Part shown: piece by piece, positions 1 to 64,000 of the stretch
Numbering within the stretch: position 1 is the first letter of the stretch
Layout of the letters: each line of letters starts with the position of its first letter
From: Faecousia sp.
Lineage (GTDB): Bacteria > Bacillota > Clostridia > Oscillospirales > Oscillospiraceae
Assembly: GCA_045595225.1 (NCBI GenBank)
Contig: JAZOAD010000045.1
Span: 1,733-65,732 of the forward strand
Reading direction: 5' to 3'
DNA length: 64,000 bases
Program-made: the position numbers and the translations under genes
The notes under the pieces: model-generated
Told to the model about the DNA's origin: nothing
Database searches by the model: none
What the model saw: the letters and a program-made list of their open reading frames with translations, nothing else

Positions 1-107
1 GCCGGTCAAGAATGAATATCCGCCGCTTGTGAACAGAATGTAAATAATTGTAAATGCTTGCTATTTTTTCTCTGACACGATATAATTGCCGAAAAGGAGG
101 GCTTTCT

Positions 108-785
108 ATGGCGTATACGATCTATCGGCAGCGGAAATGCTCCGTTAGGGGCGTGTTATTTGATATGGATGGCGTGGTGCTGGACACGGAGGGCTTGTAT
201 GCCCGGTTTTGGGCGGAAGCGGCCCATGCTTTGGGCTATCCTATGACCTATGAGCAGGCTTTGGGAATGCGAAGCCTCAGCGGCCCTATGGGCCAGGCCA
301 AGCTGGAAAGCTATTTTGGTCCCGGTGTTTCCCGGGCGGTGATCCGCGACAAGCGGGTGGAGCTGATGGATGCTTATGTGGCGGAACACGGCGTGGAGCC
401 CAAGCCCGGCATTTATGAACTGCTGGATTTTTTGCAGGAAAGGGAAATTCCGGCAGCCATTACCACGTCCTCGCCGAGAGAGCGGGTGGAACGGTATTTA
501 AAGCCCCTGGGCCTGCTTGACCGGTTCGACAAAATTTGCACCGGCTATGAAGTGAAGCAGGGAAAACCGGCGCCGGATATTTACATTTACGGCGCCCAAT
601 GCCTGGGGCTTCACCCGGAGGAATGTTTGGCCATTGAGGACTCCCCGGCTGGTGTGGAAAGCGCCTTCCGGGCAGGCTGTATGGCTGTTTTAGTACCGGA
701 TCTGGACGGTTCGGATGATGCTATGCGACAGATGCTGTTTGCCGAGGCGGACAGCCTTTTGGATGTTTCGGAAATGTTGTATTAG
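108..785 (+). CDS. HAD-superfamily hydrolase (beta-phosphoglucomutase/CbbY-like)
   Basis: Motifs FDMDGV, TSS, KPAPD and EDSPAG; AAGGAGG RBS before ATG 108. Confidence 0.85.
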   Translation: MAYTIYRQRKCSVRGVLFDMDGVVLDTEGLYARFWAEAAHALGYPMTYEQALGMRSLSGPMGQAKLESYFGPGVSRAVIRDKRVELMDAYVAEHGVEPKPGIYELLDFLQEREIPAAITTSSPRERVERYLKPLGLLDRFDKICTGYEVKQGKPAPDIYIYGAQCLGLHPEECLAIEDSPAGVESAFRAGCMAVLVPDLDGSDDAMRQMLFAEADSLLDVSEMLY

Positions 786-1002
786 GGGATATTTTTGGCA
801 ATAATGTCATGGGTTTCCATTGATAATCGGTAATTTAGCAAAGTTTTCTGTTTGTTTATCAAATGTTATCGGAATGTTCATTTCTGGCGGCTTGCGGCTG
901 TTGATTTTTCATTTTCTCCGTGATATACTCTCACCGCGTTCCGATTTCTGGCGTTCGAAAAGCCGGAACGGCATAGCAATTTCAAATAATGAGGTAAAAG
1001 TT

Positions 1003-1599
1003 ATGAAACGAATGATTTCGATGCTTTTGGTTTGCGTTGCGCTGTGCGGCTTTTTTGCAGGCTGCGGAAAAAAGCAAAACGAATCCACCCCGGCTACGGA
1101 GGGTTCTACCGCGCCATCTACTACCCAGGCACAGGGGCCTGCTTCCGCGCTGGAAGCGCTGGAAGCGGTTTGGAACCGATTCGCGGAGGAGGAGAAGTTT
1201 TGGATCGTTGGCGGTGATCACAGCAATCCTGTTGACAATGCGCCCGGTAAAGTAAACCTTTCTGCTGCCGACTACCTGACTTCTTCGCTGCTGGTTCCCG
1301 AAGCGCAGCTTTCCGCCATCAGCGAAGCGGCTTCCATGATGCACGCAATGAATGGTAACAATTTCACCTGCGGCGTCTATAAGGTTGCGGATGTGAACGG
1401 CTTTGCCACTGCCATGAAGGAGGCTATTTTGGGCAATCAATGGATATGCGGCATGCCGGAAATGCTGAAAATCACCGATCTTGGCGGCGGCTTTGTGCTG
1501 GTAGCCTTTGGCATCGGAGATGCCATGGATCCCTTCTTCGTAAAGCTGGCGCAGGCCCATCCCCAGGCGGTCACTTTGGTGGACGAGTCCATCGCGTAA
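1003..1599 (+). CDS. Lipoprotein, DUF4358-like, upstream of the MBOAT/DHHW genes
   Basis: Lipobox FAG-C after a hydrophobic stretch; Thr/Ser-rich linker; GAGG RBS; family inferred from context. Confidence 0.65.
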   Translation: MKRMISMLLVCVALCGFFAGCGKKQNESTPATEGSTAPSTTQAQGPASALEALEAVWNRFAEEEKFWIVGGDHSNPVDNAPGKVNLSAADYLTSSLLVPEAQLSAISEAASMMHAMNGNNFTCGVYKVADVNGFATAMKEAILGNQWICGMPEMLKITDLGGGFVLVAFGIGDAMDPFFVKLAQAHPQAVTLVDESIA

Positions 1600-1622
1600 G
1601 TAATTCAAGAATTGGCAATCGG

Positions 1623-1652
1623 AAGGCAGCGGTTTTTACTGCTGCCTTTTTT
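1623..1652 (+). terminator. Intrinsic terminator-like hairpin between lipoprotein and MBOAT genes
   Basis: AAGGCAGCGG/CTGCTGCCTT stem followed by a T-run. Confidence 0.55.
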
Positions 1653-1665
1653 AAAGGAGATATTT

Positions 1666-3051
1666 ATGCTGTTTTCCAGTATTCCTTTTTTGTTTTATTT
1701 TTTGCCGGCAGTGCTGATCCTGTATTTTTTGGCGCCAGGAAAGCTGAAAAATGGAGTTTTACTGCTGTCCAGCCTGATTTTCTATGGCTGGGGAGAGCCG
1801 AAATATCTGTTTCTGATGATCTTTACCATCGCCCTGTTTTATGGCTGCGGCTTAGCCATCGACAGGGCAAATGGAATTCCGTGGAAAAAGTTTTGGCTGA
1901 CCGTCAGTATTGTGTGCAGCGTTACGCTGCTGGGCATTTTTAAATACGCAGATTTCTTTATTGAGTCTTTCAATGGGGCAACAGGCTTGAGCCTGTCGCT
2001 GCTGAAGCTGGCGCTGCCTGTTGGAATCAGCTTCTACACCTTCCAGTGCCTAAGCTATACAATAGATGTATACTGGGGAAATGTGCCCGCGCAGCGGAAT
2101 CCGGTCAGCTTTGGTGCCTATGTGACCATGTTTCCCCAGCTGATCGCCGGTCCTATCGTTCGCTATATTGATGTGGACCGGGAACTGAAAGAACGGCAGC
2201 ATAGCTGGGACAATGTGGCCTTGGGTCTGCGTCGCTTCCTGGTGGGTCTTGCCAAAAAAGTGATCATTGCAGATAATTTCGCGCTGCTGATCAAGCTGTT
2301 TCGGGAGAGCGGAGAGCAAAGCGTGCTGTTTTATTGGATGTACGCAGTGGCTTTTATGCTGAATATCTATTTTGACTTTTCCGGATATTCTGATATGGCC
2401 ATCGGCCTTGGCCGTGTTTTCGGGTTCCACTTTATTGAAAATTTTGATTATCCCTATCTTTCAAAAAGCGTTACGGAGTTTTGGCGCCGCTGGCATATGA
2501 GCCTGGGCAGCTGGTTCCGGGACTATATTTATATTCCTCTGGGAGGAAACCGGGTGAATAAATGCCGCTGGGTGTTCAATATCCTTGTGGTTTGGATGCT
2601 GACCGGCTTGTGGCATGGCGCGGCCTGGAACTTTGTTTTGTGGGGACTCATGTTTGCGCTCCTGCTGCTTTTGGAAAAATGGGTACCGGCGCTGCAAAAG
2701 CTGCCTGTTATTTTCCGAAGCGGCTATGTGCTGCTGGCGGTGCTCATTAGCTTTGTACTGTTCAATGCTGAGAGTCTGCAGCAGGCCGGAAGCGACCTTG
2801 CTGGCATGTTCGGGTTTGGCGGTATACCGCTGGTCACAGAGCAGACACTTTATTATCTTGCCAGCTTTGGCGCGCTGTTTGTGATGGGCTTTATCGGCGC
2901 TACACCATTGGTCAAAAATCTGGCCAATCGCTTGAGCGGCCACCGCGTTGGCGCGATCTTAGAACCGTTGGTGTTGATTGTGCTGCTGTTGCTTTGTACG
3001 GCTTATCTGGTTGACGGCTCTTTTAGTCCGTTCCTATATTTCCGTTTTTAA
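1666..3051 (+). CDS. MBOAT family O-acyltransferase (AlgI/DltB/PatA-like)
   Basis: LPVGISFYTFQ, FPQLIAGPIVRY, YFDFSGYSDMAIG, FWRRWH, GLWHGA and C-terminal FLYFRF. Confidence 0.92.
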   Translation: MLFSSIPFLFYFLPAVLILYFLAPGKLKNGVLLLSSLIFYGWGEPKYLFLMIFTIALFYGCGLAIDRANGIPWKKFWLTVSIVCSVTLLGIFKYADFFIESFNGATGLSLSLLKLALPVGISFYTFQCLSYTIDVYWGNVPAQRNPVSFGAYVTMFPQLIAGPIVRYIDVDRELKERQHSWDNVALGLRRFLVGLAKKVIIADNFALLIKLFRESGEQSVLFYWMYAVAFMLNIYFDFSGYSDMAIGLGRVFGFHFIENFDYPYLSKSVTEFWRRWHMSLGSWFRDYIYIPLGGNRVNKCRWVFNILVVWMLTGLWHGAAWNFVLWGLMFALLLLLEKWVPALQKLPVIFRSGYVLLAVLISFVLFNAESLQQAGSDLAGMFGFGGIPLVTEQTLYYLASFGALFVMGFIGATPLVKNLANRLSGHRVGAILEPLVLIVLLLLCTAYLVDGSFSPFLYFRF

Positions 3052-3064
3052 GGAGGTCGATAAA

Positions 3065-4186
3065 ATGGAAATCAAAAAAATACGGGCCATTGGCGCCGGC
3101 GTTCTGGCAGCCCTGTGGCTCAGCCTGTCCGCATGGTGCTGGTTTGGCCCTTCCAAAGCATCCTCCCAGGCGGAGCGCCGCCCTCTGGCGCAAATGCCGG
3201 AGATTACTTTAGAGAGTTTATGGAATACGGAATTTATGCGGGACTTTGAAAGCTATACCCTGGATCAATTTCCTCTACGGGATCGCTTCCGCACGCTTAA
3301 GGCGCTGTTTCATAATTACGGTTTGCTGCAGAAGGATAATAACGGAATCTATATTGCCGACGGCTATGCCGCCAAGCTGGATTTTCCATTGAATCTCACG
3401 GCTGTCAGCGGCGCCACAAATCGCTTTCAGAGAGTGTATGATAAATACTTGAAGGAAAGTAATTGCCGTATTTTCCTGTCGGTTATCCCGGATAAAGGGT
3501 ATTACCTTGCGGAGCAATACGGTTATCCCACTATGGACTACGATGCCATGTTCTCCAAGGTGCAAGAGGATCTGCCCTGGGCGGAATATATTGACATTAC
3601 GGGTGTTCTGTCCGCCTCGGATTACTATTACACCGATACCCATTGGCGACAGGAAAATATCATTCCCGTGGCAAGCCAATTGGCGGAAGCTATGGGCGTA
3701 AAAACGCCTAAGACAGGGGATTTTACTGTAACAGCTTTGGCGCGTCCGTTCTATGGCGTGTACTATGGGCAGGCGGCGCTGCCAATGCCGTCGGAAACCA
3801 TGTATATTTTGGAAAATGAACTGTTGCGTAGTTGCATTGTTTCCGCCTTTGATACCATGGGCCGGCCCATAAATTTGAACATTTATAATGACGCGGATTT
3901 GGAAAGCGCGGATCTTTATGATATTTTCCTTTCCGGCGTGGAGGGGTATCTGACCATTGAAAACCCCCAGGCGGATACGGACAAGGAGCTGGTCATTTTC
4001 CGTGACTCCTTCGGAAGCAGCATTGCGCCGCTGCTGGTGCAGTCTTATGCGAAGATCACATTGGTGGATATTCGGTATATGAGTATGGATATGCTTCAGC
4101 GGCTTATGGAGTTTGACAGCCAGGATGTACTCTTTTTGTACAGTACGCTGGTCTTAAATAATCCCGACGCGTTTCAAACAGCATGA
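3065..4186 (+). CDS. DHHW-family (AlgJ/AlgX-like) acetyltransferase partner
   Basis: N-terminal TM, ERR.LA, DQFPLRD, TDTHW and RDSFG motifs; directly follows the MBOAT gene. Confidence 0.8.
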   Translation: MEIKKIRAIGAGVLAALWLSLSAWCWFGPSKASSQAERRPLAQMPEITLESLWNTEFMRDFESYTLDQFPLRDRFRTLKALFHNYGLLQKDNNGIYIADGYAAKLDFPLNLTAVSGATNRFQRVYDKYLKESNCRIFLSVIPDKGYYLAEQYGYPTMDYDAMFSKVQEDLPWAEYIDITGVLSASDYYYTDTHWRQENIIPVASQLAEAMGVKTPKTGDFTVTALARPFYGVYYGQAALPMPSETMYILENELLRSCIVSAFDTMGRPINLNIYNDADLESADLYDIFLSGVEGYLTIENPQADTDKELVIFRDSFGSSIAPLLVQSYAKITLVDIRYMSMDMLQRLMEFDSQDVLFLYSTLVLNNPDAFQTA

Positions 4187-4315
4187 TATGACACTCCCGC
4201 AGGGCTTATGGCGGCCATGCGGGGGCGCTTTTTTCCGCGCTGCGGAAGGAAAACTCTTGTGTTTTTCAAAAGAATAGGGTATGATGTATCAAAATGGGAG
4301 AAGAGGGGCGAAAAT

Positions 4316-5833
4316 ATGATCTGTAGTGTACATACCTTGGGAATCAACGGCATTCAGGGCAGCGAAGTGGTTGCCGAGTGCTATATTTCCAACGGATTGC
4401 CTAATTTTGATATTGTTGGCCTTCCGGATGCCGCTGTGAAGGAGGCCCGCGGCCGTGTGCGCGCCGCGGCGAAAATCTCCGGACTCAGTTTTCCCAACAG
4501 CCGCATTACGGTGAATTTGGCGCCTGCCAATTTGAAAAAGGCGGGTACTCACTATGATCTGCCGATATTGCTGAGTATTTTGGCGGCTGCCGGTTCCGTG
4601 CGCCGTCCCCGCAGCTCCAGCGCCTTCATTGGCGAGGTGAGCTTGGAGGGCACGCTGCGGCCTGTCAACGGCGTGCTGCCCATGGCTTTGGCTGCCAAGA
4701 AGGCAGGCGTCAAGGCGCTGTTTGTCCCCGCGGAAAACGCGGCGGAAGCGACGCTGGCCCGTGGCCCCGCGGTATATGGCATCCGGGATGTGACGCAGCT
4801 TGTAGCGGCGCTGAACGGCGAAATAATATTGACGGAAGAACCAATTTGGGTGCCGCAGCGGCAGGACGCCCACATTCCGGATTTCAAGGATGTGCTGGGT
4901 CAGGAGAATGTCAAGCGCGCCTTGGAAGTGGCGGCAGCAGGCTCCCATAATGTGCTTTTGATCGGCCCACCAGGATCCGGTAAAAGTATGCTTTCTAAGC
5001 GTCTTCCCGGCATTCTTCCGGATATGACCTGGGAGGAATCTCTGGCGGTCAGTCAGATCTATTCCGTGATGGGTATGCTGACAGCAAAAGAGCCACTAGT
5101 GACCCTGCGGCCTTTCCGCAATCCCCACCACACCATTTCCAATGCGGGTTTAGCCGGTGGCGGCAGTAATCCTAAGCCGGGTGAAATCTCTATGGCCCAC
5201 AAGGGGGTGCTGTTTTTGGATGAGCTGCCTGAATTCCGCAAGGATACCCTGGATATGATGCGCCAGCCGTTGGAGGATGGCCAGGTGACTATTTCCCGGG
5301 TCATTGGCGCGGTGACATACCCGGCAGAATTTATGCTGGTTTGCGCCATGAATCCCTGCAAATGCGGCTGGTACGGCGACCCATCCGGCAGATGTACCTG
5401 CTCGGAGCGTTCTGTGCAGGATTATTTGAGTAGAATTTCCGGGCCGCTGCTGGACAGAATCGACATTGTGGTGGAAGTTCCCGCGGTGAAATTCGACGAG
5501 CTTCGCGCCAGAGCGGAGGCAGAACCCTCCGCAAAGGTGAAGGAACGGGTGGATGCGGCGCGAGAGATCCAGCATCATCGCTTTGACGGCAACGGCGCCA
5601 TGTGCAACGCCCGGATGGGCCCGGAGGAAATGCGTAAATTCTGCGCGCTGGATGAAGCTTCCGCGGAACTGATGAAGCAGGCATTTGATGCCATGGGGCT
5701 GACCGCCAGAAGCTATGACCGTATTTTGAAGGTGGCCCGTACGGTTGCAGATTTGGACGGCAGCGAGCAGATTCAGCCCCAGCACATCGCCGAAGCCATT
5801 CAGTACCGGGCTGTGAATTTAGGAAACAAATGA
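4316..5833 (+). CDS. comM: YifB/ComM family Mg-chelatase-like AAA+ ATPase
   Basis: IVGLPDAAVKE, ITVNLAPA, GPPGSGKS, LFLDELPEF, MNPCKCG, ISGPLLDRID. Confidence 0.92.
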   Translation: MICSVHTLGINGIQGSEVVAECYISNGLPNFDIVGLPDAAVKEARGRVRAAAKISGLSFPNSRITVNLAPANLKKAGTHYDLPILLSILAAAGSVRRPRSSSAFIGEVSLEGTLRPVNGVLPMALAAKKAGVKALFVPAENAAEATLARGPAVYGIRDVTQLVAALNGEIILTEEPIWVPQRQDAHIPDFKDVLGQENVKRALEVAAAGSHNVLLIGPPGSGKSMLSKRLPGILPDMTWEESLAVSQIYSVMGMLTAKEPLVTLRPFRNPHHTISNAGLAGGGSNPKPGEISMAHKGVLFLDELPEFRKDTLDMMRQPLEDGQVTISRVIGAVTYPAEFMLVCAMNPCKCGWYGDPSGRCTCSERSVQDYLSRISGPLLDRIDIVVEVPAVKFDELRARAEAEPSAKVKERVDAAREIQHHRFDGNGAMCNARMGPEEMRKFCALDEASAELMKQAFDAMGLTARSYDRILKVARTVADLDGSEQIQPQHIAEAIQYRAVNLGNK

Positions 5834-5849
5834 TGATTGAGGTAAACGA

Positions 5850-7040
5850 ATGAAAGAAATCTTTTTGTTAAAGTTGGGCGAGATCGTTCTGAAGGGCGCC
5901 AATAAGCGCCAGTTTGAGGCCAGACTTCGCCAGAATGTCCGCCGCCGCATGAAGTTCTACGGCAATTTTGATGTATATTTGATGCAGTCTACGGTCTATG
6001 TAGAACCCATGGACGAAAGTTGCGATGTGGACGGCGCATGGGAAGCCTGCCGCAGTATTTTCGGCGTGGTTTCTCTTTGCCGCTGCCGCGCCTGCGACAA
6101 GAACTTGGACGCTATCTTTAACGCCATTGAGGAATACCTGGGCGATGATCTGGATTGCGCCAAAAGCTTCAAGGTGGAGTCTAAGCGGTCTGACAAGGCG
6201 TTCCCTCTGGGCTCTATTCAGATTTCCCAGGAAATTGGTGGTAGGCTGGCGGAAGCCCATCCTTCTGTTGCCGTAGATGTGCATCATCCCGACTATACGG
6301 TTTTTGTGGAGATCCGCGATTTAGCGGCCTATGTCCATGGCCCTGCTGAGCCCGGTGCCGGCGGCTTGCCCACCGGCGCGGCCGGCCGCGCCATGTGCCT
6401 TTTAAGCGGCGGCATCGATTCTCCCGTGGCGGCATACATGATGGGCAAGCGTGGCCTGGAGATCGAGTGTGTACACTTCTTCAGTTATCCCTACACCTCC
6501 CAGCTGGCGAAAGATAAGGTTGTGGAATTGGCTCGTTTGGTGACCAGATATACGGGGAAAATGACCCTGAATGTGGTGTCTTTCACGGAAATTCAGGAAG
6601 CCATCCGGGATAACTGCCCCGAAGAGTATTTTACGCTGATCATGCGCCGCTTTATGATGGAAATCTCCCAGCGGATTGCGCTGCACGATGGCTGCGGCGC
6701 GCTGATCACCGGCGAAAACCTGGGTCAGGTGGCCTCCCAGACCATGGAAGCTATGACCGTCACCGGCGCTGTGGTGGATATTCCCATCTTTATGCCGCTG
6801 ATCGGCTTCGATAAGGAAGAGATCGTCACCATCGCCCGGAAGATCGGCACCATGGAGACCTCCATTTTGCCTTACGAAGATTGCTGCACCGTCTTTACCC
6901 CCAAGCATCCCAAGACCAAGCCTACCTTGGCCCAGCTGGAGAATGCGGAACGGAAGCTGAACCGGGAAGAACTGATTGTTCGCGCCCTGGAAAGTATTGA
7001 GCGCATTAAGGTTGCTTATCATGACGAAGACGGCATTTGA
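5850..7040 (+). CDS. thiI: tRNA 4-thiouridine synthase
   Basis: GEIVLKG, THUMP region, LLSGGIDSPVA PP-loop, GENLGQVASQT, EDCC. Confidence 0.95.
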   Translation: MKEIFLLKLGEIVLKGANKRQFEARLRQNVRRRMKFYGNFDVYLMQSTVYVEPMDESCDVDGAWEACRSIFGVVSLCRCRACDKNLDAIFNAIEEYLGDDLDCAKSFKVESKRSDKAFPLGSIQISQEIGGRLAEAHPSVAVDVHHPDYTVFVEIRDLAAYVHGPAEPGAGGLPTGAAGRAMCLLSGGIDSPVAAYMMGKRGLEIECVHFFSYPYTSQLAKDKVVELARLVTRYTGKMTLNVVSFTEIQEAIRDNCPEEYFTLIMRRFMMEISQRIALHDGCGALITGENLGQVASQTMEAMTVTGAVVDIPIFMPLIGFDKEEIVTIARKIGTMETSILPYEDCCTVFTPKHPKTKPTLAQLENAERKLNREELIVRALESIERIKVAYHDEDGI

Positions 7041-7482
7041 GGTTATCGAAAAGCTGCAGGGCAAGACTCTGGTGACAGCGGAAAGTTTGACAGGTGGCGG
7101 TATTGGCGCGGCGCTGACAGCGGTGCCCGGAGCATCCAGGGTATATAAAGGCGGCGTCATCAGCTACACGGACCAGGTCAAAAGGGAAGCGCTGGGCGTT
7201 CCCGCGGCCTATTTGAAAACCTTTGGCGCGGTTTCCGCGCCGGTGGCTGAGGCCATGGCGGTGGGCGCCAGAGAATTTCTTTCCGCGGATGTGGCGGTGT
7301 CCGTAACAGGCCTGGCCGGCCCGGATGGGGACGCCTTTGGCAATCCCGTTGGGACGGTGTTCATCGGCTATGCGGATGAACACGGTGTCAGCGTGGAAGA
7401 GCATCACTTCTCTGGCGACCGGGAAGCGGTGCGAAATCAAACCGTCCAAGCTGCTTTGGCGCTTATTTTGCAAAATGTATAA
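7021..7482 (+). CDS. pncC: CinA C-terminal domain protein / NMN deamidase
   Basis: TAESLTGG, PGAS, GAVS and SVTGLAGP motifs. Confidence 0.85.
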   Translation: MTKTAFEVIEKLQGKTLVTAESLTGGGIGAALTAVPGASRVYKGGVISYTDQVKREALGVPAAYLKTFGAVSAPVAEAMAVGAREFLSADVAVSVTGLAGPDGDAFGNPVGTVFIGYADEHGVSVEEHHFSGDREAVRNQTVQAALALILQNV

Positions 7483-7485
7483 TGT

Positions 7486-7515
7486 TACGCCCTCCGGAAA
7501 ATTCCGAAGGGCGTA
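7486..7515. terminator. Hairpin between convergent genes
   Basis: TACGCCCTCCGGAA/TTCCGAAGGGCGTA inverted repeat. Confidence 0.6.
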
Positions 7516-7519
7516 TGTT

Positions 7520-8263
7520 TTATCCGTAAATGGTAAGCTCGTTTTCTTGAACCAGCGCTCCGTTGGCATCATACAGTCGAACTACAGCAGTGATGGATTG
7601 TAGAGATTCATTAATTCTTTCGCTGAAGACAAATCCACCGGTTTTGGAGGAAAGGTAATGCAACGCATGTAAACTGGAGTCATCATCGGCGCTTAAGCCA
7701 AATCGGAAAAATCCTTCCTCGGAGCGTTCCGCTTCGCCGACGAAGATCTCTGTGAAGATACGATCTTTTGCAGTGCCATTGTTGTAGGCTCCTACGACAG
7801 TAATTTCTACCTCTGCCCGGACACTATTCGGTTCATCCGTAAAAAGGTATACGGGAACATATCTCATTATTCCACTCAGAGCCCATGAACTTCCCCATAC
7901 ATTTGGCGCCGCGGCGATGGTTACATCGCCGGATTTTTCCACATAGGAAAACTGATATTGCTTTTCCGCAAAAGGATTGTCATAGGGAAATGCGTTATAA
8001 TACCTGCCAAAAAAACAGATGCCATATTCTGTTTCGCCTACGATCATTTTGTCAAAATCTATGTATTCCCCGTTTAGGGTGTCTACAATTTTGCTGGGGC
8101 CAACAAGATGGGCCTTCTCTGCCCGACGGAATTCCTGTCGAAAGCTGAGCGTTGGGCAGCCCAGGGCGATATAGTAGGTCAATGCCAACAGGACTACCAG
8201 GACCGTACAGACGCAGGCCTTCAAGGACCGAGGGATCCGACTGAGAAAGTTTTTCAATTTCAT
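7520..8263 (-). CDS. Hypothetical membrane-anchored protein (PadR operon)
   Basis: N-terminal TM; 4-nt overlap with the upstream gene. Confidence 0.7.
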   Translation of the reverse strand: MKLKNFLSRIPRSLKACVCTVLVVLLALTYYIALGCPTLSFRQEFRRAEKAHLVGPSKIVDTLNGEYIDFDKMIVGETEYGICFFGRYYNAFPYDNPFAEKQYQFSYVEKSGDVTIAAAPNVWGSSWALSGIMRYVPVYLFTDEPNSVRAEVEITVVGAYNNGTAKDRIFTEIFVGEAERSEEGFFRFGLSADDDSSLHALHYLSSKTGGFVFSERINESLQSITAVVRLYDANGALVQENELTIYG

Positions 8264-9087
8264 TTATTGCCACCCCCTGTTAAGTCAATTCGCATTGAAA
8301 AGTCGCGCCCATCGCGCTGGTAGCAGATCTCCACCCACTCGGCGTCTGCCGGGAAGTCATTGATCCAGCACATGTGGGTGTAAGTAAAGATGCCGGTTTG
8401 GGAACCGCCGGGAATGAATAATTTGTCATTCGGCGAAAAATCACTCATATAACTACAGTAAGTATTGCCCAGACTGTCTCTGGCAGTAAACCAGCCGGAG
8501 ATGGTAAAATAGTAGAAATATTCGTCATGTTCCGACCAGGGCATTGGATTGGTTTGCTCTATCAGAACATACAAATAAGTGCGGTCCCGTGCGTGGTCCG
8601 TGTAAACCACGGCGTCGGTCAGCGTGAATGTGCTGCCGTCGGTAGAGAAAGACAGTTCCGGTTGGGAAAAATGGTGCAAGGTGCGCCCGGTTTCACCGCC
8701 GTAGGATTGAACATTAAATACATCATAGTCCTGATATTTGGGCTCCTGCAGGTTCAATCCGCTGAAATACTGCCATATTGGCAGCACGCTTAGGCACAGC
8801 AGGACGATCAAGGCGATGCGGCTTGCGCGTAGAAGGTAACCCCAGAAGGGACGATGGATAGCAGCCAGTTTGGGCGCGATCTGGCTGGCGCTGCCCATGG
8901 CTTCGCATGCTTTGTCGGCGGCTTCTGTAGGGGTTAGACCTTTGGAAAGCTGATGCTCGTAGAGGTCCTCCATATGGGCATAAAGCTCCTTGGAAACCTT
9001 TTTCCGATCAGGACCGAATCGAATCAGGCAAGTGGCGGTATCGCACCACCGTTCCAATTTGATACGAAATAATCGCTCCATAGGCAC
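8260..9087 (-). CDS. Permease-prefix-domain-1-type membrane protein
   Basis: KELYAHMED...KGL...EA...A...MG..QIA N-terminal pattern followed by a TM; follows padR. Confidence 0.7.
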   Translation of the reverse strand: MPMERLFRIKLERWCDTATCLIRFGPDRKKVSKELYAHMEDLYEHQLSKGLTPTEAADKACEAMGSASQIAPKLAAIHRPFWGYLLRASRIALIVLLCLSVLPIWQYFSGLNLQEPKYQDYDVFNVQSYGGETGRTLHHFSQPELSFSTDGSTFTLTDAVVYTDHARDRTYLYVLIEQTNPMPWSEHDEYFYYFTISGWFTARDSLGNTYCSYMSDFSPNDKLFIPGGSQTGIFTYTHMCWINDFPADAEWVEICYQRDGRDFSMRIDLTGGGNK

Positions 9088-9090
9088 ACC

Positions 9091-9429
9091 TCACAGTGCA
9101 GGAGAGAAACCAATTACGGCGTTGACTTTTTCGGAAAACAGCCGCCACTCCTGTTCTTTGTAGGACAACTGATCCAGGCCATGATGGGTCAGGGAATAAT
9201 ACTTTCGTTCCCGGCCGGAGGGGGCAGTTTTGCTGTAGGATTTGATAAATCCTTCTTTTTCCAGGGCATGAAGCAGGGGATAGAGAGTGCCTTCCTTCAA
9301 AAGGAAGGTGTCGTCGGAGCGTTTGGCCAATTCCTCGATCATTTCGTAGCCGTACTTATCGCCGTCTTTCAGCAGCGACAGCACCAGCAGCGGCGTAGAG
9401 CCGGAAAGCAGGCTTTTTTCGATTTTCAT
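9091..9429 (-). CDS. PadR family transcriptional regulator
   Basis: YGYEM, EGTLYPLLHALEKEG, RKYYSLT. Confidence 0.93.
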   Translation of the reverse strand: MKIEKSLLSGSTPLLVLSLLKDGDKYGYEMIEELAKRSDDTFLLKEGTLYPLLHALEKEGFIKSYSKTAPSGRERKYYSLTHHGLDQLSYKEQEWRLFSEKVNAVIGFSPAL

Positions 9430-9443
9430 AATGATACCTCCTT

Positions 9444-9493
9444 ATACCTAGATAATCTATGCCTATTATACATAGATTATCTAGGTATGTCAA
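9444..9493 (-). promoter_or_regulatory. Consensus sigma-A promoter of padR overlapped by a perfect 18-bp inverted repeat (probable operator pair)
   Basis: Minus strand TTGACA (9493-9488), 17 nt, TATAAT (9470-9465); arms ATACCTAGATAATCTATG 9444-9461 and CATAGATTATCTAGGTAT 9471-9488. Confidence 0.8.
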
Positions 9494-9591
9494 GAGGTTT
9501 CTAACAATTTTATGAATTTGAGCGGGATGGCTTGCATTTTGGGCAGAATATGTGGTAGGATAGGCAAAACGAAATGATTCGGAGGCCCTTA

Positions 9592-10005
9592 ATGGTGGAT
9601 AAATTGAAACAGCTCATACAGAAGCATTGGGACATTCTTTCCTATCTCTTTTTTGGCGCGTTGACCACGGTGGTCAACTATATCGTCTATTTTCCCTGCT
9701 ATAACTGGCTTGGTCTTTCCGCCTCTGTCAGCAATGTGATCGCGTGGGTGGTTGCGGTTGCTTTTGCCTATGTGACTAACAAACCCTTTGTGTTTAAAAG
9801 TTATGACTGGTCGCTGAAGGTGGTAGGGCCGGAGCTTATCAAATTTGTAGGCTGCCGGGTTGGCTCCGGCGCGCTGGAAACGGCTATTATTTGGGTGTTT
9901 GCAGACGGCCTGGGCTGGAATGGCAATGTGATCAAGATCGTCACCAGCGTGTTGGTTGTGATTTTGAATTATGTAGGCAGTAAGCTGCTGGTATTCAAAA
10001 AATAA
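9592..10005 (+). CDS. GtrA family membrane protein
   Basis: YLFFGALTTVVNY, AYVTNK.FVF, LNYVGSKLLVF; four hydrophobic segments; GGAGG RBS. Confidence 0.88.
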   Translation: MVDKLKQLIQKHWDILSYLFFGALTTVVNYIVYFPCYNWLGLSASVSNVIAWVVAVAFAYVTNKPFVFKSYDWSLKVVGPELIKFVGCRVGSGALETAIIWVFADGLGWNGNVIKIVTSVLVVILNYVGSKLLVFKK

Positions 10006-10011
10006 GCGTGG

Positions 10012-10038
10012 TTCCGGGGTGTATACCCCGGAATTTTT
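10012..10038 (+). terminator. Intrinsic terminator after the gtrA-like gene
   Basis: TTCCGGGGT/ACCCCGGAA stem plus T-run. Confidence 0.65.
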
Positions 10039-10157
10039 CTTGATTTTTCCAAACAGATTGTTGCATTTCGTAGTAATTTGTGGTAAGATACAACTTGGAA
10101 TTCATAAGGCTCCGGGGTGCAAGAACCTGGGGCAAATAAATAAGGAGGATTCTAAAA

Positions 10158-11828
10158 ATGAAGAAAATCAACAAGCTTTTGAGCGTGGTTCTGTGCCTGG
10201 CTATGGTTATGGGCCTGGCTGTGGCTGTTTCTGCCGCAGACACCACCAATGCTCTGACTTCTGCCGATGAGCTGGTCAGCGGTACATACTATATCGTCTG
10301 CTCCAACGGCGAAAGCCTGGGTACTGTGGACGGCACCTGGATCACCGTGGGTGAATCCCTGTGGACTGTCACCGTTACTGAGGGCGGCGTTACCCTGTGC
10401 GATGCCAATGGCATGTTCATTGCTCCTAAGGGCGGCGACAAGAATGGTCTTAACACCACGGAATATACTTGGGCTGTTTCCTGCACCGATGGCCTGTTCA
10501 CCTTTGCCGGCCAGGGAGAAGACACTGTTTACCTGGCATTCAACAGCAGCCCCAATTACTACAAGTTCCGTGGCTACAAGGTCAGCACCTGCACCGGTGA
10601 AAATGCTGCCGAGTATCCTTCCGCATTCTATCTGATTCCCGCCAATGGCGGCGAGGATGAAGTTGTGCTTCCTGCCGGCCCCGTTGCCTGCGAGATCCCC
10701 GGTATCCTGACCTACACCTTCGAGACCGATGATGCCGCTTCCGCAGGCGTTCAGTTCCAGTGGACCGCTACTGCTGACGGCGAACTGTGCGTCGCCAGAA
10801 TGGGCGATGGCTACATGACCAATGTGCAGATCAACGGCACCTATGGCGAGATCGGCAACGAGGGTTATGTTGTTAAGACCGGCGATGTGGTAGACATTAT
10901 TGTTTATGCCTACGGCGCCGGCGCCATCAGCGTTCCTGTGGAATACATCACTGCCGGTGGCGAGGATGCCGCTGTCGGTACTGCCCAGAACCCCGAAGTG
11001 ATCGAGTCTCTGGCTGCCGGTATCGAAAAGACCCTGGAGTCCGGTGAGTATTTCTTCCAGTACACCGCTGCCAAGGCGGGCGAACTGACCATCACCACTG
11101 TTGGCGACGGCACCCATAACATGGAAGTCTTCGTCAATGGCGATGCCACCAAGATCCACTCCAACTGGGACAATGACGGCGCTTTCATTAAGCTTACCGT
11201 TGCTGAGGGTGACGTGCTGACCATCAAGGTTTACTTCGACTTCCCCGGCGCCGGCACCATCTCCTTCACCAGCGATTTTGACGCCGGCGAGCAGGGTGGC
11301 GAGGATCCCGTTCTTCCCACCGTTATCTCCATTGCTGACGGCAAGTATGTCATTTCCTGGAACGGTCTGACCTTCGCCGCTCTGGCTGAGGACAAGGGCT
11401 ACGGCTACGCTCCTGCCGGCGATGTCAATGCTCTGACCGATGCTGATTACATCACCATCGTCAATGTCGGCGACGGCAAGTTCACCATGCAGGACTGCTA
11501 CGGCCGTTACATCTATATGGCCGGCAGCTACAACTCCTTCAATGTTTCCGCTGAGATGCCTGCTGAGGGCTATCTCTGGACCCTTGAAGAGGCTGAGGGC
11601 GGTTACATGCTGAAGAATGTGGAGAAGGAAAAGTATGTGGCTTACAGCGAAGGTTACTCCACTTGGGGCAGCTATCCCACTGATAAGTCCGAGCCCGGCA
11701 TTCTGACCTTTACCGCTGTGGTGGAGAGTGATCCTAACCAGCCCACCGGCGATGCTATCTTTGCTGTTCTGGCTATCTTTGCCGCTTCCGGCATGGGCCT
11801 GACCGCTGTGGTTTCCAAGAAGAAGTAA
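10158..11828 (+). CDS. Secreted, probably sortase-anchored surface protein of unknown function
   Basis: Signal peptide ending AVSA; acidic beta-rich repeats; C-terminal QPTGD, TM and KKK. Confidence 0.8.
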   Translation: MKKINKLLSVVLCLAMVMGLAVAVSAADTTNALTSADELVSGTYYIVCSNGESLGTVDGTWITVGESLWTVTVTEGGVTLCDANGMFIAPKGGDKNGLNTTEYTWAVSCTDGLFTFAGQGEDTVYLAFNSSPNYYKFRGYKVSTCTGENAAEYPSAFYLIPANGGEDEVVLPAGPVACEIPGILTYTFETDDAASAGVQFQWTATADGELCVARMGDGYMTNVQINGTYGEIGNEGYVVKTGDVVDIIVYAYGAGAISVPVEYITAGGEDAAVGTAQNPEVIESLAAGIEKTLESGEYFFQYTAAKAGELTITTVGDGTHNMEVFVNGDATKIHSNWDNDGAFIKLTVAEGDVLTIKVYFDFPGAGTISFTSDFDAGEQGGEDPVLPTVISIADGKYVISWNGLTFAALAEDKGYGYAPAGDVNALTDADYITIVNVGDGKFTMQDCYGRYIYMAGSYNSFNVSAEMPAEGYLWTLEEAEGGYMLKNVEKEKYVAYSEGYSTWGSYPTDKSEPGILTFTAVVESDPNQPTGDAIFAVLAIFAASGMGLTAVVSKKK

Positions 11829-11844
11829 TTTCTACCGAAAATGC

Positions 11845-11873
11845 AAGCGCACCGCCGAGTGGCGGTGCGCTTT
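11845..11873. terminator. Bidirectional terminator hairpin
   Basis: AAGCGCACCGCC/GGCGGTGCGCTT between convergent genes. Confidence 0.75.
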
Positions 11874-11875
11874 CC

Positions 11876-12307
11876 TTATTTTAGATATTGTTTGAGAAAG
11901 GTGATGGCTTCCCGGTAGCCTTCAATGCCGTGACCGGCAATGGTTTTTACGCAGGCCATTCCGGCATAGGAAATATGGCGGAACGGTTCTCGCTGCAGGG
12001 GATTGGAGATATGGACCTCCACAGCAGGGATCGCCACGGCCTTCAAAGCATCCAAAATGGCAATGGAGGTGTGGGTATAGGCTGCCGGGTTGATGACGAT
12101 GCCGTCAACTACTCCATATGCATTTTGAATGCGGTCTACAATCTGACCTTCGTGATTGGATTGGAACTGCTGGATTTGAATGTTTTCACTTTTTGCGGTT
12201 TCTTCCAGCAGCTTCAGCAGGCCAGCGAAGGTTTCTTTTCCATAAATGTCCGGTTCCCGGATTCCGAGTAAATTGATGTTGGGGCCATTGATTACAAGGA
12301 TTTTCAT
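11876..12307 (-). CDS. aroQ: Type II 3-dehydroquinate dehydratase
   Basis: NGPNINLLGIREPDIYG, QSNHEG, INPAAYTHTS, EVHISN. Confidence 0.95.
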   Translation of the reverse strand: MKILVINGPNINLLGIREPDIYGKETFAGLLKLLEETAKSENIQIQQFQSNHEGQIVDRIQNAYGVVDGIVINPAAYTHTSIAILDALKAVAIPAVEVHISNPLQREPFRHISYAGMACVKTIAGHGIEGYREAITFLKQYLK

Positions 12308-13518
12308 AGAAGCACCTCCAAAATGGCTGCGGCGGACTCTGCCGGAGTGCCGTTGCTGTCAATTATGTGGTCTGCGAACTGAGCGTATAGCGGTTTTCTG
12401 GCTGCGTACATTTGGTGAAGATCATGCTTGATAGATAGGGGCCGTCCGTCGATTGGCAGGGAGTCTACTGATCGCTGCAACCAGAATATTGTGCCATTTT
12501 GGTGTAAAATCGGATAGTTTCGCTCCATTGTGACGCATCCACCGCCGGTGGCGATGACCAGACCGGAGTTTTTTCCGCATAATTCAAGCGTTTCTGTTTC
12601 CCAATCGCGAAAGCGGGATTCACCCTCCTGGGCGAAGATGGTCGGAATTGATTTTTTTGCCAGTTTCTCAACTTCCTTGTCCATGTCCGCGAAAGCGCGA
12701 CCGGTATGGGTCGCTAACATTCGGCCTACGGTGGTTTTTCCACAGCCGGGCATGCCGATGAGAATGACATTCTCCATCCGGGACTTTAATATCCGGTGAA
12801 TTTCTGCAATTCTATTGTCAGATATGGTTGTGCCCGTAAACCACTCAGCCGCTTCTTTGGCCTGGGCGACAAGCATCCAAAGGCCGTTGATCGTGATGAT
12901 GCCCTGTTTTTCCGCGTCCATCAGCAGTTTGGTTCGGGCGGGATTGTAAATCAAGTCCAGTACACCCTCCAAGTGGGTGAAAACGGACAATTCCACAGGT
13001 GAAATACCTGTATTGGGGTACATACCCACCGGCGTGGTGTTGACAACAATGGCGGCATCTTCGTGACAGCGGATATTTCCGTAATTGTGATCGCCGCTTC
13101 GGGAAATCACGATCACTTCCGCGCCCAGCATTTTCAGAACGGCCTGGGCCACCCTGGATGCGCCGCCGCTACCTAAAATCACACACTTTTTGCTGGTAGG
13201 GGAAAGGCCGCTTTTTTTGACCATAGCAAGGAAACCGGCGTAATCTGTGTTATGACCTACAAGCTTGCCATCCCGGCGGACAATGGTATTGACCGCTCCC
13301 AATTGGGCGGCGATCGGTGTTAATTCGTCTAAGTAGGGAATGACAGCTTGTTTATAGGGCATGGTCACATTCAAGCCGGAAAAATCCCCATTTCGAAGAA
13401 AGGCTTCCAATTCGGAAGGCTCTTTCTCGTACAGACGATATTCGTAATCAGCCAGCAGACCGTGGATCTGCGGAGAGTAGCTATGGCCCAATGTTTGTCC
13501 CAGTAAGCCACATTTCAT
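12304..13518 (-). CDS. aroE: Shikimate dehydrogenase-shikimate kinase fusion
   Basis: HSYSPQIH, NVTMPYK, HNTD, GSGGAS and DLIYNP, then LIGMPGCGKTT, GGG and RPL; start at MKCGLLG. Confidence 0.9.
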   Translation of the reverse strand: MKCGLLGQTLGHSYSPQIHGLLADYEYRLYEKEPSELEAFLRNGDFSGLNVTMPYKQAVIPYLDELTPIAAQLGAVNTIVRRDGKLVGHNTDYAGFLAMVKKSGLSPTSKKCVILGSGGASRVAQAVLKMLGAEVIVISRSGDHNYGNIRCHEDAAIVVNTTPVGMYPNTGISPVELSVFTHLEGVLDLIYNPARTKLLMDAEKQGIITINGLWMLVAQAKEAAEWFTGTTISDNRIAEIHRILKSRMENVILIGMPGCGKTTVGRMLATHTGRAFADMDKEVEKLAKKSIPTIFAQEGESRFRDWETETLELCGKNSGLVIATGGGCVTMERNYPILHQNGTIFWLQRSVDSLPIDGRPLSIKHDLHQMYAARKPLYAQFADHIIDSNGTPAESAAAILEVLL

Positions 13519-13519
13519 A

Positions 13520-14386
13520 CTATACCACCTCAGTATAACTGCCCAGATAGGTAAAATCCCGGCACAGATCCTGCAGTTCGCAGATAAACAGCAGAAATTC
13601 TTCGGAATAGACAGAGGTTTCCAGATCAAAGTAGAACATTGCCTGGAAATTTTTCTCAGTAATGGGCCTGGATTCCAAACGAACCACGTTGATACCCAGT
13701 GTATAAAGTCTGGAAAGCACTTTATATAGAGCACCGGGGCGGTCAGCCAGGGCCATACGGATGGTGCTGCGATTAGCACCGGGATAGATCTCCAGCTGGC
13801 GGGCGACGCAGACATACTGCCCCCCATCGCTGAGCCGGCTGGAACGGACAATATACAGCTGGTGCTCTGTCAGCAGGTCAAGGATCCGCTTCAGATCATG
13901 ATCCACCGGCAGAATGCCATAGCGGCACAAGCCCTGCGAAACGGCGGACAGGATGCTGTCCGGCGTTTTGAAGGGCAGGCAAGCATAGCTACCAAGCAGT
14001 TTTCTACAGATCAAATCCGCGTCACATTGTTCTGAATTCATGCAGGCAACGGAAGCTTCTCTCGGCAGCATTTTGGGAGTAGACTCCACCGCTTCATTGA
14101 TGCGGGTGAACAAATCCGTTCTGGTGGCATTGCGCTTGGATTGATAGCCACGGCTCAGTTCAAATAACAGGTTATAAAGCACGCGGGTGTATACTTCCAG
14201 ATCCGGTCCTGCCTTTTGCGCCACATCCCGCAGCTTTTCCTGCTCCCGGGTGGGCACCAGAATAGGCAGGCCGTTTTCCTTCTTGTAGTCGGCAATGCGG
14301 GCAGATACTTCCATGCGCTGGGCAAAAAGCCGCACCAGTTCATCATCGATCAGGTCAATTTCGTTTCGTAATTCTTTCAGATCCAT
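13520..14386 (-). CDS. pheA: Chorismate mutase + degenerate prephenate-dehydratase-like domain + ACT domain
   Basis: AroQ-class CM (LRNEIDLID...R...IADYK...RE); ACT (DRPGALY...GIN..RLESRP); central domain shortened. Confidence 0.7.
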   Translation of the reverse strand: MDLKELRNEIDLIDDELVRLFAQRMEVSARIADYKKENGLPILVPTREQEKLRDVAQKAGPDLEVYTRVLYNLLFELSRGYQSKRNATRTDLFTRINEAVESTPKMLPREASVACMNSEQCDADLICRKLLGSYACLPFKTPDSILSAVSQGLCRYGILPVDHDLKRILDLLTEHQLYIVRSSRLSDGGQYVCVARQLEIYPGANRSTIRMALADRPGALYKVLSRLYTLGINVVRLESRPITEKNFQAMFYFDLETSVYSEEFLLFICELQDLCRDFTYLGSYTEVV

Positions 14387-15457
14387 TCAGATTCCTCCCA
14401 GGATCAAATCGTATATGGCAATGGCTGCCGCTGCTTCCACTACGGGCACCGCCCTTGGGACGATGCAGGGATCATGACGGCCTTTTATCTCAATGGTAAC
14501 TTCTTTCATGGTCTTTAAGTTGACACTTTGCTGGGGCTTGGAGATGGATGGTGTGGGCTTGAAGGTGGCGTTGAATACCAGTGGCATACCGTTGGTAATA
14601 CCGCCCAAAATACCGCCGCAATTGTTGGTTGTGGTTTTGATCACACCGTTTTCCGCTGTGTAGCAGTCGTTGGCTAAGCCACCGCAGGCAATGGCATAGG
14701 ATTGCCCCTGACCGAATTCCAAAGCTTTTACGGCAGGAATGCCGTAGACGATTTGGGCAATTTTGGATTCCACACCGTCAAACATAGGACCACCCAAGCC
14801 AACGGGGAGGCCAATGACCGCGCATTCAACGGTTCCGCCTACGCTTTCGCCCTCAGCTTTCGCCTTGGCGATGGTATTTTGCATGATTTCGGCAGATTCA
14901 TGGGACAAAGTCGGAAAACCGGGGCCGATTTTTTCCAGTTCCGGGCGAAAAAGGTTGAAGTATTCGCCTTCCATCAGGCCGATTTGAACGATATGGGCCC
15001 CAATGCGGATGCCCATTTCCTCCAGCCACTGTTTGCACAGTCCACCGGCAATGCACATAGGCGCAGTCATTCGCCCGGAAAAAGGGCCGCCGCCGGACAT
15101 ATCAAAGTCCAGGCCGTATTTCATCCAGGCGGTGAAATCGGCGTGACCGGGCCGGGGAATATGTTTTAGTTCCTCGTAATCGGAGCGCCGGATATTTTGG
15201 TTTTCGATAATTGCGGTGATGGATTCGCCAGTAGTGACACCATCCGCAAGGCCGGATCGGAATAGGGGAATGTCTGCTTCTTTCCGGGAGGTGGACCAGG
15301 GGAAATTACCCGGAGCACGGCGGTTTAAAAAGGCCTGCAGCTTTTCTAAATCCACTTGCTTACCGGCTGGAATACCTTGTAGGGTCATACCGATTTCCGG
15401 GGCATGGGAGGAACCGAAAATAGTCAGTTTTAAGTTTTCACCGTAAGAACTGGTCAT
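14387..15457 (-). CDS. aroC: Chorismate synthase
   Basis: FGSSH, PRPGHAD, GGPFSGRMT, GGILGGITNG, KPTPSI, GRHDPC. Confidence 0.95.
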   Translation of the reverse strand: MTSSYGENLKLTIFGSSHAPEIGMTLQGIPAGKQVDLEKLQAFLNRRAPGNFPWSTSRKEADIPLFRSGLADGVTTGESITAIIENQNIRRSDYEELKHIPRPGHADFTAWMKYGLDFDMSGGGPFSGRMTAPMCIAGGLCKQWLEEMGIRIGAHIVQIGLMEGEYFNLFRPELEKIGPGFPTLSHESAEIMQNTIAKAKAEGESVGGTVECAVIGLPVGLGGPMFDGVESKIAQIVYGIPAVKALEFGQGQSYAIACGGLANDCYTAENGVIKTTTNNCGGILGGITNGMPLVFNATFKPTPSISKPQQSVNLKTMKEVTIEIKGRHDPCIVPRAVPVVEAAAAIAIYDLILGGI

Positions 15458-16607
15458 ATTTTCCTCCTAACAAATAATAGTCCTCCCAAAAATTGGGATA
15501 GGATTTTTTGACACATTCAGCGTCGAGAATCGTGACGGGGGTTTTACAGACGGTTGCGGAAATGGCCGCGGACATGGCAATGCGATGATCATTCCGGCTG
15601 TCAACTTTGCCGCCGCAAAGCCCTGTGCCGTGGACGGTGAGGGTGTTTTCTGTAGCCTCCGCTTTGCCGCCAAGACTTTCGATCATGGCGATAACAGACG
15701 CAACGCGGTCGGATTCCTTATAGCGAAGCCGATGAATATCCGTAAATACGGCGCCGTGATTGGCGGCGGCCACAACGGACAATATGGGAATGAGATCCGG
15801 AATATTTGAGGCAGAAATGGCGGGGCGTTCTTTGGCCAGTAAGGGTAAAAGGTCTAAAACAGCGCGATCACCCTGGATCGAACCGTCATGCAAATTCTCG
15901 ATACATATGCCATCGCTGCCCAAATACGCGGCGGCAACCCAAAAGGCGCCGCTGCTCCAATCGCCTTCCACAGTAACGCGGCCGGGGGAGTGGTAATTCG
16001 GCGCGCGGAAAAACGCCATGGCGGCTTTTGTCATGGCGATATATGAGGTTGATTCCTGCTTGCCGATTACATCCAGCGTGCTGTCAGGCAACAATGACAA
16101 GGCAAACAGCAATCCCGATACGAACTGGCTGGAAATGCCGCCGTCGATGGAGTATTGCCCCTGGCGCAGCTTCCCGGTACAGCGGATCGTGTTTTCACCA
16201 GGACGGGAAAGGCGACAGCCCATTCGCTCCATCTCCTCCCACAAGGGGGATAGTGGGCGATGGGGAAGGCGGCCTTCCAAAAGGAAGGTAGCATCGATGC
16301 CCAAAGCCCCAACAATGGGCAGCAGAAAACGCAGGGTCGCGCCGCTTTCTCCGCAAGGAAGTGTTGCGGTGCTCGGAAAATTGGAAATAGGAAAGACGGA
16401 ATATCCGGTTTCCGTTGGGATAATTTTCGCGCCCAAGGCACGAAGGCATTGGGCGGTTGCCTCGATGTCCGCATTGGTTTCCGGGCAGATCAGCTGTGTC
16501 GGATTGTCTGCCATGGCGGCGCAGATCAAATAGCGGTGCGCCATGGATTTGGACGGCGGAACGGAAACGTTTCCACGAAGCAGTCTGGGTTGAATGGTAA
16601 TGTCCAT
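15438..16607 (-). CDS. aroA: EPSP synthase
   Basis: PPSKS..HR, CGESGATLRF, SSQFVSG, LRYKESDR, DHRIAM, KKSYPNF. Confidence 0.93.
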   Translation of the reverse strand: MDITIQPRLLRGNVSVPPSKSMAHRYLICAAMADNPTQLICPETNADIEATAQCLRALGAKIIPTETGYSVFPISNFPSTATLPCGESGATLRFLLPIVGALGIDATFLLEGRLPHRPLSPLWEEMERMGCRLSRPGENTIRCTGKLRQGQYSIDGGISSQFVSGLLFALSLLPDSTLDVIGKQESTSYIAMTKAAMAFFRAPNYHSPGRVTVEGDWSSGAFWVAAAYLGSDGICIENLHDGSIQGDRAVLDLLPLLAKERPAISASNIPDLIPILSVVAAANHGAVFTDIHRLRYKESDRVASVIAMIESLGGKAEATENTLTVHGTGLCGGKVDSRNDHRIAMSAAISATVCKTPVTILDAECVKKSYPNFWEDYYLLGGKYDQFLR

Positions 16608-17642
16608 TTATATACCTTCTTCAATAAAGGTTTTCAAATTGACAGTGGGGGTGGGCACAATGGCGCAGTTGCCAATTGCCTTCGGAAGAATAAGATTAAG
16701 CGTATTGCCCCTGCGTTTTTTGTCAGCAAGCATGACTTCCAGCAACGCGTCGGGCGAAAGATCTGTGCGGATGGGCAAGCCGAATTTTTGCAGCAAGGAC
16801 AGCAGACGGTCGGTATCGTTACATTTTGCGGCGCGGGCAACCATTGCCATGCCGATAGAAACGGCGCGTCCGTGGGAAACGGCAAAGTGACTGCATGCTT
16901 CTATGGCATGACCGATGGTGTGGCCCAAATTCAGCAGCTGGCGCCGGTCTGTGTCAAGCTCGTCCTGTGTGACGACCTGACTTTTGAGGGCTACACACCG
17001 GGCGATGACAGATTCCCGGTCAAAGGAAAGACCTGCCTTTTCCAAATGGGAAAAAAGGGTGGGATCATAGAGCATTCCGTACTTGATAACTTCCGAGCAG
17101 CCGTCCTGGAAGGACACCGCAGGCAGGGTGTCCAATGTATCCATGTCACAGATCACCGCGTCGGGCTGATAGAACACCCCGGCAAGATTTTTGCCGGAAG
17201 GCAGATCAATGCCGGTCTTACCGCCAACAGAGGAATCCACCATAGCCAGAAGGGTAGTGGGGACTTGAATGTAGGGAATGCCACGCAGATAAGTAGCGGC
17301 GGCAAAGCCCGCCAGATCGCCTACAACGCCGCCGCCCAGAGCCACGATGCAATCGCTGCGGGTCAGGCCGATTTGGGCCAGGAAATTGAGAAGCTCCAAA
17401 TAGGTTTGGGCATTTTTGCTGTTTTCTCCGGCTGGAAATAGGAAGCTGCAGCTGTCCAATCCGGCGCCATGCAGGCTTTCGGAAACAATGCCTCCGTAAA
17501 GCGGAAAAACATGACTATCGCTGATAATGCAGACTTTTTTAGCATTTGTTAGAGCGCGGATCGTCTCACCGACCCTATGCAGAACGCCGCTGCCAATGGT
17601 GACGATGTATTTTTTGGAAGCGTTTACGGATACTTCTGTCAT
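16608..17642 (-). CDS. aroB: 3-dehydroquinate synthase
   Basis: GGGVVGDLAGF, PTTLLAMVDSSVGGKTG, LNLGHTIGHAIE, DKK. Confidence 0.95.
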   Translation of the reverse strand: MTEVSVNASKKYIVTIGSGVLHRVGETIRALTNAKKVCIISDSHVFPLYGGIVSESLHGAGLDSCSFLFPAGENSKNAQTYLELLNFLAQIGLTRSDCIVALGGGVVGDLAGFAAATYLRGIPYIQVPTTLLAMVDSSVGGKTGIDLPSGKNLAGVFYQPDAVICDMDTLDTLPAVSFQDGCSEVIKYGMLYDPTLFSHLEKAGLSFDRESVIARCVALKSQVVTQDELDTDRRQLLNLGHTIGHAIEACSHFAVSHGRAVSIGMAMVARAAKCNDTDRLLSLLQKFGLPIRTDLSPDALLEVMLADKKRRGNTLNLILPKAIGNCAIVPTPTVNLKTFIEEGI

Positions 17643-18640
17643 GCCATAACCTCCCGAATTTTACGAATACGCTCAGTCATATCCGCGAATTGCTCCGGTG
17701 TCAGCGATTGCGCGCCATCAGAAAGAGCGTGGAAGGGATCGTTGTGTACCTCTATCATCAAACCGTCGACGCCTGCAGCGGTGGCCGCCAGGGCCATGGG
17801 CGCAACGAAGTCCGCCTTGCCGGTGCCATGGCTGGGGTCCACGACCACAGGAAGATGGCTCAAGCTGTGCAAGGCGGGAACGGCGGACAAGTCCAGCGTA
17901 TTGCGGGTATGGGTCTCAAAGGTACGGATACCACGCTCGCAGAGGATGATATTTGTGTTGCCTTCGCTCATGATATACTCCGCGCTCATCAGCAGTTCCT
18001 CCAGGGTAGAGGAGAGGCCACGCTTAAGGAGAACAGGAATGTTTGCGCGGCCCACTTCCTTCAGCAACTCAAAATTCTGCATATTTCGGGCGCCGATTTG
18101 GATAAGATCCAGGTCCCGGAACAGCTCCAGGTGATGAATATTCATAAGCTCCGAGCAGATGGGCAGACCCGTGGCTTTTTTCGCGGCGGATAGCATACGC
18201 AGGCCTTCTGCGCCAAGTCCCTGGAACGCATAGGGAGAAGTGCGGGGCTTAAAGGCGCCGCCACGGAGAACGGTGGCGCCGGCGGCCTTGACTGCCTGCG
18301 CTACCGAAAGGATCTGTTCTTCGGACTCTACAGAGCAGGGCCCCGCAATGACGGCGAAATGTCCGCCGCCGATTTTTGTGTTGCCGACTTGAACGACGGT
18401 GTCATTTGGGTGGAATTTTCGGTTGACCTGTTTAAAGGGCTCGCTGACACGCTTGACAGAGGCAACAATATCCATGGAAAGCAGCAGCTGAACATCCACC
18501 TTACCGGTGTCGCCGATCAGCCCTAGCAAAGTGACATCATTGGCAGGATAGACACAGACTTGAAGGCCTAGATTGCCAAGCCAGCGGATCAGATGTTCCT
18601 GTTGCAGGGGTGTTGTGCCGTGTTTCAGAACAGCGATCAT
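17639..18640 (-). CDS. aroF: DAHP synthase, class I-beta
   Basis: IAGPCSVES, RGGAFKPRTSPY, QIGARNMQNF, CERGIRTF, DPSHG. Confidence 0.93.
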   Translation of the reverse strand: MIAVLKHGTTPLQQEHLIRWLGNLGLQVCVYPANDVTLLGLIGDTGKVDVQLLLSMDIVASVKRVSEPFKQVNRKFHPNDTVVQVGNTKIGGGHFAVIAGPCSVESEEQILSVAQAVKAAGATVLRGGAFKPRTSPYAFQGLGAEGLRMLSAAKKATGLPICSELMNIHHLELFRDLDLIQIGARNMQNFELLKEVGRANIPVLLKRGLSSTLEELLMSAEYIMSEGNTNIILCERGIRTFETHTRNTLDLSAVPALHSLSHLPVVVDPSHGTGKADFVAPMALAATAAGVDGLMIEVHNDPFHALSDGAQSLTPEQFADMTERIRKIREVMA

Positions 18641-18680
18641 AATCGTTCCTCCCAATTAAGTGTTTAATAGGTTACTATTC

Positions 18681-18709
18681 ATTATATCACGCCTGATAAC
18701 AGATTGCAA
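18681..18709 (-). promoter_or_regulatory. Sigma-A promoter of the aro operon
   Basis: TTGCAA-17-TATAAT on the minus strand. Confidence 0.65.
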
Positions 18710-18722
18710 GAAAAAGACGAAA

Positions 18723-18750
18723 AAGCAGCCTTTTGGAGAAAAGGCTGCTT
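18723..18750 (-). terminator. Terminator of the kinase gene
   Basis: AAGCAGCCTTTT/AAAAGGCTGCTT hairpin with a T-run on the minus strand. Confidence 0.65.
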
Positions 18751-18755
18751 AACGT

Positions 18756-21650
18756 TCACTGAATTGTGAAGTTTTGCGTAGTCACCAGCATGCCGTCGAA
18801 GTAAATCGACAGTTGATAATTGCCAGGTAAATTGGGCATGAAGGGAGCATCCAGTTGGCAAATATTTTGGCTCCAGATGGTGTTCCATTGGTATTGCAGA
18901 TGGGAAATGTCGATCAAATTTCCCTCCGCGTCTCTAAGAACATAGGTGGCCCAGGTTTCTGTTTCAGCGAGTTCCAATTCCGCGCTGCACCACACAACAA
19001 AGCCGGCGGTTTCGCCCATACTGAAGTCCGTTTTATAGGCATCCTGGGATAGTGCGCTCCAGTTCCAGTTGCCGGGTTCCGGGGTAGCGCACATAGTTAC
19101 CTGAAGCTGCTGGGCAGTGATGCCATGGCCGGAGAAGGGATCGCCCTGGGGCGCAGCAAAGGTGGCAGTATGGCCAAAAATGGCTGTGCCGTCGGCAGGA
19201 ATCAAGGAAATTTCGTAGATTCCGCCGGGAATGTAGGGAAGCTCGGCTGTGTTCTCAGCGATCTCCAATGTTTCAGGCGCCGTGCCGTCGCAGGACCAGT
19301 TGAGAAGCCAGCCGCCTTCGGGCGTTTTGCCGGTGAAATCCCATTGTAGACGCAGGGTTTCGAAGGAAAGCTGCTCAAAGCGAACCTCGGTGATATTGAT
19401 GGGATTTGCACCGATGGAAATGCTGACGCCCTGGGGCATACCCGCGGCAGTAATTTCCACGGTGCAGGGGGCTTCATGGGTCAGATCCTTGAATGTGCAT
19501 ACCAGGCTTTCGGTTGTGATGGTCTGCTCATAGCCGTTTGTGTCGTAACAGCGAACGATCCATTCCGCAATATCCTCGCCGTCGGGCTGCTCCCATGTTA
19601 CGGTCAGATAGCCATTGCCGCAGGCGGTGATTACGGGATTTTTTGCCTTGGCAATGGGACGCGCCTGATAGGTGACCTGAGTACAACCGACCACATTGCT
19701 GTCGTCCGCGGCAGAAAGGGTGAAGGTGTATTCAGCATAGGCGATCAGGTCATACACGGTAACATTGTGACCGGTAAAATTCAGACTTTGTTGGGGAATA
19801 TCGGCGGCCCAGTAGGTCAGCAGCCATTGGTTGCATTCCGCGCCGCTTACAGTAAAATTCAGGTACGCCGAGCAATCCTCGGGGCCAATGGCGACGGTAA
19901 AGCTGTCCACCTTGGTTTGGCTGGCGGTGGTGAAACTGTCGGAAGTAACGCCGGTAAGCTGATGGAAGCCGGCGATGGTTACGCGGATGGTATACCGGGT
20001 CTGGGGAGCCAGGCCGGTAAATATGGCGGTTCCGTTGGAAACCGAGGCTGTGGTCGTGTTGCCGTAAGTATCCGAGCAGGTAACCTGCAGAAGGCTCTCG
20101 TCCGCGTCTGTGGTGATTTTTACGACCAGAGAATCCATATTGCCGACAATGGAAATATCATCAATTTCCTGCAAATAAACATCGTTGTAGTAATTGTAAC
20201 CGGAGACGCCAAGGAAGATCAAGAAAGCTATCGCAAGCACAGCAATGATCAGTCGAAGGGCGGTTTTACGGCGCTTTCGGTTTTCCAGATTGTCTTCTTT
20301 CTCCGGCGCGGCAGGGGGCGTTTCGGAAATGATCGGAGGCTCGGTCTTCTGCGGCTCGTCCCGAGGCGCTTCGGGAATAGGCGCTTCCTCCGGGACTTCC
20401 TTTACGGGGTCGTCAGTCTGGGCGGGCTGCTCCGGATTTTCCTCTGCGGGAGTTTCCTCTTCCAGCACGATGGGAGCAGGCATAGGAACATGGATGGGTT
20501 CCGGCGCGATTACAGGATCCGGCGGAATCAGGGTCATCAATTCGTCGGCCTGGGCCAAAATTTGGCTGGTATCCTCGCTGAGCGCATCGGAAGCAATATC
20601 CACGGTGTCTTCCTCGGAGGGGGCGGTTTCGTCAGAAACCAGGTCCTGCATGAATTCCAGTTCGGGAATATCTTCCCACATGGCGGGATCGGAAATATCT
20701 TCCTCGGGCAGGAATTCTTCGCCGACATCCAGCTCCGGTGTGGATACGGGGGCGGGAATGATGGAACCTTCGGAAACGCCGTAGGTTTGCATGTATTGCA
20801 CCAGCGCCTGGCCGAAAGAAGTGGGATCGGGCCAACGTTTAGCCGGATCTTTGTGACAGGCGGTCAGTATGATCTGGGCGATCTCATAGTCCGCGTACAG
20901 GGGAGGCAGCAGGGGATCGGCCAGTATGTCATTTTCCATTGGCAAAACGCCGCCGTTGTACGCCTGATAAAGGATCAAACCCAGGGCATACACGTCCAAG
21001 GTTTCGTTCAACTGGGAAGAAGCGTCGATAATTTCCGGAGCGGTATAGATGCTGCGGTATTTATCGGGCAGGGAAGCGTATTTCAAAGAAGAAAGGGAAG
21101 TGATTCCAAGGTCGCCGATGCGGTAACCATGGGCTTTTTCGTAGAAAATATTGCCGGGTTTCAGGTCAATGTAAAGATATCCGGCTCTGCGGCAAGCAGC
21201 CAATGCGGAGCAAATATCCATGGCAAGATCCAAAATGTCCTGGTGGGTCATCACATTTTCGGAAAGAATCTGCTCCAGACTGTGGCGATAGGGAGCAAGC
21301 AGACTGACCTGGTAGCCATTGCGGTCGTCTTTTTCCTGGAGCTGGCAGGAAAGGAAGGGGCAGAAACCCTCCATTGTGCTCAGTTCGTTGACAATTTTGG
21401 CTTCCCGCTGGATATCCTGGGCAAGCTCGTAATAGTATTTCAACGCGGCCTCCCGGCTGCTGTAAGCGCCGCTGAGCAGCAAAGCTGCCAGCTGCACGGC
21501 GGACGCGGGCAGGCTGATGGTTTTCAGTATCAGTTTTTCATCGCTGTCTTTCCGCATGGCGGGGTAACAGACAACGCCGTTATGGCTGGTGATGGCTTCG
21601 CCTATTGAAAATTCTTCCGGAATGGAAAATGCCCGGTTCATATCCGACAA
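18756..21650 (-). CDS. Membrane Hanks-type Ser/Thr kinase-like protein with extracellular FN3-like domains
   Basis: YIDLKPGN, IGDLG, YTAPE, DVYALG; Pro/Glu linker; one TM; FTGLAPQTRYTIRV-type FN3 motifs; start uncertain (21650 or 21641). Confidence 0.8.
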   Translation of the reverse strand: MSDMNRAFSIPEEFSIGEAITSHNGVVCYPAMRKDSDEKLILKTISLPASAVQLAALLLSGAYSSREAALKYYYELAQDIQREAKIVNELSTMEGFCPFLSCQLQEKDDRNGYQVSLLAPYRHSLEQILSENVMTHQDILDLAMDICSALAACRRAGYLYIDLKPGNIFYEKAHGYRIGDLGITSLSSLKYASLPDKYRSIYTAPEIIDASSQLNETLDVYALGLILYQAYNGGVLPMENDILADPLLPPLYADYEIAQIILTACHKDPAKRWPDPTSFGQALVQYMQTYGVSEGSIIPAPVSTPELDVGEEFLPEEDISDPAMWEDIPELEFMQDLVSDETAPSEEDTVDIASDALSEDTSQILAQADELMTLIPPDPVIAPEPIHVPMPAPIVLEEETPAEENPEQPAQTDDPVKEVPEEAPIPEAPRDEPQKTEPPIISETPPAAPEKEDNLENRKRRKTALRLIIAVLAIAFLIFLGVSGYNYYNDVYLQEIDDISIVGNMDSLVVKITTDADESLLQVTCSDTYGNTTTASVSNGTAIFTGLAPQTRYTIRVTIAGFHQLTGVTSDSFTTASQTKVDSFTVAIGPEDCSAYLNFTVSGAECNQWLLTYWAADIPQQSLNFTGHNVTVYDLIAYAEYTFTLSAADDSNVVGCTQVTYQARPIAKAKNPVITACGNGYLTVTWEQPDGEDIAEWIVRCYDTNGYEQTITTESLVCTFKDLTHEAPCTVEITAAGMPQGVSISIGANPINITEVRFEQLSFETLRLQWDFTGKTPEGGWLLNWSCDGTAPETLEIAENTAELPYIPGGIYEISLIPADGTAIFGHTATFAAPQGDPFSGHGITAQQLQVTMCATPEPGNWNWSALSQDAYKTDFSMGETAGFVVWCSAELELAETETWATYVLRDAEGNLIDISHLQYQWNTIWSQNICQLDAPFMPNLPGNYQLSIYFDGMLVTTQNFTIQ

Positions 21651-21891
21651 AGTTCATCGCCTCCTATTCGTACATATTTCTGTTATCATAATTTATTTTT
21701 TTGTAAAATGCAACTGATTTATGTCAAAATCCCTGTGGCAAAGTAAAATTCCGTATTTTCAAAGGGGAATACCCAATGAAAATAAAATGTAAATTTACAT
21801 AAAATTTTGTAATTGGTAGTTGTTTTCTTTCTTCCGAAATGTTATAATGAAAAAAACATGATGCGAAATTTGCATCGGAACGGAGGTTACT

Positions 21892-23205
21892 ATGAGTAAA
21901 GTGGTTTGTGATATCTGCGGCACTGCATTTGCCGATACCGCCAATCAGTGTCCCATCTGCGGCACTGCCAAAAGTGAAGCGACCCGTCCTTCCGGGGCTG
22001 CGGAGGATGGCGCTTCCGGCTACGCTTATGTAAGAGGTGGCCGATTCTCCCAGTCCAATGTTCGCAAGCATAACAGCGGTAAGAAGGAACTGCCCCGCAC
22101 CACCGAGCCTGCCAAGCCCCAAAGACCTGTTTCCGAGGATCCTCCCAAGGAAAAACGCCAGCCAAAAGAGAAAGCGCCCCGGCCGGAAGAACCGGAAAAT
22201 GAACAGCCTTCCAACATTGGTTTGATCGTTGTTGTGGTGGTTCTGCTGTTGGCTATCATTTCTCTGTGCGCCTATATCGCGGTGCGGTATATCGAGATCA
22301 ACGATGGCAGAAATACCACCGGCAGCACCAATTCCTCCAGCAGCACTCCCTTCCAGGAGATTCCCTGCACCGGCGTTACCATTGAAGGCGTAAGCGTGCA
22401 TACTTTCAACAATATGACCGACCAGCTGCTTCTGAGCGTTTCCTGCCAGCCCACCGACACCACTGATATGCTGACATGGAACTATGACAGCACCATTGTC
22501 AAGGTGACACAGAACGGCGCTCAGTGGATCGTTACCCCCGTTGGTCCCGGCGAAACCGTGATCACTGTCAGCTGCGGTCAGTATTCTGACACGCTGGCCA
22601 TTACTTCCAATGCTCAGCCTGAGACGCAGCCTACCGATCCTACCACGCAGCCCACAGATCCCACCGATCCGGAGTTTGTGCTGGAGCTGAACCGGGAAGA
22701 CTTTACCATGAACAGCTACGGCGAAAAGCATAACCTGTATAACGGCACTCTGGATGCCAGCGAAATCACCTGGTACAGTGATGACGAATCGGTCTGCACC
22801 ATCGAAAACGGTGTGGTTACCGCTGTCGGTCAGGGCACCACCAAGGTCTATGGCGCCTATGGCGATCAGATCGTCAGCTGTATCGTTCGCTGCTCTAGCA
22901 CCGTTGTGGAGCCTGAAGAAGGCGATTATTATCTGGCGCAGCAGTATAATACCGGTATTGCCGCCACAGATGTTACCATCAGCGTTGGCGAAAAACTGAG
23001 CTTCTCCATCAGAGCAAAGGATGGTACCAAAATTACCGAGGGCGTTACCTACTATGTTTCCGAGGAAGGCTATTTCACGGTGAATGAAAATGGTACTGTT
23101 ACCGGCGTCGCCTCCACGGTTGGTACCGGCAAGGTTATCTACCTTTGCGCTGAGTATGAGGGCGTTGTGTACAAGTGTAAGGTTCGCGTAAGAAACCCCG
23201 GATAA
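21892..23205 (+). CDS. Zinc-ribbon / TM / Ig-like (Big_2-like) membrane protein
   Basis: CDICG...CPICG; one TM; W.S.D..V..I.NGVVTAVG.G.T repeats; GGAGG RBS. Confidence 0.78.
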   Translation: MSKVVCDICGTAFADTANQCPICGTAKSEATRPSGAAEDGASGYAYVRGGRFSQSNVRKHNSGKKELPRTTEPAKPQRPVSEDPPKEKRQPKEKAPRPEEPENEQPSNIGLIVVVVVLLLAIISLCAYIAVRYIEINDGRNTTGSTNSSSSTPFQEIPCTGVTIEGVSVHTFNNMTDQLLLSVSCQPTDTTDMLTWNYDSTIVKVTQNGAQWIVTPVGPGETVITVSCGQYSDTLAITSNAQPETQPTDPTTQPTDPTDPEFVLELNREDFTMNSYGEKHNLYNGTLDASEITWYSDDESVCTIENGVVTAVGQGTTKVYGAYGDQIVSCIVRCSSTVVEPEEGDYYLAQQYNTGIAATDVTISVGEKLSFSIRAKDGTKITEGVTYYVSEEGYFTVNENGTVTGVASTVGTGKVIYLCAEYEGVVYKCKVRVRNPG

Positions 23206-23214
23206 ATAAGGAAT

Positions 23215-23245
23215 ATACGGCAGTCGGATCATCCGGCTGCCGTAT
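23215..23245. terminator. Bidirectional terminator hairpin
   Basis: ATACGGCAGTCGGAT/ATCCGGCTGCCGTAT. Confidence 0.65.
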
Positions 23246-23248
23246 TTG

Positions 23249-23455
23249 TTATTGCTCGTCCATGCAGCACAGACGGCTTCTGCGGAAAAAGAAGCTGACG
23301 CACCAGAGCCCGGCCACGGCGATCACAGTATAAAGCGCCCGGCTTACAAAGCTTCCGGAGCCGAACAGCCATGCTACCAGATCAAAGTTGAAAATGCCCA
23401 CAAGTCCCCAGTTGAGGGTGCCGACGATGCTTAAGATCAGCGCCAAAATGTCCAT
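23249..23455 (-). CDS. DUF378 family small membrane protein
   Basis: IVGTLNWGLVGIFNFDLVAWLFG...SRALY; GGAGG RBS. Confidence 0.88.
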   Translation of the reverse strand: MDILALILSIVGTLNWGLVGIFNFDLVAWLFGSGSFVSRALYTVIAVAGLWCVSFFFRRSRLCCMDEQ

Positions 23456-23602
23456 AAATGATTAACCTCCTTGCATTTGCTGGAATATTTGTAGAATTCC
23501 CACAAATTTGAGAACTATACTTCTGCATTGACCTTTTTTTGTTTTATGATATAATAACTTGGATAAACCCCAAAAAACATAACGAGAAAGGTGTACACAT
23601 TT

Positions 23603-24841
23603 ATGAAGATCTTTGGTTCCACCGATATTTTGATGCCCGCTTCCGCGGATATGCACCGCTGGGCGGTCATTGCTTGTGACCAGTTCACCTCTGATACGGC
23701 TTATTGGCAGAGAGTGGCCGACACGGTTGGCAGCAGTGAATCCACCCTGCACATGATCCTGCCCGAGGCGCATTTGGGCAGCGCCGATGAGGCTGCTATC
23801 GTTAAAGAAATCAACGCCACCATGGACCGGTATCTTGCCGGCAATGTGTTTACCACTTATGCCAATTCCTACATTTATGTTGAGCGTACTCTGCTCAACG
23901 GCTCCGTTCGTCCCGGCCTGATCGGCGCTGTGGATCTGGAGGAGTACAATTACAATCCCGGCTCGGTTTCCGCTATCCGCGCCACGGAAAAGACGGTTCT
24001 GGAGCGCATTCCGCCCCGTCAGCGTGTCCGTAAGGATGCCGGCATTGAGTTCCCTCATGTTCTGATGCTTTGCGACGACGATCAGAAGCAGCTGATCGAG
24101 CCCATTGCCGCCGTGAAGAACCAGCTGCCCCTGCTGTATGATTTCGATTTGATGGAGGGCGGCGGCCATATTTCCGGCTGGCTGGTGCAGGGTCAGGTCG
24201 CTGCTGACTTCGATGCCCGTCTGGAAGCCTATGTTGCTTCTGTTCCCGCCAAGTATGCTGACCTGCAGGGCGCTCCTGTGACCCTGGCTGTTGGCGACGG
24301 CAACCACTCTCTGGCTACCGCAAAGAGCTGCTATGAGGCGCTGAAGGCCGCCAATCCCGGTGTGGACCTCAGCAACCATCCTGCCCGCTTCGCTCTGGTT
24401 GAGCTGGAGAACATTCATGATGATTCTCAGGTCTTTGAACCCATCCACCGCATTCTGTTTGATGTGGACGGCAAGAAGCTACTGAAGGATCTGGAAGCTG
24501 TTTGCGCGGCTGACGGTTTTGCTGTAGAGTATGTGATGGGCGCTGAGCGTGGCACAGTGTACCTGGATAAGGCCAAGGGCGAGCTGGCTGTTGCCATTTT
24601 GCAGGAGTTCCTGGATAAGTGGATGCAGGACAACAAGTGTGAGATCGACTACATCCATGGCGATGATGTGGTAGCGGAACTGGCCCAGAAGGAAAACGCT
24701 GTTGGCTTCCTGCTGCCCGGCATGGAGAAGCACCAGCTGTTCCGCGGTGTTATTTCCGGTGGTGTTCTGCCCAGAAAGACCTTCTCCATGGGTCATGACC
24801 GCGAAAAGAGATACTATCTGGAAGGCAGAAAGATTAAATGA
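23603..24841 (+). CDS. DUF1015 family protein
   Basis: WAVIACDQFTS, IRATE.T..ERIPPR, AVGDGNHSLATAK, LPRKTFSMG. Confidence 0.85.
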   Translation: MKIFGSTDILMPASADMHRWAVIACDQFTSDTAYWQRVADTVGSSESTLHMILPEAHLGSADEAAIVKEINATMDRYLAGNVFTTYANSYIYVERTLLNGSVRPGLIGAVDLEEYNYNPGSVSAIRATEKTVLERIPPRQRVRKDAGIEFPHVLMLCDDDQKQLIEPIAAVKNQLPLLYDFDLMEGGGHISGWLVQGQVAADFDARLEAYVASVPAKYADLQGAPVTLAVGDGNHSLATAKSCYEALKAANPGVDLSNHPARFALVELENIHDDSQVFEPIHRILFDVDGKKLLKDLEAVCAADGFAVEYVMGAERGTVYLDKAKGELAVAILQEFLDKWMQDNKCEIDYIHGDDVVAELAQKENAVGFLLPGMEKHQLFRGVISGGVLPRKTFSMGHDREKRYYLEGRKIK

Positions 24842-25695
24842 TTACTCTGTATGAAGGCGCGTTCGCCAAAGTAAATTTGACGCTGGATGTTTTGGACAAG
24901 CGGCCAGACGGTTATCACGATATCAAGTCTGTGATGCAGACCATTTCTCTACGGGACGATATTGAGATTGACCTTGGCACCGGAAAACCCTGGAATCTTA
25001 TGTGCAGCGTCGATAGCATTCCCACCGATGAAAGCAATCTGGCATGGAAAGCTGCCAGGCTGTATTTCGACACCATCGGCAAAGATCCGGACGGTCTTGA
25101 GATCCGCATTGTCAAGCGTATTCCTGTGGAAGCAGGCCTGGGCGGCGGCAGCGCGGATGCGGCCGCAGTACTGCGCGCGCTGAATAAGCATTATGATTCG
25201 CCCCTTTCTCTACCCGCGTTGGCGGAGCTTGGTTCCCAGATCGGCAGCGATGTGCCCTTCTGCGTCCTCTGCGGTACTGCTGTGGTAGAAGGTAAGGGAG
25301 ATCGCATCCGGAAACTGCCAGATATGCCGGAGTGCATTTTTGTGGTGTGCAAGCCGGACTTTTCCGTTTCTACGCCGGAGCTGTACGCAACCATTGATGA
25401 GAAGGCCATTGCCAACCGTCCCAATCATCAGGCTATGGAAACTGCCATGCTCAGCGGCGACCTGTTGCAGGTGGTCAATCATATTTGCAATGTGTTTGAT
25501 CCCATTGTGACGGCTGAGCATCTGGAGCTGAATTACATCAAGTCTGTCATGAACAGCTATGATGGTGTGGGTATGCAAATGACCGGCTCCGGTTCCGCGG
25601 TGTTCTGCATCGTGAAGGAGTTTGAGGCTGCCGCTGTTATCTGCAATATGCTGAAGGAAAACTATCCCCGGGTATATATTGGCATGCCTGTGTAA
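24838..25695 (+). CDS. ispE: 4-diphosphocytidyl-2-C-methyl-D-erythritol kinase
   Basis: AKVNLTLDV, DGYH, KRIPVEAGLGGGSADAAA, GSDVPF, MTGSG. Confidence 0.95.
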   Translation: MITLYEGAFAKVNLTLDVLDKRPDGYHDIKSVMQTISLRDDIEIDLGTGKPWNLMCSVDSIPTDESNLAWKAARLYFDTIGKDPDGLEIRIVKRIPVEAGLGGGSADAAAVLRALNKHYDSPLSLPALAELGSQIGSDVPFCVLCGTAVVEGKGDRIRKLPDMPECIFVVCKPDFSVSTPELYATIDEKAIANRPNHQAMETAMLSGDLLQVVNHICNVFDPIVTAEHLELNYIKSVMNSYDGVGMQMTGSGSAVFCIVKEFEAAAVICNMLKENYPRVYIGMPV

Positions 25696-25704
25696 AAACA
25701 AATG

Positions 25705-25746
25705 AAACCGCCTGCGCTGACAAATGGTCGGCACGGGCGGTTTTTG
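25705..25746 (+). terminator. Intrinsic terminator after ispE
   Basis: AAACCGCCTGCGCTGAC/GTCGGCACGGGCGGTTTTTT. Confidence 0.65.
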
Positions 25747-25833
25747 CTGAAATGTGTTTGATATATTTGTATTTTTCTTTTCTCTGTGCTATAATTGTAT
25801 CAAGAGTACCAGTAATCGAGAGGTGGCGAGAGA

Positions 25834-28800
25834 ATGCTGACTTTAATCATTGGAGCCGATTGGACAGCCAATCGGGATGAGATTTTACATCGAATTGCCG
25901 AGGATGTGCGGAATGAAAGGCCAGGCGGAATTTTGCTTGTGCCGGAACTGATCAGCCATGATATGGAACGGCGGCTTGCATCTGTCGCCGGAGATACCTC
26001 CAGCCGTTTTTCCCAGGTGCTCAGCTTCAGCCGTTTGGCCAGGCGTGTATGTGAGATCGTTGGCAACGCGGCGGAAGAGTGCCTGGATAACGGCGGACGG
26101 GTGGTCGCTATGGCTTCCGCTGTGCAGCAGCTTTCCAGCAGGCTGAAGGCGTATGCTTCCGTGGAAACGAAACCGGAATTTTTGATGGAATTGGTGGATG
26201 CGGTGGATGAATTTAAGCGCTGCTGCATTTCTTCCGGGGATCTGCGGTCCGCATCCATGCAAACAGAGGGAAGTCTGGCACAGAAGTTGGAAGAATTATC
26301 TGTCATCATGGAGGCTTACGATAGCCTTTGCGCCCGGGGCAAACGGGACCCCAGAGATCAGATGACCTGGGTTTTGGAGCAATTGGAAGAAATTGATTTT
26401 GGAGAAAAACACATATTTTATGTGGATGGATTTCCCGATTTTACCCGCCAGCATATGGCTATTTTGGAACATTTGATTCGTGTTTCTGATCATGTGACAG
26501 TCAGCTTGAACTGTGACAAGGTAGATTCGGAAGAAATGGCCTTTGAAAAAGCCGCTTCCACAGCCAGAGAACTGATCCGCATCGCGTCCAAAGCCGGTGT
26601 ATGCGTCCAAACGGAAGTGGTTGCAGGGAAGGATTCTTCTTTGAATGGCGTATGCGCCGGTTTGTTCCAGGGTAGTCTGACAGGCTGTCACGGCTTGGAT
26701 GAGCATTTGGAGTTGGTGTGCGCAGACTCTGTATACGACGAGTGCCAGGCCGTTGCCGAGCAGATCCTTTCCATGGTCACTATGGGCGCGCGATACAGAG
26801 ATTTCGCCTTGGTTTGCGCGGATATGGAAGGCTATCGCCGTGTCATGCAATTGGTGTTCCGTAAATGCGGTATTCCGCTGTATATCTCCGGAACGGAGGA
26901 TGTGGCTCTGTCCGGCGTGATCTCCACAGTTCTGCTTGCGCTGGAAGCTGCCATGGGTGGCCTGGAACAGCAGGATGTTTTGCGTTATTTGCGAAGCGAG
27001 CTTTCTCCTCTGGAGGCGGATCTTTGTGACCAAGTGGAAAACTACGCTGTGATTTGGGGCATTTCCGGGAAAGACTGGGCTGAGGAATGGACCATGCATC
27101 CCGATGGCCTGAGTGGAATGTGGAACAGCATTTCCAGGCAGCAGCTTTCAGAATTGAATGATGCAAGGCGCGTGGCAATTATACCGATGCTACAGCTGCG
27201 GCAGCAGCTTCACGACGCAAGCAATCTTGGAGAGCATGTAACCGCCCTCTATGATTTCCTGGAAAACACGGGTTTCGCTGATCGTTTGGGTGCCTACGCG
27301 GATGCTATGGAAACGGATGGTAACCCCAGAGAGGCGCAGATCCTCAATCAGTTGTGGGATATCCTGCTGTCCGCGCTGGAGCAGCTTCACGCGGTACTGG
27401 GAGAAACGGCATGGGAGGGCGATACATTTGCCCGATTGCTGAAATTACTTCTTGGACAGTATACCGTTGGTACCATTCCAACGGTTTTGGACGCGGTGAT
27501 GATGGGTCCTGTCAGCGCTATGCGTTGTCAGCAGGAAAAATATCTGTTTGTGCTTGGAGCAGATGAAGGCAAGCTGCCTGGCTATGGCGGCTCCGCCGGT
27601 GTACTGACGGACCAGGAACGGACCCAATTGCGAGATTTGGGTGTGCCCCTGACCGGTGGCGCAGTGGAAGGCTTGCAGGCAGAATTTGCGGAGATTTACG
27701 GGGTGTTTTGCGGCGCGGAGGAGAAAATCGTTGTTTCCTATTGCGGGAGCCAGCCGTCGTATATTTTTCGCAGGCTCTCCGAAATGACCGGTTCCGTTCG
27801 GACTGCAAAACCGGGCCCTGTCAGCGCCCTGGCTGTTCCGGACGCCGCAGGCGCGCTTTTGGCGAAATGGGGAGCTTACCGGCAGGCTGCGGAATTGGGT
27901 GTTTTGGAGGCCTATCAAAGGACGAAGGAACGGGGAAGCTATTGCCTCGGCAATGTGAATCCTCGAAATGTGGAACAATTAATGGGAAAACGACTAACAC
28001 TATCCGCGTCCCAGATCGACCGCTATGCAGAGTGCCGCCTTTCCTATTTTTTGAAGTATGGCTTGCGGGCCAGAGAACGGAAGGAAGCAACAGTGGATCC
28101 GGCGGAGTTTGGTACCTATGTCCATGCGGTTTTGGAAAAAACCGGCGCCGAAGTGATGGCGCTGGGCGGTTTCCATGCGGTGTCTCTGGAAGATACCTTA
28201 TCCATAGCCCAAAAGCATTCCAAGGCCTACGCCGCGGAGCGGTTTGAGGCGCTTAGTTCCCAGCGGATGGAATATTTGTTCCGCAGGAATATGGAAGAAT
28301 TGGAAATGGTGGTCCGGGAGTTGTGGCGGGAATTGAGCAGGGCGGAATATCTGCCCCATGCCTTTGAAATGAACTTTTCCCAGGACGGGCAGATGCCGGC
28401 GGTGGAGATCAAAGGTCATTTGATGGAAGCCCAGCTGCGAGGTATGGTTGACCGTGTAGACTGCTGGAAACGGGGTGAAAGCACCTATTTCCGGGTGGTG
28501 GATTATAAAACAGGCAAAAAGGACTTCGATTATTGCGATGTTTTCAATGGCGTTGGGCTGCAGATGCTACTGTATCTGTTTGCTTTGGAGGATGCCGGCC
28601 AGTCTGTACTGCCCGGAAAACGCATCAGCGCGGGCGTGCAGTACTTCCCGGCGCGGGCGCCCTATATAACAACCGACGGCAATTTGTCGGAAGAGGAAGC
28701 GGATGCCCAGCGATTGAAGCAATGGAAGCGTAAGGGCTTGCTTTTGTGGGACGAGGCTTCGCTGGAAGCGATGGATCCGTCGGACGGGATGGACATTCTT

Positions 28801-29094
28801 TGCTGCAGCAGAAAGAAGGATGGCAGCCTCTCCGGTGACCTGGCAGACAGGCAGCAGCTTGGTATACTGAAAAAATACCTGCAAACCTTGCTAGGGGATA
28901 TGGTGGACGAGATCGCCTCGGGAAAAATAGATCCCAATCCCTACACCCGGGGAACCAGCCATAATGCTTGTACATTCTGCCCCTATGGTGCCATCTGTCA
29001 TAAAGAAACCGTGGCAGGAAGAAGGAACTATCAAGCGGTGACGGCCCAGCGGTTCTGGGAGGATATTGGTAAGGAGGTGGGCGAGAATGGCTGA
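25834..29094 (+). CDS. addB: AddB/RexB helicase-nuclease subunit
   Basis: LVPE..S...ER, SFSRLA, DGF.DFT, LSASQI..Y..C, RG.VDRVD, VDYKTG, C-terminal CTFCPYGAIC. Confidence 0.88.
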   Translation: MLTLIIGADWTANRDEILHRIAEDVRNERPGGILLVPELISHDMERRLASVAGDTSSRFSQVLSFSRLARRVCEIVGNAAEECLDNGGRVVAMASAVQQLSSRLKAYASVETKPEFLMELVDAVDEFKRCCISSGDLRSASMQTEGSLAQKLEELSVIMEAYDSLCARGKRDPRDQMTWVLEQLEEIDFGEKHIFYVDGFPDFTRQHMAILEHLIRVSDHVTVSLNCDKVDSEEMAFEKAASTARELIRIASKAGVCVQTEVVAGKDSSLNGVCAGLFQGSLTGCHGLDEHLELVCADSVYDECQAVAEQILSMVTMGARYRDFALVCADMEGYRRVMQLVFRKCGIPLYISGTEDVALSGVISTVLLALEAAMGGLEQQDVLRYLRSELSPLEADLCDQVENYAVIWGISGKDWAEEWTMHPDGLSGMWNSISRQQLSELNDARRVAIIPMLQLRQQLHDASNLGEHVTALYDFLENTGFADRLGAYADAMETDGNPREAQILNQLWDILLSALEQLHAVLGETAWEGDTFARLLKLLLGQYTVGTIPTVLDAVMMGPVSAMRCQQEKYLFVLGADEGKLPGYGGSAGVLTDQERTQLRDLGVPLTGGAVEGLQAEFAEIYGVFCGAEEKIVVSYCGSQPSYIFRRLSEMTGSVRTAKPGPVSALAVPDAAGALLAKWGAYRQAAELGVLEAYQRTKERGSYCLGNVNPRNVEQLMGKRLTLSASQIDRYAECRLSYFLKYGLRARERKEATVDPAEFGTYVHAVLEKTGAEVMALGGFHAVSLEDTLSIAQKHSKAYAAERFEALSSQRMEYLFRRNMEELEMVVRELWRELSRAEYLPHAFEMNFSQDGQMPAVEIKGHLMEAQLRGMVDRVDCWKRGESTYFRVVDYKTGKKDFDYCDVFNGVGLQMLLYLFALEDAGQSVLPGKRISAGVQYFPARAPYITTDGNLSEEEADAQRLKQWKRKGLLLWDEASLEAMDPSDGMDILCCSRKKDGSLSGDLADRQQLGILKKYLQTLLGDMVDEIASGKIDPNPYTRGTSHNACTFCPYGAICHKETVAGRRNYQAVTAQRFWEDIGKEVGENG

Positions 29095-32000
29095 ACAATT
29101 AACGCCGCAACAGAAGCAGGCGGTTACTGACCGTGGTGGAAAGCTGTTGGTTTCCGCGGCGGCCGGTTCCGGCAAGACGAAGGTTTTGGTCGATCGGTTG
29201 ATGCGGTATCTGACGGACCCGGATGATCCTGCCAATATTGATGAGTTTTTGCTGATCACCTTTACCAAGGCCGCGGCAGCGGAATTACGCGGAAAAATCG
29301 CCTCCAAATTGTCAGAACGGATCGCCCAGGAGCCCAACAACCGCCATTTGCAGCAGCAATTACAGCGGCTGTATTTGACTAAAATTTCTACTGTGCATTC
29401 CTTCTGCAGCGATATTTTGCGGGAGTATGCCTACAGGCTGAATATTCCCGGTGATTTTCGTGTGGCAGATGAAAACGAGTGCGCTGAGCTTCGGATTCAG
29501 GTGGTTACCAAAGTTTTGGACCGGGCTTACGAATCCGCCGGAGAAAATGGGTTATTTCGGGCGTTTGTAGATAGCCAGGGCCTGGGGCGGAATGACAAAC
29601 AGGTGCCGGATATCATTTTGAAGGTTTACGATAGCGCCAGGTGCCATCTGGACCCGGAACAGTGGCTAGAGAATTGTATGCAGATTTCTTCTACCGAGAA
29701 TGTGACGGATGTATCTCAGTTACCATATGGACAGTTTTTGATCAATGCGTTACATAACTGGCTGGATCTGCAGATCCGGGCCATAGACCGCTGCGCGGAA
29801 TTGGCCGAGGCTGCCGAAGGGTTTGAGTCCCCGGCCACGCTGCTGCGCGATCTGTTATCCCAATTGCGGACGCTGCGTCAATGTGAAACCTGGGATGAAG
29901 TGGGCGCCAATAAAGACATTTCTTTTGGCACTTTGCGTTTTTCCAAACCCTGCAAGGATGAACAGCTGCAGGCCAGGATCAAAGCGGTTCGGAATCATTG
30001 CAAAAAATCCCTGGAAAAGCAGATCCGTCCCTTTGCGGATCCATCCTGCCAGGTGCTGAAGGATATGGAAAGCTGTAACGACGCTACAAAGGGACTCGTT
30101 GAACTGGTGAATGCTTTTTTACAAGACTATGATTCGGCGAAGAGAAGCCGTCGTATTATGGATTTCGGCGATTTGGAGCATCGGATGCTGGATCTGCTTT
30201 GGGGCAAAAGCCGAAGCAATCTAACCGCGGCGGCAAGGGAAATTTCCGAGAGATTCCGGGAGATCATGGTGGACGAATACCAGGACTCCAACGAGGTGCA
30301 GGATTCTATTTACAAAGCCCTCTCCGAAAATAAGCAGAACCTGTTTATGGTCGGAGATGTAAAGCAGTCCATTTACCAGTTCCGTTTGGCGGATCCCAGT
30401 ATATTTTTGAAAAAGTATGAGGCGTATGCGCCTGCCGATGCTGCCGAGCCGGGGCAGGGGAGAAAGGTAATTCTCAGCCAAAATTTCCGCTCCAGCAGAG
30501 GTGTTTTGGCCTCTGCCAACGATGTATTCCGTTATTGCATGTGCCCGGAAGTTGGCGGCTTGTATTACGGAGATGACGAGGCGCTGCATGAAGGGATTCC
30601 TCATGTAAGCCTGGGCTCTGCCGAGGCAGAACTGTACTGCGTGGATGTGCAGGAAGATACCTATGAGGAAGAAGCGGCCTTTGTGGCGGATAAGATCCAA
30701 AGAATGCTCAAAGAAGGCACGCCTGTTCGCAGCGGAGATACGCTGCGTCCTGTGAAGCCGGAGGATATTGTCATTTTGATGGTAGCCCCGGGACCATGCG
30801 GCGGCTACTTTCAGCGCGCTTTGGAACGGGTCGGCATTCGCTGCAATTCCGGCGGTGGCGTCGATCTTCTGCAGACCGAAGAAATCGCTTCCTTGCGGTG
30901 TTTGCTGCAGACGATTTATAATCCCCGGCTGGATATTCCGCTGATCGGCGCTTTGGCCAGTCCGATTTTTGGGTTTACAGCGGACGATTTGGCGCAGATT
31001 CGCAGCCATAATGTGATTTGCAGCTTTTATGAAGCCCTGCAGCGAAGTGAAAATCATAAAGCGAAAGATTTTCTATCCGTTCTTCGGCAGCTTCGTGTGG
31101 CCGCCAGAAAGCAGGGTGTGACAGGGCTTTTGGAAGAAATCTGGTTCCGTACCGGCATGGACGATGTATACGGCGCAATGAACGGCGGCGACGCCCGGCG
31201 GGACAATCTGCAAACCTTTTTCCAACTGGCATCGGATTTCGAGGCCGCCGGAAATCGTGAGCTGGGACGCTTCCTGGAGTATTTGGACAATATGGAAGCA
31301 AAAGGCCTTCGCACAGACGGAAATGCCTCCGGCAGCGGCGCTGTGACCATTATGAGTATCCACAAGTCCAAGGGCTTGGAATTTCCTGTGGTTTTCCTGT
31401 GCTGCTTGAGCCGGGAATTCAATACGGAGAGTCAAAGAAGCGCGGTGCTGTGCCACAAGGATTTAGGCTTAGGCCTGTATGCGGTGGATAATCAAAAACG
31501 CATTCGTTACGCAAGCGTAGCCAAGCGGGCCATCGGGGCGCAGATAGGCGCTGAAACGATTTCGGAACAGATGCGTGTGCTGTATGTGGCGATGACAAGA
31601 CCCAAAGATAGGCTGATCATGACCTACGCCTCCAATCGACTGGAAAAGGATCTGACGGACATTGTTGATCGGTTGGATCTCAGCGAAAAAGAAATGCTGA
31701 TCCGGGAGGCCAAATGTCCCGGTGATTGGGTGCTGCTGACAGCCCTGCAGAGAGTGGAAGCAGGAGAACTGTTTACTCTGTGCGGACGGCCTGATTCGGT
31801 TTCTCTCAAGGAACCCCTTTGGAACATTCGACTTGTGAAAGCGCCGGAGTTGGTGGATCGTCAACAGGAGGCGTCGCAGACGGAAAACATGCCCGATGAT
31901 TTGGAGGACCGGTTGCGGCAGGGACTGTCCTTCCGGTATAGATATAGTGGCGCTACGGAAACTCCGTCGAAACAAACTGCGACTCAGCTGAAAGGCCGCG

Positions 32001-32596
32001 CTAAAGACCAGGAAGCTGCGGAAAACGCGCAAGAATTGTCGAAATCCGTTCGGTTCTGGCGCAAGCCGGGATTTATCGAAGAAGTATCCTATGGAAAGGA
32101 ATTCGGCAATGCCATTCATGCGGTAATGCAGTATATCGACTATGCCGCTTGCAGAGAGGAAATGGGGGTCGCGGAGGAGATCGGGCGGCTTGTTTCCCAG
32201 CGCTATATTTCGCCCCGTCAGGGTGAAATGGTAGATTGCAGCGCAATTTCCGCGTTTTTCCGTACGGAAATCGGCAGAATGCTTTGCGATGGGGTGGAAT
32301 CCGTTCGTGAATTTAAGTTTTCCATCCTGGAAGACGGCGCGCGCTTTGACCCGTCTCTTTCCGGCGAGCAGGTGCTGCTGCAGGGCGTTGTGGACTGCGC
32401 GCTGATTCAGGAGGACGGCCTGACGGTCATTGACTTTAAGACGGATCGGGTGACTGAGGAAACCGTTTCCGCGGTTGCGAAAGGATACAGGCCGCAAGTG
32501 GAGGCCTATGCCGACGCAATGGAACGGATCTATCAGAAGAGAGTAAAGCGGAAGCTTTTGTATTTCTTCCGCTTGAACCGTTTTGTGGAGTTATAA
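29087..32596 (+). CDS. addA: AddA/RexA helicase-nuclease subunit
   Basis: VSAAAGSGKT, TFTKAAA, VDEYQD, VGDVKQSIY.FR, SIHKSKGLEF, GVVD..IDFKTD. Confidence 0.93.
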   Translation: MAEQLTPQQKQAVTDRGGKLLVSAAAGSGKTKVLVDRLMRYLTDPDDPANIDEFLLITFTKAAAAELRGKIASKLSERIAQEPNNRHLQQQLQRLYLTKISTVHSFCSDILREYAYRLNIPGDFRVADENECAELRIQVVTKVLDRAYESAGENGLFRAFVDSQGLGRNDKQVPDIILKVYDSARCHLDPEQWLENCMQISSTENVTDVSQLPYGQFLINALHNWLDLQIRAIDRCAELAEAAEGFESPATLLRDLLSQLRTLRQCETWDEVGANKDISFGTLRFSKPCKDEQLQARIKAVRNHCKKSLEKQIRPFADPSCQVLKDMESCNDATKGLVELVNAFLQDYDSAKRSRRIMDFGDLEHRMLDLLWGKSRSNLTAAAREISERFREIMVDEYQDSNEVQDSIYKALSENKQNLFMVGDVKQSIYQFRLADPSIFLKKYEAYAPADAAEPGQGRKVILSQNFRSSRGVLASANDVFRYCMCPEVGGLYYGDDEALHEGIPHVSLGSAEAELYCVDVQEDTYEEEAAFVADKIQRMLKEGTPVRSGDTLRPVKPEDIVILMVAPGPCGGYFQRALERVGIRCNSGGGVDLLQTEEIASLRCLLQTIYNPRLDIPLIGALASPIFGFTADDLAQIRSHNVICSFYEALQRSENHKAKDFLSVLRQLRVAARKQGVTGLLEEIWFRTGMDDVYGAMNGGDARRDNLQTFFQLASDFEAAGNRELGRFLEYLDNMEAKGLRTDGNASGSGAVTIMSIHKSKGLEFPVVFLCCLSREFNTESQRSAVLCHKDLGLGLYAVDNQKRIRYASVAKRAIGAQIGAETISEQMRVLYVAMTRPKDRLIMTYASNRLEKDLTDIVDRLDLSEKEMLIREAKCPGDWVLLTALQRVEAGELFTLCGRPDSVSLKEPLWNIRLVKAPELVDRQQEASQTENMPDDLEDRLRQGLSFRYRYSGATETPSKQTATQLKGRAKDQEAAENAQELSKSVRFWRKPGFIEEVSYGKEFGNAIHAVMQYIDYAACREEMGVAEEIGRLVSQRYISPRQGEMVDCSAISAFFRTEIGRMLCDGVESVREFKFSILEDGARFDPSLSGEQVLLQGVVDCALIQEDGLTVIDFKTDRVTEETVSAVAKGYRPQVEAYADAMERIYQKRVKRKLLYFFRLNRFVEL

Positions 32597-32600
32597 GGAT

Positions 32601-32627
32601 AACGCCCTCCCGGCTGGGAGGGCGTTT
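32601..32627. terminator. Bidirectional terminator
   Basis: AACGCCCTCCC/GGGAGGGCGTT. Confidence 0.7.
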
Positions 32628-32633
32628 GATCTG

Positions 32634-32741
32634 TTAGCCGCGGCAATCCCGGCAGTTTTTGGTGTTTTCGCTCTGCTGGTTCTGTTTTTCGTCCTGGGTG
32701 CGGTTCTGATTCTGATTCTGCTTGGCATTTTGCTTATTCAT
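32634..32741 (-). CDS. Small Asn/Gln-rich peptide, 35 aa (absent from the ORF track)
   Basis: GGAGG RBS 8 nt before ATG; MNKQNAKQNQNQNRTQDEKQNQQSENTKNCRDCRG*; followed by the terminator. Confidence 0.65.
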   Translation of the reverse strand: MNKQNAKQNQNQNRTQDEKQNQQSENTKNCRDCRG

Positions 32742-32800
32742 TTTCATTTCCTCCATAATTCGGTTTGCGGCTGTTCCGCTATCATAGCTTATCCACTTTT

Positions 32801-33157
32801 TTAAGCCTTATCCTTTGGTTTAAACAGGAAACTGGCGGCCAGTCCGGCTGTGATCGCCACGGTGATACCACCGGCCGTGGCCTTTAGACCACCGGTGAAA
32901 ATCCCGAGAAAGCCGTCTTCACGGATCGCTTCTTTGACGCCTTTCGCGATATTGTATCCGAAGCCGGTAAGGGGAACTGTGGCGCCGGCTCCGGCGAAAT
33001 CCACCAACGGTTTGTACACACCCACAGCCCCTAACAGCACGCCAAGTATTACATAGCTTACCAAAATACGAGCCGGTGTCAACTTTGTTTTGTCCACCAA
33101 CACTTGTGCGATGACGCATAGTGCGCCACCTACAATAAAAGCTTTTACATAGTCCAT
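32801..33157 (-). CDS. spoVAE: Stage V sporulation protein AE (SpoVAC/AE family)
   Basis: AFIVGGALCVIAQ, LTPARILV, GAGATVPLTGFG. Confidence 0.9.
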   Translation of the reverse strand: MDYVKAFIVGGALCVIAQVLVDKTKLTPARILVSYVILGVLLGAVGVYKPLVDFAGAGATVPLTGFGYNIAKGVKEAIREDGFLGIFTGGLKATAGGITVAITAGLAASFLFKPKDKA

Positions 33158-33158
33158 A

Positions 33159-34175
33159 TTAACCTCCTGCAATGGATACTGCGTGGCAGGTGCCGGGAAT
33201 GGGAAGACCCTGCTGGGTGGATGTGGGGGAAAGGAGCGCGCCTGTTCCGCAGAATAAAATCCGGTTCAGTCTGCCGCTTTGTATTTGGTTGAGAAGGTGT
33301 CCGCAAAGCGTGATGGCGCTGCAGCCGCAGCCGGAGCCGCCGGAATGGACATCCTGCCGATTTCGGTCGAACACCAGCGTGCCGCAATCCAGAAGCTTGC
33401 CACCTAAATTGAGTCCGTCCCTGCGGGCCAATTCCTGAAGCATTTCCACACCATGAAATCCCAGATCGCCTGTGACGATGTGATCAAAATCATCCACCGT
33501 GCGTCCCAGATCCTCCAGATGAGCTTTGATGGTGCTGTATGCAGCCGGGGCCATGGCTGCACCCATATTGTTAGCGTCTTTGATGCCCAACTCTGTAACG
33601 GCGCCAACGGTGCAGCATTCGATTTTTGGCCCATGGCCCTTGGAACATACCAAGGCGGCTCCGGAGCCGGTGACGGTCCATTGGGCCGTGGGTGTTCGCT
33701 GACCTCCGTAACCGAGAGGAAAACGGTATTGCCGTTCGGAACCGGCAAAATGAGAGGAGGTCATGGCTACCACATTGTCAAAATAGCCTCCTTGTACAGT
33801 CATAGCTGCCAGCAGAAGACTTTCCGCCATGGTGGAGCAGGCACCGTATAGTCCCAAATGGGGAATTCCGGTTCGGTTCAGGCTGAAGGAAGAGCCGATG
33901 CATTGATTTAATAGATCGCCGGAATAGACCAGGGAAAAGTCGGACATTTGCATTCCGGCTTTTTGCGCCAGGGTTTCCAAAGCGATCTGCTGCATTCGTT
34001 TTTCGCCCTGTTCCCAGGTTTTTTGGCCAAAATAGGTGTCCTGACACAGAACATCGATCTCATGGCGAAGCGGGCCTTCACTCTCTTTTTTACCTGCCAC
34101 ATTGGCCCAGAAGGTGATCGTTGGGGGATTAGGAAATAGAAAACTTTGTTTGCCGCGTTGATTATTTCCAGACAT
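33159..34175 (-). CDS. spoVAD: Stage V sporulation protein AD
   Basis: GDLLNQC, GLYGACST, ERQYRFPL.YGGQR, GGSGCGCSA, TGALLSP. Confidence 0.93.
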   Translation of the reverse strand: MSGNNQRGKQSFLFPNPPTITFWANVAGKKESEGPLRHEIDVLCQDTYFGQKTWEQGEKRMQQIALETLAQKAGMQMSDFSLVYSGDLLNQCIGSSFSLNRTGIPHLGLYGACSTMAESLLLAAMTVQGGYFDNVVAMTSSHFAGSERQYRFPLGYGGQRTPTAQWTVTGSGAALVCSKGHGPKIECCTVGAVTELGIKDANNMGAAMAPAAYSTIKAHLEDLGRTVDDFDHIVTGDLGFHGVEMLQELARRDGLNLGGKLLDCGTLVFDRNRQDVHSGGSGCGCSAITLCGHLLNQIQSGRLNRILFCGTGALLSPTSTQQGLPIPGTCHAVSIAGG

Positions 34176-34217
34176 AGAATACCTCCTTTATCCCCAGTAT
34201 GCCCAAAAACACAAAAA

Positions 34218-34246
34218 ACTGCCGACACATTGACCGTGTCGGCAGT
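34218..34246 (-). terminator. Terminator after the NlpC/P60 gene
   Basis: ACTGCCGACAC/GTGTCGGCAGT stem with a T-run on the minus strand. Confidence 0.7.
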
Positions 34247-34251
34247 ATATT

Positions 34252-35232
34252 TTATGAAATTACCCGGCGAGCGCCGTAATAGTGGCTGGCCCAATAGCTG
34301 TTGGACAGCTCGCTGATGGTGACGCCTTTGGAACTGGAAGCGTGAATAAACTGACTGTTTCCGATATAGATACCCACGTGGGAAATGCCTTCCCGGTATG
34401 TATTTTGGAAAAATACAAGGTCACCGGGCTGTAAATTGCTCTTGGAAACATAGCTGCCGTGAGCATACTGGCTGGCGCTGTTTCGATTCAAGGTGATCCC
34501 ATGCTGCCGGAATACATAATAGGTAAATCCGGAGCAGTCAAATCCGCTGGGGGATGTGCCGCCCCAAAGATAGGGAACGCCAATGTACTGCTTTGCCGTT
34601 TCAATGATCTTGCCGGCTGTGGAAGCATGCTGATAATTGGCGCTGGCGCGCAGGGTCGCGGCGCTGACAGGTGTTCCCGTGGACTTGCCGCCACGGAAGA
34701 ACAGGGGAGATTTGGCGCCGGCTCTGTTTTCGTAGGGATACTCGGTCAGGTCCAGATAATCGCTGCGGATATAGCAGATGGAATCGTTCCAAATGACTTT
34801 GTACCAGCCGTTGTTGATGCCGATGATATAGGCACTATCGCCCTTGCTGCTTTTGCCGATGGAGGCATAAGAAGTGCTGGGTCCCTTTCTCATGTTCACC
34901 CTGGAATAATTCACGCTGCCGTAGCCCAGTTCCACATTTTCCACGTTGGTATATTTCAAGTGGCTGGAGTGCATATAGCCTTCCTGTAAATTAAAAAGCA
35001 CCTTGTACCAGGTGCCGGAAGCTTCCAATACAACGACGACTTCGTCTTTTGCGGCATATGCCAATGTGGCGCTGGATGTATTCGGCGATGCCCTGAGCCG
35101 CAGGGCGGAGGCAGTGACAAATGCCACGCCGGCTTTTATATCTTCCGTTGTCGCGCTTGCCTGTATGGGGAACATAGATATGAGCAGTACCATAGCAAGG
35201 CAGACACCGATTATTTTCTTGTAGAATTTCAT
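34252..35232 (-). CDS. Secreted 2xSH3b + NlpC/P60 peptidoglycan endopeptidase
   Basis: Signal peptide; two LR.R..P...WYKV SH3 repeats; GVPYLWGG..PSGFDCSG, HVGIY, FIHAS. Confidence 0.92.
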   Translation of the reverse strand: MKFYKKIIGVCLAMVLLISMFPIQASATTEDIKAGVAFVTASALRLRASPNTSSATLAYAAKDEVVVVLEASGTWYKVLFNLQEGYMHSSHLKYTNVENVELGYGSVNYSRVNMRKGPSTSYASIGKSSKGDSAYIIGINNGWYKVIWNDSICYIRSDYLDLTEYPYENRAGAKSPLFFRGGKSTGTPVSAATLRASANYQHASTAGKIIETAKQYIGVPYLWGGTSPSGFDCSGFTYYVFRQHGITLNRNSASQYAHGSYVSKSNLQPGDLVFFQNTYREGISHVGIYIGNSQFIHASSSKGVTISELSNSYWASHYYGARRVIS

Positions 35233-35263
35233 ACGTTGCCCTCCGTCTTACTGAATTTGGGGA

Positions 35264-35554
35264 TTACTTACCGGCCAGAGCACGTTCCAGCCAGATACAG
35301 CCCAGATCCAGGGCAGTATAAAGTCCGTCCTTTTCGCTTTTCTTAACCACGCGGTCACGACTTTTCGCGGTAGGATCTGTCAGCTGCAGCTGGATGGATA
35401 CCTTGCTGGCAACATCTTCTTCGCCAACCTTTTTGGTTTCCAGGATCTGAAGCATAACGATGTGGGAATCGGCCATGGAGCCGTAGTAGATCATATTGTC
35501 CTTACGCATAAGGGGATGACCTTTGTACATCAAAACAGAATTTTCTTCAGCCAT
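35264..35554 (-). CDS. Hypothetical protein, 96 aa
   Basis: AAGGAGG RBS; own promoter TTGACA-17-TACAAT at about 35615-35587. Confidence 0.75.
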   Translation of the reverse strand: MAEENSVLMYKGHPLMRKDNMIYYGSMADSHIVMLQILETKKVGEEDVASKVSIQLQLTDPTAKSRDRVVKKSEKDGLYTALDLGCIWLERALAGK

Positions 35555-35744
35555 TTCATTACCTCCTTTTGAAAGATTGTTACCGGATTGTAACATAGAA
35601 CGGTAATTATGTCAACCGATTTGGAGAATATGGTATTATTTACCATATCGCGTTGTAAGACGGAGGGGAGTATGAAATTAACAAGGTACTGGGAAGATAT
35701 AACGACAGGGGCTTTTGCCGCGGCAAAAGCCCCCGATGCTATAC

Positions 35745-35993
35745 TTATTTTTCAAACAGATAACATTTCACCAGTTCCTGCAGCAGCTCGTCCCGGTCGA
35801 TCTTGCAGATCTGGCTTCGGGCGCCGTTATAATTGGTGATGTATGTGGGATCCTCGGTGAGAAGATAGCCTACGATCTGATTGATGGGGTTATACCCCTT
35901 TTCTTCCAGAGAGTTGAACACACTGCGCAGGGTCTGGCGCATATTCTCTTTGTCGTCGCAGGGCACAGTGAATTTAATGGTATTGTCTGTCAT
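35745..35993 (-). CDS. ireB: IreB/ReoM family (DUF965) regulatory phosphoprotein
   Basis: LEEKGYNPINQIVGYLLTEDPTYITNYNGAR. Confidence 0.9.
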   Translation of the reverse strand: MTDNTIKFTVPCDDKENMRQTLRSVFNSLEEKGYNPINQIVGYLLTEDPTYITNYNGARSQICKIDRDELLQELVKCYLFEK

Positions 35994-36071
35994 ATGTTTG
36001 TCCTCCTCTGTGGAATATGGGTATTATAACCTAAAATTTCGCCGGTGTAAAGACCTTTCGCAGGGATTTTT

Positions 36072-38450
36072 TTAGCGGAGAACAGCGCCGCAATGGTCTG
36101 CCAGGGCGGCAAGCACCTTTGCCATGACCTGCTCGGTGTCCGCGTCGGTCAATGTGCGGTCATCGGCGCGCAGCTCAAGAGAGAACGCCATGGATTTCTG
36201 ACCTTCCGGCACACCGGCGCCGCGGTAGATGTCAAAGAGCTTCACATTCCGCAGCAGCTTGCCGGCGGAGGCGGAAATGGCGGCCTCAGCCTGCGCCACA
36301 GTAACAGCTTCGCCGCAAAGGAAGCTCAGGTCACGGGTGACGCTGGGATACTTGGGCAGGGGCACATAGGTGGGTTCCGGCTTGCGCAGATCAAACATTT
36401 TGGTAAAGTTCAGTTCCGCGCAGTATACTTCGCAGTCAATGTCATAATTGGCAGCCACCAGAGGATGAACCTGACCCATGTAGCCCAGGAGAACGCCATC
36501 CACAGAAACGGCGGCGCAGCGGCCGGGATGGAAGGAAGGATGATCGTTGACAGCGGTATAGGTAGCCTTCGGCAGCCGCAGACCGGTCATGATGGCTTCC
36601 AGCTCGCCCTTGAGCTTGAAGAAATTCTCGCCGGCGCCGTAGCTGCCCAGAACCAGCATTTTGGGTTCTTCCGGCAGACCCTCTGTGGGCAGGTAGATCT
36701 TAGCCAGTTCGTAAAGCTTCACATTTTTGTTGTGGTAGGCATTGTTGCGGGAGAGAATGTCCAGCATGGAAGGCAGGGCAACGGTACGCATGATAGAAGT
36801 GTCTTCGCCAAGGGGATTTTGGATACGCATTGCGTTGCGCAGGGCGCTGTCAGCCGGAACGCGGATCTTATCAAAGATCGTGGGAGATACGAAGGAGTAG
36901 GTGATGATCTCGCTGTAGCCAAGGCTGCGGCACAGCTGGCCGGCGGTATTCTCCGCGATCATGATGGGCGCATAACCGCCCTGGGTGGAGGTGCGGAAGG
37001 CGGTGGTGGGGATCTCGTTATAGCCAAAGCTGCGGCCGATCTCCTCGGCGATATCGGCGGTTTGCAAAAGGTCGGGCCGGAAGGAGGGAACCTGGATCAT
37101 GTCGCCATCCACTTCGATCTCCAGAAGGTTCAGATAGCGAATCATGTCTTCTTTGCTGATGTTAGTGCCCAGCAGGCGATTGATCTTTTCAGGCTCCAGA
37201 GGCAGCTCACGGACCTCGGGAACGTAGTTCAGCACATCAATGATGCCGTCCAGTACATCGCCGCATTCCAGCAGCTCAACCAGCTCGCAGGCGCGCTGTA
37301 CCGCAGGAACAGTCAGCATGGGATCCAGCTTCTTTTCAAACTTACCGGAAGCTTCGGTACGCATGCCAAGCGCCAGGGCGGTCTGACGGATGGAGGTTCC
37401 GTCGAAATTGGCGGACTCAAAGACGACGGTAGTGGTGTCGTCCATGATTTCGGAGTTTTCACCGCCCATGATGCCGGCAAGGCCGATAGCCCGATTGTCG
37501 TCGGCAATGACCAGCATGCCGGGCTTCAGGTTACGAACTACGCCATCAAGGGTGGTCAGAGTTTCGCCTTCCTCGGCTTCACGCACTACGATCTTGCCGG
37601 AGGAAACATAGCGGTAGTCAAAGGCGTGCATGGGCTGACCGTACTCCAGCATGACATAGTTGGTGATGTCAACAATGTTGTTGATAGGGCGCACGCCATT
37701 GGCGCGCAGGCGCTGACGCATCCACTTGGGAGAGGGGCCAATTTTGACATTCTTCACCATACGGGAGGAGTAGCGATAGCACAGGTTTTCAGCAGGCACT
37801 TCCACATCCAGATGGTCAAAAACGGAACCTGCATCGGAGCCGTGAACAACAGGTTCATGGTGCCGTATGGTCTTACCGAAAGCGGCTGCGGATTCTCTGG
37901 CCAGGCCAATCAGACTGTAGCAGTCGGGGCGGTTATTGGTGATCTCGAATTCCACAACAGTATCGTCGTTTCCGATAACCTCGTTGATATCCTGGCCGAT
38001 ATGGCATTCTTCCTCCAAAATGAAGATTCCGTCTTCAATGGCGTAGGGGAAGTCATTTACGGTGAGGCCCAGCTCTTCCAGGCCACAAAGCATACCGTTG
38101 GACTTAACGCCACGGAGCTTGCCCTTGGTGATGTGCACGCCGCCTGGCAGCCAGGAATTGTGCTTGGCTACGGGTACCATATCGCCCTGTTTTACATTCT
38201 GAGCGCCGGTGACGATCTGTACAGGCTCTTCTTCGCCCACGTCGATCTCACACACCCACATATGGTCGGAGTTTTCGTGGCGGACGATCTCCAGCACTTT
38301 GCCCACCACCACATTCTTGATCTCGGCATCCATGCGGGTATAGGTTTCTACCTTCTGACCGAAAACAGTCAGCTTTTCCACATATTCTTTATCGGAGATG
38401 GCGGACAGGTCCACAAACTCCTCATTGATCCATTTTCTGTTGAGCTGCAT
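36072..38450 (-). CDS. pheT: Phenylalanyl-tRNA synthetase beta subunit
   Basis: QIVTGAQN, EITNNRPDC, GQPMHAFD, C-terminal FDX-ACB domain. Confidence 0.96.
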   Translation of the reverse strand: MQLNRKWINEEFVDLSAISDKEYVEKLTVFGQKVETYTRMDAEIKNVVVGKVLEIVRHENSDHMWVCEIDVGEEEPVQIVTGAQNVKQGDMVPVAKHNSWLPGGVHITKGKLRGVKSNGMLCGLEELGLTVNDFPYAIEDGIFILEEECHIGQDINEVIGNDDTVVEFEITNNRPDCYSLIGLARESAAAFGKTIRHHEPVVHGSDAGSVFDHLDVEVPAENLCYRYSSRMVKNVKIGPSPKWMRQRLRANGVRPINNIVDITNYVMLEYGQPMHAFDYRYVSSGKIVVREAEEGETLTTLDGVVRNLKPGMLVIADDNRAIGLAGIMGGENSEIMDDTTTVVFESANFDGTSIRQTALALGMRTEASGKFEKKLDPMLTVPAVQRACELVELLECGDVLDGIIDVLNYVPEVRELPLEPEKINRLLGTNISKEDMIRYLNLLEIEVDGDMIQVPSFRPDLLQTADIAEEIGRSFGYNEIPTTAFRTSTQGGYAPIMIAENTAGQLCRSLGYSEIITYSFVSPTIFDKIRVPADSALRNAMRIQNPLGEDTSIMRTVALPSMLDILSRNNAYHNKNVKLYELAKIYLPTEGLPEEPKMLVLGSYGAGENFFKLKGELEAIMTGLRLPKATYTAVNDHPSFHPGRCAAVSVDGVLLGYMGQVHPLVAANYDIDCEVYCAELNFTKMFDLRKPEPTYVPLPKYPSVTRDLSFLCGEAVTVAQAEAAISASAGKLLRNVKLFDIYRGAGVPEGQKSMAFSLELRADDRTLTDADTEQVMAKVLAALADHCGAVLR

Positions 38451-38463
38451 ATTCTGTCCCTCC

Positions 38464-39507
38464 TTAGAACTGATTCAGGAAACGCACATCATTGTCGAAA
38501 ATGAGGCGCAGATCATTGATCTTCAGCCGGCCCATGGCAGTACGCTCCAGCCCGATGCCAAAGGCGAAGCCGGAGTACTTTTCCGGGTCAATGCCGCAGT
38601 TTTCCAAAACCTTGGGATGCACCATGCCGGCGCCCAGCAGCTCGATCCAGCCTTCGCCATGGCAGGTGGAGCAAACTACACCGTCAATTTCGCCGCTGCC
38701 GCCGCATTTGTGGCACTGCATGTCCATTTCGCAGGAAGGCTCGGTGAAGGGGAAGTGGTGGGGACGGAAACGGACCTGGGCATCATGGCCGTAGATCTTG
38801 TTCATAATGGTGATCAGCGCGCCCTTCAGGTCGCCCATGGTGATGTTTTCCGCAACCACCAGACCTTCGATCTGGTGGAACATGGGGGAGTGGGTGGCGT
38901 CGGCTTCGTCCTTACGGAATACGCGGCCGGGAGCCAACATACACAGCGGGGGCTGATGGTTTTCCATAAAGCGGATCTGCATGGAGCTGGTTTGGGTACG
39001 CAGCAGCAGGGAATCTTCCTCGTTGAAGTAGAAGGTGTCGCTGCGGTCGCGGGAAGGATGGCCTTCCTCGATGTTCAGACGGGTGAAGTTATAGTCGGCA
39101 TACTCCACTTCAGGGCCGTCCACTACGGTGTAACCCATGCCAACGAAGATGTCCTTGATCTCCTGCAGCACCATGTTCATGGGATGCTGATGGCCCATCT
39201 TGACTTCTTCGCCGGGAATGGTTACGTCAATGGCTTCGGCAGCCAGCTTGGCTTCCAGAACCTTGGCGCCGATGGAAGCTTTGGCTTCTTCCAGCTTTTC
39301 TTCGATCTCAGCCCGGACAGCATTGGCCAAAGCGCCCATGACAGGCCGCTCCTCGGGGGTCAGCTTGCCCATCATCTTCAAAACGGCGGTCAGTTCGCCC
39401 TTCTTGCCCAGGTACTTGACACGCAGTTCCTCCAAAGCGGCAGGGGAGTCGGCAGCATTGAGCGCTGCCAGAGCATTTTGTTTGATCAGCTCTAGTTGTT
39501 CTTTCAT
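38464..39507 (-). CDS. pheS: Phenylalanyl-tRNA synthetase alpha subunit
   Basis: LLRTQTS, PGRVFR, FHQIEG, FPFTEPS, GFAFGIGLER. Confidence 0.96.
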   Translation of the reverse strand: MKEQLELIKQNALAALNAADSPAALEELRVKYLGKKGELTAVLKMMGKLTPEERPVMGALANAVRAEIEEKLEEAKASIGAKVLEAKLAAEAIDVTIPGEEVKMGHQHPMNMVLQEIKDIFVGMGYTVVDGPEVEYADYNFTRLNIEEGHPSRDRSDTFYFNEEDSLLLRTQTSSMQIRFMENHQPPLCMLAPGRVFRKDEADATHSPMFHQIEGLVVAENITMGDLKGALITIMNKIYGHDAQVRFRPHHFPFTEPSCEMDMQCHKCGGSGEIDGVVCSTCHGEGWIELLGAGMVHPKVLENCGIDPEKYSGFAFGIGLERTAMGRLKINDLRLIFDNDVRFLNQF

Positions 39508-39539
39508 TATTTGTTCCTCCTAAAAAGGCAATTTACAAA

Positions 39540-39795
39540 AAAATAAACCTTCCATCCCTATACTTGGGACGAAAGGTATTCCTTCCGCGGTACCACCCAC
39601 GATTCGCCAAATCTTGGCGCGCTTAAAAGCGCAATCACGCTCGCAACCTGTAACGGAGTTACCCGTCCGCACCTACTCATTTTTCAGGCGGCAGCTCCCG
39701 GGAGAAGGCCCGTATATCCCATCCAAGCGGCTTTCACCATCCCGCTCTCGCTAAGGGAATGCACATGATATCGGACAGCCCGTTCTTCGCTTTTG
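39540..39795 (-). ncRNA. T-box riboswitch (Phe) leader of pheST
   Basis: Minus strand GGGTGGTACCGCGG T-box (39598-39585), followed by a terminator hairpin; stem I AGCGAG and GGTGA motifs; candidate TTC specifier at 39706-39704. Confidence 0.85.
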
Positions 39796-39807
39796 CATAT
39801 CAAACGC

Positions 39808-39836
39808 ATCATACCACCGCTGAAGAAAAAATGCAA
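39808..39836 (-). promoter_or_regulatory. Sigma-A promoter of T-box-pheST
   Basis: TTGCAT-17-TATGAT on the minus strand. Confidence 0.6.
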
Positions 39837-39937
39837 GTAAAATTTTCCGTTTACCAATAAAAAGGTGCCATCCCACGCAGAGATGACACCTTTTGGAGCG
39901 TTAAGCTATACGATCACGGCAGATCGTCCTGCTCATA

Positions 39938-40405
39938 TTAACCAAGCGTTCCTATAAAAGTATTTACAATATCTTCTGAGATATAATACGACCCATCATA
40001 TTTCATGACTACATTATGGTTTGGTAAGATGTAAAAGGAAGTTTCCTTGTCCCCATAATCCAAGAATAAAAGACCACAATCCGTACTATTGCAGAGTGTA
40101 TCGAAATCACTCTTGGTAATCAGCGCATACCCCTGATTCAGACTGGTGATCAGTATATTCAATTCCTTTGATTCATTATAATGAACCATCGTGGAATCGA
40201 AAGTCCTGCGGAGAATAGAAGCCGATTGGATATCCGATATATTGATACCCTGCATGGAAAGCAACTGCTCCAGGGTGTAGGGATTCGCATTGTTCGCTGT
40301 TTCCGACGGTTCTGCTTGCTGCTGCGGTGTGCAGCCGGAAATAACAAGGGTCAAGAGCATCACTCCCAGCAGCAGAAAGGCATTTATCCGTTTGCTTTTC
40401 CTCAT
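39938..40405 (-). CDS. Hypothetical lipoprotein
   Basis: Lipobox ISG-C; AAGGAGG RBS; terminator hairpin at about 39860-39894. Confidence 0.65.
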   Translation of the reverse strand: MRKSKRINAFLLLGVMLLTLVISGCTPQQQAEPSETANNANPYTLEQLLSMQGINISDIQSASILRRTFDSTMVHYNESKELNILITSLNQGYALITKSDFDTLCNSTDCGLLFLDYGDKETSFYILPNHNVVMKYDGSYYISEDIVNTFIGTLG

Positions 40406-40583
40406 GTTGTTGAAACCTCCTTGTTAATAACATTCTTCGACCACTTCTTCATAACGGCATATTTTGCAAAAAAAAGACACAAAAGATGTTCAAGAAATTG
40501 CCTTACTATTACAATATAATTATAAAAAATATACATAAATTACAAGAAAAAATCACCACGCAGAAAAACTGCGTGGTGAGAAA

Positions 40584-41096
40584 TCATCCAACACGGGAAA
40601 CATGGTACCAATCTCCTTCAATGTGCCTGACCTTGATGGGGAAGCCTTCATTTGTTTCATGAAGATAAGTGGGTTCGCCATCAGGGGAATAGACCAAAGC
40701 GTAGGCGCCGTTTTCAATGTCAAACTGAATGCGGCTGCCGTGGAAGGTGATCATACAGAGCTTGGCATCCTCGCTTGCAAAGCACACTTCGTCAAGCATG
40801 CGCAAAATTCGGCCGATCTCGTCGGGGAGATTTAAAAAGCCCTTGTTGGGATCCAGAAGCATTTTGCCGCCGGCAACCCGGAGATAAACGGGCTGTTTCT
40901 TTTCGTTAGGATATTGGTGCTGTAAAAATTCAATTATCATATCCAGCTCTTCGCTACAGGTATCATAGTCTGCGTACAGGGAACGCATCTTTAAATCTTT
41001 CGCGATGTGAATGCCCCCAAATGTGCCGGCAGAAATGAGTACGGCGGCAATCAGAGCAAAGAGAATTATTTTTTTGGTTTTCTTGGACAGCTTCAT
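40584..41096 (-). CDS. Hypothetical protein with an N-terminal membrane anchor
   Basis: Basic N-terminus plus hydrophobic helix; hairpin TCACCACGCAG/CTGCGTGGTGA downstream. Confidence 0.65.
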   Translation of the reverse strand: MKLSKKTKKIILFALIAAVLISAGTFGGIHIAKDLKMRSLYADYDTCSEELDMIIEFLQHQYPNEKKQPVYLRVAGGKMLLDPNKGFLNLPDEIGRILRMLDEVCFASEDAKLCMITFHGSRIQFDIENGAYALVYSPDGEPTYLHETNEGFPIKVRHIEGDWYHVSRVG

Positions 41097-41174
41097 AGCA
41101 ACAGCCCCTTTCGGGAATCATTATACTGAAATTCATAAAAATGTCAATCAGAATTCCAAAGGTTTGGTTTGTGC

Positions 41175-41203
41175 TTGACGAACGAATGATCGTATGATAA
41201 AAT
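41175..41203 (+). promoter_or_regulatory. Sigma-A promoter of rarA
   Basis: TTGACG-17-TAAAAT with an extended -10 TG. Confidence 0.6.
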
Positions 41204-41229
41204 AATCAAAAAGAGAGGGAGGTGGCCAG

Positions 41230-42492
41230 ATGTATCAGCCATTGGCAGATTTGCTGCGGCCGGAAACTTTGGATGAAGTTTACGGTCAGGAGCATATTTT
41301 GGGTCAGGGCGCAATCTTACGGCGGATGATCGAAAAGGGGAATGTGCCCAATATGATCTTTTACGGTCCCAGCGGTACCGGAAAAACCACCGTTGCCAAT
41401 ATTATCGCCAAACAGACCAACCGGACCTTATTCAAGCTTAATGCTACCACAGCGTCTACGGCGGATATTAAGGAAATTGTTTCTCAACTGGATACCTTTA
41501 TGGCGCCCAACGGCGTGCTGCTGTATTTGGATGAGATCCAGTCCTTTAATAAAAAACAGCAGCAATCGTTACTGGAGCATATCGAAAACGGCAAGATCAC
41601 TTTGATCGCGTCCACCACGGAAAACCCCTATTTTTATGTTTTCAACGCCATTCTTAGCCGTTCTACCATCTTTGAATTCAAGCAGCTGGACGAGTCTGCG
41701 GCCCGGAAAGCCATTGACCGCGCCATCGGCTATATGGAAGAACGGACAGACTTAAAAGCTCAATGCGAGGACGGGGCGCTGGAGCATATTGCCTCTGCCT
41801 GCGGCGGCGATGTGCGAAAGGCTATGAATGCCATCGAGGTGCTGTTTTCCGCCGGTGTGCCTGAGAACGGAAAGATCGCGCTGACCTTGGCAGATGCCAA
41901 GCTTGTGACCCAGCGCTCCGCTATGCGCTATGACCGTGGCGGCGATAATCAGTATGATTCTCTGTCGGCGCTGATGAAATCCATTCGTGGCTCTGACCCG
42001 GACGCTGCGGTGTATTATCTGGCCCGTTTTTTGGAGGCAGGCGATCTGCCTTCCTGCTGCCGCAGAATTTTATGCTCTGCCTGTGAGGATATTGGCCTTG
42101 CCTATCCCATGGCCATTCCCATCGTAAAGGCTTGCGTGGACAGCGCCCTCCAGCTGGGTATGCCGGAGGCAAGATTGCCCCTTTCCGACGCGGTGATCCT
42201 TCTGGCCACTTGTCCGAAATCCAATTCCGCTTACATGGCCTTTGCCGCGGCTGCTGAGGATGTGCGCAACGGCAAGGTCGGTGATTTCCCCCGACATTTG
42301 CAAAATAAGCACGCAGACAGCTTCGGCATGGAACGGGAACAGGGCTATCTGTATCCCCATGATTATCCCAATCATTGGGTGTGGCAGCAGTACCTGCCGG
42401 ATGAACTGGCGGGAACAAAGTATTACGAGTACGGTCCCAACAAGGTGGAGCAGGCGGCGAAGCAGTATTGGGAGGCTGTGAAGGGAAAATAG
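41230..42492 (+). CDS. rarA: Replication-associated recombination protein A (MgsA/RarA)
   Basis: PLAD.LRP, GPSGTGKTT, LDEI, TTENPYF, KSIRGSDPDAA, YLYPHDY. Confidence 0.93.
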   Translation: MYQPLADLLRPETLDEVYGQEHILGQGAILRRMIEKGNVPNMIFYGPSGTGKTTVANIIAKQTNRTLFKLNATTASTADIKEIVSQLDTFMAPNGVLLYLDEIQSFNKKQQQSLLEHIENGKITLIASTTENPYFYVFNAILSRSTIFEFKQLDESAARKAIDRAIGYMEERTDLKAQCEDGALEHIASACGGDVRKAMNAIEVLFSAGVPENGKIALTLADAKLVTQRSAMRYDRGGDNQYDSLSALMKSIRGSDPDAAVYYLARFLEAGDLPSCCRRILCSACEDIGLAYPMAIPIVKACVDSALQLGMPEARLPLSDAVILLATCPKSNSAYMAFAAAAEDVRNGKVGDFPRHLQNKHADSFGMEREQGYLYPHDYPNHWVWQQYLPDELAGTKYYEYGPNKVEQAAKQYWEAVKGK

Positions 42493-42493
42493 T

Positions 42494-42688
42494 ATGGATA
42501 TTCGTTTGAATGATATTCTGGTTATGAAAAAGCCCCATCCCTGCGGCGGAGCCCGGTGGAAGGTCCTTCGCACCGGCGCGGATTTTCGATTGAAATGCAT
42601 GACCTGTGGGCATGAGCTGATGATCCCCCGGTTCAAAGCGGAAAAAAATATCCGCTCTGTGGAGCGGGAAGAAAACTCTTCGACTTAA
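42494..42688 (+). CDS. DUF951 family protein
   Basis: MKKPHPCG...W.VLRTGADFRLKC..CGH. Confidence 0.88.
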   Translation: MDIRLNDILVMKKPHPCGGARWKVLRTGADFRLKCMTCGHELMIPRFKAEKNIRSVEREENSST

Positions 42689-42858
42689 TTTCACGGCAGC
42701 TGAGCGTATCAGCTGCCGTTTTTTCGTGGCATAAAGCAATGGTTGGGGGAATGGGGCAAGCCGTGACGGAATTGGGAGGGAGCCGGAGTGCCCGTTGCGA
42801 CTTACTTTTTATCCGCAAGCCGTTATAGTGTTCCCGAAGACAGTTCGGGGGTGACGGC

Positions 42859-43611
42859 ATGGCGCAATACAAATTTCTGGTATTGTTTGTTGGATTTATG
42901 GTGAATTTTCTTCTCATTTTAGGGGTTAATCGGTTAACTGGGGTGTTCCGTGGGGGAATTCGATGCCTTCTTGCTGCCTTGCTTGGCGGATTACACACCT
43001 TTGCGTCTTGTTCAGCCCGGTTCCATTTTCTGTCGGATATAGAGTGGAGATGGATCGTACTGCTGTTAACGGCGGCCATCGCGTTTGGCTTTGAGGGAAG
43101 AAGCTTTCTTTGCTGGGTATTGTTTGCGCTGCTGCGGTTTTCTATGGAGTCGCTCGCCAAAAGCGGAATATGGCCGGCGCTTCTTTTTGGAGCGGTGATT
43201 ATGCTTCTGTGGGGCATGGGAAAACCCGGTAACGGTAACTTCGCAACAGTTTCCATTTTGTTAGGCGGCAAAAAGATGGAATTAACAGCGCTACTGGATA
43301 CAGGAAATACTTTGAAAGATCCCATTACCGGACTCGGTGTGATCGTAGTGGATTGTGAGGTTGCCCGGGAAATACTTGGGCTGGACCGGGAGTCGCTGCT
43401 GCGGCCTGTGGAAACGTTTCAACAGCGGCAACTGTCCGGACTTCGATTGATCCCCTATTCTTCTGTTGGACAACCTTCCGGGATGCTGTTGGGAATGCGG
43501 GTTGACCGGCTGGAGATCAATGGGAAAAAAGTGGAAAAAATCGTGGCCTTCGCGCCACAAAGAATTGGTCAGGGAAGAGGATTTCAAGCTTTGGCGGGAG
43601 GGAATGTATGA
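42859..43611 (+). CDS. spoIIGA: Sigma-E processing aspartic peptidase
   Basis: Multi-TM N-terminus; LLDTGN.L.DPITG; RLIPY.SVG; overlaps the sigE start. Confidence 0.85.
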
Positions 43612-44315
43612 TCAAATTACGGGATATTTTGCGGTGGCTGGCGACAAGACAGGAACAGACAATCTACTATATTGGGGGCGCGGATATTTTGCCTCCGCCC
43701 TTGAAAGGACAGGAGGAAATGGATGCGCTGGAAGCGTTGGAGCAGGGGGATGAACAGGCGAAGCAGCGGCTTATTGAACATAACCTAAGGCTTGTGGTGT
43801 ATATCGCCCGGCGATTTGAGAATACCGGCGTAAATCTGGAGGATTTGATCTCCATTGGTACCATCGGCCTGATCAAAGCCATCGGCACTTATCGCAGAGA
43901 GAAAAATATCAAGCTGGCTACCTACGCATCCCGCTGTATTGAAAATGAGATACTGATGCATATCCGAAAAATTGCCTGCCAAAAAGCGGAGGTTTCCCTG
44001 GATGAGCCCATCAATATGGACTATGATGGGAATGAATTGCTGCTGAGCGATATTTTGGGAACGGAAGAGGATATCGTTATGCGGCCGATGGAGGATGATG
44101 TGGATCTGCAGCTGCTGAGGCAGGCATTGGGGCAACTGTCGGAGCGGGAGCGGGAGATCATCAATATGCGCTACGGTCTGGATGGCTGCCAGGAACTGAC
44201 ACAAAAGGATGTAGCGAGAATAATGGGTATTTCACAGTCCTATATTTCCCGGTTAGAAAAAAGGATCATGGCAAGGCTGAAAAAAGAAATGCTGCGGCAA
44301 ACAAGCTGCGTGTAA
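43608..44315 (+). CDS. sigE: Sporulation sigma factor SigE
   Basis: YYIGG...[47 protein letters not shown]. Confidence 0.93.
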
Positions 44316-44377
44316 TTGCTGCTTGCGTTCTTCGGTTTCCTCTGCTATAATACAGAAAAAAGAGGAGGAATTATACA

Positions 44378-45385
44378 ATGCAGTATAAAGTTTTGGGCAA
44401 AACCGGTTTGAAGGTCTCTGTTTTGGGATTTGGCGGCATTCCCATTCAGCGTATTGACGCGGAGGGCGCGAAGACGCTTATGCGTCAGATGATGGACGCT
44501 GGCGTCAATTTTATTGACAGCGCCCGTGGCTATACCGTCAGCGAGGAGTATTTGGGCTTTGCCCTGGAAGGCATCCGGGAGCATTTTGTGCTGGCTACCA
44601 AGTCCATGGCCCGGGACAAGGAAGGTATGGCCCGGGATATTGATATCAGCTTAAAAAACTTCCGCACGGATTATATTGACCTGTATCAATTCCATAATCC
44701 CAATATGGCTCAGTTGGAGCAGATTCTTGCGCCCGGCGGCGCCATGGAAGCCATGCTGGAAGCCAAGGCGGCAGGTAAAATCGGTCACATTGGTATCACG
44801 CTCCATTCTTTGGATGTATTCAAGAAGGTATTGGAATATGATTGGGTGGAATCTGTCATGTATCCGTACAACATTGTGGAAAATCAAGGCGAGGACACCA
44901 TTGCTAAGTGCGCTGAAAGGAATATTGGTTTCATCGCCATGAAGCCTTTGGCCGGTGGCGCGCTGGAAGATGCCACTTTGGCCATGCGATTCATTTGCGC
45001 CAATCCCAATGTGTCTGTGGTGATTCCCGGCATGGCTGAGGAAAAGGAACTGGCGCAGAATCTGGCGGCTGCCAGCGACACCGCTGGGCTAACGGCGGAG
45101 GAACTGGAAAAGATGGACAAGATTCGACGGGAGTTGGGCGGCAATTTCTGCCGCCGTTGCGGATACTGCGCCCCCTGCAGCGCCGGCATTGGTATTCCTG
45201 CCGCGCTGATCGCCGAAGGGTACAGCCTTCGTTACGGCCTGAAGTCCTATGCTGAGCAGCGTTACGCCGCTTCCGGTAACCCCGCGTCTTCCTGTGTGGA
45301 TTGCGGCCTGTGCGAGGAGCGCTGCCCCTACCATCTACCGATCCGCCAGATGCTCAAGCGTGTACAGGAAACCTTCGGAAAGTAA
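44378..45385 (+). CDS. Aldo/keto reductase with a C-terminal 4Fe-4S domain
   Basis: LGFGG, DSARGY, MKPLAGG, CRRCGYC, CVDCGLCEERCP. Confidence 0.88.
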   Translation: MQYKVLGKTGLKVSVLGFGGIPIQRIDAEGAKTLMRQMMDAGVNFIDSARGYTVSEEYLGFALEGIREHFVLATKSMARDKEGMARDIDISLKNFRTDYIDLYQFHNPNMAQLEQILAPGGAMEAMLEAKAAGKIGHIGITLHSLDVFKKVLEYDWVESVMYPYNIVENQGEDTIAKCAERNIGFIAMKPLAGGALEDATLAMRFICANPNVSVVIPGMAEEKELAQNLAAASDTAGLTAEELEKMDKIRRELGGNFCRRCGYCAPCSAGIGIPAALIAEGYSLRYGLKSYAEQRYAASGNPASSCVDCGLCEERCPYHLPIRQMLKRVQETFGK

Positions 45386-45395
45386 ATGAGATATA

Positions 45396-45421
45396 AAAAG
45401 GACCGCCGTGGCGGTCCTTTT
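45396..45421. terminator. Bidirectional terminator
   Basis: AAAAGGACCGCC/GGCGGTCCTTTT. Confidence 0.75.
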
Positions 45422-45435
45422 AATTATGCTGTAAA

Positions 45436-47082
45436 TTACTTTTCCTCGTTAGCGTAGGGCTCCAGGAAAGCGTGGAAGTGACGCATGGGCAGGGTGCGGC
45501 CCTGAACGATGCGCATGTTGGGGATGGACTCGCGGTCCTCATACAGCGCCTTAACAGCGGCGATGACATAGTCCATATGCTCCTGGTTGAACATGGAACG
45601 GTTGACAGCGAAGCGGACAACGTTGCACAGCTCTTCCTGCTGCTCGGGAGTCTTCAGATCGTACTCCATGGAGTAGTCGCCAAGCTCGGAGGTGCGGATA
45701 CCGTAGCGGCGGATCAGCTCGATGGAGAAGCCCTGGCCTGCGAAGGTATCGTGGCCGCGCTTGTTGTCGAAGAACTCGGTCATGTTGATGTAAACACCGT
45801 GGCCGCCGGCGGGCAGGATGACACCCTTGACACCAGCCTTGTAGAAGCCCTGGGCCAGGTACTCACACTGCTGCACACGGGCTTCCTGGTAGTTGAAGTT
45901 GCACTCTTCGTACAGACCGGCGGTCAGCGCCATGATGTCACGGCCGGACATGCCGCCGTAGGAGTCATTGCCGTAGCAGGAGATCTGCTTGACCTTCAGG
46001 CGAACGCCGATATCAAAGACCAGGTTGCCATTCTCGTCGAAGTCGGAGAACTTTCTCCAGAAACGGCCCTTGTCACGGAAGGCCAGCATACCGCCCATGT
46101 TGGCGTGGCCGTTCTTCTTGGCGGACATGGTGAAGCCATCGCAGTAGGAGAACATCTCGGTAGCGATCTCGGCGATGGATTTGTCGGCATAGCCTTCTTC
46201 GTTGACCTTGATGAAGTAAGCGTTCTCGGCCCAGCGGGCAACGTCGAACATGAAGGGAATGTCGTACTTCTCAGCGATCTTGGCAGTTTCGCGGATGGAC
46301 TTCATGGAAACAGCCTGGCCGCAGACGGTGTTGTTGGTGATGGTGGTGTAGATCAGAGGAACATTCTCGGGGCCGACAGCTTCAATCAGCTCTTCCAGTT
46401 TTTTGACATCCATGTCGCCCTTGAAGGGGTTCTTCTCATACTTGCCGCCCTCGGGAACTTCGTACAGCAGCTCCTTGTTGTAGAGATTTCTGGGAATGGA
46501 GCCCATCTGCTTGATGTTGCCTTCGGTGGTATCGAAGTGACCGTTGGAAGGAATGGTGAAAACCTTGCCGGGATAGCGCTCAGACATGATCTTTTTGACC
46601 ATCTCGAACAGGACGGATTCGGCAGCACGGCCCTGCTGCATGATGAAGGTGTTGGGGCGCTCCAGCTGAGCGGCGCCACCGTTAAACAGACCGCCTTCAT
46701 ACTCGCACAGGTACAGCTCGTCCATCATCTTGTCGATATCGGTGCAGTCGGTGCGGATCAGGTCAATGGATTTCTTCCAGTTCTTTTCGCCGCCGCGCTC
46801 GAAAATGTCACGGAATGCGTCCAGAAGCACATAGTAGCCCTTGTTACGGCCATAGCTCTCGTCGCCCAGGAACATGGTAGCCCACTGCGCGTCGGTCATA
46901 GCGGTGGTGCCGGAGTCGGACAGCATGTCCACGGTCAGCATGCCGGCAGGGAAGGCGAACTCGTTGTAGTGGGTAGCCTTCAGGGCGCGCTCACGCTGCT
47001 CAACAGTCACTTCGGGAACATTGCGGGTCACATAAGTAACAGAGCGGGGAGTTTTTACATTCAGGGGATATTCATTTGCCAT
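45436..47082 (-). CDS. Tryptophanase / tyrosine phenol-lyase family PLP beta-eliminating lyase
   Basis: DMLSDSGT, QGRAAE, HFDTT, MSAKK (PLP lysine), YGGMSGRD, MRHF; strong codon bias. Confidence 0.85.
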   Translation of the reverse strand: MANEYPLNVKTPRSVTYVTRNVPEVTVEQRERALKATHYNEFAFPAGMLTVDMLSDSGTTAMTDAQWATMFLGDESYGRNKGYYVLLDAFRDIFERGGEKNWKKSIDLIRTDCTDIDKMMDELYLCEYEGGLFNGGAAQLERPNTFIMQQGRAAESVLFEMVKKIMSERYPGKVFTIPSNGHFDTTEGNIKQMGSIPRNLYNKELLYEVPEGGKYEKNPFKGDMDVKKLEELIEAVGPENVPLIYTTITNNTVCGQAVSMKSIRETAKIAEKYDIPFMFDVARWAENAYFIKVNEEGYADKSIAEIATEMFSYCDGFTMSAKKNGHANMGGMLAFRDKGRFWRKFSDFDENGNLVFDIGVRLKVKQISCYGNDSYGGMSGRDIMALTAGLYEECNFNYQEARVQQCEYLAQGFYKAGVKGVILPAGGHGVYINMTEFFDNKRGHDTFAGQGFSIELIRRYGIRTSELGDYSMEYDLKTPEQQEELCNVVRFAVNRSMFNQEHMDYVIAAVKALYEDRESIPNMRIVQGRTLPMRHFHAFLEPYANEEK

Positions 47083-47195
47083 AATACTTTTACCTCCATA
47101 TTGTTTCAGAGGATACCCCGGTCATCGGATTGTTTCGACTGGCGGACAGTACCATGATAGTTTTGTTGGGGACATTGCCCAAACTTCCACTATAA

Positions 47196-47224
47196 ATAGT
47201 AACATTCCTGTTGTGGTTTGTCAA
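47196..47224 (-). promoter_or_regulatory. Sigma-A promoter of the lyase gene
   Basis: TTGACA-17-TACTAT on the minus strand. Confidence 0.65.
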
Positions 47225-47321
47225 TATAAATTAGGGATAAAAATTGTGTATCCTCTGTGCAAAAGGCACAATAGATTGTGCATTTTCGATGGTTAAGCCT
47301 TCGGAACGGGTTGAATTATTA

Positions 47322-47350
47322 TTGACTTTTCCAAAATACAGGCGTATACT
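47322..47350 (+). promoter_or_regulatory. Sigma-A promoter of the large protease ORF
   Basis: TTGACT-17-TATACT. Confidence 0.6.
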
Positions 47351-47508
47351 TGAAATGATATGTTGTTACTTGGTAATTACTGTATCGAAGCAAGGCTTTT
47401 TGCCGAACCCTTTTTGCGGAACCGCCGAGAAATTTCTAACGGCAACAGGGAGTAGCCAGTGGTTCTACAAAACGAAAGACACCCCCAAAAAGGAAAGGAT
47501 GAAACAAA

Positions 47509-50500
47509 GTGAAAAAGAAACTTTTCGCGCTTCTCCTGGCGCTGGTCATGATTTTCTCCATGGCTATGACCGTATCCGCAACGGAACCTCTGCCTGAGGC
47601 GGAGCTTTCTCTGCAGGTTTCCACCGGCAAGGGAAGTGTTTCTGTTGCGGTTTATCTGACCGGCGCAGAGTCTGTGACCAACGGCCGCATTACCGTCAGC
47701 TATGACCGGGAAGCTCTGACTCTGGTGGAGGCCACAACCTGCGATGTTTACGCCGTGGACAGTTTGAATGACCTGTCCGCCGGCTCCGTGACTCTGGCAT
47801 GGGTCGGCAGCGACTTGACTGCCGAAAAGACCCTGATGCTGACCCTTGTATTTGAAATCGCTGAGGGCTGCACCAAGGATCTGACCTATCGCGTGGACGC
47901 GGATGAAGTGTATGCTCCTTTTGGCGCATACTCCGTTATGTGGGACGAAGTTACCGTCAAGTACAATGCGCCTGCTGACACTACCGCGCTGGAAAGCGCC
48001 ATTAACGCGGCGCAGGGTTTGGATCCTGAGGCTTATTCTGCCGACAGCTACGCGGATGTGGAAGCCGCTCTGACCAACGCTATCGCTGTGCTGGCCAATG
48101 GGGATGCTACCCAGGCTGAGATCGACGCCGCTGCCAAGGCATTGACCGATGCGATGGCGGCGCTGCGCCCTGTAGGCTCCGCGGATGTGACCGCGCTGAA
48201 GGCTGCCATTGCCGAGGCAGAGAAGCTGGATAAGGCCCTGTATACCGAAGATACATATTCTGCTATGCAGACCGCATTGGCCGCTGCAAAGCAGGTCTTG
48301 GCTGATACCGCCGCCACCCAGGATGAAGTGGATGCCGCCACTGCAGCCCTGGAAGACGCCATTGAAGCTCTGGAACTGGAACAGCCCAATGTTGGCTCCG
48401 GTGATAACTCCAACATCGGCGCCTGGATGGCTCTGCTGCTGGTTTCCATGGCGGGTACTGCCATTATGGTAGCGGTGATGATCCGCTCCGGCAGAAGCAA
48501 GCAGCTTTGCCGCGTTCTGTCTGTTGTGCTGGTTGCCGCTATGATGTTCACCTTTATGCCCATTCAATCCGTTGCCGTGATCATGGGCGAAGACGGTGAG
48601 AATGGCGACAGCTTCCTGTCCAATATTGGGGATATCCTCTCCGGTGACTATATTGTGCAGGGCCAGGATACTTCTTTCATCGGTTCTATTAAGGAAGTAT
48701 TTGACAAGACCTTTGACCTGAAGCTGGACCAGGATATTACCACTCTGGATTCTGTTTATGAAGACAAGGACCTGGTTCGTATTCTGGTAGAGCTGGATGG
48801 CCAGTGTCTGCTTGACCAGGGCTATACCCTGAATCAGATCACCGCCAACGGCGAGCAGGTTGCCGCTGACAAGGCAAAGCTGGAACTGGTACAGACCCAT
48901 GTCGCTGCCAAGATCGAACAGATCGTAGTTGCTTCCGGCCTGGCTCTTGGTACCGACGGCGTGAAGTATAGCTATACTGTGGCCATGAATGGTTTCTCCA
49001 TTACCGTTCCCTACGGCACACTGGAAGCCATTCGTAAGATCGAAGGCGTTCAGAACGCTTTTGTGTCTACTGAATACTATGCTCCCGAAACCGCGGAAGG
49101 TGAATACACCACCAATATGTATGCCACCTCCGATTCTTTTGGCTCCGCCCAGACTTGGCATGAATTGGGCTACACCGGCAGCGGTATGGTCATCGCTGTG
49201 ATCGATACCGGCCTGGACCTGGATCATCCTTCCTTTGTTGGTTCTCCCGACGCGCCTCGCATGGACCAGGATGATGTTGCCGCTGTTCTGGAGAATCTGA
49301 ATGCATACACCCTGTTCAACAACACCAGCCCCATCAAGCTGACCGCTGAAGATCTGTATGTGAACGAGAAGGTTCCCTATGTCTTCAACTATGCGGATAA
49401 CAGCCTGGACGTCACCCATGACTACGACACCCAGGGCGATCACGGCACCCACGTTGCCGGTATCGCCGCTGCCAATAAGCTGGACACCACCCCTGTAGTG
49501 GGTGTCGCTCCCGATGCGCAGTTGGTAATCATGAAGGTCTTTGGCCAGAACCCCAGTGGCGCTACCACCGATATCGTGATCGCCGCCATCGAGGACGCTT
49601 TGATGCTTGGCGTTGATGTGATCAACATGAGCCTTGGCGCTCCTGCCGGTTTTACCGCGGACTCTCTCTTGGTTGAGCGGGTTTATGGCCGTGTTCTGGA
49701 TGCGGATGTGATGCTGGCTGTTGCCGCGGGTAACATTCCGTCCTCTGCTATTGGTAATAACCAGGGCACCAATTTGAATTATACCCGTGACCCCGATACG
49801 GGCATCGTCAACTCTCCCTCTACTTATCTGGGCGCGACCAGCGTCGCCAGCTCCGAGAATCATTATGTGATGATGCCTTATTTCTCTGTTGGTGAACATA
49901 AGCTTCCTTATGTTGACGTGACCTACGGCAATTTCGCTGCCCTTGCCGGAACCTATGAATACGTTCTGGTTCCCGGCGTCGGCGATGTTTCCGATTACGA
50001 AGGCCTGGATGTTGCCGGCCGTATTGCTGTGGTGGAGCGCGGCGTCATCGACTTCCCCACGAAACAGAAGAACGCATTTGATCAAGGCGCTATTGCTTTG
50101 ATCGTCTACGATAATGTGGAAGGCGCCCTTGTCAGTATGTATGACGGCGGCTACCTGCCCCATGTTTTCGTTTGCAAGGCTGACGGACAGAAGCTGAAGG
50201 ACGCGGCTGTTGACGGTATTGGTATCGTTACCATCCATCCCTGGGGCACCGAAACCCCCATTAAGAACGGTAACGGCGGCCAGATGAGTGATTTCTCCGC
50301 CTGGGGTGTTACCGCTGACCTGCAGCTGTCTCCTGATGTGACCGCTCCCGGCGGCAATATCTATTCCTGCTACACCGACGGCGAGTATGGTACTATGAGC
50401 GGTACCTCCATGGCCTGTCCTCACATCGCCGGTATGAGCGCGCTGGTTCTGCAGTACCTGCATGAACAGTACCCCGATTTGACCGACGCGCAGTACCATA

Positions 50501-53500
50501 TCATCGTGGAATCTCTGGTAATGTGTACCGCTGAGCCTATGCTGGCGCCCAACGGCATCCATTACTCTCCCAGAACTCAGGGCTCCGGTTATGCCAATGT
50601 GTATAACGCGGTGACCAGCCCCGTGTATCTGACCAGTTATCAAAGCGAAACCAAGGAGTGGACTCCCAAGGCTTCTATGGGCGACGATCCCGATCGCACC
50701 GGCGTGTTCACCTTCGAATTCCAGATGAACAACCTGACCGATTCTGAGCAGGTCTATCTGCTGGATGGTATTCTCATGACCGACCAGTACCTGCTGCTGG
50801 AAGGCTATGGCGATACGGAATTCTTCGGCGAAGAGGGCAGATACCTGACCGGCGATATTTCTTTCGAATTCCCCAACAGCGAAGCGCTCACCGGTTTTGA
50901 CTTTGACGGCAACGGCGCCTCCGATATGGACGATGTGCAGTATGTGCTGGATGCGATCAATGGCCTGATCCCTGTGGATGGCGATCTGGCGCTGGATCTG
51001 AACAACGACGCTGCCATCGACACCCGCGACGCCCAGTATCTGTATGAAGTTGTGGTTGGCGCCATCGAAGCCCAGCACCGTGTCACCGTTCCTGCCGGCG
51101 GCAGTGTCTCCGTTACCGTTACCGTTACGCTGTCTGACGAAGATATGGCTTACATGGATGCCCATTACGAAAACGGCGTGTACGCGGAAGGCTTTATCCG
51201 CGCTTATGCCGAAACCGAGGGCGCTGTGGACCTGAGCCTGCCCTTCGTTGGCTTCTACGGAAGCTGGGAAGATGCTCCCATCTTCGATACCGGCTGGTAC
51301 TATGAAGATCCCGAAACGGTAGAATACAACCGTTACCTGCACGTTCTGTTTGCCACTTTGGGCGATACCGGCGGCGCTGGCCTGGGTATTAACCCCTATC
51401 TGGAAGAAGAATATGACCCTGAACACAACGTTCTTTCTCCCGATGGCGACGGCTACTATGACTACATTCCTGAGATCTATGTCAGCCTTCTGCGTTCCGC
51501 GGAATTGCTTGACTTCACCTGGACCGATGATGAAACCGGCGAGATGATGTTCTATGAATATTATCCCTACGCCAGAAAGGGCTACTACTGGACAGCTTAC
51601 GGTATGGCCATGCCGATCGTTTATACCGACGGCGGCTGTATGCCCTATACCTTCTACGATGAAAACGGTAATCTGGAGGTCGAGGACCTGCAGCACCTGA
51701 CTTTGACCATCCGCGGCTACCTGGATGACGGCGAATTGGACGATATTTATATCAATGAATACGGTGTTCCCGTTCCCGATCCCATCCATGCCGACGGTGT
51801 CATTGAAGTGCCCATCGTCATTGACCTGAAAGCGCCTAAGATCGACCTGGACACCATGGTCTATCATACGGAAAATGGCCGCAACTATGTTACTTTCGAG
51901 GTGGAAGATAACTACGATGTGGCAGCCATTGTTGTCACTACTGTTGGCGGCGGCGCTTACGAGTATGTGCCCGTTGACACCAAGACTCCCGGTGTGGACG
52001 GCGAGCGCGCTACCGTTACGCTGGACATTACCGATTGCGATGCTACCTTCCAGGTCGTTGTTGCGGACTATGCCTGTAACGAAAGCTACTACGAACTGAC
52101 CAATGTGGGCAATGAAGGCCTGGCAGAGGACGAGTTCTACGCTTTCCGCCGTTACAGCACCGTAACCACCGACACTACCTATTACACCACCGATCAGCTC
52201 AATGGCTGGTACTCTTTCGTGGATGCCGACTATATGCTCAAGCACACCGCCCAGCCCAACTCCGGTGAGAAGACCGTATTTGCCGCTGAGTATGTGGACG
52301 GCTATATCTTCGGCGCTCAGGCAGGCGAGTATGATTATAATACGCTGTTTGTTATGAAGGCCGGCTCCTGGGACCGCATGGATTTCGGCTCCTCCAGAGC
52401 AATGTATCAGACCGTTTACGAATGGCCCGGCCGGGACGGTACTTACTTCCCGCTGAAGATGATCGCCCTGGATATGGCATATGACTATACCACCGGCACC
52501 ATGTACATGCTGGCCAATGCTTACGAAAACAACTATTTCCCCGAAGGCGAAGTCAATATTCTGCTGAGCCTGGATCTGGAAACCGGCGACCTGCAGATCC
52601 TGGGTAAGATCGAGCCTAAGGACGGCGAAAGCTTCCTGGCGCTGACTTTGGCCTGCGACAATGAGGGTGTGCTGTATACTGCCAACTATGAAAACGGCAA
52701 GCTTTACACCATCAATAAGGAGCCTGTGGCTACCACCGAAAAGTATGGCTACGGCACTTATGAGGCTACCTGCATCCAGGAAACCGATGCCAAGTATTGG
52801 GTAGCTGCATATACCCAGTCCATGACTGTGGACCATGCCACCAATACCCTGTATTGGGCCGCTTACCAGGGCCAGGTCGGCGTTTCCGCGTTCCTGACCA
52901 TGGATAAGTCCAACGGCGATATTTTGGCCATGACCTACACCGCGGATAACGCGGAATTGACCGGCCTGTTCAAGCCTTGGGATTCCGGCGTTGATATCAT
53001 TCCTCAGGCAGAGCTGGAAGGCATCACGCTGCGCGATGAGCAGCTGTATCTAACCATGGATCAGAGCGCTACCATCATTGCTAAGCCGCAGCCCTACAAT
53101 GCTGTGCTCGGCGAAGTCACCTTCACCAGCCTGGATGAAACGGTTGCTACGGTTACTTCCACCGGTATCGTCAATCCTGTTGGCATCGGCTCTGCCGAAG
53201 TGCTGGTGACCTGCACGATGGACGATGGCAATGTCTTTGAGCAGACCTGCATCGTCAATGTTTCCAATGTTAACGGCACGCTGTTCGGCTACTCCGATCC
53301 TTACTGGCTGCTGATGGATGCAGGTTCTCCTGACTATTCCAACCAGGTTTCCGACGCTATGGAGCTGGAGGGCACTGTTGCCGCAGCTGCCTACCGGGAC
53401 GGCTATCTGTATGTTGCAGCGATTGTGGAGGATTACGACGAGGACTATAATTCTGTCTATATCACCAATTTCTACAAGCTGAATGCTAGCACTCTGCAGG

Positions 53501-56103
53501 GTGAGCTGGTAGGCTCCTTCGATGGCAAGACCACCGCTTTGGCCTTCAACTATGCCGATGGCTTCATGTACGGTCTCAGATATTCCGAAGAATTCGATGA
53601 TGATTGGAATTTCACGGTTTCTTATGAGCTATTCCGCGTCAACATGACCACCGCTGAGACCATCGGCGTAACCACACTGGATGCTATCTATCCCAATAGC
53701 GATTTGACCTTTGAGTACACCACCTGCTCCGGCGCGTTGGCCATCGACTATGAGGGCAACTTCTATGTCAACGGCGACAATGCCGATTGGGAATACAATC
53801 TGGTTCGCTTCAATCTGGACCAGAACGATCAGATCGTGAATGTCACAGAATATACCGGCTTTGGCGAATACAGCTGGATGGGCGATGCTATGGTTTGGTC
53901 TGAGCGTAACGGCGGCATCCTCCGTGTTTCCGGCGATATGCTCCAATGGGTAGACGTTTCCGATATGGAAAATGTTGTGGCTGTGAACCTGGGGCAGATT
54001 CGTGGCGCAAATGGCTTTGTATACGCATTGGCCATTCCCGTTACCAATGAACCGGAAGTTCAGGGCGCTGTCGCAACGGAGGTGACGGTGGACTCCGTTT
54101 ACACCGTGGCACAGGGCGAAGCCGTGAAGGTTGTGCCCACGCTGAATCCCTGGAACGCTGTTGGCGAGTTTACCTTCAGTGTTGGCGATGAAACCATCGC
54201 TATGGTGGATGAAAACGGTGTGGTCATCGGTATTGCCATCGGACAGACGACGCTGACTGTTCAGGTGGTTGGCACCGATCTGGCTGTGACTACCACCATC
54301 GTCGTGGAAGAAAACCCCGGCTACCTGTATGGTTACTTCCAGGCAGAGCTGAACCAGCAGATCCCGCTGGAGGCCTGGGGCAAGATCTCGCTGGCAAACA
54401 CCAATGACTTTAGCTATATTACCGATATTTATGATCTGACCATCTATGCCGGCGCTTACTACGATGGCACTATCTACGCGGTGGGTCAGCATAATGTTGA
54501 CGGTAAGTACTACTTGCTGAAGATCAGTCCCTCCAACTTCCACTACAATATTATCTGCGAGTCCGATCTGATGGTTCGCGATCTGGCGTTTGACTACACC
54601 ACCGGCACGATGTACGCCGTTGCTTACAACGAGGTGGTTAAGGGTGGCCTTTATCAGGTGAACCTGGATACCATGGAACTGACCTTGATCGGCGACAACG
54701 ATATGGGTACCCAGCTGGTTGCTCTGGCCTGCGACGATCACGGCCAGCTCTACGCCGCGGACAACTATGGCGAAGTCTTTACTGTTGGCAAGAATGACGC
54801 CGTTCTTTCTCCCACCGGTATCTACGGCGGAACCAGCCCCTATCTGCAGTCTATGGTCTATGACTTCAACAATGATGCCATTTACTGGGCTGTTGGCGGC
54901 AGTATTTATGAGCTGGATCTGGCTGGCCGTCGAACTGTGAACATCGGCTCCACAGGATGCGCTGTCAGCGCTCTGTTCAGTGTGCCCAATGTGGAAATCC
55001 CGGTTCCCGAAACTGTGGATCCTGCCGGAGTAGTCATGGCAGAGAAGAATACGGTGGCTGTTGGCGAAACTTTGGCGATTGACGCTGTGGTTTTGCCTGT
55101 ATCTGTGGCAACTGTGAATCAGACTCTGATCTGGACTTCCTCTGATGATACTGTCGCGACTGTGGATGGCAACGGTGTGATCACCGGCATTTCCGCAGGT
55201 GAGGTTTACATCACCGCCACCGACGCCATGGGCAATTCCAACACCATCTTCATTACTGTCACCGCGGAGCATCGTTACTTCTACGGCTATGATGAGCTGA
55301 GCCGTTCCTGGGTCAAGTTCGATACCGACGGCATTATCCTGGAATCCTGGAAGGATGCCGAGGGCCTGAGCCCCATTGTGGCTGCCCAGTATATCGACGG
55401 TGTACTGTACGCCTACGATAAGGACGGCTACTTCTATACCGTAGATACCGAAACCTTCCAGCGTACGCTGATGGGTAACGGTATCAGCGGCATGACCACC
55501 AGCCTGGAGGCCTGGGACAATTCCCATAACGGTCAGGTTTACTTCGTTGATGACATTCCTTACATCATGATCGATCTGGATTATGGCGTAATCGAGTCTA
55601 GACGTGGTACATATACCGTTCTCTACGGCGTTATGATGGCTTGGCACATTTCCGATTGGCGCGACGACTTCTCTTATAAGGTTGTCGAGCTGGATATGGA
55701 AACCGGCGAGGTAACGAATGTGATCGCTGAGGATGAATTGGTGGATGGCATGAGCCTGCGTCCCACCAACCTGCTGTACCGCGGCGAAATGCTGTGGACT
55801 ATCAACGGCTATATCACCGGTTTGATCACGGTTGTGGATCCTGTATTCGGCGATGTATACGGCACAGCCATTTGCCCCGAATACTGGGGTGACTTCAATG
55901 GCGGCCGTTCCATGATCGAAGATCCGCTGACCGGTCAGGTTTACGCGATCCGCGACAAGCGTACCGGTTATATCGGTTCCGCTGACTATAACGATGAACT
56001 TTCCGCCTCTGTCCTGTGTACCATGGAGCTGGGTCTGGGCAAGGTTGATGAGGTTTGCACCGTCGGCGCGAACCTGCGTATCGTTGGTTTGTTCATCAAG
56101 TAA
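47509..56103 (+). CDS. Giant secreted S8 subtilisin-like protease fused behind a cohesin-like/FIVAR-like/sorting-signal module; contains PA, Fn3-like, dockerin-like, Big_2-like and propeller-like repeats
   Basis: GTG start with AGGAAAGGA RBS; catalytic triad motifs VIDTG, HGTHVAG and GTSMACP; ATQ.E.DAA FIVAR-like repeats; duplicated Dx[DN]x[DN] loops at about 50896-51051. Confidence 0.88.
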   Translation: MKKKLFALLLALVMIFSMAMTVSATEPLPEAELSLQVSTGKGSVSVAVYLTGAESVTNGRITVSYDREALTLVEATTCDVYAVDSLNDLSAGSVTLAWVGSDLTAEKTLMLTLVFEIAEGCTKDLTYRVDADEVYAPFGAYSVMWDEVTVKYNAPADTTALESAINAAQGLDPEAYSADSYADVEAALTNAIAVLANGDATQAEIDAAAKALTDAMAALRPVGSADVTALKAAIAEAEKLDKALYTEDTYSAMQTALAAAKQVLADTAATQDEVDAATAALEDAIEALELEQPNVGSGDNSNIGAWMALLLVSMAGTAIMVAVMIRSGRSKQLCRVLSVVLVAAMMFTFMPIQSVAVIMGEDGENGDSFLSNIGDILSGDYIVQGQDTSFIGSIKEVFDKTFDLKLDQDITTLDSVYEDKDLVRILVELDGQCLLDQGYTLNQITANGEQVAADKAKLELVQTHVAAKIEQIVVASGLALGTDGVKYSYTVAMNGFSITVPYGTLEAIRKIEGVQNAFVSTEYYAPETAEGEYTTNMYATSDSFGSAQTWHELGYTGSGMVIAVIDTGLDLDHPSFVGSPDAPRMDQDDVAAVLENLNAYTLFNNTSPIKLTAEDLYVNEKVPYVFNYADNSLDVTHDYDTQGDHGTHVAGIAAANKLDTTPVVGVAPDAQLVIMKVFGQNPSGATTDIVIAAIEDALMLGVDVINMSLGAPAGFTADSLLVERVYGRVLDADVMLAVAAGNIPSSAIGNNQGTNLNYTRDPDTGIVNSPSTYLGATSVASSENHYVMMPYFSVGEHKLPYVDVTYGNFAALAGTYEYVLVPGVGDVSDYEGLDVAGRIAVVERGVIDFPTKQKNAFDQGAIALIVYDNVEGALVSMYDGGYLPHVFVCKADGQKLKDAAVDGIGIVTIHPWGTETPIKNGNGGQMSDFSAWGVTADLQLSPDVTAPGGNIYSCYTDGEYGTMSGTSMACPHIAGMSALVLQYLHEQYPDLTDAQYHIIVESLVMCTAEPMLAPNGIHYSPRTQGSGYANVYNAVTSPVYLTSYQSETKEWTPKASMGDDPDRTGVFTFEFQMNNLTDSEQVYLLDGILMTDQYLLLEGYGDTEFFGEEGRYLTGDISFEFPNSEALTGFDFDGNGASDMDDVQYVLDAINGLIPVDGDLALDLNNDAAIDTRDAQYLYEVVVGAIEAQHRVTVPAGGSVSVTVTVTLSDEDMAYMDAHYENGVYAEGFIRAYAETEGAVDLSLPFVGFYGSWEDAPIFDTGWYYEDPETVEYNRYLHVLFATLGDTGGAGLGINPYLEEEYDPEHNVLSPDGDGYYDYIPEIYVSLLRSAELLDFTWTDDETGEMMFYEYYPYARKGYYWTAYGMAMPIVYTDGGCMPYTFYDENGNLEVEDLQHLTLTIRGYLDDGELDDIYINEYGVPVPDPIHADGVIEVPIVIDLKAPKIDLDTMVYHTENGRNYVTFEVEDNYDVAAIVVTTVGGGAYEYVPVDTKTPGVDGERATVTLDITDCDATFQVVVADYACNESYYELTNVGNEGLAEDEFYAFRRYSTVTTDTTYYTTDQLNGWYSFVDADYMLKHTAQPNSGEKTVFAAEYVDGYIFGAQAGEYDYNTLFVMKAGSWDRMDFGSSRAMYQTVYEWPGRDGTYFPLKMIALDMAYDYTTGTMYMLANAYENNYFPEGEVNILLSLDLETGDLQILGKIEPKDGESFLALTLACDNEGVLYTANYENGKLYTINKEPVATTEKYGYGTYEATCIQETDAKYWVAAYTQSMTVDHATNTLYWAAYQGQVGVSAFLTMDKSNGDILAMTYTADNAELTGLFKPWDSGVDIIPQAELEGITLRDEQLYLTMDQSATIIAKPQPYNAVLGEVTFTSLDETVATVTSTGIVNPVGIGSAEVLVTCTMDDGNVFEQTCIVNVSNVNGTLFGYSDPYWLLMDAGSPDYSNQVSDAMELEGTVAAAAYRDGYLYVAAIVEDYDEDYNSVYITNFYKLNASTLQGELVGSFDGKTTALAFNYADGFMYGLRYSEEFDDDWNFTVSYELFRVNMTTAETIGVTTLDAIYPNSDLTFEYTTCSGALAIDYEGNFYVNGDNADWEYNLVRFNLDQNDQIVNVTEYTGFGEYSWMGDAMVWSERNGGILRVSGDMLQWVDVSDMENVVAVNLGQIRGANGFVYALAIPVTNEPEVQGAVATEVTVDSVYTVAQGEAVKVVPTLNPWNAVGEFTFSVGDETIAMVDENGVVIGIAIGQTTLTVQVVGTDLAVTTTIVVEENPGYLYGYFQAELNQQIPLEAWGKISLANTNDFSYITDIYDLTIYAGAYYDGTIYAVGQHNVDGKYYLLKISPSNFHYNIICESDLMVRDLAFDYTTGTMYAVAYNEVVKGGLYQVNLDTMELTLIGDNDMGTQLVALACDDHGQLYAADNYGEVFTVGKNDAVLSPTGIYGGTSPYLQSMVYDFNNDAIYWAVGGSIYELDLAGRRTVNIGSTGCAVSALFSVPNVEIPVPETVDPAGVVMAEKNTVAVGETLAIDAVVLPVSVATVNQTLIWTSSDDTVATVDGNGVITGISAGEVYITATDAMGNSNTIFITVTAEHRYFYGYDELSRSWVKFDTDGIILESWKDAEGLSPIVAAQYIDGVLYAYDKDGYFYTVDTETFQRTLMGNGISGMTTSLEAWDNSHNGQVYFVDDIPYIMIDLDYGVIESRRGTYTVLYGVMMAWHISDWRDDFSYKVVELDMETGEVTNVIAEDELVDGMSLRPTNLLYRGEMLWTINGYITGLITVVDPVFGDVYGTAICPEYWGDFNGGRSMIEDPLTGQVYAIRDKRTGYIGSADYNDELSASVLCTMELGLGKVDEVCTVGANLRIVGLFIK

Positions 56104-56123
56104 GCACTTCTCATATCTATCGC

Positions 56124-56155
56124 AAAAGCCGGCATCCTTCGGGGTGCCGGCTTTT
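56124..56155 (+). terminator. Terminator after the protease ORF
   Basis: AAAAGCCGGCATCC/GGGTGCCGGCTTTT. Confidence 0.75.
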
Positions 56156-56204
56156 CCACCGATTGAGGATCAAATTTCGTCGAAACAAAAGTAGACCTTG
56201 GGGC

Positions 56205-56233
56205 TTGACAGAAATCACATTTTCCATTATAAT
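56205..56233 (+). promoter_or_regulatory. Consensus promoter of tRNA-Pro(CGG)
   Basis: TTGACA-17-TATAAT. Confidence 0.8.
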
Positions 56234-56244
56234 ACTGTGGCTAT

Positions 56245-56321
56245 CGAGGTGTGGCGAAGTTTGGTATCGCGCTTGGTTCGGGTCCAAGAGACCTCGGGTT
56301 CGAATCCCGACACTTCGACCA
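56245..56321 (+). tRNA. tRNA-Pro (anticodon CGG)
   Basis: Acceptor stem CGAGGTG/CACTTCG; anticodon arm CTTGG-TTCGGGT-CCAAG; GGTTCGAATCC T-arm; encoded CCA. Confidence 0.95.
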
Positions 56322-56577
56322 AAAATGAAGACTGCCCATCCGGGCGGTCTTCATTTTTCTTTTGGTTTGTGTCGGGATTCGAAAGGCCGGCACCAGTGCG
56401 CACACTGGTGTAAAAAGTGTCCGGTGGACACTTTTTAGGCCGTGGGAGAATCCTTTGGTTTCTGGACGCATCCCTTGTGGATGTGGACAGAAATCAAATA
56501 TATTCGATTCTCGAAACCCTATAATTATACTCCGACCAAAATTGAGGGAACAGCTTTTGCTATTCCCTCGATTTTTT
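56322..56577. repeat. tRNA-linked palindromic element
   Basis: Hairpin, antisense T-arm copy (56369-56383), three internal palindromes, degenerate tRNA end ACTCCGACCA, second hairpin. Confidence 0.6.
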
Positions 56578-56645
56578 ATGCCTTGATTGCATCCTTTTTC
56601 ACATTTTTTGTGGGAATGAGCCGTAGAATATTCTGAGGTGGTCTC

Positions 56646-56918
56646 ATGGGATATAAAATCGTATACAGCACGCCACCCCGGCAGAAGGGGAGCCGAAAGC
56701 GTGTATTTTTGTTGATTTCTTTGTTTTTTCTGGGGTTTGCGATTTGCGTTCGGTTGTTATGGCCGGAAAGTGTGAATATACTTTGGGAAATGGCGGTTTC
56801 CCATAAACTCAGCGCGGAAATCATGGCGTTTTTTCAGGAAATACTCGAAACAGAGGAGGGGAATGGTTTTTCCGATGCAGTGCAGGTATTTTGCCAGGAG
56901 ATTTTTGGTGGAGCGTAA
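56646..56918 (+). CDS. Small single-TM protein in the spoIVFA position
   Basis: GAGG RBS; basic N-terminus plus TM; overlaps the start of the spoIVFB-like gene. Confidence 0.65.
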   Translation: MGYKIVYSTPPRQKGSRKRVFLLISLFFLGFAICVRLLWPESVNILWEMAVSHKLSAEIMAFFQEILETEEGNGFSDAVQVFCQEIFGGA

Positions 56919-57489
56919 GTTTTCGGTTTCGGCAGGTTTTAGCTTTTCTTTGGCGTTCATGATTTTATTTTTGCCGCTGCAATGGATCGCAGCTATGATC
57001 ATTGCAGCGGCGTTTCACGAGCTTTGTCATTTTTTGGCCATTGTTATACTTCATGGAAGTGTTCCGAAACTGCGTTTGCATCCCTACGGCGCCCGGATGT
57101 CGCTGCCGGATCTGAGCAGGGGAAAGGAACTGCTTTGCGCCCTCGCCGGGCCATTGGGAAGTATAGCGCTGCTGCTGACTGCCTCCCGATTTCCCAGAGT
57201 TGCATTTTGTGGCATGGCCCAGGGGTTATTTAATTTGCTTCCTATTTATCCATTGGATGGAGGACGCATGATCCGATGCCTATTTTCCATGATCTTTTCT
57301 CCTCCTGTTGCCGGTAAAGCTGCCGCTTTTTTGACATTCTTTGTTTCGGTGACTGTTTTCGTTGTAGCGTGTTACGGAACATTCATGCTTGACTTTGGCT
57401 TTTTGCCGCTGATAACGGCTGCACTGTTGCTTTTTCGGGCGTTCTCGGAAAAAATACCTTGCAAACGGACGCGATTGGGGGTACAATAG
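56908..57489 (+). CDS. spoIVFB: M50 site-2 metalloprotease, SpoIVFB-like
   Basis: HELCH, ALAGP, FNLLPIYPLDGGR; GTG start after AGGAG. Confidence 0.78.
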   Translation: MERKFSVSAGFSFSLAFMILFLPLQWIAAMIIAAAFHELCHFLAIVILHGSVPKLRLHPYGARMSLPDLSRGKELLCALAGPLGSIALLLTASRFPRVAFCGMAQGLFNLLPIYPLDGGRMIRCLFSMIFSPPVAGKAAAFLTFFVSVTVFVVACYGTFMLDFGFLPLITAALLLFRAFSEKIPCKRTRLGVQ

Positions 57490-57518
57490 CCGTAGTTTCA
57501 AAATTTGAGGTACAAGTT

Positions 57519-59354
57519 ATGACGGATTTACTGCAGCGAATTCTGCCCACGGTGCAAAAACCTGCCCGGTACACCGGCGGAGAATTCAATGAAATCAAAA
57601 AAGACCCCGCTTCTGTTCGGGTGAATATCGCTTTTTGCTTTCCTGATACTTATGAAATTGGTATGTCCAATGTGGGCATGCGGATTTTGTACGGCGTGAT
57701 GAATGAAATGGATGGCGTCTGGTGTCAGCGTGTCTTTGCCCCCTGGGGCGATATGGAAGAAGCTATGCGCCGGAATGATCTGCCCCTGTGGGCATTGGAA
57801 AGCCGACGCCCGGTGAAGGAATTTGATATGATCGCCTTTACTATCGGCTACGAAATGTGCTACACCAATATTTTGAATATGCTTTCCCTTTCTGGGGTGC
57901 CGCTTCATGCGAAGGATAGGAAAGGCCTTCACAACATGGTATTCGCCGGCGGTGTTTGCGCTTTTAATCCGGAGCCTCTGGCGGATTTTGTAGATTTCTT
58001 TTCTTTGGGCGAGGGCGAGGAGAGTACCGTTGAGATCGTGTCTCTTTACGACCGCGCAAAGGGAGAGGGGTGGACGAAAGCGGACTTCCTGCGGGAAGTT
58101 TCCAAGATTCCCGGCGTTTATGTGCCGTCTTTTTATGAGCATTCCTACAACGATGATGGCACCTTGAAGGCTGTGACTGTGCTTAACGGCGCGCCGGAAA
58201 CCATCACAAAACGGATCATTGAGGATCTGGACCATGCCTATTGGCCCATTAAGATGATCGTCCCTTCCACAGAAATTGTACATGAGCGGGCAAATTTGGA
58301 GGTTTTCCGGGGCTGTATTCGCGGCTGCCGCTTCTGCCAGGCAGGCTTTTCCTGCCGTCCGGTGCGGAAAAAGAGTCCTCAGCTTCTGTATCAGCAGGCA
58401 GTGGAGACCATGGAAGATTCCGGCCATAATGAAATCACGCTCTCCAGTCTATCCACATCCGATTATCGGGGCTTGAAAGAATTAACAGACGCGCTGATCC
58501 CTTATTGCCATGACAATAATATCAATCTTTCCGTTCCTTCTCTCCGTGCGGATAATTTCTCCCGGGAACTGATGGAAAAGTTGCAGACTGTCCGTAAATC
58601 CGGCCTGACCTTTGCGCCGGAAGCGGGAACCCAGCGTTTGCGGGATGTGATCAATAAGAATTTGACGGAAGAGGAGATCCTTACCACCTGCGCCAATGCT
58701 TTTGAAGGCGGCTGGAACAATGTAAAGCTCTATTTTATGCTGGGCTTGCCTACGGAAACGGACGAGGATGTTTTGGGAATTGCTGACCTTGTGTATAAGA
58801 TCATCAAATGCTGGCAGGCAAATGCCTCCAATAAAAAGCGTGGTCTTCGGGTGCATGTAGCCACCGCATTCTTTGTGCCTAAGCCTCATACGCCTTTCCA
58901 ATGGGAGCGGCAGATCAGCCAGGAAGAATATCTGCGCCGTTGCAAATTACTGAAATCCCATTTCTATTCCAACTCCATTGAGTATAACTACCATACACCG
59001 GATCTGAGCCGCCTGGAGGCGGTTATGGCCCGTGGTGACCGACGGTTGGGTCCTGTTATTGAGGAAGCCGCTAAAAACGGCGCGCGGCTGGATGGCTGGG
59101 ATGAGTATTTCCGCTATGACATTTGGTTGGATGCCTTTAAAAAATATGGCATTGACATGGATTTCTACACCACCCGCGGATTTGGTGAGGAAGAAAAGCT
59201 TCCCTGGGATATGTTTGATGTGGGTGTTAGCAAGAAATTCCTGCTTCGGGAGCGGCATAGAGCCTACGAGGAAAATGTTACCCCGGATTGCCGGGAAAAC
59301 TGCGCCGGCTGCGGCGCCAACTGTTTGCTGAAGGAGGTGGACTGCGATGCCTAG
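57519..59354 (+). CDS. TIGR03960-type B12-binding radical SAM protein
   Basis: VQKPARYTGGE, FPDTYEIGMSN, RGCIRGCRFCQAG, TFAPEAGTQRLR. Confidence 0.9.
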   Translation: MTDLLQRILPTVQKPARYTGGEFNEIKKDPASVRVNIAFCFPDTYEIGMSNVGMRILYGVMNEMDGVWCQRVFAPWGDMEEAMRRNDLPLWALESRRPVKEFDMIAFTIGYEMCYTNILNMLSLSGVPLHAKDRKGLHNMVFAGGVCAFNPEPLADFVDFFSLGEGEESTVEIVSLYDRAKGEGWTKADFLREVSKIPGVYVPSFYEHSYNDDGTLKAVTVLNGAPETITKRIIEDLDHAYWPIKMIVPSTEIVHERANLEVFRGCIRGCRFCQAGFSCRPVRKKSPQLLYQQAVETMEDSGHNEITLSSLSTSDYRGLKELTDALIPYCHDNNINLSVPSLRADNFSRELMEKLQTVRKSGLTFAPEAGTQRLRDVINKNLTEEEILTTCANAFEGGWNNVKLYFMLGLPTETDEDVLGIADLVYKIIKCWQANASNKKRGLRVHVATAFFVPKPHTPFQWERQISQEEYLRRCKLLKSHFYSNSIEYNYHTPDLSRLEAVMARGDRRLGPVIEEAAKNGARLDGWDEYFRYDIWLDAFKKYGIDMDFYTTRGFGEEEKLPWDMFDVGVSKKFLLRERHRAYEENVTPDCRENCAGCGANCLLKEVDCDA

Positions 59355-60006
59355 ACTTTTGTTTACCAAAACCGGTGACGCTGTTTGGATGTCCCACCTG
59401 GACCTGATGCGGCTGTTTCAGCGAGCCTTCAAACGGGCGGGCTTGCCGCTGACCCATACACAAGGCTATAGTCCCCGACCCTCTGTTTCCATCGCGCTGC
59501 CGCTTAGCGTAGGCGTTGAAAGTGTCTGTGAGCTGCTGGATTTCGATTTGGAAGGGGAGAGCGTTCCCTTTGATGAAATGACAGCCCGGCTAAACGGGGC
59601 CCTTGTGCCCGGCGTTACGGTGCGTGAAAGCTATGCCACGGGTCGCAAGATCAAAGACCTGGCATATCTGGATTGTATAGTGACCATGGAATATGACCAT
59701 GGCATTCCGGAAGGGGCGGAAGAGGCCATCCGGGAGCTGTTTGCCCGTGGGGAACTGTATGTGGAAAAGAAGGGCAAGAACGGCCCTGTGCAGCAGGATC
59801 TGATCCCCATGATCCGCTCTTTGCGGGTTCGCCGGGATGATAGACAGATTTTGCGCCTGGCGGCCCGCGTGTGCTGCCAGAATCCCAGTTTGAACCCTAT
59901 GCAGCTGGCGGCGGCGGTCAATGGCTATTTGCCGCAGTTCGCGCCCAGCTTTGTTCGCTGCGAAAGAGTGGAGATTTTTGACTCCAATGAAAATGTGTTT
60001 AGATAA
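59347..60006 (+). CDS. TIGR03936-type radical SAM-linked protein
   Basis: SHLDLMRLFQRAFKRAGLP...QGYSPRP; coupled to the radical SAM gene. Confidence 0.88.
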   Translation: MPRLLFTKTGDAVWMSHLDLMRLFQRAFKRAGLPLTHTQGYSPRPSVSIALPLSVGVESVCELLDFDLEGESVPFDEMTARLNGALVPGVTVRESYATGRKIKDLAYLDCIVTMEYDHGIPEGAEEAIRELFARGELYVEKKGKNGPVQQDLIPMIRSLRVRRDDRQILRLAARVCCQNPSLNPMQLAAAVNGYLPQFAPSFVRCERVEIFDSNENVFR

Positions 60007-60016
60007 GGAGAACCCT

Positions 60017-60238
60017 ATGGAAAAAATGCTTTATGAACTGGAAGAATGCCCTATTTGCCGTGGCGCGGGAATTTTGACCCACGAGGGCGGCTGGAATGTA
60101 CAGGTCGAATGCGCCGATTGCAGCGCCCATACCGTTTTTGTGGAGTATAACGGCGAAAAAGAACGGGCGGAAGCGGAGCAAAAAGTGGTTACTTTGTGGA
60201 ATATCGGCAAGGTAATTCGCTCTGATGTAGGCGAATAA
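60017..60238 (+). CDS. Small zinc-finger protein, Lar restriction-alleviation-like
   Basis: AAGGAG RBS; LEECPICRG...VECADCSA...LWN. Confidence 0.65.
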   Translation: MEKMLYELEECPICRGAGILTHEGGWNVQVECADCSAHTVFVEYNGEKERAEAEQKVVTLWNIGKVIRSDVGE

Positions 60239-60327
60239 AAAATTTTTTGAAAAATTGAAAAATAATGCTTGCATTTTTCGGCAAGGTGTGCTAATATACT
60301 CAAGCGCTGAGGCGTGCAAGCAAATAT

Positions 60328-60404
60328 CCGGGTGTGGCGAAGTTTGGTATCGCGCTTGAATGGGGTTCAAGAGGCCTCGAGTTCGAATCTCGACACTCGG
60401 ACCA
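60328..60404 (+). tRNA. tRNA-Pro (anticodon GGG)
   Basis: Acceptor stem CCGGGTG/CACTCGG; anticodon arm CTTGA-ATGGGGT-TCAAG; GTTCGAATC T-arm; encoded CCA. Confidence 0.95.
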
Positions 60405-60702
60405 AGAACAGGAATGAGCATGGGTTCATTCCTGTTTTTTTTGTTATTTTTGGGCGAACTCGAGGCCTCTTGTATTTTAATCCGGCTTAGCAACCATGCG
60501 TAGCATGCGTTGCTTCGAGTTCGAATCTCGACACTCGGACCAATAAGACCGAGAGAGCATCTGCTCTTTCGGTCTAATTTTTTAGGAGAGATTCGAACAT
60601 TTAATGCAGCGCGGATGAGCGCTGCCGCCGACGGCTGGACGGAGGCGAACAATAATTTCTGCCGTAGGGCAGAAATTCATACGAATCTCGCCACTGGGAC
60701 CA
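60405..60702. repeat. Tandem tRNA 3'-end repeats with palindromic spacers
   Basis: 60515-60543 is identical to 60377-60405 (29 bp); 60682-60702 is a two-mismatch copy; antisense tRNA fragments at 60455-60472 and 60588-60598. Confidence 0.75.
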
Positions 60703-60813
60703 CTCTTTTTCTGCACAAAAAACTTGACTTCCGGATTTTGTGTGATACGATGGCAGTAGAGGGCAACATCTACTGCCAAAAATTATCACGGAATCTAGTT
60801 AAAGGAAAGGAAG

Positions 60814-62511
60814 GTGAAAGCGACGAAAAAAGAAGATTTTCGTCGCAAGATTATGAAGAATAAGAAGGCATTGACTGCAATTATTTGCGTGATCGTAGCG
60901 ATTATTCTGGCGCTTGCGGTGTGCGCCGTGGTCTTCCGGGACCGGGGCAGCAACAACCCCAGCACCGGCTCCACCAGCAGCTCCACGGACAAGAGCGCAG
61001 ACAGCACCACCAAGGGTACCGAGGGCACCACCAATGGCACCGAAGGCACCACTCAGGGTACCGAGGGTACCACCCAGGGCACCGATCCCACGGAAAGCAC
61101 CGGGACTACCGACTCCACCGAGGGCAGCACCGCTCCCACCGATCCCACCCAGGGCAGCACCGCCCCCACGGATCCTACCGAGGGCAGCACCGCCCCCACG
61201 GATCCCACCGAGCCTACCGAGTCCACTGCTCCTACCGAGCCTGCTCCTACGGACCCCACGGACCCCACCGAGTCCACCGCACCGGCGCAGCCCCATGAGC
61301 ATGACTACCGCCCGTCTGAAACTGTGGAGCCTACCTGTACGGAAGGCGGCTACACCGTTTACCGCTGCGAATGCGGCGAAACCTACAGCGGCGATGAAAC
61401 CGCCGCCCTGGGCCACGATTACACCTCCGTCACCACCGCGGCCACCTGCAGCAAAGAAGGCAGCGTTGTGGATACCTGTAAGGTCTGCGGCGATGTAAAG
61501 ACCACCGTGCTGGAAAAGAAGGCCCACGATTACAAAACCGAAACCTACCCCGCTACCTGCGTCTCCAACGGCGCTGTGGTGGAAACCTGCAAGGTCTGTG
61601 GCCATGTGGAAACCACCACCATCCCCATGATCGACCATACTTACGAAACGGAAACCTATCCCGCCACCTGTACGGAGTCCGGTTCCGTAGTGGAAACCTG
61701 CAGGGTGTGCAGCCATATGCGGTTCACCACCATTCCCGCCACGGGCCATATCTACACCGAATGGATGGCGGAAACCGAAGGCAACTGCGAAAACGGCGGC
61801 ACGGAGTACCGCACCTGCGAAGGCTGCGATCTGCGGGAGACCCGGACGGTGCCTGTTGGTCACAGCTGGACCGACTGGGTGCTGACAAGACCTGCGAGCA
61901 CCGGTATTCTCTATGAAGTGACCCGCACCTGCCGGGGCTGTGGCCTTGAAGAAAAGGAGACTAGATCCATTTTCGATTGTGAGCATGATTATGAATGCGA
62001 ATATGTAGATGCCACCTGCGAAATGGATGGCTATACCATCAAGACCTGTAAAAAGTGCGGCGAAGTGTACAAGACGGATTATCATACCATGGAAGGCTGG
62101 TATTCCGGCATGAAGCACGACTGGGGCGAATGGGTAACAACTCTGGAGCCTACCACTTCCAGTGCTGGTGAAAAGGAGCGTACCTGTAACCGCTGCGGTA
62201 CTGTGGAGACCGCTGTTCTGATTGCCATTGTGGAATATGAGCCTTATATTGACGAAAGGGTGACGGTGGAGCAGGTTTTTGAGAATGTGACTTATAGCTA
62301 TGAAAAATTCAGAGTGAGTGACCAACGCTCTTGGGGCGAACCTCCCAGTATTTGGGTCAATGATGATGGCACCATTACAGTCGGTTACTACACCGCGGAT
62401 GGTGAATGGATCCAGTTTGATATGGAGCATCCGCCCGAAGGACATGTCTATGCGTGCTACATCCTTGAAGATGGTACTTATGGATTTACACTTATCGGCT
62501 CCTTCGGCTAA
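60814..62511 (+). CDS. Membrane-anchored protein with a Thr/Pro-rich stalk and Cys/His-rich repeats
   Basis: N-terminal TM; TTxGTEG and TEGSTAPTDP repeats; about eight H.Y/W...ATC...G...C..CG repeats; alternative start 60853. Confidence 0.8.
   Translation: MKATKKEDFRRKIMKNKKALTAIICVIVAIILALAVCAVVFRDRGSNNPSTGSTSSSTDKSADSTTKGTEGTTNGTEGTTQGTEGTTQGTDPTESTGTTDSTEGSTAPTDPTQGSTAPTDPTEGSTAPTDPTEPTESTAPTEPAPTDPTDPTESTAPAQPHEHDYRPSETVEPTCTEGGYTVYRCECGETYSGDETAALGHDYTSVTTAATCSKEGSVVDTCKVCGDVKTTVLEKKAHDYKTETYPATCVSNGAVVETCKVCGHVETTTIPMIDHTYETETYPATCTESGSVVETCRVCSHMRFTTIPATGHIYTEWMAETEGNCENGGTEYRTCEGCDLRETRTVPVGHSWTDWVLTRPASTGILYEVTRTCRGCGLEEKETRSIFDCEHDYECEYVDATCEMDGYTIKTCKKCGEVYKTDYHTMEGWYSGMKHDWGEWVTTLEPTTSSAGEKERTCNRCGTVETAVLIAIVEYEPYIDERVTVEQVFENVTYSYEKFRVSDQRSWGEPPSIWVNDDGTITVGYYTADGEWIQFDMEHPPEGHVYACYILEDGTYGFTLIGSFG
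61006..61206 (+). repeat. Intragenic tandem repeats (about four 21-bp units and three 30-bp units)
   Basis: ACCACCAAGGGTACCGAGGGC-type units from 61006; ACCGAGGGCAGCACCGCTCCCACCGATCCC-type units at 61117-61206. Confidence 0.8.
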
Positions 62512-62632
62512 GCCTCAGCAATAGCATACACCAGCAAATTTCATTCACTATGCATAACGGAAAATCCGTCACTTGAAAAAGTGGCGGATTTTTTATAAGC
62601 AAAACAAAAAAACCATGAAAGGAGATAATCCT

Positions 62633-63376
62633 ATGGAAGCATATAGCAATTCCGACGGACGAACGCGGACAGGGATATTCAAAAGAATAATGACCCTGCT
62701 GCTGGTATTCGTCACCCTGGTGCAGCTGTTCCCCCTGCAGGTATTCGCGGAGTGGGACGGCAGCGGCAGCTCCGGTGACACCGGCAGCACAGAGATCGTG
62801 GGCGGCTTCTCAGCCTCCAGCGATGCCATGGTGGGCTACCGCTTTACAGTTTACAATGTTGAAGGCGATAAGATCGGCTACAGTGTGGACGTGGACTTTA
62901 AGTATATCTACAACCCCGGCCGACGGGCCGCCGGGGACAATAAGCAAAGCCATATAGATTTGTATAAGGCTTATTTGGAAGACCCCGATAAGGTTAATAT
63001 TAAAGGCGACGATACGCTTGGCGACAGGAATGGCTTCCAGACTACCTGGTGCAGCAACCCGGAAAGCGCGTATTATTACGGAAGCTACGCCAACGACGAG
63101 GTAGACTATGTAAAGTTCGACAGCACGCTGGCCAACCTGGATCCTTCCGAAATCGGCTATGACGCGGAGACCAATCCTAACGGCTGGCTGACGGACGATA
63201 AGGCCAAAGAAGTTGCGAGATGGTGCGGCGCACTCGACGGCTTCGATGCCGACACCGCCTACATCATCGTCGAACCCTACTACTGGGTCGTGCTGGAGAA
63301 TATCATCTACTTCCTCACCGTAACAGAGTTGGCGGTGACAATTTGTAGCATCCCACAGGGTTTTCGTCCGGCATAA
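62633..63376 (+). pseudogene. Secreted protein, probably 3'-truncated; resembles surface proteins of Firmicutes conjugative elements
   Basis: AAGGAG RBS; signal peptide ending QVFA; GYRFTV and IIVEPY...LTVTELA motifs; abrupt switch to AT-rich sequence at about 63338. Confidence 0.5.
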
Positions 63377-63453
63377 ATTACAATATGTAGTTATTTAGTA
63401 TATGCTACAAATGTAATATCTTGTTTTTGTGCATTATTTTCAAATTATCCTGT

Positions 63454-63482
63454 TTGACAATTATTTCGCATTATAGTAAAAT
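63454..63482 (+). promoter_or_regulatory. Sigma-A promoter of the last ORF
   Basis: TTGACA-17-TAAAAT. Confidence 0.6.
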
Positions 63483-63575
63483 TTATAAGTGTGATTATGT
63501 CATTATTTGGCTGAATCCATTGTGCAAAAGAGGTCCGCTCATTTGCCAAAGCAAGCAAAATCAAAGGAGGATCCC

Positions 63576-64000
63576 ATGAAAACTGCAAGAAAAATGATCT
63601 GCGCGCTTATGCTGGCATCGTTGCTGCTGACGGTCATGAGCGCATCGGTTTTCGCAACGGAAACAGACAACGCCTGGCTCCAGGTGGACGATTCTGAAGA
63701 GAACGTCACAAAGGTTTCTTTCCTTGCCGATACCGCCATCACCGACGGACTGATCACCGTCAGCTTTGACGCGGAGCAGCTGAGCTATGCCGGATTGGAA
63801 GTGAATTCCGATTGCGTAGCGTACAGCTCTGTCAACGGGGATACCCCCGGCGTTATCAAGCTGGCATGGGTCAGCGCCGGGGAATATGAGGCCCAGGATC
63901 TGGCCCTGTTTACGCTGACCTTTAACGGCGTGTCGGAGCAAAAGATCACCATGTCCGGCTCTTTGACCGACCGTGAGGGTAATGCGCTGACCATTGGCGA
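63576..64000 (+). CDS. Secreted protein with an N-terminal cohesin-like domain (partial, runs off the window; absent from the ORF track)
   Basis: AAGGAGG RBS; MKTARKMICALMLASLLLTVMSASVFA signal peptide; TDGLITVSFDAEQL...GVIKLAWVS...LFTLTF resembles the N-terminus of ORF 47509; no stop codon before the window end. Confidence 0.8.
   Translation, partial: MKTARKMICALMLASLLLTVMSASVFATETDNAWLQVDDSEENVTKVSFLADTAITDGLITVSFDAEQLSYAGLEVNSDCVAYSSVNGDTPGVIKLAWVSAGEYEAQDLALFTLTFNGVSEQKITMSGSLTDREGNALTIG

Follow-up and report, generated by a model that had tools for sequence, protein, structure and literature searches.

The window (the whole stretch of DNA analyzed here, 64,000 nucleotides) contains on its forward strand a very large open reading frame (ORF) in which the modules of a surface anchor and those of a protease follow one another with no stop in between. 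The features recognized in and around this ORF are the following, amino acid (aa) positions being those of its product.

47322..47350, + strand: sigma-A/70-like promoter match, TTGACT-17-TATACT (consensus scan, 10/12, a sequence match only)
47509..56103, + strand: whole ORF (P0001), 2864 aa, without internal stop
47509..47580, + strand: first signal peptide, aa 1-24, ending VSA (A24 invariant in 30/30)
47590..47967, + strand: cohesin domain, aa 28-153 (fold match, Atlas and Pfam)
47977..48171, + strand: FIVAR repeat 1, aa 157-221 (Pfam and model)
48184..48375, + strand: FIVAR repeat 2, aa 226-289 (Pfam and model)
48385..48405, + strand: sortase-type motif in worn form, PNVGSGD, aa 293-299 (relatives have PxTG; NCBIfam sorting-signal models gave no match on the ORF)
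48415..48483, + strand: first membrane helix (predicted), running inward from outside, aa 303-325 (19-aa hydropathy 2.42; modeled helix 303-326)
48484..48513, + strand: basic loop RSGRSKQLCR, predicted to be cytoplasmic, aa 326-335 (4 K/R, 0 D/E)
48514..48576, + strand: second signal peptide (h and c regions), aa 336-356, ending QSVA (P351, A356 and G360 invariant in 30/30)
48892..49080, + strand: I9 propeptide, aa 462-524 (Pfam 19.9 bits, just below the 21.2 cut-off)
49177..50589, + strand: S8 subtilase domain, aa 557-1027, with a PA insert at aa 824-896 (Pfam E 2.6e-49)
50887..51066, + strand: dockerin inserted in an Fn3-like domain, aa 1127-1186 (two Ca-loop repeats)
51259..56100, + strand: C-terminal region, aa 1251-2864, with three Big_2 and other repeats (Pfam; no anchor, ends GLFIK)
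56124..56155, + strand: terminator-like 14-bp hairpin past the stop (-24.8 kcal/mol; absent from the terminator-scan list)
63507..64000, + strand: start of a split paralog, a stand-alone cohesin-2xFIVAR-PNTG-TM gene (likely ATG 63576)

The anchor gene of the split paralog runs beyond the window (G000:C45:65239-66285) and is followed there by a dockerin-bearing S8 protease (66246-72158). An antisense ORF at 47377-52836 (1819 aa) had no NCBIfam match and was read as a shadow frame. Contigs from an RNA-library run (X7) cover the gene, although contigs cannot show transcription.

The first domain after the signal peptide folds as a cohesin. In the AlphaFold model, which covers aa 1-404 and was computed from an input alignment of 29 sequences, aa 31-150 form a beta-sandwich with pLDDT 83-90, and the 13 best matches among 48,161 solved chains compared with VIA-align were all cohesins (OlpA and OlpC among them). 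The best superposition reached a Z of 15.4 and an rmsd of 2.0 over 125 aa, as expected of the cohesin fold, a nine-stranded beta-sandwich of about 130-140 aa. Atlas assigned aa 28-153 to cohesin at 0.96. Sequence profiles are less generous: the Pfam cohesin model PF00963 scored 20.3 bits, below its cut-off of 24.1 (it is listed for four of the fused relatives described below), and phmmer against PDB sequences found nothing useful for the cohesin. The preliminary description of this locus, made by eye from the letters, had proposed a signal peptide ending TVSA, a cohesin-like beta domain and three FIVAR-like repeats; the first two are present as described, but the FIVAR region consists of two Pfam stretches and six modeled helices, and the third repeat was discarded. 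Scanning GTDB with aa 1-464 brought up 26 loci, almost all of them matching by FIVAR only.

The second half is a subtilase of the cell-envelope-proteinase type. As in C5a peptidase, SpyCEP and PrtR/lactocepin-type enzymes, there is a propeptide, an S8 domain carrying a PA insert and Fn3-like domains, one of which (Fn3_5) was found by Pfam. The Asp-His-Ser triad (D566/H645/S967) is invariant in an alignment of 30 sequences, and the nearest solved proteins are cell-envelope proteinases (E 5e-71 to 2e-54). Cell-envelope proteinases are held by a C-terminal anchor, but the enzyme described here has none: the 33 fused proteins examined all end in G-[LM]-F-I-x, a strand-like tail. The nearest NCBIfam family is named LPXTG-anchored, and the enzyme scores far below its cut-off. 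What it carries instead is a module with the sequence pattern of a type I-like dockerin, that is, two repeats of a Ca-binding loop and helix, in which D1131, D1142, D1163, D1167 and D1174 are invariant in the same alignment. Atlas placed aa 1127-1186 with Dockerin_1 at 0.95 (29/30 matches were Dockerin_1), while the Pfam model PF00404 scored a weak 12.6 bits; it passes its 22.9 cut-off in four of the seven matching modules of relatives, one of these in a fused member. Phmmer against PDB sequences gave weak dockerin matches only (E 0.13 and up), 2jnk among them. The dockerin pattern, the S8 triad and the missing anchor recur in 33/33 fused proteins. Propeptide, triad, PA and Fn3-like domain, dockerin-like module and anchorless GLFIK end had all been noted by eye and are borne out by these searches; it nevertheless counts against the pairing proposed below that both cohesin and dockerin score below the Pfam cut-offs in the queried protein.

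Between the two halves lies the junction. The eye had picked out a segment typical of a sorting signal (PNVGSGD, the hydrophobic aa 303-325 and RSGRSK) that is not followed by a stop, and directly after it a second signal-peptide-like segment resembling the beginning of ORF 10158; we recovered both, the latter ending QSVA at 48576, and ORF 10158 indeed starts MKKINKLLSVVLCLAMV. The AlphaFold model shows a helical hairpin (303-326/330-348), its confidence falling to a pLDDT below 50 from aa 351, near the predicted cut after A356 (SVA|VIMGED). This junction is conserved in 33/33 fused proteins examined (the queried protein and 32 relatives), each having a hydrophobic helix, then a basic loop, then a second hydrophobic stretch, and the loop contains 3-8 K/R and at most one D/E among the 31 rows listed. 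The second helix ends with Pro(-6), a small residue (-3) and Ala(-1) in all 33; Pro and Ala belonged to the search pattern, but both are also invariant in a plain independent alignment of 30. This conservation points to signal peptidase I, for which two S26 genes are present in the genome. The junction also fits the Ala-X-Ala rule of that enzyme (PMC8767453). Retention of the junction across all these fused proteins is taken as more than chance.

Nine junctions were combined into a profile and searched against 1.84 billion representatives, with 296 matches. Among the 150 listed, its first half matches true C-terminal sorting signals and its second half matches the first 40 residues of proteins, that is, true N-terminal signal peptides, as would be the case if a sorting signal had been joined to a signal peptide.

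We consider it likely that the product of this in-frame fusion is a precursor whose cleavage yields a surface anchor and a protease, the latter predicted to re-attach to the former. The first signal peptide would export the cohesin and the two FIVAR repeats until helix 303-325 halts the transfer; the basic loop would remain inside and helix 336-356 would restart export, threading the chain out-in-out. Signal peptidase I would then cut after A356. Removal of the subtilase propeptide is autocatalytic, and since the propeptide lies between the hairpin and the catalytic domain, its removal here, as in other subtilases, would uncouple the mature enzyme from its anchor in any case, even without the signal peptidase cut. 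The Ca-binding dockerin would then be the only tether in sight and, by gripping the cohesin, would keep the anchorless enzyme on the cell. With the two halves fused, every enzyme would be made together with one anchor, at the same place.

How the anchor itself is held had been left open by the preliminary description. The motif reads PNVGSGD rather than PxTG, and among fused members TG is kept in 21/33 and PxTG in 7/33, with TG in only 2/11 of the closest (P0009 being counted by eye). The genome encodes one sortase (PF04203, over its cut-off) and numerous PxTG substrates that stand alone. With the threonine of the sortase motif lost and the motif worn, the anchor of the queried protein is somewhat more probably membrane-held by the hairpin than wall-linked; relatives with PxTG may be wall-linked.

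The hairpin might never be cut by signal peptidase and act as a permanent internal membrane anchor, the enzyme coming free through its own propeptide processing alone or not at all, and the cohesin and dockerin forming an intrachain clasp. Proteins in which both modules lie in one chain do exist (C140, C31 and L136-L143): their cohesin is near the C-terminal end of the protease chain itself, they have a C-terminal anchor, and no hairpin separates the two modules, so the pair can work without a signal peptidase cut. However, the Pro/small/Ala pattern at the end of the second helix is kept not only in all 33 proteins but also in an independent fusion (P0122, see below), the second hydrophobic stretch is short and followed by acidic residues, and the corresponding half of the junction matches real signal peptides. 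These properties make an uncut hairpin improbable, though it is the alternative that fares best.

Rather less probable is cleavage of the precursor without self-capture: the protease would be shed, or would dock on whichever cohesin the genome offers, the fusion doing nothing more than couple expression. This family is represented in the genome by four cohesins, dockerin-like matches number at least 13, and cross-binding with these other cohesins and dockerins could occur. Against indiscriminate docking stands the distribution of the modules. In protease sets that were not chosen by cohesin (9 proteases of the genome and 20 picked by protease similarity), a cohesin is found in the same chain or in the preceding gene for 16/17 proteases with an internal dockerin and for 0/12 without one, a count to be taken as a pattern and not as a statistic, since the profiles were partly built from the sequences tested and the relatives are not independent. 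The 17th dockerin protease (L124) has a frameshifted cohesin-SLH gene, and a paralog whose dockerin is present but which is cut by the contig start (C61) was left out of the count. The same partners come together in the cohesin tree and in the protease tree: each fused cohesin sits with the partners of its protease's relatives, and the four cohesins of the genome are scattered in the cohesin tree, each lying with the partners found in its own protease group. Co-occurrence and trees support a cohesin and a dockerin that belong together. Strict 1:1 pairing would be plausible.

The precursor could also be dispensed with altogether if the mRNA were translated into two proteins, the second from a start within the ORF near ATG 48478 or ATG 48466, the fusion being a lost stop and the protease still separate. 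Met or a TTG Leu frequently precedes the IRSG of the loop, and in a crude pairing test against a generic anti-SD sequence ATG 48466 scored -5.9 kcal/mol, near the -6.1 of the true start (one relative also reached -6.1). However, ATG 48478, for which the preliminary description had seen no clear ribosome-binding site (RBS), scored only -2.8 kcal/mol, whereas 19/19 split protease starts tested gave -10.2 to -12.7 kcal/mol with the same generic sequence. In 5/8 fused loci the best internal candidate start was no better than -3.7 (one locus, L049, escaped the pattern), and an internal RBS is not conserved among the fused loci tested. The Met position itself is occupied by Lys in P0012 and by Leu in several relatives. 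An internal start thus appears unlikely on these scores, and separate translation of the protease very unlikely indeed.

An assembly or sequencing error joining two adjacent genes, conceivable in a draft genome that is 82% complete and in a family with split versions, can be ruled out by the 32 fused relatives and by the contigs of 4/4 runs, from four studies, that bridge 48400-48600 with zero indels (one of these runs may be the source of the genome). The ORF is unbroken at the junction, and neither the stop nor the frameshift that the preliminary description had named as fatal to its idea was found in the contigs. At least 29 of the fused relatives are among the 120 listed of 246 matches to an aa 1-540 query, and 3 more came from another search; the 29 are full-length proteins (2804-2903 aa) with 36-70% identity over aa 1-540. 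The coding frame is stop-free in 7/7 ungapped junction stretches, and codon position 2 of the second signal peptide is the least variable in these seven (0.16, versus 0.50 and 0.58).

Comparison of fused and split homologs, suggested at the outset, showed that both kinds exist, and they coexist on the same contig. In the split paralog at the end of the window, the stop of the anchor gene overlaps the start (ATGA) of the protease gene, whose S8 product lacks an anchor and carries the dockerin inside its chain. A search of 400 genomes of the genus found the fusion in four others and the split pair in many. The two-gene layout of relatives places a cohesin-anchor gene (TM, SLH or lipoprotein-like) directly before the anchorless dockerin-protease. 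The proteases nearest the fused one are stand-alone genes behind an SLH-tailed cohesin gene (11 loci by sequence, the SLH tail being confirmed by Pfam in one of them, L110), and another near relative (L126) stands behind a lipoprotein-like cohesin gene. Two long candidates, L128 (3010 aa) and L133 (3042 aa), were checked as further fusions and are not.

P0122 is a second fusion, from one genome named Oscillospiraceae by its source. Its junction reads PDTGD-TM-MNKK-signal peptide-ARA and is kept in all five members of its cluster that cover it. In S8 trees the main fusion is a single clade adjoining SLH-type split genes, and P0122 falls within the TM-type split clade; forcing both fusions together was 203 log units worse (AU p 8e-10), in a test on 22 of 47 rows with a quick LG+G4 tree, all trees being unrooted. 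The simple reading of these trees is that fusion from a two-gene operon arose at least twice; an ancestral fusion followed by many separate splits is formally still allowed.

Several known systems share part of this design. The Bradyrhizobium japonicum FbcH precursor and the flavivirus structural polyproteins are also encoded in one ORF, with an internal signal peptide cut after a membrane segment, but they are unrelated proteins and are not known to be recaptured by a cohesin-dockerin pair. Closer in its modules are the non-cellulosomal glycoside hydrolases of Clostridium perfringens, which have FIVAR, cohesins that match ours with a Z of 13.8 (2w1n, 2vo8) and the weakly matching dockerin of 2jnk; these are, however, different enzymes encoded in separate genes, with no internal hairpin. 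The preliminary description had spoken of a cellulosome-like complex. We found no multi-cohesin scaffoldin and no CAZy domain; one cohesin and one protease in the ORF would act like a one-site anchor and not like a cellulosome. In Ruminococcus flavefaciens, ScaE is an anchored protein with one cohesin, on which a peptidase bearing a dockerin is displayed (PMC5301203). However, the anchors ScaE, OlpA and OlpC are shared and are encoded in genes apart from those of their enzymes, whereas here there is one ORF or a dedicated gene pair; in contrast to ScaE's system, moreover, the dockerin is inside an Fn3-like domain and not C-terminal.

The hairpin layout has likewise been described, for the streptococcal IgA1/Zmp proteases, in the accessible portion of PMC3518915, which contains no statement on how the released part stays held. 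The queried protein has the same N-terminal cassette (signal peptide, sorting motif, two hydrophobic segments and second signal peptidase site), with the motif worn. It differs from the streptococcal M26 enzymes (IgA1 protease/ZmpA, ZmpB, ZmpC and ZmpD) in being an S8 serine protease: there is no M26 domain, and the ZmpB model matches the FIVAR stretch only. Unlike in Zmp, a folded cohesin and FIVAR repeats precede the hairpin, the enzyme has a dockerin and with it an explicit re-attachment route, the sortase motif is worn, and split two-gene ancestors are at hand. Hairpin layout and cohesin-displayed peptidase are therefore each known; we did not find their combination, a dockerin protease joined to a cohesin anchor in one chain, in the literature searched, which included few subscription papers.

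The joint is not confined to this family. About 35 of the 150 listed junction-profile matches contain the whole hairpin inside unrelated proteins. Twenty-six of these could be aligned as one family, with a signal peptide, a DUF11-like domain, a TG motif (invariant in 26/26), a helix, a basic loop and a second signal peptide followed by two conserved strands; its cargo varies and includes VWA, LRR, GDSL or S8. Internal sorting-signal models pass their cut-offs in 4/9 proteins scanned. Among the 38 matches inspected, three were set aside and do not add to the unrelated families: P0221 is a piece of a member of the queried fusion family, P0249 matched by FIVAR only, and P0228 looks like read-through of an intergenic stretch. 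The 627 ORFs of at least 450 aa in the genome yielded no other hairpin polyprotein but one implausible ORF. The profile matches show that the predicted hairpin joint is reused, some families retaining a canonical sortase motif within the ORF. We suggest, tentatively and at slightly less than even confidence, that in gut Firmicutes the hairpin is a general polyprotein joint whose anchor and cargo snap back together outside the cell; in the DUF11-like family the strands after the second signal peptide may complete the Ig fold of the anchor.

If the recapture proposed here is true, it would offer a testable explanation of how the IgA1/Zmp proteases and other enzymes that have an N-terminal cassette can remain on the cell after the second cut. 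Since fused and split versions occur in one genome, internal cleavage and recapture can be tested against a natural control. The cohesin-dockerin pair would serve as a private tether for one protease, available in three interchangeable layouts (two genes, an N-terminal trans-membrane fusion, and a cohesin at the far end of the chain) and with interchangeable anchors (sortase-type, SLH and lipoprotein-like). For annotators, an ORF-internal sorting signal would not always mean a lost stop codon. The genome described here has 10 giant-protease paralogs. Digestion of proteins at the cell surface for nutrition is the likeliest role of the enzyme, and, as uncultured Oscillospiraceae-type gut bacteria are rich in giant proteases, the way in which these are displayed would bear on protein breakdown in the gut.

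Several features of the window lie around or across the gene for the fused cohesin anchor and dockerin-bearing S8 protease:

43608-44315, + strand: SigE, a sporulation sigma factor
45436-47082, - strand: divergent neighbour gene, encoding a PLP enzyme of the tryptophanase family (scores above the NF009709 cut-off)
47377-52836, - strand: antisense ORF of 1819 aa overlying the fused gene
56205-56321 and 60328-60404, + strand: tRNA-Pro(CGG) with a promoter match, and tRNA-Pro(GGG) nearby

The sigE gene is consistent with a spore-forming Firmicute, and the promoter match upstream of tRNA-Pro(CGG), TTGACA-17-TATAAT, is perfect. That the tryptophanase-family enzyme is tied to amino-acid use following proteolysis is only a guess. 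The antisense ORF, which relatives also have, gave no match in an NCBIfam scan and is read as a shadow frame.

The hairpin also occurs in a separate family of 26 proteins (P0226, P0245, P0292 and 23 others; alignment A5), where a DUF11-like domain is followed by an invariant TG sorting motif, the hairpin, the second signal peptide, two conserved strands and a variable cargo. The two strands may complete the N-terminal Ig fold. An internal PxTGD with helix and signal peptide was found in six more proteins (P0270, P0222, P0294, P0262, P0275 and P0299), including pilin-like proteins (FctA, Cna_B), a family without a name, and a 3660-aa amylase/pullulanase with a further PQTGD signal at its end.

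Anchors vary as well. At L098:2001-3125, a split cohesin partner has neither a sorting signal nor SLH at its end but two amphipathic Trp-rich repeats (…DWIKGWFGGWGK), which may represent a fourth type of anchor. Many secreted proteins of the source genome (contigs C4, C7, C31, C37, C61, C68, C143 and C165) carry a near-identical C-terminal dockerin of a type other than the internal one; in the assembly, which is 82% complete, cohesin/dockerin profiles turned up no separate anchor for these proteins.

Cohesin and dockerin-protease are also arranged in other ways:

Window 63507-64000 and C45:65239-72158 (source contig), + strand: split paralog, a cohesin-2xFIVAR-PNTG-TM gene, then an S8 protease
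L094:3638-10471, - strand: second fusion (P0122), same partners
C140:17251-23562 and C31:56784-63032 (source genome), and related loci L136-L143: S8 proteases that contain an internal dockerin and, close to the C-terminus of the same chain, a cohesin

P0122, with a canonical PDTGD motif and a predicted cut site ARA, arose independently of the main fusion. In the third layout the C-terminal end has PxTG, SLH or an additional dockerin, and the arrangement is possibly a leash outlasting self-cleavage. In relatives, frameshifts (error or decay) interrupt the protease at L050:3830-3900, distant from the junction, and both the cohesin-SLH gene and the protease start at L124:8186-9904. In the split paralog, an ATGA overlap joins the anchor gene to that of the 1960-aa protease, whose dockerin is internal, and this pair is a natural control for the fusion.
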